From Clostridia bacterium (GTDB taxonomy: Bacteria; Bacillota; Clostridia; HGM11514), in the NCBI GenBank assembly GCA_045586685.1, contig JAZNAU010000039.1, positions 1-64,000 on the forward strand: DNA of 64,000 nucleotides. Direction: 5' to 3'. The notes under the pieces are model-generated. The model saw only the letters and a list, made by a program, of their open reading frames with translations, ran no database searches and was not told the DNA's origin. The stretch's first letter is position 1, and every line of letters begins with the position of its first letter. The position numbers and the translations under genes were made by a program. Shown piece after piece: positions 1 to 64,000 of this stretch.

Positions 1-121
1 TCAGTACCAACGTTTCATTTTGAAAAAGAACATCAAGTTCATCTCCCGCATTTATGTTCATTTTTCTTCTGTACTTTATAGGAATAACAAACCTTCCCAG
101 AGAATCTACTTCGTTTTTCAT
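1..121 (-). CDS. abrB: AbrB-family transition-state regulator paralog 1 (3' end runs off window edge)
   Basis: Manual translation MKNEVDSLGRFVIPIKYRRKMNINAGDELDVLFQNETLVL...; GGAGG RBS at ~128-132; very similar to the ORF at 29914-30147; not in ORF track. Confidence 0.85.
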   Translation of the reverse strand, partial: MKNEVDSLGRFVIPIKYRRKMNINAGDELDVLFQNETLVL

Positions 122-133
122 GTGGTCCCTCCA

Positions 134-313
134 ATAAAAAATGTGTGGCAATCAACGAAAGCCACACATGAAAAATGCACAGCTCTTCGTTAGAGTCACT
201 TAACTTAAATATTCTACTATACTTTCACGCATAGAGAAAAAGAGCGTACATTTTTACCGAAAGGTAACTTACGCGTGAAGAATAGTAAAATAAAATATTT
301 AGATTAAGTGACT
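134..313 (-). ncRNA. Candidate structured leader RNA/attenuator, copy 1 (long hairpin + pseudoknot/antiterminator switch + intrinsic terminator)
   Basis: Stem arms 304-313/194-203; loop strand 240-255 complementary to 171-187; terminator 136-169 identical to those at 30166 and 30366. Confidence 0.75.
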
Positions 314-319
314 ATTTTT

Positions 320-348
320 ATTATATCACAATTTACAATTTTTGTAAA
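320..348 (-). promoter_or_regulatory. Sigma-A promoter of leader copy 1
   Basis: TTTACA-N17-TATAAT with TG extended -10; same layout in the other two copies. Confidence 0.75.
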
Positions 349-371
349 TAGAAATTTTTTGTTTTTTTTAT

Positions 372-399
372 AAAAAAACCATCACCGAATAGGTGATGG
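372..399 (-). terminator. Intrinsic terminator after ORF 412-1458
   Basis: CCATCACC/GGTGATGG stem followed by a T7 run on the minus strand. Confidence 0.7.
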
Positions 400-411
400 C
401 ATTCGTATTTT

Positions 412-1458
412 TTATTGTGGCACAATTGCCTGAATGGACGTCAAATCCTTTAATCCTAATCCGCAATATCCTCCCGGGAAGGTCTTGTCAAAGGGTATAT
501 TCCGATAAATGCTGGTTTCGCTGTACCCGCTTCCGTAAGGAATGGTTTCATTAAAGTAAATCGTATTTCCTCCGTATCCGATAGCGACCATGGTATGAGG
601 AGAAACCGCTTCAAACCGTACCAAAATCCCTGTAGGGTTCCGATCAAGTGCTTCCTTGAGTGCATTGATTGCAGATTGTTCATCCGGCAAATTCAGATAA
701 GTAGCACCAAAATACTGGTCATAGCCTTTATAATAGGGAGAAGCAGTATCTACCGCCGGCACAAACTTTGCACCAAACCTTGAAACAATCTGATAATGAT
801 AACAATAGGCTCCGCTGCTGTTATATTCTAAGTTTACTGTTGCTACATCTACAGGAGTAATGGGATACCCCATCACATCGCTCAGTACCATTGCATAGGA
901 ACAAACCCAGCAATAACCGGCACCGCTGTCAGGTAAATTAAATCTTGCTTCATTCTGAAAATAGAAGGTATGCTCATCAGGATTATGTACCGGTTCTACA
1001 TAAGTAACTTCCAGCTCGTCTTTTACAGTATAATTGATATAGGTTGTTCCTTTATCCCAGACAACACTGCCACCCAAGGCTTCTGCAACCATTCTTAAAG
1101 GAAGATACGTGGTATCCTCAATCAAAATGGGAGCTACATCCAATAAAACAACAGATTCCTTTTCTTTATTCACAACCTTCATATCAGCATGGTCAATCCG
1201 CAAAGTGACGCTTGTTGTTTCGTTTGATATCAAAACGCCTTGGGTTTCTGCATCCCAGCCGACTTCACATTCCATAGCTTCTGCCACAGAACGAATCGGA
1301 ACCAACATCCGATCATCAATCATCACGGGGGCTTTGGCAAAATCTACCGACTTCCCGTTTACAACAACTTTAATTCTATCACTTGCCGCAACATTTGTCA
1401 TCACTGACATACAACAAAGAATCGCTATTAAAACAGCCAAAATTCTTTTTCGCATCAT
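412..1458 (-). CDS. Secreted protein: copper amine oxidase N-terminal (stalk) domain plus putative papain-like/C39-type peptidase domain
   Basis: Signal peptide; stalk motifs LVPIRSVAEAM and YLPLRMVAEALG; C-terminal Q...CWVCSYAM...HTMVAIGY...YFNE. Confidence 0.7.
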   Translation of the reverse strand: MMRKRILAVLIAILCCMSVMTNVAASDRIKVVVNGKSVDFAKAPVMIDDRMLVPIRSVAEAMECEVGWDAETQGVLISNETTSVTLRIDHADMKVVNKEKESVVLLDVAPILIEDTTYLPLRMVAEALGGSVVWDKGTTYINYTVKDELEVTYVEPVHNPDEHTFYFQNEARFNLPDSGAGYCWVCSYAMVLSDVMGYPITPVDVATVNLEYNSSGAYCYHYQIVSRFGAKFVPAVDTASPYYKGYDQYFGATYLNLPDEQSAINALKEALDRNPTGILVRFEAVSPHTMVAIGYGGNTIYFNETIPYGSGYSETSIYRNIPFDKTFPGGYCGLGLKDLTSIQAIVPQ

Positions 1459-1787
1459 TCTTTCCTCTTTTCAAATCTCTATCTGCCGCACCTTTTTTCT
1501 CTCTTATTCATCAGGCAGAAAAGGGTATTTTTCATTCCGAAATCCTTAGCTAAAAAGGCAACTGTTACTTAATGATACCACATTTGTTCAAAAAAGTCAA
1601 GTTTTTTCTTGTTTTTTGTCACATTAACGTGAGTTCTCTTTTGAAAAAGAAATTGACCCCGCTTCTTATATATGATATAATAAATATTGTTTTTTAAAAA
1701 ATTTTTTTATTTTTTGCAACCTTTTGGAAGTTTAAAAGGTATTCTATATGAAATGCAAAAAAACATGTACTTAAGGAGGTACTAATT

Positions 1788-2999
1788 ATGTGGAAAAAAA
1801 TTGTAACTTCTGCAGTCGCTGCAGGAATACTTGGTTCTGTTTTGGCGTTTTCAGGGTTTGCCAACGAAGAACCGATACTGCCTATTACCGTAACGGGCAT
1901 TGAACAGAATGAAGCAGATTTACTGCCTGTTCGTAAAATTGCTGAGCATTTCGGCTATACGGTAGGTTGGCAGGAAGAAGGAAGCATTGTCAGCTTAACA
2001 AAAGGTGCACAATACATTACCTTTGCAGCAGGACAAGATGCTTACACCTTTGCAAAAACCGCTCCTGAATCTTTGGGCTCTCCTTCCGTTATTGTAAACG
2101 ATACTACTCATGTTCCCGTATTGTTCTTTACAAAGCTGTTGGGGCTGAATTGCCACGAGCTGGCAGAAAATGAATTTAAGGTTGTGCTTCCCTCCCGTGC
2201 AGAAATTACGGAAATTCAGGAAGATGGCCGTTTGCTGGTGACAGACGAATGTTTAGGTGACGTCGTGGTAGCATTAACCGACGAAACCAAGCTGGTTGCA
2301 AACAACGAGGCGGTAACTGCTGACATATTGGCAAAGGGACAGGCTATTATGATTGAATATGGTGATGCTATGGCACAAAGTCTGCCTCCTCAGGGAACAG
2401 CAGTACAGATTACCGTATTGAACCTGCCTGTCGAAGAAGAACTGGTTGAAGAAGAAACTGTTACAGAAGAAGGAATTGCTTTTGCAGGAACCATTTTGGC
2501 AGTAGAAGAAAGCATAGTAACCATTTTGGCTGACGAAACAGGAAACGAAATTTGCCTGATGATTTCTGAAGACACCCAGATTACAAAGGGCTTAGACAGA
2601 AGAATTTACAAAATTGATGATTTAGCAGAAGGCATGAGAATTTCCGGTCTTCATTCCGAAGCCATGACGGCAAGTCTGCCCCCTCAGACTTTGGCCCTCA
2701 CAATTAACATTGAGCCCGAACAAGTGGCAGAAACCACCAAGGTTCCTTTTTCCGGTGTCATTGAAGAGATCCCTGAAGAAGGAAGAATTCTGATTTCCAC
2801 CGAAACAACTCAGATTTTACTGATGGTTTCTGAAGAAACTGTGATTACAAGCGGTAACGACAAGAGAATTTACGGATTTGATGATTTAACCGTAGGAACT
2901 CAGATTTCCGGCTTTCATGCAGAGCCCATGACCATGAGCCTGCCTCCCCAGACCTTAGCGCTGGAGATTGATATTCAAAAGAACGAACAGGGAGAATAA
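1788..2999 (+). CDS. Secreted stalk-domain protein with three internal repeats ending in M-x-x-SLPPQ
   Basis: Signal peptide; LLPVRKIAEHFGYTVGW; repeats MAQSLPPQ, MTASLPPQ, MTMSLPPQ; AAGGAGG RBS. Confidence 0.7.
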   Translation: MWKKIVTSAVAAGILGSVLAFSGFANEEPILPITVTGIEQNEADLLPVRKIAEHFGYTVGWQEEGSIVSLTKGAQYITFAAGQDAYTFAKTAPESLGSPSVIVNDTTHVPVLFFTKLLGLNCHELAENEFKVVLPSRAEITEIQEDGRLLVTDECLGDVVVALTDETKLVANNEAVTADILAKGQAIMIEYGDAMAQSLPPQGTAVQITVLNLPVEEELVEEETVTEEGIAFAGTILAVEESIVTILADETGNEICLMISEDTQITKGLDRRIYKIDDLAEGMRISGLHSEAMTASLPPQTLALTINIEPEQVAETTKVPFSGVIEEIPEEGRILISTETTQILLMVSEETVITSGNDKRIYGFDDLTVGTQISGFHAEPMTMSLPPQTLALEIDIQKNEQGE

Positions 3000-3018
3000 A
3001 CTGCAAACACATAAATTG

Positions 3019-3048
3019 AGGGGCAGTAGCAAATGTGCTACTGCCCCT
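3019..3048. terminator. Hairpin between convergent genes
   Basis: AGGGGCAGTAGCA/TGCTACTGCCCCT inverted repeat. Confidence 0.65.
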
Positions 3049-3055
3049 ATTGTCA

Positions 3056-5230
3056 TTATAAGAAACTGATTTGCTCCTCTATACTGTCTCCTTTTCGTAA
3101 GAAACAACCGACTGCAGGAATATTTTTTGTTTTATAGTATTGTAAATCCTTCAGTTTTAATGTTTCTGCGGGACAAAGGTCGGTGAGAATACTCCCCTTT
3201 TTGGAAAGGAGTACCGATACCCCTTGAGAATCTCTGGTGCTTTTTTGAGATACGGATGCGGTGTTAAATACCAAAATTTTTCCCGTATCGCTCATTGCTG
3301 CCAAATCCATTTCCTCTTGGAAATAAATCATTTTCACCAAGGGAGATGAACCCGAATATGCATTGGTAAGCCGTTTTCGATTGGTCTTGGTTTCATAGCT
3401 CTTTAAGGGAACTCTTGCCATTTTCCCTGATTGGAATGCAAACAAGACAAACCCGCTGTAATCTTCAGTTACTACCATATCAATAACCCGTTCTCCGTCC
3501 TCCATTTTAAGTAGATTAGGCAAAAATTCACCCAAAGCACTTGCTTTTCCGTCGGGTAAATCACTGATTTTTGCTTTGTACACATTCTGACGGTCGGTAA
3601 AGAACAGAATTTCTGCCCGATTACAGCTTTCAATTACATGAGTAATTTTGTCATCCTCTTTCAGCTTTTGTTCACCGCTGGTACGCAGAGCAACCAGACT
3701 TATTTTCTTAAAGTAGCTTTCCTTTGTCAGGAACACCTTCAACGCATAATTTTCAATCACTTCTTCAGGATTAAATTCTTCCACGTCTTCCTCGGTAATA
3801 AGCTCTGTTTTTCTGGGTTGACCGTATTTTTTTGCAATCTCGGTTAGCTGATTGATAATTAACTCATTGATTTTTTCAGAAGAGCCTAATGTTTCCTCCA
3901 TCTCTTCCAGTTGCTTTTCCAAATCTTCCGTTTCGTTGGTACGCTTTACAATATATTCACGGTTCAGATTACGCAACTTAATTTCTGCAATATATTCCGC
4001 CTGTACCTGATCAATAGAAAAGCCTTTCATCAAGTTGGGAACAACATCCCGTTCCGCTTCTGTATTACGGATAATGGCGATAGCTTTGTCAATATCCAAG
4101 AGCAATTCCCGCAAACCGTAAAGCAGATGCAGCTTTTCCTTCATTTTTTGAATATCAAAGTACAGTCCCCGCTTGATACAATCCACACGAAAGGCTGTCC
4201 ATTCCTCTAAAATTTCCCCTATTCCGCATACTTTCGGCGTGTTCCCAATCAAAATGTTAAAGTTACAGGGGAAACTGTCCTCAAGGGGTGTCAATTTATA
4301 AAGCCGTGTCATCAACGCATCAGGGTCGGTCCCACGCTTGACATCAATGGTAATTTTTAATCCTTTTAAATCAGTTTCGTCACGGATATCCGAAATTTCT
4401 TTGCATTTATTCTGTTTTACCAGCTCCGCTACCTTATCAATAATGGCTTCTATTGTGGTAGTATAAGGAATTTCGGTAATTTCAATGCAATGATTTTTCT
4501 TATCATAATGGTATTTTGCACGTACTTTAAAGCTACCCCGCCCTGTTTTGTAAATCTTTTCCATTTCGTCAGGCTTATAAATTAACAATCCGCCGGTGGA
4601 AAAGTCTGGTGCTTTCAGAGTTTTGCTGATTTTATGTTTTGGATTTTTAATCAATGCAATGGTGGTTTTACAAACCTCAGCCAGGTTAAAACTGCATATA
4701 TTACTTGCCATCCCAACTGCAATTCCTAAGTTTGGATTGACAATAATATTGGGAAATGTAACGGGGAAAAGGGTGGGTTCCTTCTTTGTTCCGTCAAAGT
4801 TATCCACAAAATCTACTGTATCTTTATCAATATCCGAAAACAATTCCGTTGCAAATTTTTCTAATTTGGCTTCTGTATAACGAGGTGCTGCAAATGCCAT
4901 ATCGCGGGAGTACTGTTTACCAAAATTCCCCTTAGAATCAATAAATGGATGCAATAACGCTCCGTTGTCACGGGTCAAACGAACCAAGGTAGCATAAATA
5001 GTCTGGTCGCCGTGAGGATTTAACTGCATGGTCTGTCCTACAATATTAGACGATTTGGTTCTGTCCCCATTTATCAACTTCATTTGATACATGGTATACA
5101 GCAGCTTTCTGTGAGAAGGCTTAAATCCATCTATTTCAGGGATTGCACGGGAGATGATAACGCTCATGGCGTAGGGCATATAGTTTTCTGTCAGTGTTTT
5201 TGAAATTTCCTGTTCTGTATAAAGATTCAC
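3056..5230 (-). CDS. Type IIA topoisomerase subunit A, topo IV (ParC)-like paralog
   Basis: DGFKPSHRK, NPHGD, FAAPRYT catalytic Tyr; no GyrA-box; GTG at 5230 preceded by GGAGG (ORF track start 5248). Confidence 0.85.
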   Translation of the reverse strand: MNLYTEQEISKTLTENYMPYAMSVIISRAIPEIDGFKPSHRKLLYTMYQMKLINGDRTKSSNIVGQTMQLNPHGDQTIYATLVRLTRDNGALLHPFIDSKGNFGKQYSRDMAFAAPRYTEAKLEKFATELFSDIDKDTVDFVDNFDGTKKEPTLFPVTFPNIIVNPNLGIAVGMASNICSFNLAEVCKTTIALIKNPKHKISKTLKAPDFSTGGLLIYKPDEMEKIYKTGRGSFKVRAKYHYDKKNHCIEITEIPYTTTIEAIIDKVAELVKQNKCKEISDIRDETDLKGLKITIDVKRGTDPDALMTRLYKLTPLEDSFPCNFNILIGNTPKVCGIGEILEEWTAFRVDCIKRGLYFDIQKMKEKLHLLYGLRELLLDIDKAIAIIRNTEAERDVVPNLMKGFSIDQVQAEYIAEIKLRNLNREYIVKRTNETEDLEKQLEEMEETLGSSEKINELIINQLTEIAKKYGQPRKTELITEEDVEEFNPEEVIENYALKVFLTKESYFKKISLVALRTSGEQKLKEDDKITHVIESCNRAEILFFTDRQNVYKAKISDLPDGKASALGEFLPNLLKMEDGERVIDMVVTEDYSGFVLFAFQSGKMARVPLKSYETKTNRKRLTNAYSGSSPLVKMIYFQEEMDLAAMSDTGKILVFNTASVSQKSTRDSQGVSVLLSKKGSILTDLCPAETLKLKDLQYYKTKNIPAVGCFLRKGDSIEEQISFL

Positions 5231-5244
5231 GTTTTTCTCCCTCC

Positions 5245-7227
5245 TCAACTTACATCTGTATAATCAATGTATAAATAGCCATCGCTTTCAATAAAATCTT
5301 TTCTGCCCTGAAGATTGTCTCCCAGAAGCAAGTCAAACATTTCTTTGGTCTTTTCTTCGTCCTCGGGCATGACTCGAATTAACTTTCTGGTTTCCGGATT
5401 CATGGTGGTTTCCCACATCATTTCTGCTGAGTTTTCGCCCAGGCCTTTTGACCGCATAATCTTCACTTTTTCTCCTTCAAGCTCTGCTACAATCTGGTCT
5501 TTTTCCTTGTCGGTATAAGCAAACAGGCTTCCCTTCTTTGTCTGAATTTCATATAAAGGAGATTCGGCAATAAATACGTATCCTTGTTCAATCAATGTTG
5601 GCATCAATGTATAGAACATGGTCAAAATCAGTGTTCTGATCTGGTACCCGTCCACATCTGCATCAGTACAGATAATAATTTTCTGATACCGCAGATTTTC
5701 AAGAGAAAAACCGCTTAAATCCTTATTGTGTTTGGATTTCAATTCAACACCGCATCCCAACACTTTTACTAAATCCACAATAACATCACTTTTGAATATT
5801 TTTTCATAGCCTGCCTTTAAGCAATTAAGGATTTTGCCTCGAACCGGCATAATGGCTTGAAAATTGGCATCTCTGCCCATTTTAACAGAGCCTAATGCGG
5901 AATCACCTTCCACGATATAAAGCTCTCGTAAAGCGGAATCACGGCTTCTGCAATCTACAAATTTTTGCACACGGTTGGAAATATCAATCGTACCGGACAG
6001 CTTCTTTTTTAAATTCAGCTTGGTTTTTTCCGCATTTTCACGGCTTCTCTTATTGACTAAAATCTGATTGGAAATTTTCTCCGCATCCGCCTTGTTTTCT
6101 ATTAAATATATTTCCAACTGACTTTTCAGAAAATCCGTCATGGCTTCCTGAATAAATTTATTGGTGATAGATTTTTTTGTCTGGTTTTCATAGCTGGTCT
6201 CCGTAGAAAAACTACTGCTGACAAAAAGCAAACTGTCCTCCACATCCACAAAGGTTATTTTACTTTCATTCTTTGTATATTTATTATTTTGCCTTAAATA
6301 CTGGTCCAACACAGCAACAAAAGCTGATTTGGTTGCCTTTTCAACAGAACCGCCATGTTCCAGCCAACTGGAGTTATGATAATATTCAATATAGTTGTTT
6401 TCATTGTTGAAACAAAAAGCAACATTTAGCATGACTTTATATTCCTGCTTATCCTCCCGGTCACGCCCTTTTCTCTCTGTCTGATAAAAAACGGGGGCTG
6501 TCATTTCTTTTCCATTTGACAGTTCTTTCACATATCCCAAAATTCCTTCAGGATAGCAAAATTCATAGGTTTCGAACTGGTTTTTTTCCACTTCATTCTT
6601 TAAAATTAAGGTGAGTCCCGCATTGACAACCGCTTGCTTTTTCATAGTCGATAAATAATAGTCCAAAGGAATGTCAATATCTGTAAATACCTCTAAATCC
6701 GGTTTCCAATGAATAACGGAGCCTGTATGGCGATGACGAAACTTTTCTTTTGTCAAACCGCCAACATTTTCACCCTTTTCAAAATGGAGCTGATATTTAT
6801 TCCCTTCTCTGCATACAGTAACATCCATATACTCCGAAGAATACTGAGTGGCACAACTGCCCAGACCGTTCAGACCAAGGCTAAATTCATAACTGTCAGA
6901 CTCCCCGCGGGAATACTTTCCGCCTGCATAAAGCTCGCAAAAGACCAATTCCCAGTTGTACCGATCTTCTTTTTCGTTATAATCTAAGGGAATCCCTCGG
7001 CCGTAGTCTTCAACAATAATGGACTTATCCAAAAAACGGGTCACTTCTATCCGATCCCCAAAGCCTTCTCTTGCCTCATCAATGGAGTTGGACAAAATTT
7101 CAAAAAAGGAATGACAGCATCCTTCAATTCCGTCCGATCCGAAAATGACCCCGGGACGGAGTCTTACACGATCTGCACCCTTTAGCATGGTAATGCTTTG
7201 TTCATTATATTTCTGTTTTTTTGCCAC
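5245..7227 (-). CDS. Type IIA topoisomerase subunit B, topo IV (ParE)-like paralog
   Basis: EILSNSIDE, DYGRGIP, VEGDSA, PVRGKILN, DADVDG, KGLGEN motifs. Confidence 0.88.
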   Translation of the reverse strand: MAKKQKYNEQSITMLKGADRVRLRPGVIFGSDGIEGCCHSFFEILSNSIDEAREGFGDRIEVTRFLDKSIIVEDYGRGIPLDYNEKEDRYNWELVFCELYAGGKYSRGESDSYEFSLGLNGLGSCATQYSSEYMDVTVCREGNKYQLHFEKGENVGGLTKEKFRHRHTGSVIHWKPDLEVFTDIDIPLDYYLSTMKKQAVVNAGLTLILKNEVEKNQFETYEFCYPEGILGYVKELSNGKEMTAPVFYQTERKGRDREDKQEYKVMLNVAFCFNNENNYIEYYHNSSWLEHGGSVEKATKSAFVAVLDQYLRQNNKYTKNESKITFVDVEDSLLFVSSSFSTETSYENQTKKSITNKFIQEAMTDFLKSQLEIYLIENKADAEKISNQILVNKRSRENAEKTKLNLKKKLSGTIDISNRVQKFVDCRSRDSALRELYIVEGDSALGSVKMGRDANFQAIMPVRGKILNCLKAGYEKIFKSDVIVDLVKVLGCGVELKSKHNKDLSGFSLENLRYQKIIICTDADVDGYQIRTLILTMFYTLMPTLIEQGYVFIAESPLYEIQTKKGSLFAYTDKEKDQIVAELEGEKVKIMRSKGLGENSAEMMWETTMNPETRKLIRVMPEDEEKTKEMFDLLLGDNLQGRKDFIESDGYLYIDYTDVS

Positions 7228-7296
7228 AATTTCACCTCTATCTTTTATCTTTATAAAACGGGAAAAGGAAACCCATTGTAGGTTTCCTAATTTTTG

Positions 7297-7764
7297 TTAG
7301 GTTATATCGCCTTTTATTATGTTATATTGTTCCAAATCCTCCGGCAAAATAAGTTCCTCTTTAATTTGTCCAAGCAACTGTTGACAGGTAACAATGTCCC
7401 CCGCCACATATGCCTCTTTTAATTTTTGCAGCAATTCTTTATTATCCTGAAATGCTTTGTTTTCCTTTTGCAATTTTGTTATTTCCTGCTTTAAAACTTC
7501 ATTTTCTTCTTTTAAGGTCTTGTTTTCCTGCAATAATGTGTCATTTTGCTCAGAAATTTCTCGTGCGTTTTTTTGAATTCCTTTTGAAATGTTCTTTTCT
7601 TCCGTCAACTGTTCGCTGATTTGTTCTTTTTCCAGCTTTAACTGTTCCTGACTAAAGGAAGAAAACAAAATCATAACCACAATAATAACAAAGGAAACCA
7701 AAACATACGCCCAAAAATACCTATGTGCATTATTCTGCAGCGCTTTTGCTTTTTCTTCCTGCAA
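7297..7764 (-). CDS. Hypothetical single-pass membrane protein with coiled coil
   Basis: Hydrophobic segment YFWAYVLVSFVIIVVMILF then heptad-rich region; TTG start after GAAGGG. Confidence 0.6.
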   Translation of the reverse strand: MQEEKAKALQNNAHRYFWAYVLVSFVIIVVMILFSSFSQEQLKLEKEQISEQLTEEKNISKGIQKNAREISEQNDTLLQENKTLKEENEVLKQEITKLQKENKAFQDNKELLQKLKEAYVAGDIVTCQQLLGQIKEELILPEDLEQYNIIKGDIT

Positions 7765-7784
7765 TGCCTACCCTTCTTTCAAAA

Positions 7785-7800
7785 TGTTTCACGTGAAACA
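7785..7800. promoter_or_regulatory. parS centromere site
   Basis: Perfect palindrome TGTTTCACGTGAAACA just downstream of parB. Confidence 0.95.
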
Positions 7801-7803
7801 ATG

Positions 7804-8667
7804 CTATTTTTTTATAAGTTCTATCACACGTTCTAATTCGGACATATCATAGTATTCAATTTCTATTTTGTTTTTATTCTTGCCCGTAACTACTTTTACT
7901 TTGGTCCCAAGATAGGACTGCAACTCCGCTTGAATGCTTTTCAGCTGAGATTTTAAATTCAAATCAACAGGCTCTTTTTCCCGTGCGGAATGAGGTTGTT
8001 CCATTTGGGCAATCAATTTTTCAATCTGTCTGACACTTAAATCCTCTGCTATAACCTTTTGTGCCAAATCGGTTTGTAATTCTGAATCACCAATACCGGA
8101 AATTGCTCGAGCATGCCCGCTGGAAATTTCTCCGTAAATCACCATATCCTGAACGTTTTCAGGTAAATTCAGAAGTCTTAAGGCATTGGCAACCGCAGGA
8201 CGGCTTTTTCCCACCTTTTCCGCAACCTGTTGTTGAGTCAAAGAAAATTCTTCCATTAGGGTTTTGTAGCCTTTGGCTTCTTCAATCCCATTTAAATCCT
8301 CACGTTGAAGGTTTTCAACCAATGCAATTTCTGCACTTTCTTGGCGAGAATAGGTTCTGATAACCACAGGAACAGTAGTAAGTCCCGCCAGCTTTGCCGC
8401 TCTCCATCTTCTTTCCCCTGCAATAATCCGATAAAATCCGTTTGATTGCTCTGTTACAATCAACGGCTGTATCACTCCATGAATTTTTATAGATTCTGCC
8501 AATATAGCAAGCTTTTCCTGATCAAAGTCTTTTCTGGGCTGATCTGCATCCGGTTCAATTTGAGTGATTTTAATTTCGGCAACACCGGACTGTACTATTT
8601 CATTTTCAATAGAAAAATCCTCAGAAATCAATGCTCCAAGGCCTTTTCCCAAGCCTTTTTTTGCCAT
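7804..8667 (-). CDS. parB: Chromosome partitioning protein ParB/Spo0J
   Basis: KGLGKGLGALI, QPRKDF, IIAGERRWRAA, ENLQREDL, HTH. Confidence 0.95.
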   Translation of the reverse strand: MAKKGLGKGLGALISEDFSIENEIVQSGVAEIKITQIEPDADQPRKDFDQEKLAILAESIKIHGVIQPLIVTEQSNGFYRIIAGERRWRAAKLAGLTTVPVVIRTYSRQESAEIALVENLQREDLNGIEEAKGYKTLMEEFSLTQQQVAEKVGKSRPAVANALRLLNLPENVQDMVIYGEISSGHARAISGIGDSELQTDLAQKVIAEDLSVRQIEKLIAQMEQPHSAREKEPVDLNLKSQLKSIQAELQSYLGTKVKVVTGKNKNKIEIEYYDMSELERVIELIKK

Positions 8668-8677
8668 AAAATCTCTC

Positions 8678-9442
8678 CTATTTGTTATTTTTTATCACTT
8701 CATTTGCTAATTCCGTATAGCTTTCCGAACCTCTGGAATAAGGGTCATAAGCAATAATGGGTTGCCCGTAGCTTGGCGCTTCACTTAAACGTACATTTCT
8801 AGGAATGACCGTATGATACACCTTTTTCGGAAAGAATTTTTTTACTTCATCTGCTACCATCATAGACAAATTGGTTCTGGAATCATACATAGTAAGCAGA
8901 ATTCCTTCAATATCAAGCTCTGCATTGAGCTGTTTTTTGATTGATTTTACCGTTTGCATCAATCGACTTAAACCCTCTAGCGCATAATATTCACATTGAA
9001 CAGGAATTAAAACACCGTCAGATGCCACCAACGCATTTATTGTCATTAAATTCAAGGACGGAGGACAATCAATCAAAATATAGTCATATTGATTTTTTAT
9101 GTCAGAAAGAGCATTTTTCATCATATACTCTCTCTTTTTCATAGAAACCAATTCAATTTCTGCTCCTGCAAGCTGAATATCGGAAGGAGAAAGATATAAT
9201 TCACCAAATTCTGTTTTTACAATACTTTCTTCCATTGATTTTTCACCAATTATCACCTGATAAATGGTGGTTTCCAATTCTTCCGTATCAATACCCAAAC
9301 CGCTGGTAGCGTTTCCCTGAGGATCCATGTCAATCAAAAGCACTTTTTTTCCCTGTTGTTCTAAACAAGCACTTAAGTTTACGGTAGTGGTTGTTTTTCC
9401 AACGCCGCCTTTTTGGTTTACTACCGATATAATTTTTGCCAT
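8678..9442 (-). CDS. parA: Chromosome partitioning ATPase ParA/Soj
   Basis: NQKGGVGKTTT deviant Walker A, DPQGNAT, DCPPSL, IPRNVRLSEAPS; start set at ATG after AGGAGG. Confidence 0.95.
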   Translation of the reverse strand: MAKIISVVNQKGGVGKTTTTVNLSACLEQQGKKVLLIDMDPQGNATSGLGIDTEELETTIYQVIIGEKSMEESIVKTEFGELYLSPSDIQLAGAEIELVSMKKREYMMKNALSDIKNQYDYILIDCPPSLNLMTINALVASDGVLIPVQCEYYALEGLSRLMQTVKSIKKQLNAELDIEGILLTMYDSRTNLSMMVADEVKKFFPKKVYHTVIPRNVRLSEAPSYGQPIIAYDPYSRGSESYTELANEVIKNNK

Positions 9443-9458
9443 GGGTTCTCCTCCTTCT

Positions 9459-9776
9459 TTAGTTTGTTTCGTCAATTAAATCAATTCTGTTGTCCTGCGC
9501 AAATTTACGAAATCCTTCCTTATAAGACTGATAAAACTCTTTATTCTTCATCATTGAGTATTCGATAGGCTGTGCATATTTTTTTACTTTCAGCACAATT
9601 TTTTCAGAAGGAACAGATTTAAACAACTTTCTTTCTTCGCAAGGAACAAATGAAATTTTCATGAACTGGTCGTAGGATAAATTCAAAATTTTTGGAGTTT
9701 CCTTGCCCGTTTCATTTTTAAATACTGTAGCCAACACCACTTCTGTTGTATCAAATTCAATTTTTCTTTTTGCCAC
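9459..9776 (-). CDS. Hypothetical 105-aa protein preceding parA
   Basis: GTG start with AGGAGG RBS; fills the gap between promoter and parA. Confidence 0.65.
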   Translation of the reverse strand: MAKRKIEFDTTEVVLATVFKNETGKETPKILNLSYDQFMKISFVPCEERKLFKSVPSEKIVLKVKKYAQPIEYSMMKNKEFYQSYKEGFRKFAQDNRIDLIDETN

Positions 9777-9817
9777 TGTTGTTACCTCCTATATGTAAAA
9801 TTTCACTAACGATACTA

Positions 9818-9846
9818 ATTATAACACACTTTACGACAAAATACAA
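9818..9846 (-). promoter_or_regulatory. Sigma-A promoter for orf-parA-parB
   Basis: TTGTAT-N17-TATAAT on the minus strand. Confidence 0.6.
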
Positions 9847-9855
9847 CCTCTTTTT

Positions 9856-10719
9856 TTATGTTTCACGTGAAACATTTTGTTTTTTTCCCGATTTAGGAAT
9901 AATAATTGAATATTTAATATACTCTTCATGGTCCGTTTTTTCTGCTCTTGCCATAACTCCCGCCTGTTTCATTGAGTCAACAGCCTTATTTATGGTATTG
10001 AAAAACAGTCTTAAATCCTTGGTAAACCCTACTTTTGTTTCCTTTTTCTTTTGCATTTCTTTTTTCTGACACGAAAGCAAAGCTTTTTCCACTATTTTTT
10101 CTGTTTCTTTTACATTTAAATTCTTGTCTATAATTTCCTGTAACAGCTTTAATTGTACTTCTTCGTCATATATTTTCAGCAATGCTCTTGCATGACGTTC
10201 CGATAATTTATGAATGACCAGCTGCCGTTTTACGGATTCGTTTAAACGAAGCAGTCTCATTTTATTAGCTACCGTTGACTGGTTTTTTCCAACCCGATCT
10301 GCTATCATTTCCTGAGTCATTCCATGAACCCGCATCAAGGTATCAAACGCAGTTGCTTCTTCCCAATAAGAAAGATTGCTTCTCTGAATATTTTCTATCA
10401 ATGCCACCACTGCCGTATCCTTTTCATCAAATTGTTTGATAATCACAGGAACTTCATGTAAACCCGCCTGTTTTGCAGCTTTTAATCTTCTTTCCCCTGC
10501 AATTAGCTCATATCCGTTTATAGTTTTTCTAACTAATAATGGTTGTAAAATCCCATACTGACGAATGGACAGACACAACTCATCAATAGAATTTCTGTCA
10601 AACACCCGCCTTGGCTGATATGGGCTTGGCATAATCTGTTCAGTAGAAATATAATGTACTTTATCCTCTGCTTGTCCGGTAACTTGCTCAAAAATCTCAT
10701 TAAAATGAAAAATCGACAT
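9856..10719 (-). CDS. noc: Nucleoid occlusion protein Noc (ParB family)
   Basis: ParB CTPase motifs, Noc-type C-terminus KDLRLFFNTINKAVDSMKQAG, position after rsmG. Confidence 0.8.
   Translation of the reverse strand: MSIFHFNEIFEQVTGQAEDKVHYISTEQIMPSPYQPRRVFDRNSIDELCLSIRQYGILQPLLVRKTINGYELIAGERRLKAAKQAGLHEVPVIIKQFDEKDTAVVALIENIQRSNLSYWEEATAFDTLMRVHGMTQEMIADRVGKNQSTVANKMRLLRLNESVKRQLVIHKLSERHARALLKIYDEEVQLKLLQEIIDKNLNVKETEKIVEKALLSCQKKEMQKKKETKVGFTKDLRLFFNTINKAVDSMKQAGVMARAEKTDHEEYIKYSIIIPKSGKKQNVSRET
9859..9874. promoter_or_regulatory. parS site embedded in the last codons of noc
   Basis: Perfect TGTTTCACGTGAAACA; read as VSRET at the Noc C-terminus. Confidence 0.95.
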
Positions 10720-10827
10720 CCCTTTCTCTCCTTTATCCGGTATTTTTACAGTTCTATTATACCATAAATCAATAAATACGGAGAAAAAATCGTTCGACTT
10801 TTCAAAAAAATATTTAGTTGTTTTTCG

Positions 10828-11526
10828 TTAAGATAAGGGGTTTTTCGAGGGGGTTCCCGCCTTGCGGGGGTACTTTTTAGGTGTATTTTCTGTTTTTTCA
10901 ACGGAAATAACCGTATGACTGTCGATTGTCGTTGTAACAAACTCTTTTGTCCTTCCGCCTAGTAGGGTAATGGCTTTTTTCGCCTGTTCCAGCTCTGCCT
11001 GACCCTGACTTCCTTTCATGGCAATCCAGTATCCACCCTTTTTGACAAAGGGAAGACACAACTCTGCCAACACATTCATTGGTGCCACTGCTCTTGCAAC
11101 CGCAAAGTCAAATTGCTCCCGAAACTCCGACTTTTGTCCCGCGTCCTCAGCACGGGCATGAACAAAAGAAACTCCTTCCAAACCAAGGTCCTTTTGGACT
11201 TCTTCTAAAAAAGTCAATCGTTTTTGCAAGGAATCAAGAAGAACCATTTCAATAGAAGGACAAACAATTTTCAAGGGAATGGAAGGGAATCCCGCGCCCG
11301 TTCCCACATCAATCAATCTTCCTCTTTTCAACAATCCTGTTTCCAGACAGGTTAAGCTATCCACAAAATGTTTTTGCACTACTTCCTCGGCTTTCGTGAT
11401 GGCAGTCAGATTCATTTTCTGATTCCATTCAGTTAATAATTGGTAGTACCGTACAAATTGTTCAAGCTGTTTTTCGGTTAACATAACGTTAATTTTTTTT
11501 GCTTCGTTTTTTAAGTATTCTTTCAT
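10828..11526 (-). CDS. rsmG: 16S rRNA m7G527 methyltransferase
   Basis: WNQKMNLTAI, KHFVDSL, DVGTGAGFP, ARAVA. Confidence 0.95.
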   Translation of the reverse strand: MKEYLKNEAKKINVMLTEKQLEQFVRYYQLLTEWNQKMNLTAITKAEEVVQKHFVDSLTCLETGLLKRGRLIDVGTGAGFPSIPLKIVCPSIEMVLLDSLQKRLTFLEEVQKDLGLEGVSFVHARAEDAGQKSEFREQFDFAVARAVAPMNVLAELCLPFVKKGGYWIAMKGSQGQAELEQAKKAITLLGGRTKEFVTTTIDSHTVISVEKTENTPKKYPRKAGTPSKNPLS

Positions 11527-11527
11527 A

Positions 11528-13387
11528 TTATTTGTTCAAATATACCATCAGAACGGCAATATCCGCCGAAGATACTCCTGAAATTCGGGATGCCTGCCCC
11601 AAGGATTCCGGTCGGATTTGGTCTAATTTCTGCCTTGCTTCCAGCCTTAAACCATAAATCTGATGATAATCAATCTCCTGTGGAATTTTTTTACTTTCCA
11701 TTTTTAAAAATTGCTCTACTTGTTGTTTTTGTTTTTCAATATATCCCTGATATTTAATAGAAATATTTACCTGTTCTGTTACGTCAACCGGTAATTCCGG
11801 TCGTTCTTTGTCTGCAAACCCAAGCCCCTCATAGGTCACCGTTGGTCTTCGAATCAGTGCCGCAAGACGGATTCCGGTGGTCAATTTACTTTCTCCTTGT
11901 TCCTCCAGATAACGATTTAATTGGTCGGAAGGGGGGAGGGTAGTGGATTCACAACGCTTAATTTCTTGTTCTATAAGCCGCTGTTTTTCGCAAAATTCAT
12001 CATACCGTTCCTGTGAAATCAATCCGATTTCATAGCCCAATGGGGTCAATCTGGCATCTGCATTATCCTGTCTTAATAACAGCCGATATTCAGACCGTGC
12101 CGTCATCATTCGGTACGGCTCTCGGGTGCCCTTGGTCACCAAATCATCAATTAAGGTTCCAATGTATCCTTGGCTTCGGTCAATGATAACAGGTTTTTTT
12201 TCTTGAATTTTCCGTGCAGCATTGATTCCCGCAACCAAACCCTGAGCTGCTGCTTCCTCGTATCCTGATGAACCGTTAAACTGTCCTGCGCCATACAATC
12301 CGCTGATTTTTTTTACCTCCAAGGTAGGTTTTAATTGAAGTGGGTTGATACAATCATATTCAATGGCATACCCCGTCCTCATTACTTTGACGTTCTCAAG
12401 GCCAGAAACAGACCGCAAAAATTTTAACTGGACATCCTCTGGCAAACTGCTTGACATACCCTGTACATACATTTCCTTGGTATCAAGTCCTGTTGGTTCA
12501 ATAAACAACTGATGCCGTTCCTTATCGGGAAACCGCATCACTTTATCCTCAATAGAAGGGCAATATCGTGGACCCACCCCCTCAATTTGTCCTGAGTAAA
12601 GAGGGGAACGATGGATATTGTCACGAATAATGTCATGAGTCGTCTGATTGGTATAAGTTAACCAGCAAGACAGCTTATTTTCTAACTTTTCCTTGGTGGC
12701 AAACGAAAAGGGAACAATCTCGTCATCACCTTTTTGCTCCTCCATTTTGCTGGTATCCACACTGTCAAAATGAACCCTTGCCGGAGTCCCCGTTTTAAAC
12801 CTCATCAGTTCAATTCCCTGGTCAATCAGACATTGACTAAGCTTAGTCGCTGCAAACATTCCGTCAGGGCCGCCAGTATAAAACACATCACCAATAATGA
12901 TTCTGCCTTGCAGATAGGTTCCGCTGGCAATAATAACAGCTTTTGCCCCGAATTCTGCACCTAAATGGGTCACCACACCCTTTACATGATTCTCTTCAAA
13001 CAAAATTTCTGTTATTTCACATTGTTTTATATCAATGTTGGGCTCACGTTCCAGCCGTTTTTTCATTTCCTGCTGATATTTTCTTCTGTCTGCCTGCGCA
13101 CGAAGAGAGTGAACCGCCGGACCTTTCCCTCTGTTTAACATTCTTGATTGCAAAAAGGTTTTATCAATCACATGGCCCATTTCGCCTCCCAATGCGTCAA
13201 TTTCACGCACCAGATGACCTTTTGAGGTTCCGCCGATACGGGGATTGCAAGGTAAATTTGCAATAGCATCCAAATTCATAGTAAACAAAGCAACACTGCA
13301 ACCCAGTCTTGCTCCCGCAAATGCCGCTTCACATCCTGCGTGTCCTGCACCGATAACGGCAATATCATAATCTCCTCCGTGATACAT
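11528..13387 (-). CDS. mnmG: tRNA uridine 5-carboxymethylaminomethyl modification enzyme
   Basis: [32 protein letters not shown]; start at MYHGG. Confidence 0.95.
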
Positions 13388-13398
13388 CTCTTTCACTC

Positions 13399-14745
13399 CT
13401 ATTTTCCTACACAAAAGTCCGCAAAGATATGCTTTACGGTATCTTCGCTGACTTCCAGTCCCGTAATTTGTCCCAAATACCTGCAAGCATCCGTTAAATC
13501 AATGGAAACCATGTCAAGTGGCATTTCACGACCCAACAAAGCTTCCTCTATACTTTTTAGAGCTTGCTCTAAGCATTGTTTGTGCCTTACATTATTCATC
13601 AAAGGAGATTGGGACAACTCCCGCTCCTCCGTTACCGCTATCCTGTAAATTTCATCATAAAGAGCCTCCATTCCTTCTCCTGTCTTACAGGAAATGGGGA
13701 GTACATTCATTTCAATGTCCCATTGGGAAGGTAAATCTCCTTTATTTTTCAGATATAATACTTGTTTTCCGTCCAATAAAGAAAAAATCTCCTTATCATT
13801 TTCATCCAAAGGACGGGACCCGTCCAAAACGAATAAAATCAAATCGCTTTTGGGTATCAATTCCTTGCTTTTTTCCACACCGATTTGTTCCACTTTGTCC
13901 TCTGTCTGACGAATTCCTGCTGTATCAATCAACCGAACAGGGACACCTTTGATTTCCAATTCATCTTCTATAACATCACGGGTGGTTCCTTCAATTTCCG
14001 TTACGATTGCTTTTTGTTCTTTTAATAAGAAATTCAAAAGAGAGGATTTTCCCGCATTGGTTTTGCCGATAATCAACGTTTTCAAGCCGGTTTTTAAAAT
14101 TCTTCCCCGCTCAAATTCTTTTAATAAACAAATAATTTCCTTCTTAACGTTTTCTAATGCATTAAAAAATTCTTCTTTTTCCCATTCTTCTATTTCTTCA
14201 TCGGGAAAGTCAATCACCGCCAGAATTTTTGCATTGATGGATACAATTTTTTCCCTCAATCCGTTAATTTTTTGCGAGATACCGCCCGCTAACTGACCGG
14301 CAGATTGATAGACTGCACTTTCCGCACCGGAATTTATTAAATCGATCACAGCCTCTGCTTGAGAAAGGTCCATTTTCCCATTTAAAAATGCACGTTTTGA
14401 AAACTCTCCTCGCTCTGCATTTCTGGCTCCCCCACGGAGAACCTCTTCTAATACCAGCAAGGTGTTTTTCACACCGCCGTGACAATAAATTTCAACTGTG
14501 TTTTCACCCGTAAAGGAGGAAGGTGCCCGAAAAACACCGCACAATACCTGGTCAATGACTGTTTCGTTTTTCATAATTTTCCCGTATACCATGGTGTATC
14601 CTGCTGTTTCTGCCAAGGTCTTATTTCCGCGAAAAATTCGATCACAAATGGAAAAAGCATCTTTTCCGCTGACCCGAATCATAGAGACCGCACCCTTTCC
14701 GGGTGGTGTGGACACGGCAGCAATGGTGTCCTCTGTCATCATCAT
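13399..14745 (-). CDS. mnmE: tRNA modification GTPase
   Basis: [27 protein letters not shown]-terminal FCVGK. Confidence 0.95.
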
Positions 14746-14815
14746 TTCCAAGACCTCCTTATCGTAAAATGGCGAGGAAACCATCATTTCCTCGCCAATG
14801 TGTTTGCATTATTTC

Positions 14816-15556
14816 TTATTCCTCATCCGACTGAACAGGCCGTCTGTAGCTTCGACGGTTATAATTATTATTTCTTTTCATTGCGTTTTTTGGACTGATG
14901 ATAATTTTTCTGTTTGGTTCTTCACCTACACTGTAAGTTTGAATCATATCATCCTCCTGCAATGCGGAGTGAATGATTTTACGTTCGTAAGCATTCATCG
15001 GCTCCAAGGAAACATTTCTTCTGTTTTTCTTTGCTTTTTCTGCCAAGCGAAGTGCAAGATTTTGCAAAGTTTTCTCTCTTTCGCTTCTGTAATTTTCCGT
15101 ATCCAAAGAAATCTTATAATAATCGTCAGATGACTTATTGACAGCCAATGTGGTCAGATATTGTAATGCATCAAGGGTTTCCCCCCGTCTGCCGATTACT
15201 GCTCCCATTTCATCCCCCGAAAGATTGATGCGGATTTCTTTTTCGCCTATTGTATATTCCACTTTTACTTCCAGATTCATTTTTTCAAATACTTGGGATA
15301 AAAATTCTTTTGCTTTATTTCCTGCATTGTGACCCTGTTCATATTTTTCTGGGGAGATTTCTTGTGCCGGTTCGTCCTGTTCCTCCAGTGCTGTCAGCCT
15401 TACCTTTGCCGGTTTGCTTCCAATACCTAAAAATCCGCTTTTTTCTCTTTCAATAATTTCAACAGTAACCTCTGCTTCGCTTAAGCCTAATGTTTGTAAG
15501 CCTTGCTTCATTGCTTCTTCTACTGTTTTTCCTTCTTGTTCAATTTGTCTTCTCAT
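14816..15556 (-). CDS. jag: RNA-binding protein Jag/EloR (Jag_N, KH, R3H)
   Basis: GKTVEEA, IGRRGETLDALQYL, ERKIIH. Confidence 0.92.
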   Translation of the reverse strand: MRRQIEQEGKTVEEAMKQGLQTLGLSEAEVTVEIIEREKSGFLGIGSKPAKVRLTALEEQDEPAQEISPEKYEQGHNAGNKAKEFLSQVFEKMNLEVKVEYTIGEKEIRINLSGDEMGAVIGRRGETLDALQYLTTLAVNKSSDDYYKISLDTENYRSEREKTLQNLALRLAEKAKKNRRNVSLEPMNAYERKIIHSALQEDDMIQTYSVGEEPNRKIIISPKNAMKRNNNYNRRSYRRPVQSDEE

Positions 15557-15557
15557 A

Positions 15558-16430
15558 TTACATTTCACCGTCTTTCTTTTTCGACGAAAACTTTTCCATC
15601 ATCACTTTTCTGTTAAACCATAATTGCTGTAAAATGGATAATACATTATTGATAATCCAGTACAATCCTACACCGGAAGGCATCATAAAACAAAAATACC
15701 CTGTCATCAAAGGCATAATGGTCATCATGCTCTTGCCCATAGATGCCGCATTATCATCGGTATTCATATTAGGCTGTGTCCATGTTGTAATCTTACTGGT
15801 CAAATAGGTTGTAATAACCGCTAAAACCGGAATAATCCATAGTAAACTGATTTTCGATAATTGGGGAGTTGTTGCTAAATCCAACCCCAAAAAATTAAAA
15901 TCGATAGACTGTATTCCATCAGGTAAAATATCTCCTAATTTCTGAATCACATCAGGAGTCATTTTATTTGCAATTTCTATTTCTTTTGTCATCAAAATGT
16001 TTTTATTGGTTACATTGATATCTAACTTCAATGCATTGATAATTTTAATAACCGTTTCTGACCCAATGCCCATAATGTAGGTCATAGGTTGATTGATGAC
16101 ACGATACAACGCAAAAATAATAGGAAACTGAATCAACATGGGCAAACATCCTGCCGCAGGGTTTACATTATGCTGTTCATATAGCTTCATCGTTTCTTTT
16201 TGCAGTTTTTCTTTGTCATTTTTGTACTTTTTATTTATTTTTGCCAGCTCAGGCTGTATTAAGCGCATTTGATCCATTGACTTCTGCTGTTTCACATTCA
16301 GCGGAAAAATCAACAGTTTCATCAAAATTGAAAACAAAATAATAGCCAGGCCGTAATTATTCACAATCTGATAAATGAATTTTAATACAGGACCCAGCAC
16401 AGGCGCTAGAAACGCCAACGCATTCATCAT
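15558..16430 (-). CDS. yidC: Membrane protein insertase YidC/SpoIIIJ
   Basis: GCLPMLIQFPI, GVGLYWII; conserved synteny. Confidence 0.93.
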   Translation of the reverse strand: MMNALAFLAPVLGPVLKFIYQIVNNYGLAIILFSILMKLLIFPLNVKQQKSMDQMRLIQPELAKINKKYKNDKEKLQKETMKLYEQHNVNPAAGCLPMLIQFPIIFALYRVINQPMTYIMGIGSETVIKIINALKLDINVTNKNILMTKEIEIANKMTPDVIQKLGDILPDGIQSIDFNFLGLDLATTPQLSKISLLWIIPVLAVITTYLTSKITTWTQPNMNTDDNAASMGKSMMTIMPLMTGYFCFMMPSGVGLYWIINNVLSILQQLWFNRKVMMEKFSSKKKDGEM

Positions 16431-16448
16431 AAAAACTCGTTCCTCCTA

Positions 16449-16661
16449 CTATTTAACGGGATCATATCCGCCTTTGCAAAAAGGATTACATCTCACAATC
16501 CTCTTGATTGCCATCCATCCTCCTCGCACAGCACCGTACTTTTCCACTGCCTCTATGGCATACACCGAACAGGTGGGATAATACCTGCAACATGGTTTTT
16601 TTAAGGGAGAAATAAATTTCCGATATCCTTTTATCAAATATATTACTATTTTTTTCATCAT
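16449..16661 (-). CDS. yidD: Membrane protein insertion efficiency factor
   Basis: [21 protein letters not shown]. Confidence 0.93.
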
Positions 16662-16996
16662 TTTTTTTCAAGATTACAAGCAGAAAATAAAGAAAGAAGA
16701 GAAGAACGGATGGTATAGAAATCCGCATTTGCCGCTTTTGAACGTGCAACTACAACAAAATCATACCCTTGTACAATTCTTTCCTCATTTATCCTGTAAT
16801 TTTCTTTAATCAATCTTCTGATACGGTTTCTCACAACTGCGGTTCCAACCTTTTTACTTACCGTAATTCCCAAATGATTTTCCTGTCCGCGGTTTTTCCG
16901 ATAATAAAGAACCAGATACTTGTCCGACATAGACTTTGCCGAACGGTACATCCTGCGAAACTGAAAATTCTTGTTCATTGATGTTGTATACCGCAT
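16658..16996 (-). CDS. rnpA: Ribonuclease P protein component
   Basis: [19 protein letters not shown]. Confidence 0.95.
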
Positions 16997-17071
16997 AACA
17001 ATCTCCCTATTGAAGAAGGAAAAAGACCACTCGGGTGGTCTTTTGAAAATCCCCCGTCTATGCTTCTGCCT

Positions 17072-17206
17072 TTATGCAGACAGCTTTGCTCTGCCCTTCA
17101 GTCTTCTGCGAGCCAGCACCTTTCTTCCATTGGCAGTGCTCATTCTTTTTCTGAAGCCATGCTCCTTGCTTCTCTGACGCTTTTTGGGTTGATATGTTCT
17201 TTTCAT
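17072..17206 (-). CDS. rpmH: 50S ribosomal protein L34
   Basis: Manual translation [44 protein letters not shown] (44 aa, below ORF cutoff); AGGAGG RBS. Confidence 0.97.
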
Positions 17207-17375
17207 CTATGAATACACCTCCTTGCAAATAATAAACAAACCAAAATTCCCTTTACGAAAAGGGATACAAAAATGATTATACTTTATTTTATAGGCATTT
17301 GTCAATACAAATTTAAAAAAATTTCTATTTTAATGAAAAATTTTTTTATTTTTCTCACTTTTTCTATATTTTTTC

Positions 17376-17404
17376 TTGCAAATTTGTTATTTTTTTGATA
17401 TAAT
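17376..17404 (+). promoter_or_regulatory. Sigma-A promoter of dnaA
   Basis: TTGCAA-N17-TATAAT with TG extension. Confidence 0.65.
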
Positions 17405-17462
17405 GGTAAGGGTACTATTATATTTATATATATTATATTTAAAGAAGAGGAAAAAGAGGTGA

Positions 17463-18779
17463 ATGATTACGAATACACAACATATATGGGAAAGAGCTTT
17501 GGCAATTTTAAAGGACGAAGTTTCTGAAATCGCATATAAAACCTGGTTTGCTGCTCTCACTCCCTTGGATTTTAAAAACCAAATATTTATTCTTTCTGCT
17601 CCCAATGATATTCATAAAAATATGATTGTCAATAAATATCTGCCTCTGTTGCAAAGTGCAGTGGAAATGGCAGCCAATCAGGAATTAGAAATTGAATTAT
17701 TGTTGCAGAATGAATATGTTTCTTCTCAGCCAAAATCTCAGCCTTCTTTTCATTCTAATTTAAATCCTAAATACACATTTGAAGAATTTGTTGTGGGGGA
17801 AAATAATAAATATGCTCATGCGGCATGTCTTGCAGTAGCAGAAAATCCTGCTATGATTTATAATCCTCTTTTTATTTACGGAAATTCAGGCTTGGGAAAA
17901 ACTCATTTAATTCATTCCGTAGGACATTATATTTTACAAAACAGTCCTGATGTCAAGATTATGTATGTGACCAGTGAAAAATTTACAAACGACATGATCA
18001 ATGCAATCAAAGACGGAAGAATGGAAGAATTCAGAAGTATTTATCGATATGTGGATGTGTTGATGATAGATGACATTCAATTTTTTACCGGAAAGGTACG
18101 AGCACAGGAAGAATTATTCCATTGCTTTAATACTTTGTATGAAGCGAACAAACAGTTGATTTTTACCAGTGACCGTCCTCCAAAGGATATTGCTGTCTTG
18201 GAAGAAAGAATCAAAACCAGACTGGAAAGCGGGTTAATTATGGACTTGCAACCGCCTGACTTTGAAACAAGAGTTGCCATCTTAAGAAAAAAAGCACAAT
18301 CTAACAATATTGAAATTCCTGATAATATTATTGATTTAGTGGCAAACACCATTAAATCAAACATCAGAGAATTAGAAGGTGTTTTAAAAAGAATTCACGT
18401 TATGAAAACCTTATCCCACGAACCCATTACTGAAGATAAGGTAACCGATATTTTACGTAACTTTTTCCATAGCGGTGATGACACTGTTCTATCGAATCAG
18501 GAAGTTTTAAAAGAAGTATCTCGTTATTTTGACATTCCGCAGGAAGAAATTCTTTCTAAAAAAAGAACAAAAGAAATTGCTTATGTCCGTCAGATCGCCA
18601 TGTATCTGTGCCGTGAAATAGTGGGTGATTCATTAAAAGAAGTGGGTAACTTTTTTGGTAAAAAAGACCATTCCACTGTTTTACATGCCTGTGATAAAAT
18701 TGAATCTGAAATGAAAAAAGACATTGAGCTTCAAAATCAGATTGTTGATATTACAAAAAATATAAGACATGGAAATTAA
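17463..18779 (+). CDS. dnaA: Chromosomal replication initiator DnaA
   Basis: YNPLFIYGNSGLGKTHL, DDIQF, NIRELEG, DHSTVLHA. Confidence 0.98.
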   Translation: MITNTQHIWERALAILKDEVSEIAYKTWFAALTPLDFKNQIFILSAPNDIHKNMIVNKYLPLLQSAVEMAANQELEIELLLQNEYVSSQPKSQPSFHSNLNPKYTFEEFVVGENNKYAHAACLAVAENPAMIYNPLFIYGNSGLGKTHLIHSVGHYILQNSPDVKIMYVTSEKFTNDMINAIKDGRMEEFRSIYRYVDVLMIDDIQFFTGKVRAQEELFHCFNTLYEANKQLIFTSDRPPKDIAVLEERIKTRLESGLIMDLQPPDFETRVAILRKKAQSNNIEIPDNIIDLVANTIKSNIRELEGVLKRIHVMKTLSHEPITEDKVTDILRNFFHSGDDTVLSNQEVLKEVSRYFDIPQEEILSKKRTKEIAYVRQIAMYLCREIVGDSLKEVGNFFGKKDHSTVLHACDKIESEMKKDIELQNQIVDITKNIRHGN

Positions 18780-18993
18780 GATTTATCCACTGCTTTTTCC
18801 ACATTTGTGAATGAATAACTTGTGGATAAAAAGGAAAGAAAAAAAGTTATTCTTTTTTATCAACATCCTGTGTTTATAAAAATGCAAGGAATGAAAATTT
18901 ATTTTCTCACTTTTCCACAAACTCACATTCCTTATTACTACTATTTATAAATTTTATTTATTCTTTTATTTTGATGAAAGGAGAAAAAATGAT
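18780..18993. other. Replication origin oriC (dnaA-dnaN intergenic)
   Basis: DnaA boxes TTATCCACT (18783), TTTTCCACA (18795), TGTGGATAA (18821), TTATCAACA (18857), TTTTCCACA (18911), then trio-like TTATTACTACTATT and an AT-rich stretch. Confidence 0.85.
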
Positions 18994-20103
18994 ATGAAAT
19001 TCTCATGCGATAAAAATGTTTTAAATGAAGTTGTTTCTACCGTTCAAAAAGCTGTTAGTGCAAGAAGTAACGTTCCTGTTTTGGAAGGAATTCTGATAGA
19101 AGCAAATGCAGACGGAACTTTGAAGCTTTATGGAAACGATCTTGACCTTGCAATAGAAAGCTTTATGAGTGCAACTGTTACAGAACCGGGAAGTATTGTG
19201 ATAAACGCAAGATTTTTTGGCGATGTAATCAGAAAGATGGAGGAAAATGTTTTTTATTTTCAGGCAGACTCAGATTGTAATATTCAAATGAAATGCGGTT
19301 CTGCAGAGTTTTCTGTGATGGGGATTTCTTCTCACGAATTTCCTGAAATTTCGTCTGTTGAAGAAAAGGATTCCTTTACGATAAAGGACAAGGTCTTAAA
19401 AAATATGATTAAAAATACCATTTATGCAGTTTGTCTGGATGAAAATAAAGTTGCCTTAACAGGATCTTTATTTGAAATAGAGGATGGTTTCTTATCTGTT
19501 GTTTCGGTAGATGGATTCCGTCTTGCATTGAGAAAAGAAGAAATTTCTTCTCCCTGTGACAATCAATCCTTTATCATTCCCTCAAAAGTTCTGAATGAAG
19601 TTATGAAAATTTTAAAGGATTCTGAAAATGATGTGAAAATCGGTATTTCTGATAATAAAGTTCAGTTTGAAATAGAAAACTTTAAAATGATAAGCCGTTT
19701 ATTAGAAGGGGAATTTTTAAATTATAAACAAATTATTCCAACCCAAAGTAAGCTGAAGGTAACAGCAGGTGTCAGAAAACTTAGCGATTGTTTGGAAAGA
19801 GCGGCTTTGATGATTGCTAACGAAGGAACAAAATATCCTGTCAGATTGTCTATCAAGACAGATAAAATAAATGTAAGCTGTGCATCCCGTTACGGAAAAA
19901 TGTCTGATACAGCAGAAGCTGTTACTCAGGGAGAAGATTTAGACATAGGATTTAACTACCGTTACTTATTAGACGCCCTCAAAGCGTGCGAATGTGAAAT
20001 GGTAATGATGGAATTCAGCTCACCTCATAGCCCCTGTATTATTAAACCGGAGAAGGGCGACAGTTTTGTATTTCTGGTATTGCCCGTAAGAATGAAAGAA
20101 TGA
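18994..20103 (+). CDS. dnaN: DNA polymerase III beta clamp
   Basis: VDGFRLA, SRLLEGEFLNY, FLVLPVR; synteny. Confidence 0.96.
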   Translation: MKFSCDKNVLNEVVSTVQKAVSARSNVPVLEGILIEANADGTLKLYGNDLDLAIESFMSATVTEPGSIVINARFFGDVIRKMEENVFYFQADSDCNIQMKCGSAEFSVMGISSHEFPEISSVEEKDSFTIKDKVLKNMIKNTIYAVCLDENKVALTGSLFEIEDGFLSVVSVDGFRLALRKEEISSPCDNQSFIIPSKVLNEVMKILKDSENDVKIGISDNKVQFEIENFKMISRLLEGEFLNYKQIIPTQSKLKVTAGVRKLSDCLERAALMIANEGTKYPVRLSIKTDKINVSCASRYGKMSDTAEAVTQGEDLDIGFNYRYLLDALKACECEMVMMEFSSPHSPCIIKPEKGDSFVFLVLPVRMKE

Positions 20104-20318
20104 TTGTTTTGGAAATTACCACCGACATGATTCGTCTTGGTCAGCTGTTAAAGGTAAGCGGGATTGCAGAAAACGGGGGAGCAGCAAAGGCAATGATTTT
20201 AGATGGATTAGTATCGGTGAACGGAGAAGTTACTTTACAACGAGGAAAGCAGATTGTATCGGGAGATAAGGTGAAGGTAATGAATCAAGAAATTCTGGTA
20301 CAGCGGGAAAAAGTATGA
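20100..20318 (+). CDS. yaaA: S4-domain RNA-binding protein YaaA
   Basis: IRLGQLLK...GGAAK...VNGE...RGKQI; synteny. Confidence 0.88.
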   Translation: MIVLEITTDMIRLGQLLKVSGIAENGGAAKAMILDGLVSVNGEVTLQRGKQIVSGDKVKVMNQEILVQREKV

Positions 20319-21418
20319 TTATCAATAAACTAATGCTCCATCAGTTTCGTAATTATGAACAACAGGAGATACAGTTTTCTCCCGGTGTCAATGTGTTGTA
20401 CGGCAATAATGCTCAGGGAAAAACAAATGTGTTGGAAGCTATTTATTTATTTTCAAACGGAAAATCTCATCGGGGAGTCAAGGATAAGGAATTATTGATG
20501 TTTGACCGCCCCAACGGGGATTTAACGATGTTTTTTGATGCCTATGAGCGGGAAAACAGGGCAGAAATAGAAATATTTTCGGACAAAAGAAAAAAGATTC
20601 GCTTAAATGGTGTTGCACTTAACAGAGTCAGCAGAATGATTGGTTATTTTCAAACGGTGTTGTTTTGTCCTGAGGATTTGTATCTGATCAAGGGAGGACC
20701 GGGAGAAAGAAGAAGGTTTTTAGACAGTGCCATCAGCCCTTTAAAACCCAATTATTTTACTGCCCTTGTTCAATATCAGAAAATTCTTGAAAATAAAAAT
20801 AAATTATTAAGACAAATGGGAGAATTTCCTGAATTTAGCCAGACTCTTGATATATGGAATGAAAAGTTGTGTGAAACGGGAGCCAGACTTATGGTGTACC
20901 GTTCCGCATTTATTAACAAATTAAACGAAATATGCGGTGAAATTTATCAGGATATGGCAGGCGGAAAAGAAACACTTCAACTTCGTTATAAACCATCTGC
21001 AGAAGTGATGATAGAAGATGAAATGTCTGTTAAAAATCAACTGATGGAAATAACAGAAAAAAATAAAACCCGCGAATTGGCAGCAATGATGAGTCTGACC
21101 GGTCCTCATCGGGACGAAATAGAGTTATATATTAACGGTGCTCAGGTCAAACAGTTTGCTTCTCAAGGACAGCAAAGGACGGTAGTTCTTACTATGAAAA
21201 TTGCCCAGATAGAGTTGGTAAAACAATCGGTGGGAGAGTATCCTGTTTTGTTGCTGGATGATATTTTATCAGAGCTTGACAAAAGCAGACAAAGTTTTTT
21301 ACTGGAAAGAATCCGTTGCAGTCAGGTCATTATGACCTGTACCGATGCTTATGCAATCGGGCGGGGAGAAAATAAAAGCTTTTATTCTGTACAAAACGGA
21401 ATTGTAACAAAGGAGTAA
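20315..21418 (+). CDS. recF: DNA replication/repair protein RecF
   Basis: GNNAQGKTN, GPHRD, SQGQQRT, LLLDDILSELD. Confidence 0.96.
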   Translation: MIINKLMLHQFRNYEQQEIQFSPGVNVLYGNNAQGKTNVLEAIYLFSNGKSHRGVKDKELLMFDRPNGDLTMFFDAYERENRAEIEIFSDKRKKIRLNGVALNRVSRMIGYFQTVLFCPEDLYLIKGGPGERRRFLDSAISPLKPNYFTALVQYQKILENKNKLLRQMGEFPEFSQTLDIWNEKLCETGARLMVYRSAFINKLNEICGEIYQDMAGGKETLQLRYKPSAEVMIEDEMSVKNQLMEITEKNKTRELAAMMSLTGPHRDEIELYINGAQVKQFASQGQQRTVVLTMKIAQIELVKQSVGEYPVLLLDDILSELDKSRQSFLLERIRCSQVIMTCTDAYAIGRGENKSFYSVQNGIVTKE

Positions 21419-21424
21419 GCAGTA

Positions 21425-21682
21425 ATGTATCTTCATTTGGGACAGGATGTGGTGGTAAACACCATAGATGTGATTGCTATTTTGGATATGGATAATACCA
21501 CTATTTCAAAAATAACCAAAGAATTTTTAAAAAGCTCGGAGGAAGAAGGATTTGTGGTCAATGTTTCAGAAGACCTTCCAAAATCCTATGTATTATGTGA
21601 AAGAAATGGAAAACCGTATGTGTATATTTCTCCCATTTCTTCTTCCACTTTATTAAAAAGAGCGGAACAAAGCCGCATATAG
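21425..21682 (+). CDS. remB: RemB/YaaB (DUF370) family protein
   Basis: MYLHLG, YISPISSSTLLKR; between recF and gyrB. Confidence 0.85.
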   Translation: MYLHLGQDVVVNTIDVIAILDMDNTTISKITKEFLKSSEEEGFVVNVSEDLPKSYVLCERNGKPYVYISPISSSTLLKRAEQSRI

Positions 21683-21715
21683 TTAGCTTGACATACTGTG
21701 ATACAGGAGGAATAA

Positions 21716-23647
<1,932 letters not shown>

Positions 23648-23659
23648 CAGGAGTAAGCC

Positions 23660-26203
23660 ATGAAAAAATCAAATTTTGAAAATAATGATACCCACTTCGT
23701 AGAACATCTGGAAAACCAGACTATTGTAGAAGTCGATATCGAAAAAAGAATGAAAGAAGCTTTTATTGATTACGCCATGTCCGTTATCATCAGCCGTGCA
23801 CTTCCTGATGTGCGGGACGGTTTAAAGCCAGTTCACAGAAGAATTTTATATGCTATGTATGAAGAGCATCTGACAGCGGATAAACCCTTCTTTAAATCGG
23901 CTACCACTGTCGGTAATGTAATCGGTCGGTATCATCCTCACGGTGATGCTTCCGTTTACGATGCTCTGGTTCGTATGGCGCAGGATTTTTCCCTCCGTTA
24001 TCCTTTGATAGACGGTCACGGAAACTTTGGTTCTATTGACGGGGATCCTCCTGCTGCATACCGTTATACAGAAGCAAGAATGAGTAAAATTGCCAATGAA
24101 TTGTTGGCAGATATCAATAAAGATACGGTGAACTTTTCTCCCAACTTTGATGAAAAGCGAATAGAACCTACCGTTCTTCCTACCAGAATTCCTGTTTTGT
24201 TGGTAAATGGTTCTTCGGGTATTGCTGTTGGTATGGCAACCAATATTCCTTCTCATAATCTTCGGGAAGTGATTAACGGTGCCATTGCCCAGATGGAAAA
24301 CCCTGAAATTACAGTGGATGAATTGATGGAATATATTAAAGGTCCTGACTTCCCCACAAAAGCATCTATTATGGGCAGAACCGGTATCAGAAATGCCTAT
24401 GAAACAGGTCGTGGCAGAATTATTATCCGTGCAAAAACAGAAGTCATTGAAAATAAAGACGGCAGATATTCCATTGTGATTACCGAAATTCCTTATCAGC
24501 TGAAAAAGGTGGATTTGGTAAAATCCATTGCTGATTTAGTAAAGGAAAAGCGGGTTGACGGTATTGCAGATATTCGTGATTTGTCCTCGAAACGTGTGGG
24601 ATTAAAAATTATGATTGACCTGAAACGGGACGGTAATCCACAGATTGTGCTTAATCAGCTGTATAAGTTTACCCGTTTGCAGGATAGCTTTTCAATCAAT
24701 ATGCTTGCCATCGAGGATGGAAAGCCGAAAGTGTTGAGCTTAAAGCAAATTCTGCATAATTATATCAATTTCCAGAAAGAAATCGTTACCAGAAGAACGA
24801 AATATGATTTGAAAAAGGCAAAGGAACGGATGCACATTTTGGAAGGCTTGCGGATTGCCCTTGCCAATATTGATGAAGTCATTGAAATCATCAGAAGCTC
24901 TTATGATGATGCAAAAGAACGGTTGATGGAACGGTTTGGATTTTCTGATGTACAGGCACAAAGTGTTCTGGATATGCGTTTGGCACAGTTGCAACGCTTA
25001 AACGGTGAAAAGATAGAAGAAGAATATAACGGACTTGTGGCATTAACCAAAGAATATCAGGAAATTCTGGATAATGAAGAACGATTGAAGGAAGTCATCA
25101 AGGAAGAACTAACTGCCATTGCGAATAAATACGGAGATGAACGACTGACCAGCATTGAAGCTGCTATTGATGACGTGGATTATGAAGACCTGATTGAAGA
25201 AAAAGAAAATGTATTTACGATTACCCATTATGGTTATGTAAAACGTCTTCCTGTAGAAACCTACAGAAGCCAGAAACGCGGCGGTAAGGGTATCATGGGA
25301 CTCAGTACCCGTGAAGAGGACTTTATCGAAAATATGTTTGTTGCTTCCACCCACGATTATATTCTGTTCTTTACCAATCGAGGCAGAATGTATCACTTAA
25401 AGGGATATCAGATTCCGGAAGCGGGGAGACAAGCAAAGGGCACACCTATTGTCAACTTGTTGCCCATTGAACAAGACGAAAAGATAACAGCAGGGATTCA
25501 TGTTTCCAAGTTTGAAGAAGGGAAATTCCTGCTTATGGCAACCAAATATGGGGTTGTGAAGAAAACACCCTTGATTCAGTACGGTTCCTTAAGAAAAGGA
25601 GCGTTAAATGCCATTTCTCTTGATGAAGGGGATGACCTGATTAAGGTAAAACTCACAGACGGAAATGATACCATGCTTCTTGGTACCAGTCACGGTATGG
25701 CAATCAAATTTAACGAAAAAGATGTTCGTCCTATGGGAAGAACGGCACGTGGTGTTCGGGGTATCAGGTTAAAGGGAGATGATTTCTTAATCGGTATGAC
25801 CACTGTATCAGAAGAGGGCACCCTGCTTGCTGTTACCGAAAATGGCTATGGTAAGAAAACCTCTTTTGAAGAATACCGTGACCAGAGCCGTGGCGGAATG
25901 GGTATTTCTACTTATAAGATTACTGAGAAAACAGGAAATCTGATTGGGATTTCCAATGTAACAGAACAGGAAGATGTAATGCTGATTAACACAGAAGGAG
26001 TTATCATCCGTATGGCAGTTGCCTATATCAGTGAATACAAGCGTGCAACCCAAGGGGTTCGCCTGATTAAAATGGCGGATGGTGTTAAGGTTGTATCCCT
26101 GGCAATCACGGACCACGAGGAAGAGGAAGAGCAGGTGGTTGATAGTGTAACTCCTCCGGAAATTGCGGAAGAAAAGCAAGTACCGCCTGAGATTGAAGAA
26201 TAA
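23660..26203 (+). CDS. gyrA: DNA gyrase subunit A
   Basis: HPHGD, AAYRYTE, GyrA-box QKRGGKG, beta-pinwheel CTD. Confidence 0.97.
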
Positions 26204-26207
26204 TGAG

Positions 26208-26242
26208 AAAAAACCATCGGAAGACGATTCCGATGGTTTTTT
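26208..26242. terminator. Bidirectional intrinsic terminator after gyrA
   Basis: AAAAAACCATCGGAA/TTCCGATGGTTTTTT. Confidence 0.8.
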
Positions 26243-26292
26243 AATCATATAGAAAAGCAGAAAACCCCGAACACAAACGTGAACGGGGTTTT

Positions 26293-26369
<77 letters not shown>

Positions 26370-26444
26370 AAATAACTAACAAAAATTATTATACCACACA
26401 TTTTCAAAAAAAGCAATCTTTTTTTTTAAAATATAGAAAAATTT

Positions 26445-27086
26445 TTATAGAATCCCTTTCCAAACCAATGCACTTAACACGCAGGTGGCTAATAACAGAA
26501 TGGAAACCAGAAAAATTCCAATTTTATTATTCTTTGGTGCAGCGGCGGGTTCCAATAACTTTGTTTTCCGCAAAGCAGAAACAATGGGACGGTACAGAAG
26601 TAAAGTAATGGACATATTGAGTCCCCCTTTTAATAAGTTAAAGGGAAGAAAGACGGGCAATAACATTTTCGCAACGGATTCTCTGGGCATAATCAAATAA
26701 ATGGGGGTAATCAGATAATTCCATAACAGCATAATTCCTGTCATTGCAATAACACCAACGGTCAATCCCATGACTGCACCGGACAGGGTGTGTTTCCGTT
26801 TATAAATGGCAGCAGCCGTACAGGCAAAGGCACAGCTTGAAATCAGATTCATAATTCCGCCAATTAGTCCTGTGTCACTCACAGTAATCATTTCAACAAA
26901 AGCAACAACCAATGAAACCAAAAAGGAAACCAACGGGCCAAACAAAAACCCGCCCATGGTAATCAGAACATCCTTTGGTTCATATTTTAAAAATGAAACA
27001 ATGGGAATCCGACATACCAGCATTGCCACATACGACATGGCACAAAGCATTGCCACCGTTGTTAATTTTTTTGTTTTTGAATTCAT
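26445..27086 (-). CDS. ribU: ECF transporter S component, probably riboflavin (RibU)
   Basis: Multi-TM S-component (FLKYEPKD, LPFNLLKG) directly downstream of an FMN riboswitch. Confidence 0.85.
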   Translation of the reverse strand: MNSKTKKLTTVAMLCAMSYVAMLVCRIPIVSFLKYEPKDVLITMGGFLFGPLVSFLVSLVVAFVEMITVSDTGLIGGIMNLISSCAFACTAAAIYKRKHTLSGAVMGLTVGVIAMTGIMLLWNYLITPIYLIMPRESVAKMLLPVFLPFNLLKGGLNMSITLLLYRPIVSALRKTKLLEPAAAPKNNKIGIFLVSILLLATCVLSALVWKGIL

Positions 27087-27115
27087 AAAGTTTTTCCCCT
27101 TTCATTATACAATCA

Positions 27116-27146
27116 AAAACACCTGAATGGCAGGTCATTCAGGTGC
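27116..27146 (-). terminator. Terminator of FMN riboswitch expression platform
   Basis: CACCTGAATG/CATTCAGGTG stem followed by TTTTT on the minus strand. Confidence 0.8.
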
Positions 27147-27165
27147 AGTAAGGCAAAGTGTTGCC

Positions 27166-27274
27166 ATCTTCTTTCATCCAGACTATACTGTCGGTTTTGG
27201 AATTACACCAAATCATGCATACATGCTTGCGGACTATACCGCCGATCGGGAATTTCACCCTGCCCTGAAGACAT
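27166..27274 (-). ncRNA. FMN riboswitch (RFN element)
   Basis: TCTTCAGGGCAGGGTGAAATTCCCGATCGGCGGT...GGTGTAATTCC...ACCGACAGTATAGTCTGGATGAAAGAAGA matches the RFN consensus. Confidence 0.95.
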
Positions 27275-27516
27275 TGTATTCAACTGTTAGTATCATTATA
27301 CCAAAATAGTTATCCCTTGTCAAGGTTTGTAAAATTGTAATGAAATTGCAATTATCTTGTAATAACGACGTAATATGACAGGCTTCTTTCCCCTTCTTAT
27401 GTTACAGACATATTACGACAATGGAAAAAAATGTAAAAAACTTTTAAAAAACACTTGCAATAATTTCCAATATATGGTATAATATGGAATATAATAACAG
27501 GAAAAGGAGTATTATT

Positions 27517-28284
27517 ATGGAGAAACTTAAGATTTTTATGGCGGATGACAGTGTGGAATTTTGTGAAAATGTAAGTGATATGGTCAATCAGCAAGCTAGT
27601 ATGGAAATGGTTGGTGTTGCTTACAACGGGGAAGAAGCGTATGACAAAATTTGTTGTTTAAATCCTGATGTGGTATTGTTGGACAACTGTATGCCTTATA
27701 TGGACGGGCTGGATGTTGTAAAAAAGATTCAGGATAACAAGGATTTGCTTCCAAAGGTTCCCGTTTTCATTATGCTCACCGCCATGAGTCGGGAAAAAAC
27801 AATGCAGACAGCCATGCGATTGGGAGTGGACTATTATTTGGTAAAGCCTATCGATTTAAACATTTTAATGGAACGGATTCAGCAATTTTCCGGAACAGAC
27901 CGATTGTTTATGCCTACGGCTTCCTTGCCGGTAACAGAAGATCTGGAAACCAGAGTCACAAAAATCATGCACGAGGTTGCCATTCCGGCACACATCAAGG
28001 GATACCAATATTTAAGAGAAGCCATACTGTTGGTGATAGACGATGTAGATTTACTAAATGCCATTACCAAACAGCTATATCCCATGGTTGCAAAGAAATT
28101 TGCTACTACCCATTCCAGAGTGGAGCGTGCCATTCGTCATGCAATTGAGGTGGCATGGGACAGAGGGGACCCTGATGTTCTTTCCTCTTATTTTGGCTAT
28201 ACCATTCATACCAATCGCGGGAAGCCTACCAATTCCGAATTTATTGCCATGATTTCGGATAAAATTCGCTTGGCAATGAAGTAG
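27517..28284 (+). CDS. spo0A: Spo0A-family sporulation response regulator
   Basis: Receiver domain plus [38 protein letters not shown]; start at ATG after AAGGAG. Confidence 0.88.
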
Positions 28285-28287
28285 TAT

Positions 28288-28470
28288 AGAAAAGCCTATC
28301 CTCCGAACAGTGAAACTTAAGCTGCAAGCACGGACGAGAAACCAAGAAAACACGTATTGTGTTTTCTGTTTCGAGTTCAGCGGAGTTGCTTAAGTGAGCG
28401 ACCGAGAGGGGGTGGAGGCTGGACAGAGAAAAGCCTATGCCTCGAGCAACGAAACGTAAGCCGAAAGTGC
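28288..28470. repeat. Palindromic intergenic element with imperfect 44-bp direct repeat (REP/MITE-like)
   Basis: AGAAAAGCCTAT...GAAAC.TAAGC at 28288 and 28427; nested inverted repeats ACTTAAGC/GCTTAAGT and AGAAAACAC/GTGTTTTCT. Confidence 0.55.
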
Positions 28471-28510
28471 AAAAAAACCGTTGGACAATAATAAACTCCG
28501 ACGGTTTTTT
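28471..28510. terminator. Bidirectional terminator downstream of spo0A
   Basis: AAAAAAACCGTTGGA/TCCGACGGTTTTTT. Confidence 0.7.
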
Positions 28511-28696
28511 CTTGTAAAATAAGAAATAAATTGAAAAAGAAAAAGGAATATGATATAATGATTTTGCAAAGCAAACTTAATAAATTGCCTTGCGGCGTAA
28601 ATTGAAATCGAAGATTTCATGAATTGTACTAAAGTGCATTGAAAGGCAATTTATGGAGCAATAGAGCACCTTACTTAAGTACATAGGAGAAAGTGT

Positions 28697-29899
28697 ATGA
28701 ATACAGTAAAAAACAGAATGGTGGGTCCGGATATTATAAAAAGTATGGCGGCAGTTCTTGTCATTTTTACCCACCACAAAAGTCAAAGCAGTCCGGATTT
28801 TTATTTAAAATACGGCTTGTTGGTTTTTTTCTTTTTGTTTATCGCTATAGGGTTGTCGGCGGGCATTGTCCGATATGGAAAGAAAAAGCAATGGAGCGAA
28901 AAAATGCTTTATTGGGCAAAGAGGGCACCCTATCTTTTGGTGGCATCTCTTTTTCTGCTTTATAAATTTTCGGTCTCCTTTTTCCTGATGATTTCAGGAT
29001 TTATGCTGACCTTTTCCATAGAAAGAATGGAACATCCTCTGAGGGAATGGTATCGTCCTCATCAGTTGCTTCCCCGAATTCTTCGTTTTTACCTTCCTTT
29101 TATTCCAATTTTACTTGCCGGACTTTTCATTCATATCGTTTTGCAAGAAAAGACCTATGATACCACCGGCATTCTGAAACGAATTTTTCTGGGGGGATTT
29201 GCACCGGGGAGCTATTACATAGTGGTCATGGTACAATTTATGTTTCTGTTTCCTCTTTTGTATCTGATTGTAAAACGGTGGAGGGGAAAGGGCATTTGCT
29301 TTCTGTTGTTGATGACCCTCATTTGGGACCTTTTTGCCACCTGTTGGGTTCCCATTTCTGTCAATAGCTATAAATTCTGTGCGTTTCGGTTAATTCCTCA
29401 GGTTTCTTTGGGGATTTATGCAAGGTTGACGGATTTACAAAAACACCCTTCCTTACATTGGGAGATGCTAATTATAGGATTTCTTTGCTATTTTATGTTT
29501 GACTTTTTTCCGTTAAAACACCTGTCCTTGTTTTACCAATGGCCTTGCGCCAACTTATTTGTTGCATTATTTTTATATCCGTTTTTGGTATGGACGCTTT
29601 CTGCATTTCAAAAGGTTTCTTATACAGATTCTAAAATCAGTTACAGTATCATCACCTTTTCCAATGCAACCTACCATATTTTTTTGGTACAAATGCTGTT
29701 GTATAACGTGATTTTGTATGCATGGAACGAACAGGTCAATAATATTTTTCTTACCATGCCTGTCAATCTTTTCATTTGTATTACGGGAGGTCTCCTTTAC
29801 TATCGGTGGCTTAGCCCTGTGGAACACAAGATGTTAAAGGGGTTAAAATCCCGCTTGATGCCCCAAAAACGAAAAAGCAGAGAAAAGCAGATTTCCTGA
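28697..29899 (+). CDS. Acyltransferase-3 (OafA-like) membrane protein
   Basis: DIIKSMAAVLVIFTH, FFLMISGF, RILRFYLPF, YHIFLVQ; many TM segments. Confidence 0.75.
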   Translation: MNTVKNRMVGPDIIKSMAAVLVIFTHHKSQSSPDFYLKYGLLVFFFLFIAIGLSAGIVRYGKKKQWSEKMLYWAKRAPYLLVASLFLLYKFSVSFFLMISGFMLTFSIERMEHPLREWYRPHQLLPRILRFYLPFIPILLAGLFIHIVLQEKTYDTTGILKRIFLGGFAPGSYYIVVMVQFMFLFPLLYLIVKRWRGKGICFLLLMTLIWDLFATCWVPISVNSYKFCAFRLIPQVSLGIYARLTDLQKHPSLHWEMLIIGFLCYFMFDFFPLKHLSLFYQWPCANLFVALFLYPFLVWTLSAFQKVSYTDSKISYSIITFSNATYHIFLVQMLLYNVILYAWNEQVNNIFLTMPVNLFICITGGLLYYRWLSPVEHKMLKGLKSRLMPQKRKSREKQIS

Positions 29900-29913
29900 C
29901 CGTAAAAAATGTT

Positions 29914-30147
29914 TTATAAGGATATCTTGTTAATCTTTTTAATGCAATCACGGCATATCATTTTTTCCTCAAGAGAAATTAAATCATCCTCAGTTTCGCA
30001 GAAGATGCAAGTGGGATATGCTTTTTTAATCATTAGAGTATTCATTTGTAAACTGACATCCAATTCATCTCCGGCTTGTATATTCATTTTCCGCCTGTAT
30101 TTGACAGGTATGACAAAACGCCCTAAGGAATCAAGTTCATTTTTCAT
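29914..30147 (-). CDS. abrB: AbrB-family transition-state regulator paralog 2 (77 aa)
   Basis: LDSLGRFVIPVKYRRKMNI plus clostridial CIFC...ICRDC tail; GGAGG RBS before ATG 30147. Confidence 0.88.
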   Translation of the reverse strand: MKNELDSLGRFVIPVKYRRKMNIQAGDELDVSLQMNTLMIKKAYPTCIFCETEDDLISLEEKMICRDCIKKINKISL

Positions 30148-30163
30148 AATTTTTTTCCTCCAA

Positions 30164-30331
30164 ATAAAAAATGTGTGGCAATCAACGAAAGCCACACATG
30201 AAAAATGTACGTCTCTCGTTATTGTCACACAACTCAAATATTTCACCATTACACGCAATGAAATAAAACGTACATTTTTACCAAAAGAAAAAATTACGCA
30301 TAATGGATTTCTATATCGAATTGTGTGACAT
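30164..30331 (-). ncRNA. Candidate structured leader RNA/attenuator, copy 2
   Basis: Stem 30321-30330/30223-30232, loop strand 30265-30279 complementary to 30201-30215, terminator 30166-30199. Confidence 0.75.
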
Positions 30332-30335
30332 AATG

Positions 30336-30364
30336 ATTATATCACAAAAAATTTGATTTGTAAA
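30336..30364 (-). promoter_or_regulatory. Sigma-A promoter of leader copy 2
   Basis: TTTACA-N17-TATAAT with TG extension; -35 abuts the T-tract of copy 3. Confidence 0.75.
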
Positions 30365-30536
30365 TAAAAAATGTGTGGCAATCAACGAAAGCCACACATA
30401 AAAAACGCATAGCTCTCAATTATTGTCACATAATTTAATACACTATTATCACAAAGCGTATCCAAAAAAGAGCTTGCATTTTTATCAAAAAAATGCCGCT
30501 TTGCGATAACATTTTTATAATTAAATTATGTGACAT
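30365..30536 (-). ncRNA. Candidate structured leader RNA/attenuator, copy 3 (tandem, terminator exactly 200 bp from copy 2)
   Basis: Stem 30520-30535/30424-30439, loop strand 30469-30483 complementary to 30401-30416, terminator 30366-30399. Confidence 0.75.
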
Positions 30537-30540
30537 TTTG

Positions 30541-30569
30541 ATTATATCACAAAAATTTTTATTTGTAAA
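30541..30569 (-). promoter_or_regulatory. Sigma-A promoter of leader copy 3
   Basis: TTTACA-N17-TATAAT with TG extension. Confidence 0.75.
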
Positions 30570-30623
30570 TACAAAAATAATAAAAATGGAAAAATTTACA
30601 TGGCACTTGTTTATACTCCGTTG

Positions 30624-30657
30624 AAAAAACTCCCCCGATGGTTCGGAGGAGTTTTTT
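30624..30657. terminator. Terminator downstream of fucI
   Basis: AAAAAACTCC-CCGA/TCGG-GGAGTTTTTT. Confidence 0.75.
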
Positions 30658-30673
30658 GTGATAAGAACAAATA

Positions 30674-32482
30674 TTATTTGTAGAGAGGTCCATAGGTCTG
30701 GCAAGCTCTGTAGTCCTGTCCTTCCTTGTCCATACCAAACGCATTCCATGCAGCGGGTCTGAAGATGTTGTCTTCGGGAACGTTGTGCATGCAAACGGGG
30801 ATTCTCAAGATAGAGCACAGGGTAATCAGGTCGGCACCGATATGACCGTAGGAAATAGCACCGTGGTTCGCACCCCAGTTATTCATTACATCATAAGCGG
30901 TCTTGAAGGGAGAGCCTTCTTTCCCGTCACATCTGGGAGCAAACCATGTGCAAGGCCAGGTGTAGTCGGTACGAGCCCAGATTTTATCAGAAACTTCATC
31001 AGGCAGTTCAATGGTCCAGCCTTCCGCAATTTGCAGAACAGGACCGATTCCCTTTACTAAGTTTAATCTCATCATGGTAGCGGGCATTTCTGCACGGGTT
31101 AAGAATCTGGAAGAGAAACCGCCTCCTCTGAAGTATCCCAAATCTGCCATATTCCAAGTGGTAGCAGCCATTACCTTGTCCTGATCCTCTTGGGTCATTT
31201 CATACCAAGGCTTCATGATGCCGTTTCCATTTTCATCTTTTACTTCACCGCAAGCATCCAGACAGCAAGCACCGGAGTTAATCAGATGAATAAAGCCGTC
31301 TGCATCCTTTGCCTTGCCTTTGATTTTATAGCCGGTGGCTTTCTTTACCGCATCACCGCTCCAGTAAGTTCTTACATCAGCAAACATCTGAGGTCTGTTG
31401 GTTAAGAGCTTACCGAACAGCATACAAAAGCTGTTTAATACGTCATTTTCTGTTGCCAGAATGTAAGGTTCTCTTGCACCGTTCCAGTCAAAAGAAGTGT
31501 TGAGCATTGCTTCGGGGAAGTCACAGTTGGGATAAAAGTCTGTCCACTGTCTCTGACCCTGGAAGCCTGCTGCAATGGCGTTGTGACCCACTCTTTCTTC
31601 TTCACAGCCTTCAGGCAGATTTTCATTTCCGTTTATCAAATCCTTGATGATACAAGCCATTTTTACAACAAATGCAAACTGCTCTTCTTTTTCTGCATCG
31701 GATTTCTGCATATCAACAGGGTTTTTATCAAAGCCCATGTTGCATTTTTCTTTTGCCCAAGCAAGAGCTTTCTGATATTCTGCTTCGTCATAGATGCCCT
31801 CTGACATTCTTCTGATGACTTCTACCTCGTCAACAGATTCCACTCTCATACCGAAATAATCTTCGATGAAAGCAGTGTCAATAATAGAACCGCCGATACC
31901 CATGCAGATAGAACCAATCTGTAAGTAAGATTTTCCTCTCATGGTGGCAGCTGCAACAGCCGCACGGCCAAACCGTAACAGCTTTTCTTCCACATCTGCG
32001 GGAATCTGACCGCACTCATCAATATTCTGAACGTCATGTCCGTAAATACCAAATGCAGGCAATCCTTTCTGTGCATGAGAAGCCAAAACGGCTGCTAAGT
32101 AAACCGCACCGGGACGTTCTGTTCCGTTAAAGCCCCAAACCCCTTTGATGGTGTTCTTGTCCATATCCATGGTTTCAGAACCGTAGCACCAGCAAGGAGT
32201 AACGGTCAGGGTAATGTCAACCCCTTCTTTTTTAAATTTATCAGCACAAGCAGCAGCTTCTGCAACACGGCCGATGGTGGTGTCTGCAATAACAACCTTA
32301 ACAGGTTCGCCGTTGGAGTATTTCAAGTTTTCCTCAAACAGTTTTGCGGCAGCTTTTGCCATTCCCATTGTTTGATCCTCCAAGGATTCTCTTACCTTCA
32401 GGGGACCTCTTCTTCCGTCAATGGTAGGACGGATTCCGATTACCGGATAATCTCCGATCAATCTGCTCTTTGCCATTTTCAT
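30674..32482 (-). CDS. fucI: L-fucose isomerase
   Basis: [41 protein letters not shown]. Confidence 0.95.
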
Positions 32483-32597
32483 TTCCTCCTTATTGATAAA
32501 AATTTTCTTTATAATATCATTATATACTTGACTTTTATGGAATACTTGGAGTATAATAGTAAAAAAGTATAATTATATTCACTTTTTGGAGGAGAGC

Positions 32598-33431
32598 ATG
32601 AAGGTTACGGGAAAGTATGAAGATATGCTGCGGGGGACGCCTGAATTTCCCCTTGGTTTTTACCGTGTGGACAACAGCCATCCCAACTATCATATGCAGC
32701 TTCACTGGCATGTGGAATATGAGATGATTCACATTTGTACGGGAAGTCTGACCCTGTTTCTGGACGAAGATACGGTACAGTGCAGCGGAGGGGATTGTAT
32801 TCTGGTGGCAGGAAGTACCTTACATGGTGCAACCCCACGAGGGTGCGTGTATGAATGTGCGGTATTTGATACCCGTTCTTTGTTTTTTGGTACGTGTCAA
32901 ACCGCCTTAAGCGGTATGAACGGATTTTTGAAAATGGAGGCAGGAAGTGAGGAAAACGCCGCCGCCCTTGATTTTTTTTACGCCCTTCAAGACACAGAGA
33001 ACGGAAAGGAATTTATGATTTTAAGTGCTCTTTACCGTTGCATCGGGTTGTTACAACAGAACAATCTGTTTGAGCATAGTCCCGTTCAGCACAGTAAGAA
33101 AATTCAGCATTTAAAGAAGGCATTACAATTGATAGAAACGGACTATTCTTCTACCATTACCCTGCCCCAGCTTGCTCGGGTTTGCGGAATGTCGCCCAAA
33201 TATTTCTGCCGTTTTTTTAAAGAAATGACCCACAAGACCCCCATTGATTATCTGAACAATTACCGAGTAAAAATTGCTTGTGAAATGTTAAGGAAGAATC
33301 AGGAATCCATTACCGAAATTGCGTTAAATTGCGGGTTTAACGATCTGAGCTATTTTATTAAGACCTTTAAACGATATAAGGGGCTGTCCCCCAAAAGCTA
33401 TCAAAAACAAATGCAGAACAACGAGGCATAA
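32598..33431 (+). CDS. AraC-family transcriptional regulator (cupin + HTH), divergent from fucI
   Basis: LHWHVEYE; YFCRFFK...CGFNDLSYFIKTFK. Confidence 0.9.
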   Translation: MKVTGKYEDMLRGTPEFPLGFYRVDNSHPNYHMQLHWHVEYEMIHICTGSLTLFLDEDTVQCSGGDCILVAGSTLHGATPRGCVYECAVFDTRSLFFGTCQTALSGMNGFLKMEAGSEENAAALDFFYALQDTENGKEFMILSALYRCIGLLQQNNLFEHSPVQHSKKIQHLKKALQLIETDYSSTITLPQLARVCGMSPKYFCRFFKEMTHKTPIDYLNNYRVKIACEMLRKNQESITEIALNCGFNDLSYFIKTFKRYKGLSPKSYQKQMQNNEA

Positions 33432-33442
33432 GGAGGATTTTT

Positions 33443-34396
33443 ATGAATATTGTGATATTGGATGCGGTTAATTTGGGAGAAGATCTGGATTTATCCTTAT
33501 TTGATTGTCTTGGAAGGGTAACCATCTATCATAATACGGCTCCCAATGAAACGAAGGAACGAATTTGCGATTGTGACGTGGTCATATTAAATAAGATAAA
33601 ATTAACAAAAGAAAATTTATCCTCAGCAAACAATCTGAAACTGATTTGCGAAACTGCCACAGGATTTGATAATATTGATGTGGGGTATTGCCGTGAGAAA
33701 GGGATAGGAGTTTGTAACGTAAAGGGGTATTCTACCCATTCGGTAGCACAGTTGACAGGGGCAACGGTGCTGTCTTTAGTTCATCATTTACCTGAATATC
33801 ATCAGTATGTGACCTCGGGGCAATACACAAAAAGGGGAATTCCTAATCGGATTGCCCCTGTCTTTCATGAGCTTTATGGCAAGGTTTGGGGAATCTTAGG
33901 CTACGGAGATATCGGCAAGCAGGTCGGACGGATTGCCCAAAGCTTTGGGTGTCGGGTGATGGTATGTAAACAGATGCCTATAAAAGAAGCAGAATGTGTG
34001 TCTTTAAAAACCCTATGTCGGGAATCAGACATCCTGACCATACATACGCCCTTGACCCCGAAAACACGAGGAATCATTGGAGAAGAGCAACTGTCAATGA
34101 TGAAAAAGGATGTGGTTTTAGTCAATGCCGCCCGAGGGGCGGTATGGGATGAGTTCGCTGTGGCAAAAGCATTAAAAGAGGGAACCATAGGAGCTGTAGG
34201 ATGTGATGTGTATTCTGTAGAACCCATGGCTGAAAATCACCCCTTTCAGGATATTTTAAACCTTCCCAATCTGTGCCTGACTCCTCATATGGCATGGGGT
34301 GCCTATGAAGCACGGGTGCGGTGTATGGAAGAAGTGAAAGAAAATATTCTTGCTTTTTACAGAGGAGAAAAACGGAACAGAGTGGAAGAACAGTAA
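33443..34396 (+). CDS. D-2-hydroxyacid dehydrogenase (glycerate dehydrogenase-like)
   Basis: ATGFDNID, GILGYGDIG, VNAARG, TPHMAW. Confidence 0.9.
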   Translation: MNIVILDAVNLGEDLDLSLFDCLGRVTIYHNTAPNETKERICDCDVVILNKIKLTKENLSSANNLKLICETATGFDNIDVGYCREKGIGVCNVKGYSTHSVAQLTGATVLSLVHHLPEYHQYVTSGQYTKRGIPNRIAPVFHELYGKVWGILGYGDIGKQVGRIAQSFGCRVMVCKQMPIKEAECVSLKTLCRESDILTIHTPLTPKTRGIIGEEQLSMMKKDVVLVNAARGAVWDEFAVAKALKEGTIGAVGCDVYSVEPMAENHPFQDILNLPNLCLTPHMAWGAYEARVRCMEEVKENILAFYRGEKRNRVEEQ

Positions 34397-34482
34397 CAAT
34401 GGTTTTTAGGAAAGGATTAACAAACTTGTTACAATGTAAAATTTATTTTACAAAGCAATTTCAATAGGTTTACAATAACAGG

Positions 34483-34603
34483 TTATTCACAATTTTTATC
34501 CGCTTTTCCACGACTTTTTCACAATAAAAAGATAGGAATGATCGGTTATTCACAAAGTTATCCACAATATCCACATTTTTAGTTATTCTCTTATTGTGGA
34601 TAA
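34483..34603. promoter_or_regulatory. DnaA-box cluster outside oriC
   Basis: Perfect TTATCCACA (34558) and TGTGGATAA (34595); TTATTCACA (34483, 34546), ATATCCACA (34567), TTTTCCACG (34504), TTTTTCACA (34515). Confidence 0.8.
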
Positions 34604-34724
34604 CAAAATCCTCTTTTTTTCGACTTTATAAAAAAAGATTCTGACAAAAATGGAAGATATGTCTTGCAATCTATAGGAAAATGCACTATAATAGTAATAA
34701 GAACTTGAAAGGACGGAGAAGGAA

Positions 34725-36014
34725 TTGAATATTTTTACATTAAAGAATATGAGCCCGGAGGACAAGCGTAAAATAATGCGTCGGGCAGAAACGGATATCA
34801 GCGAATATATGCAGACCGCACGGGAAATTTCTCTGGACGTAAAAGAAAACGGAGATAAAGCGGTGCTTTCTTATACCAAAAAGTTTGATAGAGTAGAATT
34901 GAAAAACGGTATGAGGGTGACAGCGGAAGAAATTGAGGCAGGCTACGGACGGCTGGATGAGGAAACAAGAGAAGCCATCCGCTATGCTGCAGGAAATATC
35001 AGAACCTTCCACGAGGCACAAATGCCGGAAGAACTCTGGTTTACCAATGTAAACGACGGAATTATGGCAGGGGAAAAAGTGACTCCTATTACTGATGTTT
35101 GTTTGTATGTGCCGCGGGGAAAGGGGAGCTTTCCTTCCGTACTGCTGATGCTGGGGATTCCCGCATTGGTGGCAGGAGTACCCAAAATTGTGGTTGTCAC
35201 TCCTCCCAATGAACAGGGAACCTTAGATGATGCCATGCTGGCGGCAGCAAAAATTATTGGCATTACTGAAATTTATATGGTGGGCGGAATTCAGGCGGTG
35301 GCTTCTGTTGCATATGGTACGGAAACCATTCCGAAATGCAGTAAGATTATCGGCCCCGGAAACGCTTATGCCACGGCGGCAAAAAGAGTATTAGCAAATG
35401 AAATTGACACAGGCCTTCCTGCAGGGCCCAGCGAATCTATTATTCTGGCAGACGAATTTGCAGATCCTCATAAGGTGGCGCTGGACTGGATGATTGAGGC
35501 AGAGCACGGACCCGATTCTGCCGCATTGCTGGTCACCCATGACCATAGCTTACCAGACAAGGTTTTGCCTATTGTAGAACAGCAGCTGACAAAGATTTCT
35601 GAAAAACGGCGTTCCTTTGTGACCACCAACTTTTCCACTTATGGAGGCATTATATTAACCGATTCTCTGGAAGAATCCATTGACTTTGTAAACGATTATG
35701 CACCCGAGCATATGGAAGTCATGACAAAGGACCCCTTTGGCGTTCTTCCCAAAATCAAAAATGCAGGAGAAATTCTGCTTGGGGAGTACACGCCCATTAC
35801 CATGTGTAATTTCGTTATGGGACCCAATGCTATTTTGCCCACAGGGGGATTTGCAAAAACCTGTTCTTCTGTATCGGTTAACGATTTTCTAAAGAGAAGC
35901 TCGGTGGGTTATGTGACTCGTGAAGGCTTTGAAAAGGCAAGAGAACATGCTTATCGCATGGCTGTGGCAGAAGGATTTGATACCCACGGTCTTGCCGTAA
36001 AGGATAGAAAATAA
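34725..36014 (+). CDS. Histidinol dehydrogenase-like protein (non-canonical active site)
   Basis: LYVPRG, IIGPGN, PAGPSE, APEH conserved; EAEH replaces QAEH and NFVMGPNAILPT replaces DY..G.NHVLPT. Confidence 0.8.
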   Translation: MNIFTLKNMSPEDKRKIMRRAETDISEYMQTAREISLDVKENGDKAVLSYTKKFDRVELKNGMRVTAEEIEAGYGRLDEETREAIRYAAGNIRTFHEAQMPEELWFTNVNDGIMAGEKVTPITDVCLYVPRGKGSFPSVLLMLGIPALVAGVPKIVVVTPPNEQGTLDDAMLAAAKIIGITEIYMVGGIQAVASVAYGTETIPKCSKIIGPGNAYATAAKRVLANEIDTGLPAGPSESIILADEFADPHKVALDWMIEAEHGPDSAALLVTHDHSLPDKVLPIVEQQLTKISEKRRSFVTTNFSTYGGIILTDSLEESIDFVNDYAPEHMEVMTKDPFGVLPKIKNAGEILLGEYTPITMCNFVMGPNAILPTGGFAKTCSSVSVNDFLKRSSVGYVTREGFEKAREHAYRMAVAEGFDTHGLAVKDRK

Positions 36015-36026
36015 GGAGAGGTTATC

Positions 36027-36650
36027 ATGTTAAAAGTAACAAGAACCACCAAAGAATCGAAAATTGAGGTTGTGTTAGACAAAAAAGGGTTGCAACCTGA
36101 TTATAAAAAGGATCTGGTGACTCAAAGTGCCATGCTCAGCCATATGTTAGAGCACCTGTCTTACCGTGCCGGTATCGGCATGAAGGTCAGCTGTGAATAT
36201 GACGGATTTGTATTGTCGCACGTTTTGTTTGAAGATTTAGGGATTACGGTAGGACGTGCCTTTGCAGAGCTGTTGGAACGGTCTGTGGAGGAAGGCTGTT
36301 ACGGATTCGGAGATGCAGTAGGAATGATTGACGAAGCTTTTGTACAGGCTGGAATCAGCTTTGAATCCCGTTCCCTTTTTGTACTGGATGATTCTCAGAT
36401 TACTATGCCCTCTGCCTGCGAGGATACCACAAGCGAAGATTTAGCTACCTTCTTGGACGGATTTTGTCAAGGAGCGCGCTGTACCCTTCACGTTGTAATC
36501 AAACGAGGAGTCAATGCACATCATATCTGGGAAGCGGTGTACCGGGCGTTAGGCACCTGTCTGGAGCATGCTTTTACTTCCAACCCGGCAAGAGCGGGAA
36601 AAACGTCAGGTGTTGCAGGGAAGATTCAATTTACTGTTGAAGAACTGTAA
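36027..36650 (+). CDS. Imidazoleglycerol-phosphate dehydratase-like protein (atypical)
   Basis: RTTKES, HML, IDEA, NAHHIWEA; first DxHH motif is LSHV and PSTKG tail is absent. Confidence 0.75.
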   Translation: MLKVTRTTKESKIEVVLDKKGLQPDYKKDLVTQSAMLSHMLEHLSYRAGIGMKVSCEYDGFVLSHVLFEDLGITVGRAFAELLERSVEEGCYGFGDAVGMIDEAFVQAGISFESRSLFVLDDSQITMPSACEDTTSEDLATFLDGFCQGARCTLHVVIKRGVNAHHIWEAVYRALGTCLEHAFTSNPARAGKTSGVAGKIQFTVEEL

Positions 36651-36712
36651 GGAAGAAGCTGTAGCAAAATCATTTTGTTTTGCTACAGCCCCTTTTCTAT
36701 AAAGGAGCTTTT

Positions 36713-37651
36713 ATGAAATACGATATTATATTATTTGACATGGACGGGGTAATGACAGGCGAGCTGTATTATTGGAAAACGGCGGCTTTGACTGTTTGGG
36801 AAACCTTATATCACGAAGACGCCTCATCCATTGCCTCTCGGACAGAAGACATCTTTCAAACGGTATTTTGTAACAAAGAAATCATACAATATGCTAAGCG
36901 TGCGGGAGTGAATACCAACTATGATTTGGCTTATGTCACAGCGGCCTTGGGAACGGTTTATCGGAACGAGGAAAAACCCTTCCAAAGGATAAAAGAATTT
37001 TTTCAAAAGGAAAACCGATTTGTGCCTGAGCTGTACCGTCAATGTGCTGAAATAGCGGGAGACGGCTGGGAGCATCAGGGTGTTATCTGGAAGAAATTGC
37101 ATGATTTGTTTCAAAGCTGGTATTTGGGGGACGGCGACAAGAAAGAAGGATTGATTCAGCAAGAAAAACCTTTGTTTTCTCCCCAAACATTAAAAGAATT
37201 TTTAACGGCATTAAACCATCGGGGGGTTCAATGCGGAATTGGAACGGGACGACCCAAGGCAGAAATTATTCCCCATTTAAAACGGTGGGAGCTGTATGAA
37301 TTGTTTGATGAAAACCGAATTGTTACGTTGGATGAGGTGGTGAACGCCCAAAAGGAATTAGAACTATCTGTCTCTTTGAGCAAACCCCATTTTTATATGT
37401 TCGGAAAAGGTGTTGCGGGTTTATCTTGCAACAACCGTGACGTGATTGACAGACGATTTGATCAGGAACTGGTGAAAAAAACTCTGGTGGTGGGTGATGC
37501 AGGAGCGGATATTTATGCCGCAAAAAGTCTGGGTGCGGATTTTGCCGCTGTTCTTACAGGGGTAAACGGAAAAGAGGAACGAGCCTTTTTTGAAAAAGAA
37601 AAGGCGGAATATATTTTTGAAAATGTATTTGAACTTTTGTCCTTACTATAA
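36713..37651 (+). CDS. HAD-superfamily hydrolase
   Basis: FDMDGV, TGR, KPH, VGDAGAD motifs I-IV. Confidence 0.85.
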   Translation: MKYDIILFDMDGVMTGELYYWKTAALTVWETLYHEDASSIASRTEDIFQTVFCNKEIIQYAKRAGVNTNYDLAYVTAALGTVYRNEEKPFQRIKEFFQKENRFVPELYRQCAEIAGDGWEHQGVIWKKLHDLFQSWYLGDGDKKEGLIQQEKPLFSPQTLKEFLTALNHRGVQCGIGTGRPKAEIIPHLKRWELYELFDENRIVTLDEVVNAQKELELSVSLSKPHFYMFGKGVAGLSCNNRDVIDRRFDQELVKKTLVVGDAGADIYAAKSLGADFAAVLTGVNGKEERAFFEKEKAEYIFENVFELLSLL

Positions 37652-37688
37652 CAATCGCAAGGAAAGTAATTTCCTTGCGATTGTTTAT

Positions 37689-38792
37689 TTACTCCGCAGA
37701 GCCATTCATTTTTTTATCGTCCAATAAATCGGAAAGGACATATTTTACTGCTGCCACCAGAGGAACACCCAAAATCATGCCTGTTGCTCCGAACAGACCG
37801 CCAAACACAGTAACAGAAAGCAACACCAACAAAGGACTAACGCCTACAGAACGACCCAAGATTCTGGGTTGCAGGACATTGGAGTCTAACTGTGCTATCA
37901 CAAACAAAGCAACCAAAATCCAGACTGACCGCAAAAGACCTACCGTCAAAAAAGAAACAGATGCTATGACGATGGTTGATACAATAGGACCGAAAAAGGG
38001 AATCATGTTTCCAATTGCCGCCAGTACACCCAATAAAGGAGCATAAGGAACTTGAAATCCTGACAGAATCAGAAAGGTGGCACTGCCCATAATCAATGCA
38101 TCAATAAACAGAGCGGAGAAATAGGAATAAAACAGAGTCACCATTTTAGAGCAAAAGAACAGCACCGTCGCGGTGGCTTTTCCGGGATTCTGAATAAAAA
38201 ACACCCGCTTAAAGAAGGCAAAAAATGCATCTTTCTCCAAAATAATATAAATAGAAAAAATGATGCTCATAAAAGCGGACAAAAAGGAATTGGCAATTTT
38301 GCTGATGATTCCAATATATTGATTCAGCGTTGCCAGATTCAACTTCGGTAAAATATTATTTTTTACAAATTGATTGATATTGATATATTCAAATAAGTCG
38401 TATTTTTCCATAAAATTTTCCAAGACAGCATAATATTTTGGAACCTGACCGATAAAATCTTCTATGTTTTTGTATAATATAGGAACAAAATACTTGACAA
38501 TTAAGGACAGGGCAGAAAAGAGAATCAAGTACACCAGCAACGTACTGATTGCCATGGAAAACCGCTTGACTAATTTCCCCTTACACCGACGAATCCACCC
38601 ATTTAACTTTTTTACCGGACGATACAGAAAAAAGGCGATAATCAGTCCTGCAAAAAAAGGACTCATGGTAGATAGCACCTTTAAAAAGGCAAACCAAATG
38701 TATTCAAAATTATTGATAATCTTATAGGCAAAAATCAACAGCAAGCCGATAATCAAAAGTTGTCCTTGCCCTGTTAGCTTCCATTTTTTCAT
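37689..38792 (-). CDS. AI-2E (PerM) family transporter
   Basis: Multi-TM; NMIPFFGP, LQPRILG, FGGLFGATGMILGVP. Confidence 0.88.
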   Translation of the reverse strand: MKKWKLTGQGQLLIIGLLLIFAYKIINNFEYIWFAFLKVLSTMSPFFAGLIIAFFLYRPVKKLNGWIRRCKGKLVKRFSMAISTLLVYLILFSALSLIVKYFVPILYKNIEDFIGQVPKYYAVLENFMEKYDLFEYININQFVKNNILPKLNLATLNQYIGIISKIANSFLSAFMSIIFSIYIILEKDAFFAFFKRVFFIQNPGKATATVLFFCSKMVTLFYSYFSALFIDALIMGSATFLILSGFQVPYAPLLGVLAAIGNMIPFFGPIVSTIVIASVSFLTVGLLRSVWILVALFVIAQLDSNVLQPRILGRSVGVSPLLVLLSVTVFGGLFGATGMILGVPLVAAVKYVLSDLLDDKKMNGSAE

Positions 38793-38902
38793 TGTTTTTT
38801 CCTCCCTTATCTATTATAACCAACTGATGGAAAACTGTCAAGAAAATACAGGTAGTTTTATAAACTTTTCTTAAAAACCAAAAAAATTTTTTGAAAACTA
38901 TT

Positions 38903-38922
38903 GACTTTATTGCAGTAAAGTG
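38903..38922. promoter_or_regulatory. Palindromic operator (HisR/YerC-like) inside the sigma-A promoter of the ABC operon
   Basis: ACTTTA-TTGCAG-TAAAGT spanning from TTGACT (-35, 38901) to TAAAAT (-10). Confidence 0.6.
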
Positions 38923-38965
38923 ATAAAATGTTTATATCAATAAAACAGAAAGGTTGGTTCTTATT

Positions 38966-39772
38966 ATGAACAAGAAAATTTTATCTTTAACATTAGCTCT
39001 GGTTTTGGTTGTTTTGGCATTGGCAGGCTGTGGAAACAGCGGAGCAGATCAGGCAGAATCCGATCTGGCTTACATTACTGATAAAGGCACTATGGTAATT
39101 GGCTACACTGTTTATGCCCCCATGAACTATACCGATGACGATGGTAACTTCACCGGATTTGACACAGAGCTGGCAGAAGCTGTATGCAAAAAGCTGGGTG
39201 TTACTCCCGAATTTATTGAAATTGATTGGGACACCAAAGAAATTGAACTGAACGCAAAAAATCTTGATTGTATCTGGAACGGATTCACCATTACGGAAGA
39301 AAGAAAAGAAAACATTTCTTTCTCCAAGCCTTATATTGAAAACAAACAGGTTGTTGTAATCAGAACAGCAGACGCTGACAAATATACGGATAGTGCTTCC
39401 CTGTCTTCTGCAAATTTGGTGGCAGAAATTTCTTCTGCCGGAGAATCTGCCATTGCAGATGATGCGGACCTTTCCAAAGCAAATTATACTGCTGTTGCAA
39501 AACAGACAGACGGTTTGATGGAAGTAAAGGCAGGCACCGCAGATGCCGTTGTTCTGGATGTAACTCTGGCAAACGCAATGGTTGGAGAAGGCACAAGCTA
39601 TGAAGATCTGCAGATTGTTTCCGGTTTGGATCTGGCTGTTGAGTTCTATGGTGTTGGTTTCAGAAAGGGCAGCGATGCTGTTGCGAAAGTGGACGAAGCA
39701 TTTGATGCTCTGATTGCTGACGGCACAATGGAAGAACTGGGTGAAAAATACCAGGTTAATATCTGCAAATAA
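38966..39772 (+). CDS. Polar amino-acid ABC transporter substrate-binding lipoprotein
   Basis: Lipobox LAGC; GFDTELA, WNGFTITEER. Confidence 0.92.
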   Translation: MNKKILSLTLALVLVVLALAGCGNSGADQAESDLAYITDKGTMVIGYTVYAPMNYTDDDGNFTGFDTELAEAVCKKLGVTPEFIEIDWDTKEIELNAKNLDCIWNGFTITEERKENISFSKPYIENKQVVVIRTADADKYTDSASLSSANLVAEISSAGESAIADDADLSKANYTAVAKQTDGLMEVKAGTADAVVLDVTLANAMVGEGTSYEDLQIVSGLDLAVEFYGVGFRKGSDAVAKVDEAFDALIADGTMEELGEKYQVNICK

Positions 39773-39850
39773 AAAACTGTAATTTGATATACGGGCAAAA
39801 ACTAAGACCGGAGGGTCTTAGTTTTTCCTGTGTTTGAAAGGGAAATTGTC

Positions 39851-40507
39851 ATGAATTTGAATCAACTGGGACTGGTAACCGGAAAACTGCTGGAAGGCTT
39901 TCAATTTAATATTATCATATTTGCCATCACCCTTGTTGCATCTTTGCCCTTGGGACTGATTCTTTCCTTTGGCTCCATGAGCAAGATAAAACCCCTTGCC
40001 TGGGTGACTAAAATTTTTATCTGGATTATCAGAGGAACCCCCTTGATGCTTCAGATTATGCTGGTTTTCTTTGGTCCTGGACTGTTGTGGCACGGGGAAT
40101 CTTTAAACCGTCTTGATGCGGCAATCGTGGCTTTTGTGGTGAATTACGCTTGCTATTTTTCCGAAATTTTCAGAGGGGGCATTGAATCCATTCCCAAAGG
40201 CCAGTATGAGGCAGGTCAGGTATTGGGAATGACCAAAACCCAGATTTTCTTTAAAATCGTACTGTTGCAGGTAATCAAACGAATTGTCCCCCCCACGTTT
40301 AACGAAATTATGACGCTGATTAAAGATACTTCTCTTGCAAGAATTATTTCTGTTGTAGAAATTACCAGAGTGGCAAACAATTTCATTACCTCTCAGGCGT
40401 TGATTTGGCCTCTGTTTTATTCCGGCATTTTTTACCTTGTTTTTTGCGGAGTTTTAACCATTTTGTCCGGATATATTGAAAGAAAGCTGAATTATTACAG
40501 GGGGTGA
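39851..40507 (+). CDS. Polar amino-acid ABC transporter permease
   Basis: RGTPLMLQ, SEIFRGGIESIPKGQYEA. Confidence 0.92.
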   Translation: MNLNQLGLVTGKLLEGFQFNIIIFAITLVASLPLGLILSFGSMSKIKPLAWVTKIFIWIIRGTPLMLQIMLVFFGPGLLWHGESLNRLDAAIVAFVVNYACYFSEIFRGGIESIPKGQYEAGQVLGMTKTQIFFKIVLLQVIKRIVPPTFNEIMTLIKDTSLARIISVVEITRVANNFITSQALIWPLFYSGIFYLVFCGVLTILSGYIERKLNYYRG

Positions 40508-40512
40508 TAGGA

Positions 40513-41295
40513 ATGAGCATACTGGAAGTAAAAAACCTGAAAAAACGATTTGATAAAACAGAAGTGTTAAAAGGCATCGATTTCTCTATTGAACAAGGAG
40601 ATGTGGTTGCCATTTTAGGCTCCTCCGGAAGCGGAAAAACTACCCTTCTTCGTTGTCTTAACTTTTTGGAAAAGGCAGATGCGGGGAAAATTTTTGTGGA
40701 TGGAGAAATGGTATTTGACGGTGAAGAAAAAAAGAATTACTCTGCTGCTCAAATCAGAAAAAACCAGTTAAATTTCGGTCTTGTGTTTCAGCAGTTTAAT
40801 CTATTTCCACAGTACAGTGCATTAAAAAATGTAATGCTTGCCCCCCTGCTATTGGCAAAGGAACGCCCTGATTACAAACAGAACAAAAAGCTGATAGAAG
40901 GGGAGATTCGGCGAAATGCTAAAGCGTTGTTAGACAGAGTGGGGCTTGCAGATAAGCACGACAATTATCCTTGCGAGCTGTCCGGCGGACAGCAACAGCG
41001 GGTTTCCATCGCCCGTGCTTTGGCACTGGAGCCCAAGGTGCTGTTTTTTGATGAACCTACCTCTGCGCTGGACCCTGAGCTGACAGGAGAAATTTTAAAG
41101 GTCATTAAGGATTTGGCGGCAAAGGACCATACCATGGTTATTGTGACTCATGAAATTGAATTTGCCCGCCATGTGGCAGACAGAATTATCTTTATGGATG
41201 ACGGCGTTATTGCAGATGACGGTACGCCGGAAGAAGTCATAGACAATCCAAAAAATGAAAGAACTGCCGCATTTTTAAGTAAATTTTATGACTAA
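40513..41295 (+). CDS. Polar amino-acid ABC transporter ATPase
   Basis: GSSGSGKTT, LSGGQQQR, DEPTSALDPE. Confidence 0.93.
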   Translation: MSILEVKNLKKRFDKTEVLKGIDFSIEQGDVVAILGSSGSGKTTLLRCLNFLEKADAGKIFVDGEMVFDGEEKKNYSAAQIRKNQLNFGLVFQQFNLFPQYSALKNVMLAPLLLAKERPDYKQNKKLIEGEIRRNAKALLDRVGLADKHDNYPCELSGGQQQRVSIARALALEPKVLFFDEPTSALDPELTGEILKVIKDLAAKDHTMVIVTHEIEFARHVADRIIFMDDGVIADDGTPEEVIDNPKNERTAAFLSKFYD

Positions 41296-41296
41296 T

Positions 41297-41336
41297 AAAA
41301 AAGGCTGTAGAAAGCAACTCTTTTCTACAGCCTTTT
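41297..41336. terminator. Bidirectional terminator
   Basis: AAAAGGCTGTAGAAA/TTTCTACAGCCTTTT. Confidence 0.75.
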
Positions 41337-41349
41337 CTTCTGCTATTGA

Positions 41350-42540
41350 TTAGTCGGTTAAGTTATCAAAATAACCTTGAACCAGAACAACAGGTGTTCC
41401 CTTATCGCCGGAGCCGCTGGTCAAATCGCAGAGAGAACCGATTAAGTCCGTCAAACGGCGGGGAGTGGTGCCTTGGGAAGCCATATTCCCCACCAAATCA
41501 TCATCCTTTTTCCGAATGGCGGTTTCAATGGCTTTTTTCAGTTCTTCACCCTTTAAATCGGCAAAATCATTGTCTGCCAGATATTTCAGCTTCAGCTCGT
41601 TGGGCGTTCCCTCCAGTCCTGCAGTAAATGCGGGGGAAACAATGGGGTCCGCTAATTCCCAAATTTTACCTACGGGATCTTTAAATGCACCGTCACCGTA
41701 CACCATCACTTCCATGTGTTTTCCGGTACGGGCAAGCAACTGTGCCTGAATTTCATCTACCAAGTCAAAACAATCCTGAGGGAACAGTTTGACCGTATCT
41801 TCTGTGGATTTATTAGAACCAAGCAGACCGTATTTTTCATTAAAACCGCTGCCGTTAATAGATTCATTTAAAATTTCATCCAAACCAAAGACACGCTTTG
41901 CACCGGCAGCCTTTAAAATACGCTTGGTGCGTGCACGGGTATGAATATCACAGTTTAATACACTATCGGTATATTGTAAAATGGCACGAGGGTCATTTGC
42001 CAGAACAATTTCTGCCTCTGCACCGCAGGAACGAATCAAATCACCGTAATAGGAGACATAATCCACACCGGTAAAGGGATGAGGATTTTCGCCGAACAGC
42101 TCACGGTATTTTGCTTCGCTCAATACATCTGTATAAGGATTCACGCCGGCTTCGTCGAGTTGATCCAAAGAAACCAGGGCGTTACCCACTTCATCGCTGG
42201 GGTAATTCAGCATCAGTACAATCTTTTTTGCCCCTTTAGCAATCCCTCTGAGACAAATAGCAAAACGATTTCGGCTCAGAATAGGGAAAATGACACCCAC
42301 TGTTTCGCCACCCAGCTTTTGCTTTACATCTGTTGCAATAGCATCCACAGATGCATAATTTCCTTGTGCACGGGCAACCACGGATTCTGTAATCGCAACC
42401 ACATCACGGTCACGCAGAGCAAACTGTTCCGCTTCTGATGCTTCAATGACACTGTTTACAACAATATTTGCAATACCGTCTCCTTCACGGATAATCGGAC
42501 AACGAATTCCTCTGGAAACGGTTCCTGTTCTTCTTTCCAT
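41350..42540 (-). CDS. CofE-like (F420-0:gamma-glutamyl ligase family) protein
   Basis: PIIREGD, DVVAITESVVARAQG, C-terminal SGDKGTPVVLVQG. Confidence 0.75.
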   Translation of the reverse strand: MERRTGTVSRGIRCPIIREGDGIANIVVNSVIEASEAEQFALRDRDVVAITESVVARAQGNYASVDAIATDVKQKLGGETVGVIFPILSRNRFAICLRGIAKGAKKIVLMLNYPSDEVGNALVSLDQLDEAGVNPYTDVLSEAKYRELFGENPHPFTGVDYVSYYGDLIRSCGAEAEIVLANDPRAILQYTDSVLNCDIHTRARTKRILKAAGAKRVFGLDEILNESINGSGFNEKYGLLGSNKSTEDTVKLFPQDCFDLVDEIQAQLLARTGKHMEVMVYGDGAFKDPVGKIWELADPIVSPAFTAGLEGTPNELKLKYLADNDFADLKGEELKKAIETAIRKKDDDLVGNMASQGTTPRRLTDLIGSLCDLTSGSGDKGTPVVLVQGYFDNLTD

Positions 42541-42648
42541 AAAAAATCTCCTTCCGGTTCTTGACTTTTCTTACATCTCCTATTATAATATAATTACAGC
42601 CATTAGTAAAGCAGATAAAACTTACAACAGTGATAAGGAGTTCTTATA

Positions 42649-43530
42649 ATGAAAACAAAATTGGACTATTATCGTATTTTTTATGAAACAGCCCGTTTTT
42701 CTTCCTTTTCAACCGCCGCGCAACACCTATATATTTCCCAATCTGCCATCTCTCAATGCATCCGCCAGCTGGAACAGGATTTAAATGCTCAGCTTTTTGT
42801 ACGGTCACGGCGAGGGGTTACCTTAACAAAAGAAGGGTTGCTCTTATTTCAAAAGGTAGAAAGTGCCATGCAGGCAATCGAGCAGGGAGAAACCTTGCTG
42901 GCGCGACTTCATCAGTTGGATAGCGGCTCTCTTATGATTGCTGCGGGAGATACCATAACGAGTCATTTTTTACTTCCTTATCTGGAACAGTTTCATGAAG
43001 CGTATCCCGGGATTCATATTGAAATGGCAAATTCTTATTCCTACCATATGCTTCAATGCGTAAAAGAAGGGAAGGCGGAACTTGCTTTTGTGAATCTTCC
43101 CGTTACGGATGAGGAGCTTTGTATTCAGCCCTGTTTGGAAATTCATGATATCTTCGTGTGCGGTTCTGAGTATTCTGCAAAACCAAGCTATACTTGGGAA
43201 GAAATAGCACAAGAACCTCTTATTTTGTTAGAAAAAAACTCGACCTCCCGTCATTTTTTGGAGGAAAAATTTAAGGAAAAACATATTCCTCTCCAACCGA
43301 AAATAGAGATTGCGGCACATGAATTGCTGATTCAGTTTGCATCCATTCACCTTGGGGTGTCCTGTGTTGTGGAAGAGTTTTCAAAGGAAAGTTTACAGAA
43401 AGGGCAGATTCGGAAAATGAATTTGACACCGCCCCTTCCTTCAAGACACATTGGATGTGCGTACCTTCGTCACAATCCTCTTTCCTTGCCGGCAAAAGCA
43501 TTTTTAAATTTGATTCAAAAATGTCAGTAG
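42649..43530 (+). CDS. LysR-family transcriptional regulator
   Basis: SFSTAAQHLYISQSAISQCIRQLE...LFVRSRRGVTLT. Confidence 0.93.
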   Translation: MKTKLDYYRIFYETARFSSFSTAAQHLYISQSAISQCIRQLEQDLNAQLFVRSRRGVTLTKEGLLLFQKVESAMQAIEQGETLLARLHQLDSGSLMIAAGDTITSHFLLPYLEQFHEAYPGIHIEMANSYSYHMLQCVKEGKAELAFVNLPVTDEELCIQPCLEIHDIFVCGSEYSAKPSYTWEEIAQEPLILLEKNSTSRHFLEEKFKEKHIPLQPKIEIAAHELLIQFASIHLGVSCVVEEFSKESLQKGQIRKMNLTPPLPSRHIGCAYLRHNPLSLPAKAFLNLIQKCQ

Positions 43531-43555
43531 CAATTTTTTGCTACTGACATTTTGA

Positions 43556-44980
43556 TTATAGGTTATAGTATTTATCAAATTCTGCAGGATGAGGAATGGC
43601 GGCAAGAGCTTTACATTCTTCCCTTTTTGCACGGATAATGCTTTCTAACAGTGATTGAGGGAATACTCCGCCGGCTGTCAAATAATCGTGGTCTTTTTCC
43701 AATGCATTCAGCGCTTCATCAAGAGAAGTAGGCAGGTGCTTTAATTTCGCTTTTTCCTCATCGCTTAAATGATACAAGTTCATATCATAAGGGCCCCAAC
43801 CATTTTTATGGGGGTCAATTTTATTTTTGATTCCGTCAAGACCAGCCATCAAAATTGCTGCATAGCAGAAATACGGATTACAGGTGGCATCAGGATTACG
43901 AAGTTCAAAACGACGTAAAGCTGGCTCTTTTGCATAGGCAGGAATACGGATTACCGCGCTGCGGTTGGATGTTGCATACCCAACCGTTACAGGTGCTTCA
44001 AAACCGGGAACCAATCGCTTAAAGGAGTTTGTACTGGGGTTTGTAAGAGCACAAAGGGATGCAATATGTTTTAACAAACCACCGATAAAGTAGTGTGCTT
44101 CCTTGCTTAAGTTGGAATAGCCGTTATCATCAGAAAAAACAGGCTGTCCATCTTTTAAAAGAAGCATATGGACATGCATACCGTTACCCGCTTCACCCAT
44201 GACAGGCTTTGGCATAAAGGTTGCAGACATTCCGTATTTTCTTGCTGTGTTATGAATGATATATTTAATCATCATGGTTGCATCTGCCATTTTTGACATT
44301 TCCCCAAGCTCGGGTTCAATTTCAAACTGACCGCCAGCACCAACTTCGGGATGATGATAATTCAGTTTAATTCCCGCTTGTTCCATCAGCATGCACATCT
44401 CGCTTCTTGCTTCATAGGAAACGTCAAAGGGTTTTGCAATATGGTAATTTTTCTGCTTGGCAACAATATTTCCAGATCCTTCCATATTGCTGTTCCAGTG
44501 AGCCTGAACGGCATCGAGAGTCATTCCGATAGAATTGGGATTAACTTCCCAGCCAACCTGATCAAACAGATAAAATTCAAATTCCGGCAGAATCAACATC
44601 GTATCAGCAATTCCCGAATCTTTCATGTATTGTTCTGCTGCAAGCACAATATTACGGGGATACTGTGCAAGAGGTCGGTTTTGAGGGTTATCAATAATCA
44701 TTGCATTCCCTGTCATAGAAAGAGTAGGAATCTGGCAGAAGGGGTCAATCACAGCGGTATCCGGATCGGGAATAAATACCATATCGCTTTTTTCTACCAC
44801 TGCATAACCGTAGTTTGATGCATCAAAGCCAATTCCGTTTTTCATGGTTTTTTCAGAGAAATTGTTTGCCGGAATGGTAACATGACGATACTGACCGTTA
44901 ATATCCACCATTTTGAAATCAACCATTTTAATATCATGTTCCTTTATGATATCTAAAATGTCTTGCACTGTTTTTTTCAC
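43556..44980 (-). CDS. glnA: Glutamine synthetase type I
   Basis: FDAS, PEFEFY, HHPEV, FMPKP, GNGMHVH, KRLVPGFEAP, NRSAVIRIP. Confidence 0.93.
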   Translation of the reverse strand: MKKTVQDILDIIKEHDIKMVDFKMVDINGQYRHVTIPANNFSEKTMKNGIGFDASNYGYAVVEKSDMVFIPDPDTAVIDPFCQIPTLSMTGNAMIIDNPQNRPLAQYPRNIVLAAEQYMKDSGIADTMLILPEFEFYLFDQVGWEVNPNSIGMTLDAVQAHWNSNMEGSGNIVAKQKNYHIAKPFDVSYEARSEMCMLMEQAGIKLNYHHPEVGAGGQFEIEPELGEMSKMADATMMIKYIIHNTARKYGMSATFMPKPVMGEAGNGMHVHMLLLKDGQPVFSDDNGYSNLSKEAHYFIGGLLKHIASLCALTNPSTNSFKRLVPGFEAPVTVGYATSNRSAVIRIPAYAKEPALRRFELRNPDATCNPYFCYAAILMAGLDGIKNKIDPHKNGWGPYDMNLYHLSDEEKAKLKHLPTSLDEALNALEKDHDYLTAGGVFPQSLLESIIRAKREECKALAAIPHPAEFDKYYNL

Positions 44981-45144
44981 GAAAAATCACTCCTTATATT
45001 TTAAAATACTATGTTCTTATTATATAAAAATTATAATAAATTGTCAACAGGTTTCCGTTTTCTTATAAAAGATATGGGTTTTTAAATTTTCGTATTTTTA
45101 TGTAACAGGGACGAGTACTATAACCCGTCCCTGCTTTTTTCATT

Positions 45145-46776
45145 CTATTTTAACTGACTTTCCACTAAGCTTTCCCCGCAATAAATTTCACGAAGTTTAG
45201 GCTTCTCAATTTTTCCGGTGGGATTTCTGGGCACCTGAGCAAAAATAACCTTATGAGGCCGTTTATAACGGGGCATTCCTTTGCAAAATTCCTGAATCTC
45301 TTCCTCAGAACAGGTTTCCCCTTCCTTGATCTCAATAATTGCCGTTGCAATTTCTCCAAGTCTAGCATCAGGAAGACCGATGACAGCAACATCCTTTACA
45401 GCATTGTGAGCACGGAGGAAATCCTCAATTTGGACCGGATAGAGGTTTTCTCCACCACTGATAATCACATCCTTTTTCCGGTCAACCAGATAGATAAAGC
45501 CATCTTCATCCTCTTTTGCCATATCGCCGGTAAACAACCAACCGTCATGAAGCACTTCCGCTGTGGCTTTAGGGTCATTATAATAGCATTTCATCACTCC
45601 CGGACCGTACACTGCCAGCTCCCCGACCTCACCTTTTGGAACAACATCACCCTTTTCATCAACAATCTTTACCTGCCAGCCGTAGCCCGCAATGCCGATT
45701 GCACCGACCTTATGAATATTTTCCACGCCAAGATGAACACATCCCGGTCCGATGGATTCGCTCAAGCCGTAGTTGGTGTCGTAATCATGGTGGGGGAATA
45801 TAGCTTTCCAACGTTTAATCAAACTGGGAGGAACAGGTTGTGCTCCGATATGCATCAATCTCCAGGAAGACAAATCATAGTTTGACAAATCAATTTCTCC
45901 CCGATCAATGGCATCCAAAATATCTTGTGCCCACGGCACCAAAAGCCATACAATACTGCACTTTTCGCTGGCTGCCGTTTCAATCACGGCAGAGGGACGA
46001 ACCCCTTTTAACAGTACAGCTCGGCTTCCTGAAATCAAGCTTCCGAACCAGTGCATCTTTGCCCCGGTGTGATAAAGCGGCGGAATACACAAAAAGACAT
46101 CATCATGAGTTTGTCCGTGGTGGTTTTGTTCCACCTGACAGGACTGAACCAGACTGGTATGGTCATGCAAAATTGCTTTGGGAAATCCTGTCGTACCGGA
46201 AGAAAAATAAATGGCTGCATCATCTGAATCAGTAAGCGTAATTTCCGGTTTTGCACTGGAGAAATTAGCTGCCAGATGCAGATAATTTTCCGCAAAACTG
46301 GGACAGTTGTCTCCTATATAGAACAATAGTTTTACCTGTGGAATCTTGTCACAAATTTCTTCCATACGGCCGATAAATTCAGAGCCAAACAACAGTGCAT
46401 TTACTTCTGCCAGCTCCAAACAATATTTAATCTCATCAGAGGTATAACGGTAATTAAGGGGCACCGCTAATGCACCTGTTTTCAAAATTCCGAAATAAAC
46501 AGGAAGCCATTCCAAACAGTTCATCAGCAAAATGGCAACCTTATCACCCTTTTTGATTCCCCGACTTAGCAACAGGTTTGCACAGCGGTTTGCTTTTTCT
46601 TCAAACACACTCCAGGTAATCTCACGGCGGTACGCCTCTCCCTGATTCGATTCAATCAGTTCGTACTCCTTCCAGGTGACACGGCGAACCTCTTTCACCT
46701 CCGGGTTGATTTCCACCAGAGCAGTTTCTTCTCCATACAAATTGGCGTTTCTTTCCAAAAATTCTGTTATCGGCAT
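45145..46776 (-). CDS. AMP-forming acyl-CoA synthetase
   Basis: YFSSGTTGFPK, YGLSE, FTGD, RNPTGKI. Confidence 0.9.
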   Translation of the reverse strand: MPITEFLERNANLYGEETALVEINPEVKEVRRVTWKEYELIESNQGEAYRREITWSVFEEKANRCANLLLSRGIKKGDKVAILLMNCLEWLPVYFGILKTGALAVPLNYRYTSDEIKYCLELAEVNALLFGSEFIGRMEEICDKIPQVKLLFYIGDNCPSFAENYLHLAANFSSAKPEITLTDSDDAAIYFSSGTTGFPKAILHDHTSLVQSCQVEQNHHGQTHDDVFLCIPPLYHTGAKMHWFGSLISGSRAVLLKGVRPSAVIETAASEKCSIVWLLVPWAQDILDAIDRGEIDLSNYDLSSWRLMHIGAQPVPPSLIKRWKAIFPHHDYDTNYGLSESIGPGCVHLGVENIHKVGAIGIAGYGWQVKIVDEKGDVVPKGEVGELAVYGPGVMKCYYNDPKATAEVLHDGWLFTGDMAKEDEDGFIYLVDRKKDVIISGGENLYPVQIEDFLRAHNAVKDVAVIGLPDARLGEIATAIIEIKEGETCSEEEIQEFCKGMPRYKRPHKVIFAQVPRNPTGKIEKPKLREIYCGESLVESQLK

Positions 46777-46794
46777 AGTATAATTTCCCCTTCT

Positions 46795-47715
46795 TTATAG
46801 TTGATAGACTAATATAATCAATGGAATGGTAATAATCGATAGTAATGTAGAAACAGATACAATTTCAGACGAATAATCTGCATCCAGATGATATTTGTGT
46901 GCAAACAACGTGGAAACTGCCGCACTGGGACAAGCAGTGGAAATCATCACAGCCCGTGCCACAGTTTCCTCTAATTGCAGTGCTTTTGCAATCCCTATGG
47001 AAATCAAAGGAATGATAATCAACCGCATTAAACATACAAAATACATCCCCCTGTTTTTAACCACCTTTTTTAAATCAAGATTAGCCAGAAAAGAGCCCAG
47101 CACAATCATAGAAAGAGGAGTATTCAAATTTGCCAGATGTTTGATAGGGTCCAAAACAATGGCCGGCAATCTAATCTGCGCAAAAAAGAGCACCAAACTG
47201 ACAATCGTTCCCACAACACCGGGATTCAAAATCGCTTTTTTCAAAGAAATTTCATTTTTGTCCCCACCGGCATAGACATAAACTCCGTGAGTCCAATAAA
47301 GAACGGAAAATACTGCCAAGTAGGCAGAGCCGTAAAACACTCCTTCAGAACCCAGCGCTGCAGAAATGAGCGGAATCGCCATAAAACCACAGTTTGAATA
47401 AATGGAACAAAAAATATTGCTTCGGTACCGATTGGAGGGTTCTTTACGGAACAGCAAATGAGAAAGCAAAATGGCTACTCCGTGAGTTAGCAAAGTAAAC
47501 AACATAGCCACCAGCAAACCCCGTACCAACTCTGCTTCAAACTCTTTTTGATAAGCATTCACAAGCACACAGGGTGTTACCACCTTTAAAAGAACACTTG
47601 TAATTTGGTCAATCCCTTCTTGGGTAACCAACTTTTTCCTTTTCGCTCCAACGCCCACCAGAATCAGCAGAAAAATGACCGCCACCCGTTGAGCTACAAT
47701 CCATGCAAGCTCCAT
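46795..47715 (-). CDS. AEC (auxin efflux carrier) family transporter
   Basis: SNCGFMAIP, PLSMIVLG, STLLSIITIP. Confidence 0.88.
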   Translation of the reverse strand: MELAWIVAQRVAVIFLLILVGVGAKRKKLVTQEGIDQITSVLLKVVTPCVLVNAYQKEFEAELVRGLLVAMLFTLLTHGVAILLSHLLFRKEPSNRYRSNIFCSIYSNCGFMAIPLISAALGSEGVFYGSAYLAVFSVLYWTHGVYVYAGGDKNEISLKKAILNPGVVGTIVSLVLFFAQIRLPAIVLDPIKHLANLNTPLSMIVLGSFLANLDLKKVVKNRGMYFVCLMRLIIIPLISIGIAKALQLEETVARAVMISTACPSAAVSTLFAHKYHLDADYSSEIVSVSTLLSIITIPLIILVYQL

Positions 47716-47837
47716 TCAAACCGTCTCCTAAATCATTACATACAAAGCCATTATACCACTTTTTTTTATTTATTGCAAGAGAAAAGAACTTCTTTTTCAA
47801 AAATCCCGTTGGTTTTTTTAAATTTACGGAAAAGCTC

Positions 47838-47896
47838 TTGACAAATATGAAAAAAGTGGTACAATTAAATTAGCACTCGAAATAAGAGAGTGCTAA
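47838..47896 (+). promoter_or_regulatory. Sigma-A promoter plus CIRCE (HrcA operator, 47870-47896)
   Basis: TTGACA-N16-TACAAT; perfect TTAGCACTC-N9-GAGTGCTAA. Confidence 0.95.
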
Positions 47897-47923
47897 ACAT
47901 AAGAAAGAAGGATTGATTGTAAC

Positions 47924-49780
47924 ATGGCAAAAAGAATGTTTAAATCGGAATCGAAACGGTTGTTAGATTTGATGATTAACTCTATCTATACCCACAAGGA
48001 AATATTCTTGCGTGAGCTGATTTCCAATGCCAATGACGCCTTGGATAAATTGTATTATCTGTCTTTGACGGATGAAAATATTACATTCGACAGAGAAAAT
48101 TTCTCTATCCGCATTACACCGAATAAAGACGCCCGCACTCTGACCATCACCGACACAGGAATCGGGATGGACGAGGAGGAGCTGGACAAAAACTTGGGCG
48201 TCATCGCAAAAAGCGGTTCCTTTGCTTTCAAGCAAGAGCATGAAAAAGCGGAAGACGTGGATATTATCGGTCAGTTTGGGGTTGGTTTTTATTCCGCTTT
48301 TATGGTAGCGGACAAGGTTGTGGTCACCTCCAAGAAATTTGGCAGTGAGGAAGCCTTTCAATGGAGTTCCTCCGGTGCAGACGGTTATGAAATTAAACCC
48401 TCTCAAAAACAGACTGCAGGAACGGAAATTGTGCTGTATTTGAAAGCCGATACAGAAGACGAAAAATACAGCGAATTTTTGGATGAATATAAGTTAAGAA
48501 GCTTGGTAAAAAAATATTCCGATTATATTAAATACCCCATTAAGATGATGACCTCCCGTCAGAAACTCAAAGAGGGTACGGAAAACGAATATGAAACCTA
48601 TCAAGAGGATGATACCTTAAATTCCATGGTTCCTCTGTGGCGGAAAAACAAATCGGAAGTAACAGAGGAAGAATATAACAATTTTTACAAAGAGAAATTC
48701 TTTGATTTTGAAGACCCTGTTAAGGTGATTCATACCAGTGTTGACGGTGCGGTGAGCTACAAAGCCTTGCTGTTTTTTCCTGCCCGTCCCGCTTTTGATT
48801 ACTACACCAAGGACTACAAAAAAGGCTTGCAATTATACACTAACGGCGTTCTGATTATGGATAAATGCGAAGATTTGCTTCCCGATTATTTTGGTTTTGT
48901 CAAGGGGCTGGTGGATTCTGCAGATTTATCCTTGAACATTTCCCGTGAAATGCTCCAGCACGACCGCCAGTTAAAAGCAATCGCATCCAGAATTAAAAAG
49001 AAAATTAAAAGCGAACTGGAAAGCATGATGAAAACAGACCGGAAAGGCTATGAACGCTTTTATGAAAACTTTAAGCGTCCTTTAAAGTTTGGTTTATATG
49101 ATAATTACGGTGCAGATAAGGATTTTCTGGTGGATTTGATTCTTTTCGATTCTTCTACCGAGGAAAGACCCGTATCCTTGCAGGAATATGTAGACAGAAT
49201 GAAAGAAACTCAGAAATACATTTATTATGCTTGTGGAGAAACCAAAGAAAAGATTGCAAAGCTTCCTCAGGTGGAAGCTGTTTTGGAAGAAGGCTATGAA
49301 ATTTTATACTTTACCGAGGATGTGGACGAATTTGCCATTAAAATTTTAGGGAAATTCGGGGACAAGGAATTTAAATCTGTGTCTGACAGTGCCTCTGAAC
49401 AAACGGAAGAAACCAGAGAGGAAGACAAAGACTTGTTTGCTTTTATGAAAGAAGCTTTAGGCGATCAGGTGGCAGAGGTAAAGGGAACCAGCAGACTAAA
49501 ATCCCATCCCGTCTGCCTGTCCAGCACAGGGGAAATTTCCTTGGAAATGGAAAAAGTGCTTAATGCAATGCCCAACGACCAGAAGGTAAAGGCACAAAGA
49601 GTATTGGAGATTAACATCAATCATCCCATGTTTTCTGCTTTACAAGCCATGCTTGGAGAAGATAAAGACAAATTGAAAAAATACACCAATGTACTATATA
49701 ATTGTGCATTGCTCATAGAAGGAATGCCCCTTGATGATCCTGTGGCATTTTCAAATGATACCTGTGACTTGATTTGTTAA
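47924..49780 (+). CDS. htpG: Chaperone HtpG (Hsp90)
   Basis: [33 protein letters not shown]. Confidence 0.97.
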
Positions 49781-49788
49781 TAAGAACA

Positions 49789-49821
49789 TGCACCCCAAAA
49801 GAGAATTTCTTTTGGGGTGCA
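49789..49821. terminator. Hairpin between convergent htpG and ftsK
   Basis: TGCACCCCAAAAGA/TCTTTTGGGGTGCA. Confidence 0.75.
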
Positions 49822-49831
49822 GTTTTCTTTC

Positions 49832-52168
49832 TTATTCATTTTCTTCTATAAAGGTTTGCTCAGGCTGACCGTTTCTTGCTATCATTTCCAAATATTGCTG
49901 TCGATTCATCAGCACTGCTCTGGGTTTGCTTCCCTCAAAGGGACCTACCACGCCTTGTTCTTCTAACTGGTCAACCAATCTTGCGGCTCGGGCATAGCCC
50001 ACTCGCATTTTTCGTTGCAGCATGGAGGTAGACGCCTGTTGCATTTCCACCACAATTTCAATGGCTTTAGGAAGCAAGGGATCCCAAAGGTCATCCTCTT
50101 CGTCATCCCCTTCTTCTCCCTGTTTTCCTTTTGTTTCGGGGGCACGTTTGATAAACTCCATGGCTTCTTCGTTATATTCAGCCTGGCCGGAATTATCCTT
50201 GACAAAGGTAACCACCGATTCTACTTCCTTATCGCTGACAAACGCACCTTGCACACGGATCGGCTTGCTGACACCGATGGGATAATAAAGCATATCCCCT
50301 CTTCCTAAGAGTTTTTCCGCACCGGCAGAATCCAAAATGGTGCGGGAATCAATTTGAGAAGACACGGTAAAGGCTATTCGGGAAGGAATGTTTGCCTTGA
50401 TAATACCCGTAATAACATCCACGGAAGGCCGTTGGGTTGCTATTACCAGATGCATTCCCGCCGCTCTTGCCATTTGAGCCAAACGGCAAATGGCATCTTC
50501 CACCTCGTTGGGTGCTACCATCATTAAATCTGCCAACTCGTCAATAATAATCACAATCTGCTCCATGGGACGTAACGTTTCGTCTTCCAAGGCCAATTCA
50601 TTATACCCATGAATATCACGAACAGAATTGTCTGCAAACATTTTGTACCGTCTGGTCATTTCGCTGACTGCCCAATTCAGTGCATTTGCCGCCTTTTTCG
50701 GCTCCGTCACCACCGGGGAAACCAAATGAGGAATCCCGTTATAAATGCCTAACTCTACCACCTTGGGGTCCACCATAAGCAGTTTTACTTCATTAGGATT
50801 TGCCTTGTAGAGAAGACTGGTAATAATCGTATTTATACATACACTCTTACCAGAGCCCGTAGCACCTGCAATCAACAGATGAGGCATTTTCCCAATATCT
50901 GCAATAATGGTTTTCCCAGTAATATCCTTTCCCAATGCAAATGCAATTTTGGAATCGCTTGCGGCAAATTCCGAGCTTTCCAAACAGGTTCTCATCATTA
51001 CGGACGAACGGGTTTTGTTGGGTACTTCAATCCCCACCGCACTTTTGCCCGGCACAGGAGCAATACGAATACCGGAAACTCCCAGTTGCAATGCCAAATC
51101 GTCTGCCAAACCCGTAATTTTACTAAGTTTTGTTCCCATGACCGCCTCAATTTCATAACGGGTGACACTGGGGCCGGACTGAACATTGATCACCTTTGCA
51201 GTAACACCAAAGCTTTTAAAGGTTTCTATCAATTTTCCTGCTGTTTCCTTTAATTCCCGCACAAACTTTTCACTGTGACGGTCATCCTCCCCCTCTTTTA
51301 ACAGGGTAACGGGAGGAATAATATAATCAATTTGCTCTTCCCCAAATTCAGCATTAAACTCATGATTTTCGTCATCCTCATTAGTTTCTTCGGTTTCAAG
51401 CAAAGCGATCTGTCTTTCTGTTTTCGGCGTATCCTCGGGCAAATGGAAAATGGGAATATCCGGATCAAAGGGTTGTTCCTCCAAAGTTTCCAAAATAGAG
51501 GGTTTAGGCTCTTTGGGTTCTATCTTTTTTTTCGGTCTTACAGCAGGGTCTTTTTCTTCTTGTGGAATCATATCTTTCGCCCATGAAATCATTGCCTTAA
51601 CAACCGAAATCAAGGATTTCTCAAATAAAACAAGCAATGAGGCAATCAGACCTGCAATAATCACCACAACCGTTCCGAAATTACCAATCAGACTGCTGAT
51701 AGCAAAGTAGAGAATCCCGCCAATGACTCCGCCACCTTCCATTTCCATCCCAAGCGTCCAAAACTGTATCAGGTCAAACCCCAATTCCCAGACAGCATGG
51801 TCAAGCAGTTCAAACAACACAGAAAATAGCAGAAAAGCTCCTGTAAGAGCATAATATTTCCAAATTTTTTGGTTTTTTCGATGAAAAAACATCAACGCCG
51901 CCAGACTTACAAAAAACACCGGAAACAGGTAAGTATTCCGTCCGAGTAAGCCGCCGCAAAGATTACGGAACCAATGCCCTACAAGGCCTGCACCGTCTGT
52001 ATAAATAGCGGCAGCAGATAAAATTGCCAAAACGGAACAGGCAATCAGCTTAATTTCTGCATGATAAATAAATTGTTCCTGTTTAGCGGGCGCCGTTTCC
52101 TTAGAAGCCTTTGACCGCTTTTTCGTTTTATCTTTGCTGATTACTTTCACTTTCTTTTTCTGTGCCAA
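49832..52168 (-). CDS. ftsK: DNA translocase FtsK/SpoIIIE
   Basis: N-terminal TMs, GATGSGKS, IDELADLM, ATQRPSVDV, gamma domain GYARAARLVD. Confidence 0.96.
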   Translation of the reverse strand: MAQKKKVKVISKDKTKKRSKASKETAPAKQEQFIYHAEIKLIACSVLAILSAAAIYTDGAGLVGHWFRNLCGGLLGRNTYLFPVFFVSLAALMFFHRKNQKIWKYYALTGAFLLFSVLFELLDHAVWELGFDLIQFWTLGMEMEGGGVIGGILYFAISSLIGNFGTVVVIIAGLIASLLVLFEKSLISVVKAMISWAKDMIPQEEKDPAVRPKKKIEPKEPKPSILETLEEQPFDPDIPIFHLPEDTPKTERQIALLETEETNEDDENHEFNAEFGEEQIDYIIPPVTLLKEGEDDRHSEKFVRELKETAGKLIETFKSFGVTAKVINVQSGPSVTRYEIEAVMGTKLSKITGLADDLALQLGVSGIRIAPVPGKSAVGIEVPNKTRSSVMMRTCLESSEFAASDSKIAFALGKDITGKTIIADIGKMPHLLIAGATGSGKSVCINTIITSLLYKANPNEVKLLMVDPKVVELGIYNGIPHLVSPVVTEPKKAANALNWAVSEMTRRYKMFADNSVRDIHGYNELALEDETLRPMEQIVIIIDELADLMMVAPNEVEDAICRLAQMARAAGMHLVIATQRPSVDVITGIIKANIPSRIAFTVSSQIDSRTILDSAGAEKLLGRGDMLYYPIGVSKPIRVQGAFVSDKEVESVVTFVKDNSGQAEYNEEAMEFIKRAPETKGKQGEEGDDEEDDLWDPLLPKAIEIVVEMQQASTSMLQRKMRVGYARAARLVDQLEEQGVVGPFEGSKPRAVLMNRQQYLEMIARNGQPEQTFIEENE

Positions 52169-53303
52169 CTTTCTTCTCTCCCTTCAGGTAATTTCTCGCA
52201 AAACATTCCAACATACGGGAACCATACCAGATACATTCTTCTTCCGCGATAAAGTCAGAGGAATGTAACGATGCTTTTCCCCCGCTTCCCAAATGGAATA
52301 ATACTCCCTTTGCTTCCTTTGCAAAATAGGAAAAATCCTCGCCCCCCATAAAGGGAGCAGTTTCCTGCACAACGTTTTCTTCTCCCAAAACCTCTTTTCC
52401 CGTACGAAACAATAATTTGGTTAACTCAGGATGATTATATACAGGAGGATATAATTTGCGAAAACGGTAATCACACTGTACTCCTCTTGCTTTGCAAATT
52501 TCCTTGGCAAGTATGCCGATTTCTTCTTCCATTTTCAGTCGCAGTTCTTGGGTAAAGGTGCGTACCGTTCCCAAAATTGTAACACGGTCGGGTATCACAT
52601 TAAAGGAGCTACCCCCATTGATTGCACAAACACTGACCACGCAAAGCTCGTCCTTCATTTTCTGTTCCAATGAAGCAATGGCTGTTACAATTTCTGATGC
52701 CACAGGCAAGGGGTTTTTTGCAAGATGAGGATACCCTCCATGCCCGCCTTTTCCCGTAACTGTAATGGAAAATTCATCGGGAGAGGCATAATAATGCTCC
52801 GGCTTACAGGCAATTTTGCCAACCTCAAGCCCTGGTTTTACATGAAGTGCTGCCGCTGCAGAAATACCCTTTGCCACGCCTTCGCCAATCATGGGCTCTG
52901 CACCTCCCGCTCCTTCCTCCGCAGGTTGGAACACAAATCGAACTTTACCGTTTTTGGGAGGGTTTTCGCAAAATAACGCGATACAACCAAGGAGACAGGA
53001 CATATGAATATCATGTCCACAGGCATGCATTCTTCCTTTGTTTTTTGAGGAAAAGGGAAGGTTTGTTTCTTCAGTAACCGGCAATGCATCCATATCTGCA
53101 CGCAACAAAATGACAGGGTCGCCATTTCCAATTTCCGCCACAATTCCCGTTTTGGCAATTCCGGATTGAAAGTTCACGCCCCATTCATTTAATACATCAC
53201 AAATAATCTGAGCGGTTTTCACTTCCTCAAATTCCAGCTCAGGATATTGATGTAGCGTTCTTCTGATTGGTATTATTTTTTCTAATAACGTATTTTTTTC
53301 CAA
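52128..53303 (-). CDS. M20D-family amidohydrolase
   Basis: LRADMDALP, MHACGHD, FQPAEE, GGHG, GEDFS; TTG start after GAGGTG. Confidence 0.9.
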   Translation of the reverse strand: MEKNTLLEKIIPIRRTLHQYPELEFEEVKTAQIICDVLNEWGVNFQSGIAKTGIVAEIGNGDPVILLRADMDALPVTEETNLPFSSKNKGRMHACGHDIHMSCLLGCIALFCENPPKNGKVRFVFQPAEEGAGGAEPMIGEGVAKGISAAAALHVKPGLEVGKIACKPEHYYASPDEFSITVTGKGGHGGYPHLAKNPLPVASEIVTAIASLEQKMKDELCVVSVCAINGGSSFNVIPDRVTILGTVRTFTQELRLKMEEEIGILAKEICKARGVQCDYRFRKLYPPVYNHPELTKLLFRTGKEVLGEENVVQETAPFMGGEDFSYFAKEAKGVLFHLGSGGKASLHSSDFIAEEECIWYGSRMLECFARNYLKGEKKVGTEKESESNQQR

Positions 53304-53367
53304 TAAAAAACACCTCTTCATGGTATAGTATATCATACCAAGAGGTGTTTGTAAAATGAAATTTTGA

Positions 53368-53622
53368 TTACAAAAATTTTCCCAACAGTAACAAAAGAGC
53401 CGCACCGGGCAATCCTAAAAATCCTGTCAGCAATACACTAAATAGATTGATTCCCACCGTCACTCCCGTAATTCCTTGCAAAAAATTAAATCCAACTAAA
53501 ACCGCCAGTCCCGCAAGACTGTTCATTCCTAGTCGCAATAATAATTTCAATGGTTTTAAAAACAGGCGAATTGCCGCCAACACCAAAAAAATACCCACAA
53601 TAATGGTAATCGGTTCACTCAT
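53368..53622 (-). CDS. bofA: Pro-sigmaK processing inhibitor BofA family protein
   Basis: Small hydrophobic protein with GINLFSVLLTGFLGLPG motif. Confidence 0.8.
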   Translation of the reverse strand: MSEPITIIVGIFLVLAAIRLFLKPLKLLLRLGMNSLAGLAVLVGFNFLQGITGVTVGINLFSVLLTGFLGLPGAALLLLLGKFL

Positions 53623-53780
53623 GTCCATCCCTCCTGTTTTACTGTATGAGAAAAACAAAAGAAAAATACCGCTTTTTCAAACGGTATTTTCCACTTATTA
53701 CAAAAAATAATTATTATTTTTACTTTTTTCCATCCGGACGATTTTAACATTTCCATTGGGATTAGGGAAAATAGTGCAGA

Positions 53781-53850
53781 TTGAACAAACCGAACCCGCA
53801 GGGGTTACCAGAAGGCGTATGTGATACGCCGAGAGGTGAGGTTTGTTCAA
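53781..53850. repeat. Branched palindromic element (REP/MITE-like)
   Basis: Terminal IR TTGAACAAACC/GGTTTGTTCAA enclosing AACCC/GGGTT and GGCGTAT/ATACGCC hairpins. Confidence 0.55.
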
Positions 53851-53855
53851 AACAA

Positions 53856-53889
53856 AAGGCAAAATGGCTTTATAAAACCATTTTGCCTT
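53856..53889 (-). terminator. Terminator after the EF-G-like gene
   Basis: AAGGCAAAATGG/CCATTTTGCCTT with T-rich tail on the minus strand. Confidence 0.7.
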
Positions 53890-53920
53890 GTATGGTCTGT
53901 GCATTTTTCCACATCCCAAA

Positions 53921-55969
53921 TTATTCGTCTTTATTTTTCTGTGCCTCTTCTATAATTTTTTGTGCAATGTTGGGAGGTGCTTCCTCGTATCGTTCAAAGG
54001 TGAAGGTAAAGCTTCCTCTTCCGCCGGTTGCGGAACGAAGGTCGGTGGCATACTTGGTCATTTCGCCCATGGGGACTTCTGCAATGACCTCACCGGGATT
54101 CATTCCCAGCACACGCCCCCGTCGCTTATTGATACCGCCGATTATATCACCCATATAAGAATCGGGAACATGAACCTCTAAACGTCCCACAGGTTCCAGT
54201 AACACGGGGCCTGCTTCTTCCAACCCCTTCTTGTATGCGAGGGACGCTGCTACTTTAAACGCCATTTCGGAAGAATCAACAGGGTGGTAAGAGCCATCTA
54301 CCAAAGTTGCTTTCAGGTTCACAACAGGATATCCCGCCAGAACACCGTGAGCAATGCATTCCTGTAAGCCTTTCTCAACAGCAGGGAAGTAGTTCTTGGG
54401 AACAGCACCGCCAAAAATTTGCTCGGTAAATTCCAGTTCCGGTTTGTCCCCTGGTTCAAACTCAATCCATACATGACCAAACTGACCATGACCGCCGGAT
54501 TGCTTTTTATGCTTTCCTTCTACTTTTACCTTCTTACGAATGGTTTCCCGATAAGCAACCTTAGGTTCAATCAAATCAACAGAAACACCAAATTTCGCCT
54601 TCAGCTTACTTACAGTCACCTCCAAATGTTGTTCACCAAGACCTGACAACAACATCTGTTTGGTTTCGGTATTGTTCTCTAATTTTAAGGTAGGATCTTC
54701 TTCCAACAATTTATGCAAGCCGGCACTGATTTTTTCTTCATCGCCCTTTTCTTTGGTTTTGACAGCCAGTGACATAGCAGGAACGGGGAATGTAACACCG
54801 TCTAACACAATGGGCTTTCCTGTTGCACACAAAGTTTGCCCTGTTTTTGTTTTAGCCAGTTTTGCCACAGCGCCAATATCTCCTGCAGTGATTTCCGAAA
54901 CCTCAATTTGTTTTTTCCCTCTGACTACATATAATTTCCCAATCTTTTCCGGCTCTCCTGTAGAGGCATTCAAAACTTGGGAATCGGCTTTAATACTGCC
55001 GGAGAATACACGGAAATAGGACATTTTTCCAACATAGGGGTCGGCCACCGTTTTAAATACCAAAGCAGATAAGCTATCCCCTGCAGTCAGTTCTACTGTT
55101 TCATCTTTGCCGGGAACCAAACCGGTCACTGTATCAGAAGGCATGGGCATATATTTCACAATCGCATCCAACAAAAGTGAAACTCCGCCGCCTGTCAAGG
55201 CACTGCCGCAGAATACAGGCACGATTGCACCGGAACGAACCCCGCTCTTTACTGCCTTTACAATCTCTTCCTGAGTAAAATCTTCCCCTGCAAAATACTT
55301 TTCCATCAGGGAATCTTCTGTGACTGCAATGGTCTCTTTAATCATATCAATAAATTTTTCAATGCCGTCTTCCAACCATTCGGGCATATCACAATCGGTC
55401 AGCTCGATACCGGTACCGTTTTTTGCTTTTTTATGTACCAAATCCACAAAACCGGTCAGCTTTCCATCTTCTTTTATAGGTGCTACAAACGGCATTACCG
55501 CGGTACCGAAACATTCTCTCAGTTGTTCGACTACCTTGGTATAGCCGGAATTTTCATCATCCATTTTGTTAACAAAAATAATAGAAGGAATTCCACGCTC
55601 CTGAGCATAATTCCACGCCTTTTCAGTTCCTACCGAAACGCCGGACTTTCCGCTGACAGGAATCAGCGCGGCATCAGCAACCCGAATCCCTTCCATCGCC
55701 TCTCCGGCGAAATCGAAGTAACCCGGTGTGTCCAGCATATTGATTTTACAGCCATTCCATTCAAAGGGCAATAGAGCTGTGCTAATTGAAATGGTTCTTT
55801 TAATCTCTTCCGGATCAAAGTCAGAAACGGTATTTCCGTCTGCCACTTTTCCCCAGCGGTCGGATGCGCCTGCCATATGCAGGCAAACCTCCCCTAAAGT
55901 TGTTTTGCCCGCATGTCCGCCTGAAACCAAGCAGATATTACGGATGCTTTCCATCGGGTATTGCTTCAT
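53921..55969 (-). CDS. Elongation factor G-like paralog (EF-G2)
   Basis: AGKTT, DTPG, NKMD, KQSGGHGQFG, VDSSEMAF; G1 and G2 diverge from canonical EF-G; not in an rpsL-rpsG operon. Confidence 0.9.
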   Translation of the reverse strand: MKQYPMESIRNICLVSGGHAGKTTLGEVCLHMAGASDRWGKVADGNTVSDFDPEEIKRTISISTALLPFEWNGCKINMLDTPGYFDFAGEAMEGIRVADAALIPVSGKSGVSVGTEKAWNYAQERGIPSIIFVNKMDDENSGYTKVVEQLRECFGTAVMPFVAPIKEDGKLTGFVDLVHKKAKNGTGIELTDCDMPEWLEDGIEKFIDMIKETIAVTEDSLMEKYFAGEDFTQEEIVKAVKSGVRSGAIVPVFCGSALTGGGVSLLLDAIVKYMPMPSDTVTGLVPGKDETVELTAGDSLSALVFKTVADPYVGKMSYFRVFSGSIKADSQVLNASTGEPEKIGKLYVVRGKKQIEVSEITAGDIGAVAKLAKTKTGQTLCATGKPIVLDGVTFPVPAMSLAVKTKEKGDEEKISAGLHKLLEEDPTLKLENNTETKQMLLSGLGEQHLEVTVSKLKAKFGVSVDLIEPKVAYRETIRKKVKVEGKHKKQSGGHGQFGHVWIEFEPGDKPELEFTEQIFGGAVPKNYFPAVEKGLQECIAHGVLAGYPVVNLKATLVDGSYHPVDSSEMAFKVAASLAYKKGLEEAGPVLLEPVGRLEVHVPDSYMGDIIGGINKRRGRVLGMNPGEVIAEVPMGEMTKYATDLRSATGGRGSFTFTFERYEEAPPNIAQKIIEEAQKNKDE

Positions 55970-56208
55970 ATCATAAATCCTCCTTGTAATTATTTTTACT
56001 TGATATCCCAAGCTATGTTACCATTATATCACCTTTTTTAGATATTTTCCATAGTTTTTTCGAATAATTTTTAAGTTTACCCTGAAAATATGCACAAAGA
56101 TTTGTTTAAAATATAGGAATTTTAAACAAAAACCTTGTTTTTCATTGAATTTATGTAAAAAAATTGGTATAATAGAAAAAGAAATTTGTGAAAAGGAAGT
56201 CTTACATA

Positions 56209-57474
56209 ATGAAATTACAACCCAGAAAAAAATTACATGGAGAACTGACCGTTCCTCCTGATAAATCTATTTCCCACAGAGCGGTTTTATTCTCCTCCCT
56301 TGCAAAAGGAGAGTGTCAAATCAGAAATTTTTTGGAATCGGACGACTGCTTATCCACCATTTCCTGTATGCGACAGCTGGGGGTGTCCATTGAGCAAAAG
56401 GGAACAGAGGTAAGAGTAAAAGGAAAAGGCCTTCACGGGTTAAAAAGCCCTTCCGAATTGCTGTACACCGGTAATTCCGGTACTACCACAAGATTGCTTA
56501 CGGGGATTTTATGCGGTCAGAATTTTGTTTCTCAAATCAGCGGGGATGCCTCCATCTGCCGCCGTCCCATGAATCGGATTATTGACCCGCTTTCTCAGAT
56601 GGGGGCAGACATTTCCTCTCAAGAAGGATTTTGCCCCATGACCGTTTCTCCTGCCAGATTACAAGGTATTTCTTATCAGATGCCTCAGGATTCTGCTCAG
56701 GTCAAATCGGCTATTTTACTGGCGGGACTCTATGCAGATGGTATGACCTCTGTAACGGAAAACAATCAGTCAAGGGACCACAGTGAACGAATGCTGACCG
56801 CCTTTGGTTGTCAAGTTAACAGGCGGGGAAACACGATTTTGCTAACCCCTCCGGAGGAATTATATCCTTGCGATATTGAGGTAGTAGGTGACATTTCTTC
56901 TGCTGCATTTTTCTTGGTGGCAGGAGCCATTTTGCCAAACTCTTGTATTACCGTAAAAAATGTGGGAATGAACCCTACCAGAACGGGTATTATTGATATA
57001 TTACGCCAAATGGGTGCAAAGCTGACCATTGAGAATGAAAGAATGGTAGGAGGGGAACCCGCAGCAGATATTACGGTGCAGTCCTCTGATTTGAAAGGAG
57101 TTTCTTTCGGGGGAGATATCATGCCCCGATTGATTGACGAAATCCCCATTTTAGCGGTGGCTGCTGCCTTTGCAACGGGGGAAACGGTCATTTCCGGAGC
57201 ACAAGAATTGAAGGTAAAGGAAACCAACCGCATTGATACAGTGTGCGCAGAACTGCAAAAGGCGGGAATCCAAGTGACTCCCACCCATGACGGAATGCTT
57301 ATCCGCGGTGGTGCGCGTATAAAAGGTGCCTCCTTTGAAAGCCACGGGGACCATAGAATTGCCATGGCATGTACCATTCTTGCCTTAGGTGCAGATGGAG
57401 AAAGTGAGCTTATCAATCCCGAGTGTGCTTCTGTTTCTTTTCCGGAGTTTTACGAAACGTTAAATCGATTATAA
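56209..57474 (+). CDS. aroA: 3-phosphoshikimate 1-carboxyvinyltransferase
   Basis: DKSISHR, GNSGTT, SAQVKS, KETNRI, DHRIAM. Confidence 0.96.
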   Translation: MKLQPRKKLHGELTVPPDKSISHRAVLFSSLAKGECQIRNFLESDDCLSTISCMRQLGVSIEQKGTEVRVKGKGLHGLKSPSELLYTGNSGTTTRLLTGILCGQNFVSQISGDASICRRPMNRIIDPLSQMGADISSQEGFCPMTVSPARLQGISYQMPQDSAQVKSAILLAGLYADGMTSVTENNQSRDHSERMLTAFGCQVNRRGNTILLTPPEELYPCDIEVVGDISSAAFFLVAGAILPNSCITVKNVGMNPTRTGIIDILRQMGAKLTIENERMVGGEPAADITVQSSDLKGVSFGGDIMPRLIDEIPILAVAAAFATGETVISGAQELKVKETNRIDTVCAELQKAGIQVTPTHDGMLIRGGARIKGASFESHGDHRIAMACTILALGADGESELINPECASVSFPEFYETLNRL

Positions 57475-57508
57475 AAGGAAGGTCGCAGCCAACGGCTACG
57501 ACCTTTTC

Positions 57509-59356
57509 TTATTGTTCTGTTTCTTTTTCCTCCGGAACTTCCTCTGCTTGGGGTTGTTCCATCACAGCTTTAAATTCATCTCCATCCAAAATTTCCTGTT
57601 CCAGCAAAGCATTTGCTACAGCATGAAGCTTATCAATATGCTCTTTTAACATCTCAACTGCTTTTTCATAGCCGGATTCTACAATTTTATAAATTTCTTC
57701 ATCAATTTTTGCGGCAATTTCCTCGCTGTATTGCTTAGAATGACCAAAATCTCTGCCGATAAACACTTCGTCCTGAGAAGATTTATAAGCAATGGGTCCC
57801 AAATTGTCGCTCATGCCGTAGGACACCACCATTTCACGTGCCACTTGGGTAGCATGCTGAATGTCTCCCGATGCTCCGGTGGTTACATCCTCCATAATCA
57901 GCTTTTCTGCCGCACGACCACCCATGGACATAATAATAGTTTGGGTCATTTGTTCTTTGGTCACATACTGGTCATCCGTTTTAGGAAGGGTCATGGTAAA
58001 GCCCCCGGCTCTTCCTCGAGGAATAATGGTGACATGATGCACATCATCCACCAAGGGCAGCAAATATGCGGTAATGGCATGGCCTGCTTCGTGATATGCA
58101 GTGATTCTCTTATCACGGTCGGTTACCACACGGGATTTTTTCTCCGGTCCCATGGTAACTTTCAGCATGGCTTCTTTTAACTGAGGCATGTGAATCACTT
58201 TTTCTCCGGCTCTTGCACAAAGAAGAGCAGCCTCATTCATCAAATTTTCCAAATCTGCACCAGTAAAACCAATGGTGGTTTTTGCTAAGGTTTTCAAATT
58301 CACATCGTCGCCCAAAAACTTTCCCTTTGAATGAATTTTTAAAATTTCTTCCCGACCCTTTACATCGGGAGCACCAACCACGACCTGTCGGTCAAAACGA
58401 CCCGGTCTTAACAAAGCGGGGTCCAGAATATCCGGACGGTTGGTAGCGGCAATAATGATAACGCCCTCGTTCACTGCAAAACCATCCATTTCCACAAGCA
58501 ACTGGTTTAAGGTTTGCTCTCTTTCATCATGACCGCCCCCTAAGCCCGCACCTCTTTGACGGCCCACAGCATCAATTTCATCAATAAAGATAATGGCAGG
58601 AGCATGTTTTTTTGCCTGCTCAAATAAATCACGAACACGGGATGCCCCCACACCTACAAACATTTCCACAAAATCAGATCCGCTGATAGAAAAGAAGGGA
58701 ACCCCCGCTTCTCCCGCAACTGCCTTTGCCAGCAAAGTTTTTCCTGTTCCCGGAGGACCTACCAATAAAACCCCTTTTGGGATTCTGGCACCAACCTCAA
58801 TAAACTTAGAGGGGTCGCGCAAGAAATCAACAATTTCTGCCAGTTCTTCCTTTTCCTCGTCTGCTCCCGCAACATCGGCAAAGGTATGTTTTTTCTTATC
58901 GTCCGTTAACATACGGGCCCGGCTTTTTCCAAAGGACATTGCTCCTCTGCCGCCTCCTCCCCCTTGTCCTTGCTGGAACAGAATAAACATAAATCCGCCA
59001 AACAGTAACAAGGTCAACAGGGTAGGCAACAGGGAAATCCACCAGTTATTTCTTTCATGCTCTGCTTTTACAACCAGAGAGCCCTGTTCCACTGCTTTGT
59101 TAATGGCATCCCCTGCATCCTGATATAAAATATCCTGACTGGGGATATCAATTTGGTATTCCGTTCCGTTTTCCAGTAAAACGGCAACAACCGTATCAGA
59201 CAATATCATTTCGGTTACTTCGCCCTGTTCCAGATATTGAACCAGGTCGGAATACACTTTATTGTTGCCTTCCGTGCCGATACCAAACAATGTCCACATT
59301 CCCCAAATCAATACAAACAATAATAAGTAAAACCCCATGTTTTTCAAAAATCTCAT
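57509..59356 (-). CDS. ftsH: ATP-dependent zinc metalloprotease FtsH
   Basis: [20 protein letters not shown]. Confidence 0.97.
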
Positions 59357-59440
59357 TTCAAAAATCCATAGCCTTTCTGTCCGCCTGCATTAAAATTTTT
59401 CCGTCTCTTGTCGCGAACAAACAAGAAATGAACCCCGCTA

Positions 59441-59986
59441 TCAGCCTTCGTAAACCTCTCTTTTTAACACTCCTAAGTAGGGAAGATTACGGAAATCTTC
59501 TGCGTAATCCAAGCCATAGCCAATGATAAACTCATCGGGCACTTCAAAACCGGTATATTTTACAGGAACCTCCACCTGACGGCGGGAGGGCTTATCAAAA
59601 ATTGTGCAAACCTCTACGCTTTTCGCCCCTTGTTCTTTCAGATAATTGATTAAAAATTTCAGGGTATTTCCACTGTCAACCACATCTTCTGCAATAATAA
59701 CATTCTTCCCTTCTACCGGAAAATCCAATTCCTTTGTCACCTGTATCCTTCCGGAAGAGGTTGTGCTGTTGCCATAGGAAGAAAGGCACATAAAATTGAT
59801 ATTTACAGGCAAGCTGATTGCGCGCATCAAGTCTGAAGCAAACACAAATGCGCCCTTCAGCACGCAAACCAGCATAATTTCCTTTCCCTCATAATCTTTG
59901 GTAATTTCTTCACCCAGCTCTGCCACTTTTTCGGCAATTTGTTTCTCAGTAAACAGTACCTTTTCCACCATTTTGTCCAATGTCAT
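59441..59986 (-). CDS. hpt: Hypoxanthine phosphoribosyltransferase
   Basis: VLKGA, EDVVDSGNT, GYGLDY. Confidence 0.95.
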   Translation of the reverse strand: MTLDKMVEKVLFTEKQIAEKVAELGEEITKDYEGKEIMLVCVLKGAFVFASDLMRAISLPVNINFMCLSSYGNSTTSSGRIQVTKELDFPVEGKNVIIAEDVVDSGNTLKFLINYLKEQGAKSVEVCTIFDKPSRRQVEVPVKYTGFEVPDEFIIGYGLDYAEDFRNLPYLGVLKREVYEG

Positions 59987-61298
59987 TTGTTTTCATCCTT
60001 TCCTGATTTACAATCAAGCAATCTCCCTTTTTTCCGCGGTATTCCTTCGCAACGCCCAATCCTGTTACGGCAATTACCTCACCGTTACACTCAGCAACCA
60101 ATGCACGGTTTCGGATTCTTCGGGGAATTTTTCGATCAATAAACAGCTTCTTTAGTTTTCGATGTTTACCGTTTAGGCAAAACACATCTCCCTCTTGTCT
60201 GCTTCTTATATCAATTCCGGTTTTCACCAGATTATAATCAAATATCCATGTATCCGTTTCTCTCGGTTCTCTCCGAACAGCGGACACGACAATATCCGTA
60301 TTCGGAATCTTAACCGTTTCCCCTTCTTTCAAAGAAACACAGAAGGAAAGGGGTTTACTTTCTTTTGCTATGAGCAATTCATCATAGCTGTTTTCTGCCC
60401 AGATATTTTTTCCGAGACACACCTTTTTTCCTGTTTTTCCTTGAGAAAACAGCTGTAATGCCGCCTCTAAGGGTGCAAACCATAAATCTGCTTTTTCTCC
60501 TGTAAGAGATTCCCAGCATTTTCGTACGATTCGCCTTTGCAAGGAGGGAGAAAGAGTTAATAAATCTTGTCTTTTACAATAAAACCCATCCTCAAACGGG
60601 TAAAACACTTCTTGTCTTTCTGCATCCTGTTTTAATTGCTCCCCATCATCTCTCACAAGCAACGCCGTTTTGCAAAGGGCATCGACCACCTCTGGGTTGA
60701 TTTGTTCCAATAACGGAATCACCTCTAATCGCAAGCGGTTTCTGGTATATTCCAATGAAAAATTACTTTGGTCGGTACAAAATTCCAATCCCTCTGCTTG
60801 ACAAAAAGATTCAATTTCTGCACGGCTTACATTCAAAAGAGGTCTGATATACTTTCCTCTTTTGGGTGACATTCCGCCCAAACCTTCTGTCCCGCATCCC
60901 CGAAGGAGATGCAAAAGGACCGTTTCTGCCTGATCGTTTTTATGATGGGCAAGAGCAATTTTATCTTGCTCCAAGGAATCAAAAAAGGTATATCTTAAGG
61001 CTCTTCCTACAGCCTCCGTATTCATACCGGATTGTCTGGCACATCCTTTTGTTTCAAAAAAGGGAACCTCCCATTTTTTGCACAAAGCTCTGCAAAAATC
61101 CGCCTCTCGGTCTGCTTCCTTTCGCAAACCATGATTCACATGAGCGGCAGAAAGAGAAAAGGGAAGCCGTTCCCGCAATCTTGTACACAAATATAACAAG
61201 CAAACGGAATCGGCACCTCCCGACAGGGCTACTGCCACTCGGTCGTGAGGCTGAATCAAACCTTGCTCTGTTACAACCTTACAAAACCAATCAACCAT
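59946..61298 (-). CDS. tilS: tRNA(Ile)-lysidine synthetase
   Basis: SGGADS, HVNHGLR, AHHKNDQAET, RNRLR. Confidence 0.95.
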   Translation of the reverse strand: MVDWFCKVVTEQGLIQPHDRVAVALSGGADSVCLLYLCTRLRERLPFSLSAAHVNHGLRKEADREADFCRALCKKWEVPFFETKGCARQSGMNTEAVGRALRYTFFDSLEQDKIALAHHKNDQAETVLLHLLRGCGTEGLGGMSPKRGKYIRPLLNVSRAEIESFCQAEGLEFCTDQSNFSLEYTRNRLRLEVIPLLEQINPEVVDALCKTALLVRDDGEQLKQDAERQEVFYPFEDGFYCKRQDLLTLSPSLQRRIVRKCWESLTGEKADLWFAPLEAALQLFSQGKTGKKVCLGKNIWAENSYDELLIAKESKPLSFCVSLKEGETVKIPNTDIVVSAVRREPRETDTWIFDYNLVKTGIDIRSRQEGDVFCLNGKHRKLKKLFIDRKIPRRIRNRALVAECNGEVIAVTGLGVAKEYRGKKGDCLIVNQERMKTNDIGQNGGKGTVY

Positions 61299-62625
61299 TG
61301 TGCCGCTCCAAATTACTAAACTTTGTAAATTGACCCAAGAAACTTAACTCAACCTTACCGGTAGATCCATTTCTGTGCTTAGCAATGATACATTCCGCTA
61401 CATTAGGATTTTCTGTGTTTTCATTATACATCACGTCGCGGTATAAAAACATAACAATATCCGCATCTTGCTCGATGGCGCCCGATTCGCGAAGGTCTGC
61501 CAGCATAGGGCGATGGTCCGCACGTTGTTCTGATGCACGGGACAGCTGAGAAAGGGCAATCACCGGTACATTCAGCTCTTTTGCCATCATTTTCAAAGAA
61601 CGGGAAATGTCACTGACTTCTTGCTGACGGGACTCGCTTTTGCGACCCTGCATCAGCTGCAAATAGTCAATTACAATCAACCCTAAATTTTTCTCCTGCT
61701 TTAACCGTTTACATTTCGAACGAATTTCATTGATAGAAACACTTGCGGTATCATCCAGATAAAAGGGTGCATTGTAATACATTTTGGCAGCCTTCGTTAA
61801 TCTGTCCCAATCGTTTGCGTCCAGATCTCCAACCTTCATTTTCCCCGCATCCACCAAAGCTTCGGAAGATAATAAACGGTTTACCAGCTGTTCCTTTGAC
61901 ATTTCCAATGCGAAAAAGGCAGTGGGAACTTTGCCCCGGGATGCCGCATACTGAGCTATATTAAGCGCAAGAGTGGATTTTCCCATTGCGGGACGGGCAG
62001 CAATCAGAATCAAGTCTGAATTATGAAGCCCAGCAGTCAGTTTATCCAGATCTATCAGTCCTGTGGAAATACCGGTCACGGTGCCTCCTTGTTTTTGCAA
62101 CTCTGCCAACAGCTCAAAGCTTTTGGGAATCACCTCTCCCACCGTAACAAAATCACGAGAGTCCTTATTTTGCAGAATATCAAAAATTTTCTGTTCCGCC
62201 GCATCTAATACGACAGACACCTCTTCTGTTTCTGCAAGGCATAAATTTTGGATTTCTCCTGTTGCGGTTAACAGCTTACGAAGGGTAGACTTATCCTTTA
62301 CAATTTTAATATAGTAATGTAAATTTTCGGTGGTAGGAACTCCTGCCGCCAACTCCGATAAGTAATTCAGTCCGCCGATTGCGTCAAGACTGCCTCGCTG
62401 AATCAGCTGATCCTGCAGTACAACTGCATCAATGGGCTTGCCTACATGGTATAAATCCATCATGGCACAAAAAACCTCTCTGGTTGCCTGCAAATAAAAA
62501 TCGTCTTCCCGCAAGGTTCCGGCTATTACGGAAACCTGTTCCGGATCAAACAATATGGCCCCCAGAACACTTTGCTCTGCTTGACGGCTATAGGGTACTG
62601 TTCTCATTCCTTCCGTCTGATTCAT
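61291..62625 (-). CDS. dnaB: Replicative DNA helicase
   Basis: AARPAMGKS, IDYLQL, DLRESGAIEQDAD, AKHRNG. Confidence 0.96.
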   Translation of the reverse strand: MNQTEGMRTVPYSRQAEQSVLGAILFDPEQVSVIAGTLREDDFYLQATREVFCAMMDLYHVGKPIDAVVLQDQLIQRGSLDAIGGLNYLSELAAGVPTTENLHYYIKIVKDKSTLRKLLTATGEIQNLCLAETEEVSVVLDAAEQKIFDILQNKDSRDFVTVGEVIPKSFELLAELQKQGGTVTGISTGLIDLDKLTAGLHNSDLILIAARPAMGKSTLALNIAQYAASRGKVPTAFFALEMSKEQLVNRLLSSEALVDAGKMKVGDLDANDWDRLTKAAKMYYNAPFYLDDTASVSINEIRSKCKRLKQEKNLGLIVIDYLQLMQGRKSESRQQEVSDISRSLKMMAKELNVPVIALSQLSRASEQRADHRPMLADLRESGAIEQDADIVMFLYRDVMYNENTENPNVAECIIAKHRNGSTGKVELSFLGQFTKFSNLERHNG

Positions 62626-62638
62626 GTTTTTTCCTCCG

Positions 62639-63088
62639 TTATACTTGTGTTACCTTTACCGTGCATGTTCCATGCACCTGAGGATGAAGCTTCACCTCTA
62701 ATTTATGAGTGCCGGTGGTTTTCACCCCACCGTCGGGCACTACCAATTTTCTCTTATCAATCACAATATGATGTTGCATTTTTACTGCTTCTGCAATATC
62801 TTTTGCGGTAATAGAACCAAACAGTTTACCGTTTTCTCCTGCCTTTGCAGACAATTCCACCACAACACCTGAAAGCTTAGAAGCCGTTTCCTGTGCCTGT
62901 TCTAATTCCTGCTGTTGCCGAAATGCTTCTGCTTCTTTTTTTCCTTTTAACACATTCAGGTTAGATTTATTTGCTTCTACTGCCAATCCTTTGGGAAGCA
63001 AGAAATTACGGGCATATCCGTCACTTACTTCAATATAATCGCCCTTTTTTCCTTTTCCTTTTACATCCGCCTGTAAAATAACCTTCAT
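62639..63088 (-). CDS. rplI: 50S ribosomal protein L9
   Basis: [21 protein letters not shown]. Confidence 0.96.
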
Positions 63089-63104
63089 TTTATCTCAACC
63101 TTTC

Positions 63105-64000
63105 TTAATTAGTCTCATATTCTTCTATGGCTTTTATTACCCTATCTTTTGCTTGTTCTAACGTCAGGTCTTCTAATTTTGTTCCTGCCGAAGTCTGATG
63201 ACCGCCTCCGCCAATTTTTTCCATAACCAGCTGTACATTTATTTCACCGCGGGAACGGGCGCTAACATGCACGTGCCCCTCATGAGGGCAGAGCACAAAG
63301 CTTGCCTGTATGGAATCAATGGTCAGCAATTCATCTGCCGTCATAGGCATAATTTGCATATCATCCTTACCCGGCAGACAATAGGTAATGGCATATTTTT
63401 GTTTATAAATATTGGCTTCTTCCACTGCTTCGGAAATCTTTTGATAGGTTTCCAGATCGGTACGGAACATATTTTGTACCTCAATGGGATCCGCTCCCTG
63501 ACGGCGTAAATAAGATGCTGCATCAAAGGTGCGTACGTTGGTTTTTACCGTAAAATTCTTAGTATCCAGTACAATTCCGCAAAGAAGAGCTTCAGCTTCT
63601 GCTTTGGAAAGTTTTAAGCCGTTTCCCACATACTGCAAAATTTCACTGACCATTTCACAGGTAGAAGACGCATAGGGTTCCTGATACATCAGCACAGGAC
63701 GGCTGATAAAATCTGCACTTCTGCGATGATGGTCAATTAGCACCACATGAGAAGACCGCTCCACAAGCTCAGGACATTCCACCAACGAAGGGCGGTGAAT
63801 ATCCACCACTACCAGCAACGTATTTTCCTGAATAAAATTTTTTGCATGAACCGGTTCCATCCAGATAGGGGGTAATTCCTTTTTTAAAGAACCAACCAGT
63901 TTTTTAACAGAGGAATTACATTCTCCTAAAATAATTCTTGCAGGAGTGTTCAGATGTCTTGCAATGGCACAAACTCCCAATGCCGCACCGATGCAGTCCG
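63105..64000 (-). CDS. gdpP: DHH/DHHA1 phosphodiesterase, GdpP-like (5' part outside window)
   Basis: IDHHRR, LDTKNF, GGGGH; upstream of rplI-dnaB as in other Firmicutes. Confidence 0.85.
   Translation of the reverse strand, partial: DCIGAALGVCAIARHLNTPARIILGECNSSVKKLVGSLKKELPPIWMEPVHAKNFIQENTLLVVVDIHRPSLVECPELVERSSHVVLIDHHRRSADFISRPVLMYQEPYASSTCEMVSEILQYVGNGLKLSKAEAEALLCGIVLDTKNFTVKTNVRTFDAASYLRRQGADPIEVQNMFRTDLETYQKISEAVEEANIYKQKYAITYCLPGKDDMQIMPMTADELLTIDSIQASFVLCPHEGHVHVSARSRGEINVQLVMEKIGGGGHQTSAGTKLEDLTLEQAKDRVIKAIEEYETN

Follow-up and report, generated by a model that had tools for sequence, protein, structure and literature searches.

Leaders in which a terminator and an antiterminator are joined by an anti-antiterminator, such as the L20 leader of Bacillus subtilis infC-rpmI-rplT (PMC1865079), and the expression platforms of riboswitches are close described counterparts of the RNA considered here. 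The likeness extends to a promoter-proximal leader of ~170-200 nt, a terminator ~20 nt before the ribosome-binding site (RBS), a mutually exclusive antiterminator and a long-range pairing that decides the outcome. The present RNA differs from these in having no Rfam match, in its relay of five helices, in carrying its deciding strand atop a ~40-bp hairpin and in occurring before unrelated genes, with 7 to at least 18 copies in each genome.

Pseudoknots between a loop and a 3' strand beside the expression platform are also known from the preQ1-II, SAM-II/V, ZTP and c-di-GMP-II riboswitches, where A- and U-runs could form base triples. The present RNA would resemble these in its predicted pseudoknot and in its conserved A- and U-runs, which could likewise form triples; however, it matches none of their Rfam families, precedes non-metabolic genes, and its pseudoknot spans a very long and variable hairpin with few conserved unpaired nucleotides. 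The c-di-GMP-I riboswitches of Clostridia are multi-copy leaders, sometimes in tandem, before genes for surface proteins and regulators, and we observed tandem triples of them in two genomes (G128 and G067). In contrast, the present RNA has a different structure and each of its tandem units has a promoter of its own. Several homologous units in tandem, each equipped with a promoter and a terminator, and a CU-rich loop that is conserved are likewise typical of the small RNAs LhrC1-4, csRNAs and Qrr, which are stand-alone genes. Our units share the tandem layout, the promoter and terminator and the CU-rich loop, but the last of them is joined to an RBS and gene, and a conserved antiterminator is present. 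Type III toxin-antitoxin loci of the ToxI kind consist of ~36-nt promoter-less tandem repeats followed by a terminator and an endoribonuclease toxin gene; the present units measure 150-215 nt, each with its own promoter, and thus do not belong to this class.

Finally, the Clostridioides difficile cwpV leader is a 195-bp invertible segment flanked by inverted repeats, which in its OFF orientation contains an intrinsic terminator (PMC2784873). Like the present RNA, it combines inverted repeats, placed between the promoter and the gene for a cell-wall protein, with a leader that contains a conditional intrinsic terminator. However, cwpV is switched by recombinase-mediated DNA inversion, whereas the present RNA itself offers both folds and its interior is a conserved hairpin.

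Three leader units on one contig

The minus strand of the window (the whole 64,000-nt stretch analyzed here) carries three homologous units, namely copy 1 (136-348), copy 2 (30166-30364) and copy 3 (30366-30569). Copies 3 and 2 adjoin head to tail, with the promoter of copy 2 directly after the terminator of copy 3 and 34 nt between their covariance-model matches. Their parts are as follows, T5 and T3 being the terminator arms and S', L, R and S the strands that can exchange partners:

320-348, minus strand: copy 1 promoter, TTTACA-17-TGTGATATAAT, 11/12 consensus match, with TG
194-313, minus strand: copy 1 long hairpin in the minimum free energy (MFE) fold; P1 arms 304-313 and 194-203
263-277, 240-255 and 224-233, minus strand: copy 1 hairpin strands S', L and R, respectively
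171-187, minus strand: copy 1 strand S, with L (pseudoknot) or T5 (antiterminator) as its partner
136-169, minus strand: copy 1 terminator; T5 161-169, T3 141-149, U-tract 136-141
127-132, minus strand: copy 1 RBS
Start at 121, minus strand: AbrB-like ORF downstream of copy 1, a paralogue truncated by the contig end
30336-30364, minus strand: copy 2 promoter, 11/12, with TG
30223-30330, minus strand: copy 2 long hairpin; P1 arms 30321-30330 and 30223-30232
30288-30303, 30265-30279 and 30249-30259, minus strand: copy 2 hairpin strands S', L and R
30201-30215, minus strand: copy 2 strand S
30166-30199, minus strand: copy 2 terminator; T5 30191-30199, T3 30171-30179, U-tract 30166-30171
30157-30161, minus strand: copy 2 RBS
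30541-30569, minus strand: copy 3 promoter, 11/12, with TG
30424-30535, minus strand: copy 3 long hairpin; P1 arms 30520-30535 and 30424-30439
30489-30497, 30469-30483 and 30446-30459, minus strand: copy 3 hairpin strands S', L and R
30401-30416, minus strand: copy 3 strand S
30366-30399, minus strand: copy 3 terminator
29917-30147, minus strand: 77-aa protein with a SpoVT/AbrB-fold N-terminus and a C-terminal CxxC...CxxC, reached by predicted read-through of copies 3 and 2
30674-32482: 602-aa ORF before copy 3, presumably an L-fucose isomerase

An earlier sequence-only reading of this DNA had described most of these parts, and its account of the individual units holds up well. Each copy indeed has a sigma-70 promoter, TTTACA-17-TATAAT with TG before the -10 element, matching the consensus at 11 of 12 positions, and a long irregular hairpin that begins within a few nucleotides of the predicted start, with arms that are unlike between the copies and still pair in all three. 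On the RNA strand assumed in the earlier reading, the leaders fold with MFEs of -58.1, -56.5 and -61.0 kcal/mol (z = -8.1, -7.1 and -8.0 for copies 1, 2 and 3), and for none of the copies did any of 200 shuffles fold as well. The proposed complementarity of L to the strand S on the 3' side of the hairpin is present in all three copies, as is the alternative pairing of S with the 5' arm and loop of the terminator, for which the antiterminator hairpins have energies of -13.3, -13.1 and -16.0 kcal/mol. In copy 3, the MFE fold contains an S':L hairpin. The terminator, a 9-bp G+C-rich hairpin followed by U6, is identical in the three copies as claimed (29 nt, 3 matches with 0 mismatches, as against 0 in 100 shuffles), and in copies 1 and 2 the U-tract lies 4-5 nt before the RBS of the abrB-like gene. 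A simple terminator scan, limited to loops of 8 nt, does not call these hairpins, whose loop measures 11 nt.

The genes preceding copies 3 and 1 end upstream of these units, which are therefore separate transcription units. The 602-aa ORF is followed by a terminator-like hairpin that we read from the sequence, the terminator scan having called none there, and the same scan places a terminator before copy 1 at 378-400. The 77-aa protein downstream of copy 2 matches the Pfam MazE_antitoxin family with E = 2.3e-4 and 21.5 bits, under the 24.7-bit cut-off, and is 35-39% identical to ORFs that are widespread in the class.

Distribution and genomic context of the family

The prediction that these RNAs belong to no known family agrees with a cmscan search against Rfam 15 (4227 models), which places no family over the units. 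At gathering thresholds, the whole window yields an FMN riboswitch and a tRNA alone, both away from the units; at E-values up to 10, the interval 29900-30700 yields 17 matches at chance level, the best of them scoring 21.7 bits against a gathering score of 49. Likewise, 20 homologous loci gave six Rfam matches, none of which covers an element. No T-box family is among the Rfam matches listed, in line with the earlier statement that the T-box motif is lacking. The sole UGG-like stretch, the UUUGG before the A5 run, varies in the alignments (GGU, GAU, GGC, GUU), and in this T-box test the bulge motif stays unchanged in front of unrelated genes. The literature searched, including passages of PMC8040213, PMC5737381 and PMC13613805, does not describe the RNA, and the candidate tables of the first two, with thousands and hundreds of entries, may contain it.

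For searches, we built two covariance models, R1 from five close copies and R2 from 55 copies, with a shortened calibration that makes their E-values rough. A BLAST search among relatives with a single copy mostly matched the promoter alone, and these models were used in its place; a MAFFT alignment of 13 copies misaligned the terminators and was left out of model building. The earlier reading had counted three copies. In the genome as a whole, the covariance model finds seven, three on C39 and one each on C25, C47, C21 and C30. In the order, which comprises a single family, there are 82 matches in 10 of 12 genomes, and a sample of the class gives matches in 42 of 151 genomes and 27 of 107 genera, with up to 18 scored copies per genome. 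In a phylum-level sample of 151, the matches are confined to G000 and G046, both of this class, and none of the 147 genomes outside the class has one; as these sets are samples, absence here means not found in the genomes searched. Scanning 185,579 species genomes with a degenerate pattern recovered at least 120 stretches, and 78 of the 80 loci listed from it carry a model match at E ≤1e-5, the exceptions being L162 and L193. The carriers are labelled as metagenome-assembled gut and rumen Clostridia, including Oscillospiraceae, Acutalibacteraceae, Ruminococcaceae, Christensenellaceae, Eubacteriales and others. In 2.9 million viral contigs, this pattern gave nine matches, of which only three are model matches, and on these counts we rejected a phage origin. 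This is a widespread promoter-plus-leader RNA of gut Clostridia that has apparently gone undescribed so far.

The promoter is part of the conserved unit. Among the 207 units with at least 50 nt of upstream sequence, 156 have a promoter matching at 9 or more of 12 positions at a fixed position, as opposed to 6 of 186 control windows, and 170 have TG before the -10 element. In 133 of the 207 the -10 element ends 4 nt before the model start, and the RNA should therefore begin at the foot of P1. On the other side, 160 of 211 units (a count that includes four boundary duplicates) are followed within 160 nt by a same-strand ORF with a Shine-Dalgarno sequence; the terminator-to-gene spacing has a median of 22 nt and is at most 30 nt in 105 of the 160. 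This resembles known leader terminators, whose distance to the start codon peaks at ~20 nt (PMC13613805). The remaining 51 of the 211 have no ORF within 160 nt, some of them being tandem or at contig ends. Units also form arrays: we counted 12 junctions between complete units in 11 arrays from at least 10 lineages, each unit with its own promoter. Such upstream tandem units, along with the orphan copy on C21, are not obviously useful for control in cis and would fit a role as small RNAs. Several copies of the element are located at contig ends.

The sequence-only reading had also placed the element only upstream of abrB paralogs, which does not survive the wider search: three of the seven copies in the genome are not before abrB, and class-wide AbrB-like proteins account for 12 of the 160 ORFs. 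In the source genome, four copies at three loci precede AbrB-like genes, two precede small proteins and the copy on C21 precedes none. The 160 downstream ORFs fall into 98 clusters, the largest of which are 26 secreted BspA-type leucine-rich repeat (LRR) proteins, the 12 AbrB-like proteins and eight small proteins with xHDFG-like ends, for which we found no Pfam match. A signal- or transmembrane-like N-terminus is present in 60 of the 158 downstream proteins scored, and the Pfam tally for 147 of them gives LRR_5 in 18, MazE_antitoxin in 9, Cu_amine_oxidN1 in 8, Zn_Ribbon_1 in 8, SLH in 4 and HTH_3 in 3. A ToxN-type family is absent from the 25 commonest of the 74 Pfam families in these 147 proteins. 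Of 150 sampled genomes, 114 encode AbrB-like proteins, with and without the RNA, and this distribution, set against that of the RNA (42 of 151), led us to reject the AbrB-like protein as the partner of the RNA. In one family (f17), three of five genomes have the RNA and none of the five matches the AbrB-like protein query.

As to what the RNA might respond to, there is no common pathway among the downstream genes that would indicate a ligand. Judged as a metabolite riboswitch, it has few conserved unpaired positions, and its 98 downstream clusters show no metabolic theme. In search of a leader peptide, we found a 6-codon ATG ORF at the start of copy 2, no ATG there in copy 1, and no conserved AUG in the alignments. 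Five carrier genomes of at least 97% completeness (G000 and four rich in the RNA) were used to evaluate candidate factors: Hfq (PF17209) is present in one of the five and CsrA (PF02599) in none, and both were rejected as a universal effector. For c-di-GMP as a candidate ligand, the counts speak neither for nor against: GGDEF domains are present in all five, the c-di-GMP-I riboswitch in four (G000 being the exception) and c-di-GMP-II in none; the co-occurrence with c-di-GMP-I in these four means that the present RNA is no simple replacement for it.

Conserved helices and their alternatives

Helices were evaluated in 110 sequences aligned to R2, with 500 shuffles and slid partner strands as controls. 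P1 shows changes on both sides at 9 of 9 pairs, with 97.4% of cells paired, and the terminator stem likewise at 9 of 9 pairs, with 99.7% of cells paired (n = 110 for each). These two counts lean towards the search model, in which both helices are included, whereas L:S is absent from it. The L:S pairing has 15 pairs, with 94.1% of cells paired across the 110 sequences, and 11 of them have changed on both sides, bearing out the compensatory changes claimed from the three copies. For P1, L:S and the terminator, none of the 500 shuffles attains any of five measures, and the slid controls pair in 33-58% of cells.

Further, each strand fits its own partner best. The L:S duplex has an energy of -16.3 kcal/mol with its own partner, -12.4 with those of other copies and -6.0 with shuffled strands, the own partner being better in 103 of 110; for S:T5 the corresponding values are -14.8, -10.9 for cross-pairing and -6.7 kcal/mol, with the own partner better in 94 of 110. 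Within the source genome, cognate L:S duplexes average -18.7 kcal/mol against -12.2 for non-cognate ones, and pairing in cis is therefore favored.

The antiterminator is a different case. Its columns are paired in 83.1% of cells, compared to 80.8% in shuffles and 30-66% when slid, and 6 of its 12 pairs have changes on both sides, a value attained by 346 of the 500 shuffles. Its complementarity is thus conserved in register, with weak covariation. The pairing is G-U rich, as expected because the S strand must fit two partners. The earlier proposal of mutually exclusive folds, with L:S and the terminator on one side and the antiterminator on the other, extends to the 110 homologues from many genera. 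The terminator hairpins average -14.9 and the antiterminator hairpins -13.5 kcal/mol; hence, the energies of the competing folds differ little. In the columns of the U-tract, U makes up 95-100%. The family therefore shows two of the features of a generic intrinsic-terminator attenuator, with a G+C-rich hairpin and U-tract between promoter and ORF and an exclusive antiterminator that uses the 5' arm of the terminator.

One element of the earlier picture needs revision: L, which had been placed in an open apical loop, can pair with an upstream strand. This strand, S' (UGYAUUUUU-like), lies a few nucleotides upstream of L and forms with it an apical hairpin, P3, with an MFE of -9.1 kcal/mol versus -3.2 when the strand is shuffled (better in 106 of 110). 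Alternatively, S' pairs with R, just 3' of L, thereby extending P2, with -10.6 kcal/mol for its own partner and -5.2 for those of other copies; L:R, taken as a negative control, gives no signal. In our model, the leader is accordingly a relay in which six strands form five mutually exclusive helices, R:S', S':L, L:S, S:T5 and T5:T3, for which two self-consistent states are predicted, OFF with S':R, L:S and T5:T3, and ON with S':L and S:T5.

Few unpaired nucleotides are conserved that could serve as a ligand pocket. They comprise two in the 5' bulge, the U and the G that precede A5, the UUU that follows L and a CA in the linker. The cores of L and S are conserved in sequence beyond their pairing, with the loop of L reading A5-UGCA-CUCU. 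The invariant A5 and U5 runs take part in pairing in both P3 and L:S, whereas in the antiterminator they make up the loop. L has the same orientation in 107-108 of the 110 homologues; apparent inverted-loop variants were rejected, as the regular-expression matches proved to be the S' strand.

A probable conditional terminator and its rivals

We consider it likely, with a probability of roughly 70%, that each unit combines a promoter and a leader RNA in a self-contained cassette acting in cis as a conditional intrinsic terminator, which would constitute a new class of attenuator, and that in gut Clostridia the family governs a multi-gene regulon composed of small regulators and of proteins that are secreted or located at the surface. 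According to this model, transcription would start at the foot of the long hairpin P1-P2. In the OFF state, S' would pair with R, extending P2 and setting L free, and the free L would pair with S just upstream of the terminator as a pseudoknot that serves as the anti-antiterminator; T5:T3 and the U-tract would then terminate transcription to yield an RNA of ~165-180 nt. In the ON state, S' would hold L in P3, leaving S free to pair with T5 and the terminator loop as the antiterminator, and polymerase would read into the gene, which has its RBS ~20 nt downstream and would be without a promoter of its own. The decision is probably co-transcriptional and would depend on whether or not S is captured by L before T5 emerges. 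Capture could be nucleated by pairing of the 5' GGAG of S with the 3'-terminal CUCU of L, a toehold that stays unpaired in P3; S would then displace S', and R would catch the latter. If L is locked in P3 or the toehold is masked, S would pair with T5 on its emergence, resulting in read-through. An effector would tip the near-isoenergetic balance between P3 and S':R, and the A5 and U5 runs may ease the strand exchange. As for its nature, we would assign about 40% to a macromolecule other than Hfq or CsrA, about 30% to a small molecule and about 30% to purely kinetic or growth-rate control. Several points count against the model, among them the weak covariation of the antiterminator, the scarcity of conserved unpaired nucleotides, the upstream tandem units and orphan copy, and the lack of a common pathway downstream. 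So does the geometry of the pseudoknot: by our estimate, a sharp bend would be required for a 15-bp helix to form between the top of a ~40-bp hairpin and a strand located 5-8 nt from the foot of that hairpin.

The rival that has most in its favor, though we regard it as rather unlikely, is that the units encode an abundant small RNA of ~170 nt that acts in trans, with a conserved L loop that pairs with targets or titrates a factor and with read-through being incidental or secondary. This would account for the strong promoter and terminator of every unit, the recurrence of complete units in tandem across at least 10 lineages, the orphan copy on C21 with no downstream gene, and the 51 of 211 units without an ORF in 160 nt (some tandem or at contig ends), and it fits both the sequence conservation of the L and S cores and the fact that non-cognate L:S duplexes still reach -12 kcal/mol. 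However, 160 of the 211 units have an RBS and ORF downstream on the same strand, with a median spacing of 22 nt, which leaves no space for another promoter; a copy-specific, conserved antiterminator would be purposeless in a stand-alone small RNA; and L fits its own S better than the S of other copies. The reading that the leader is unregulated, which we hold to be improbable, has the hairpin stabilize the mRNA and a leaky terminator set low expression or insulate, with the alternative pairings as by-products of AUGCAU-like repeats. Hairpins at the 5' end do stabilize Gram-positive mRNAs, and the one here begins at the 5' end; moreover, no effector was found and the covariation of the antiterminator is weak. 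Nevertheless, five competing helices retain their cognate complementarity over more than 100 diverged copies, and their balanced energies are hard to explain without selection for switching.

Two further explanations were considered. Phase variation of the cwpV type, with the P1 arms as recombinase inverted repeats and inversion of the interior making L non-complementary and thereby abolishing the anti-antiterminator, would suit the perfect inverted repeats of 10-16 bp that enclose ~100 bp between promoter and gene in the copies of the window, as well as the preponderance of surface proteins among the regulated genes, which is also the case with cwpV. We deem it very improbable, given that an imperfect hairpin with compensatory changes occupies the entire interior, that P1 is rich in G-U (UG in 28 and 35 of the 110 at two positions), which are mismatches in DNA yet good pairs in RNA, that the orientation of L is uniform in 107-108 of 110 homologues, and that a complete RNA switch is already available in the fixed orientation. 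The possibility that we credit least is a dispersed mobile repeat, either MITE-like or a cassette derived from a phage, that does not itself regulate anything. Its multiple copies (7 to at least 18 per genome), the location of several at contig ends and the placement before unrelated genes would be in keeping with mobility, but the copies within a genome have diverged while keeping their structure by compensatory change, and their position relative to the promoter and RBS is fixed. The 2.9 million viral contigs, with three model matches among nine pattern matches, likewise speak against it, and a non-systematic reading of the sequences noticed no transposase or target duplication.

Returning to the conditional terminator, a more far-reaching version of it is tentative at best: the RNA may be a new, class-wide riboregulator that senses a global signal, whether a second messenger, a molecule from the host or the diet, or an RNA-binding factor, and switches surface proteins (with BspA-type LRR, SLH and Cu-amine-oxidase-N domains), zinc-ribbon membrane proteins and small regulators through its 7 to at least 18 cassettes per genome, with the terminated 170-nt RNAs, including those of the upstream tandem units, possibly acting in trans as well.

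If the conditional-terminator model is true, a single, hitherto unlisted RNA switch would control surface and small regulatory genes in much of the uncultured gut and rumen Clostridia, and RNA catalogues would gain a well-populated family, of which the samples covered here contain hundreds of copies. Annotation would improve as well, as the units break assemblies and would explain many small genes without a promoter of their own. The RNA would further pose an orphan-effector problem for which the five-helix relay provides explicit mutant predictions, and it would open a way to study how surface proteins are regulated in organisms for which hardly any genetics exists.

Genes at contig ends and an orphan copy

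Three further loci were noted in the genome to which the window belongs (G000, with contigs C21 and C43):

window 5-121, minus strand: AbrB-like gene of copy 1, truncated by the contig end
G000:C43:11-232, plus strand: fourth AbrB-like/zinc-ribbon paralogue, starting 11 nt from the contig end
G000:C21:27153-27307, plus strand: orphan copy of the element, with no gene after it

Several homologues of the element in other genomes likewise lie at contig ends; the assemblies are probably broken by its repeated leaders, and copy numbers are accordingly lower bounds. About 100 nt 3' of the orphan copy we found a motif like L, the apical strand that pairs with the pre-terminator strand S, and an arm like that of the basal stem P1, which may be what is left of another unit. 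Beyond these lies a hairpin resembling the terminator of a convergent gene.

Other RNAs and downstream proteins

The first two of the following RNAs are unrelated to the element:

window 27162-27276, minus strand: FMN riboswitch (110 bits, E 1e-24)
window 26296-26369, minus strand: tRNA gene
L041:936-1053 (G008:C6): drum RNA (RF02958; 76.3 bits)
G128:C3:198768-199223: tandem array of three c-di-GMP-I riboswitches
G067:C29:21489-21944: likewise a tandem c-di-GMP-I triple

According to PMC5737381, the drum motif carries a terminator at its 3' side and is of unknown function; at the locus L041, a tandem array of three to four units of the element lies about 200 nt 3' of it. The two genomes with the c-di-GMP-I triples are related.

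Acidic proteins of 76-96 aa with C-terminal GACHDFG- or RHDF-like motifs, which form one protein family, recur 3' of the element in several taxonomic families (L059:1692-1979, L082:1685-1936, L092:1252-1482, L160:420-650 and L238:1680-1907), and a Pfam search with them returned no match.

Subtypes and an additional helix

Alignments A8 and A9 of element copies, the latter comprising 110 sequences, show that the apical region comes in two sequence subtypes: in A, GGUAAAAAUGCAUGCUCU pairs with GGAGYUAUGCAUUUUU, while in B, GAAUUUGRUAAAAAUGCAAAUUCC pairs with CGGAGUUUGCGUUUUU and the 5' hairpin often differs, having an additional GGG...CCC stem. In genomes of genus g1 (L073, L074, L075, L076, L065, L054 and L071) there is also a subtype with P1 UUGCCAAGU..., in which the 20-30 nt 3' of the terminator (UCUGCG...GUCAAGCCAAGG), directly preceding the RBS, are complementary to the P1 3' arm and the start of S. 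With these the post-terminator strand could form an additional helix, but only in read-through transcripts.
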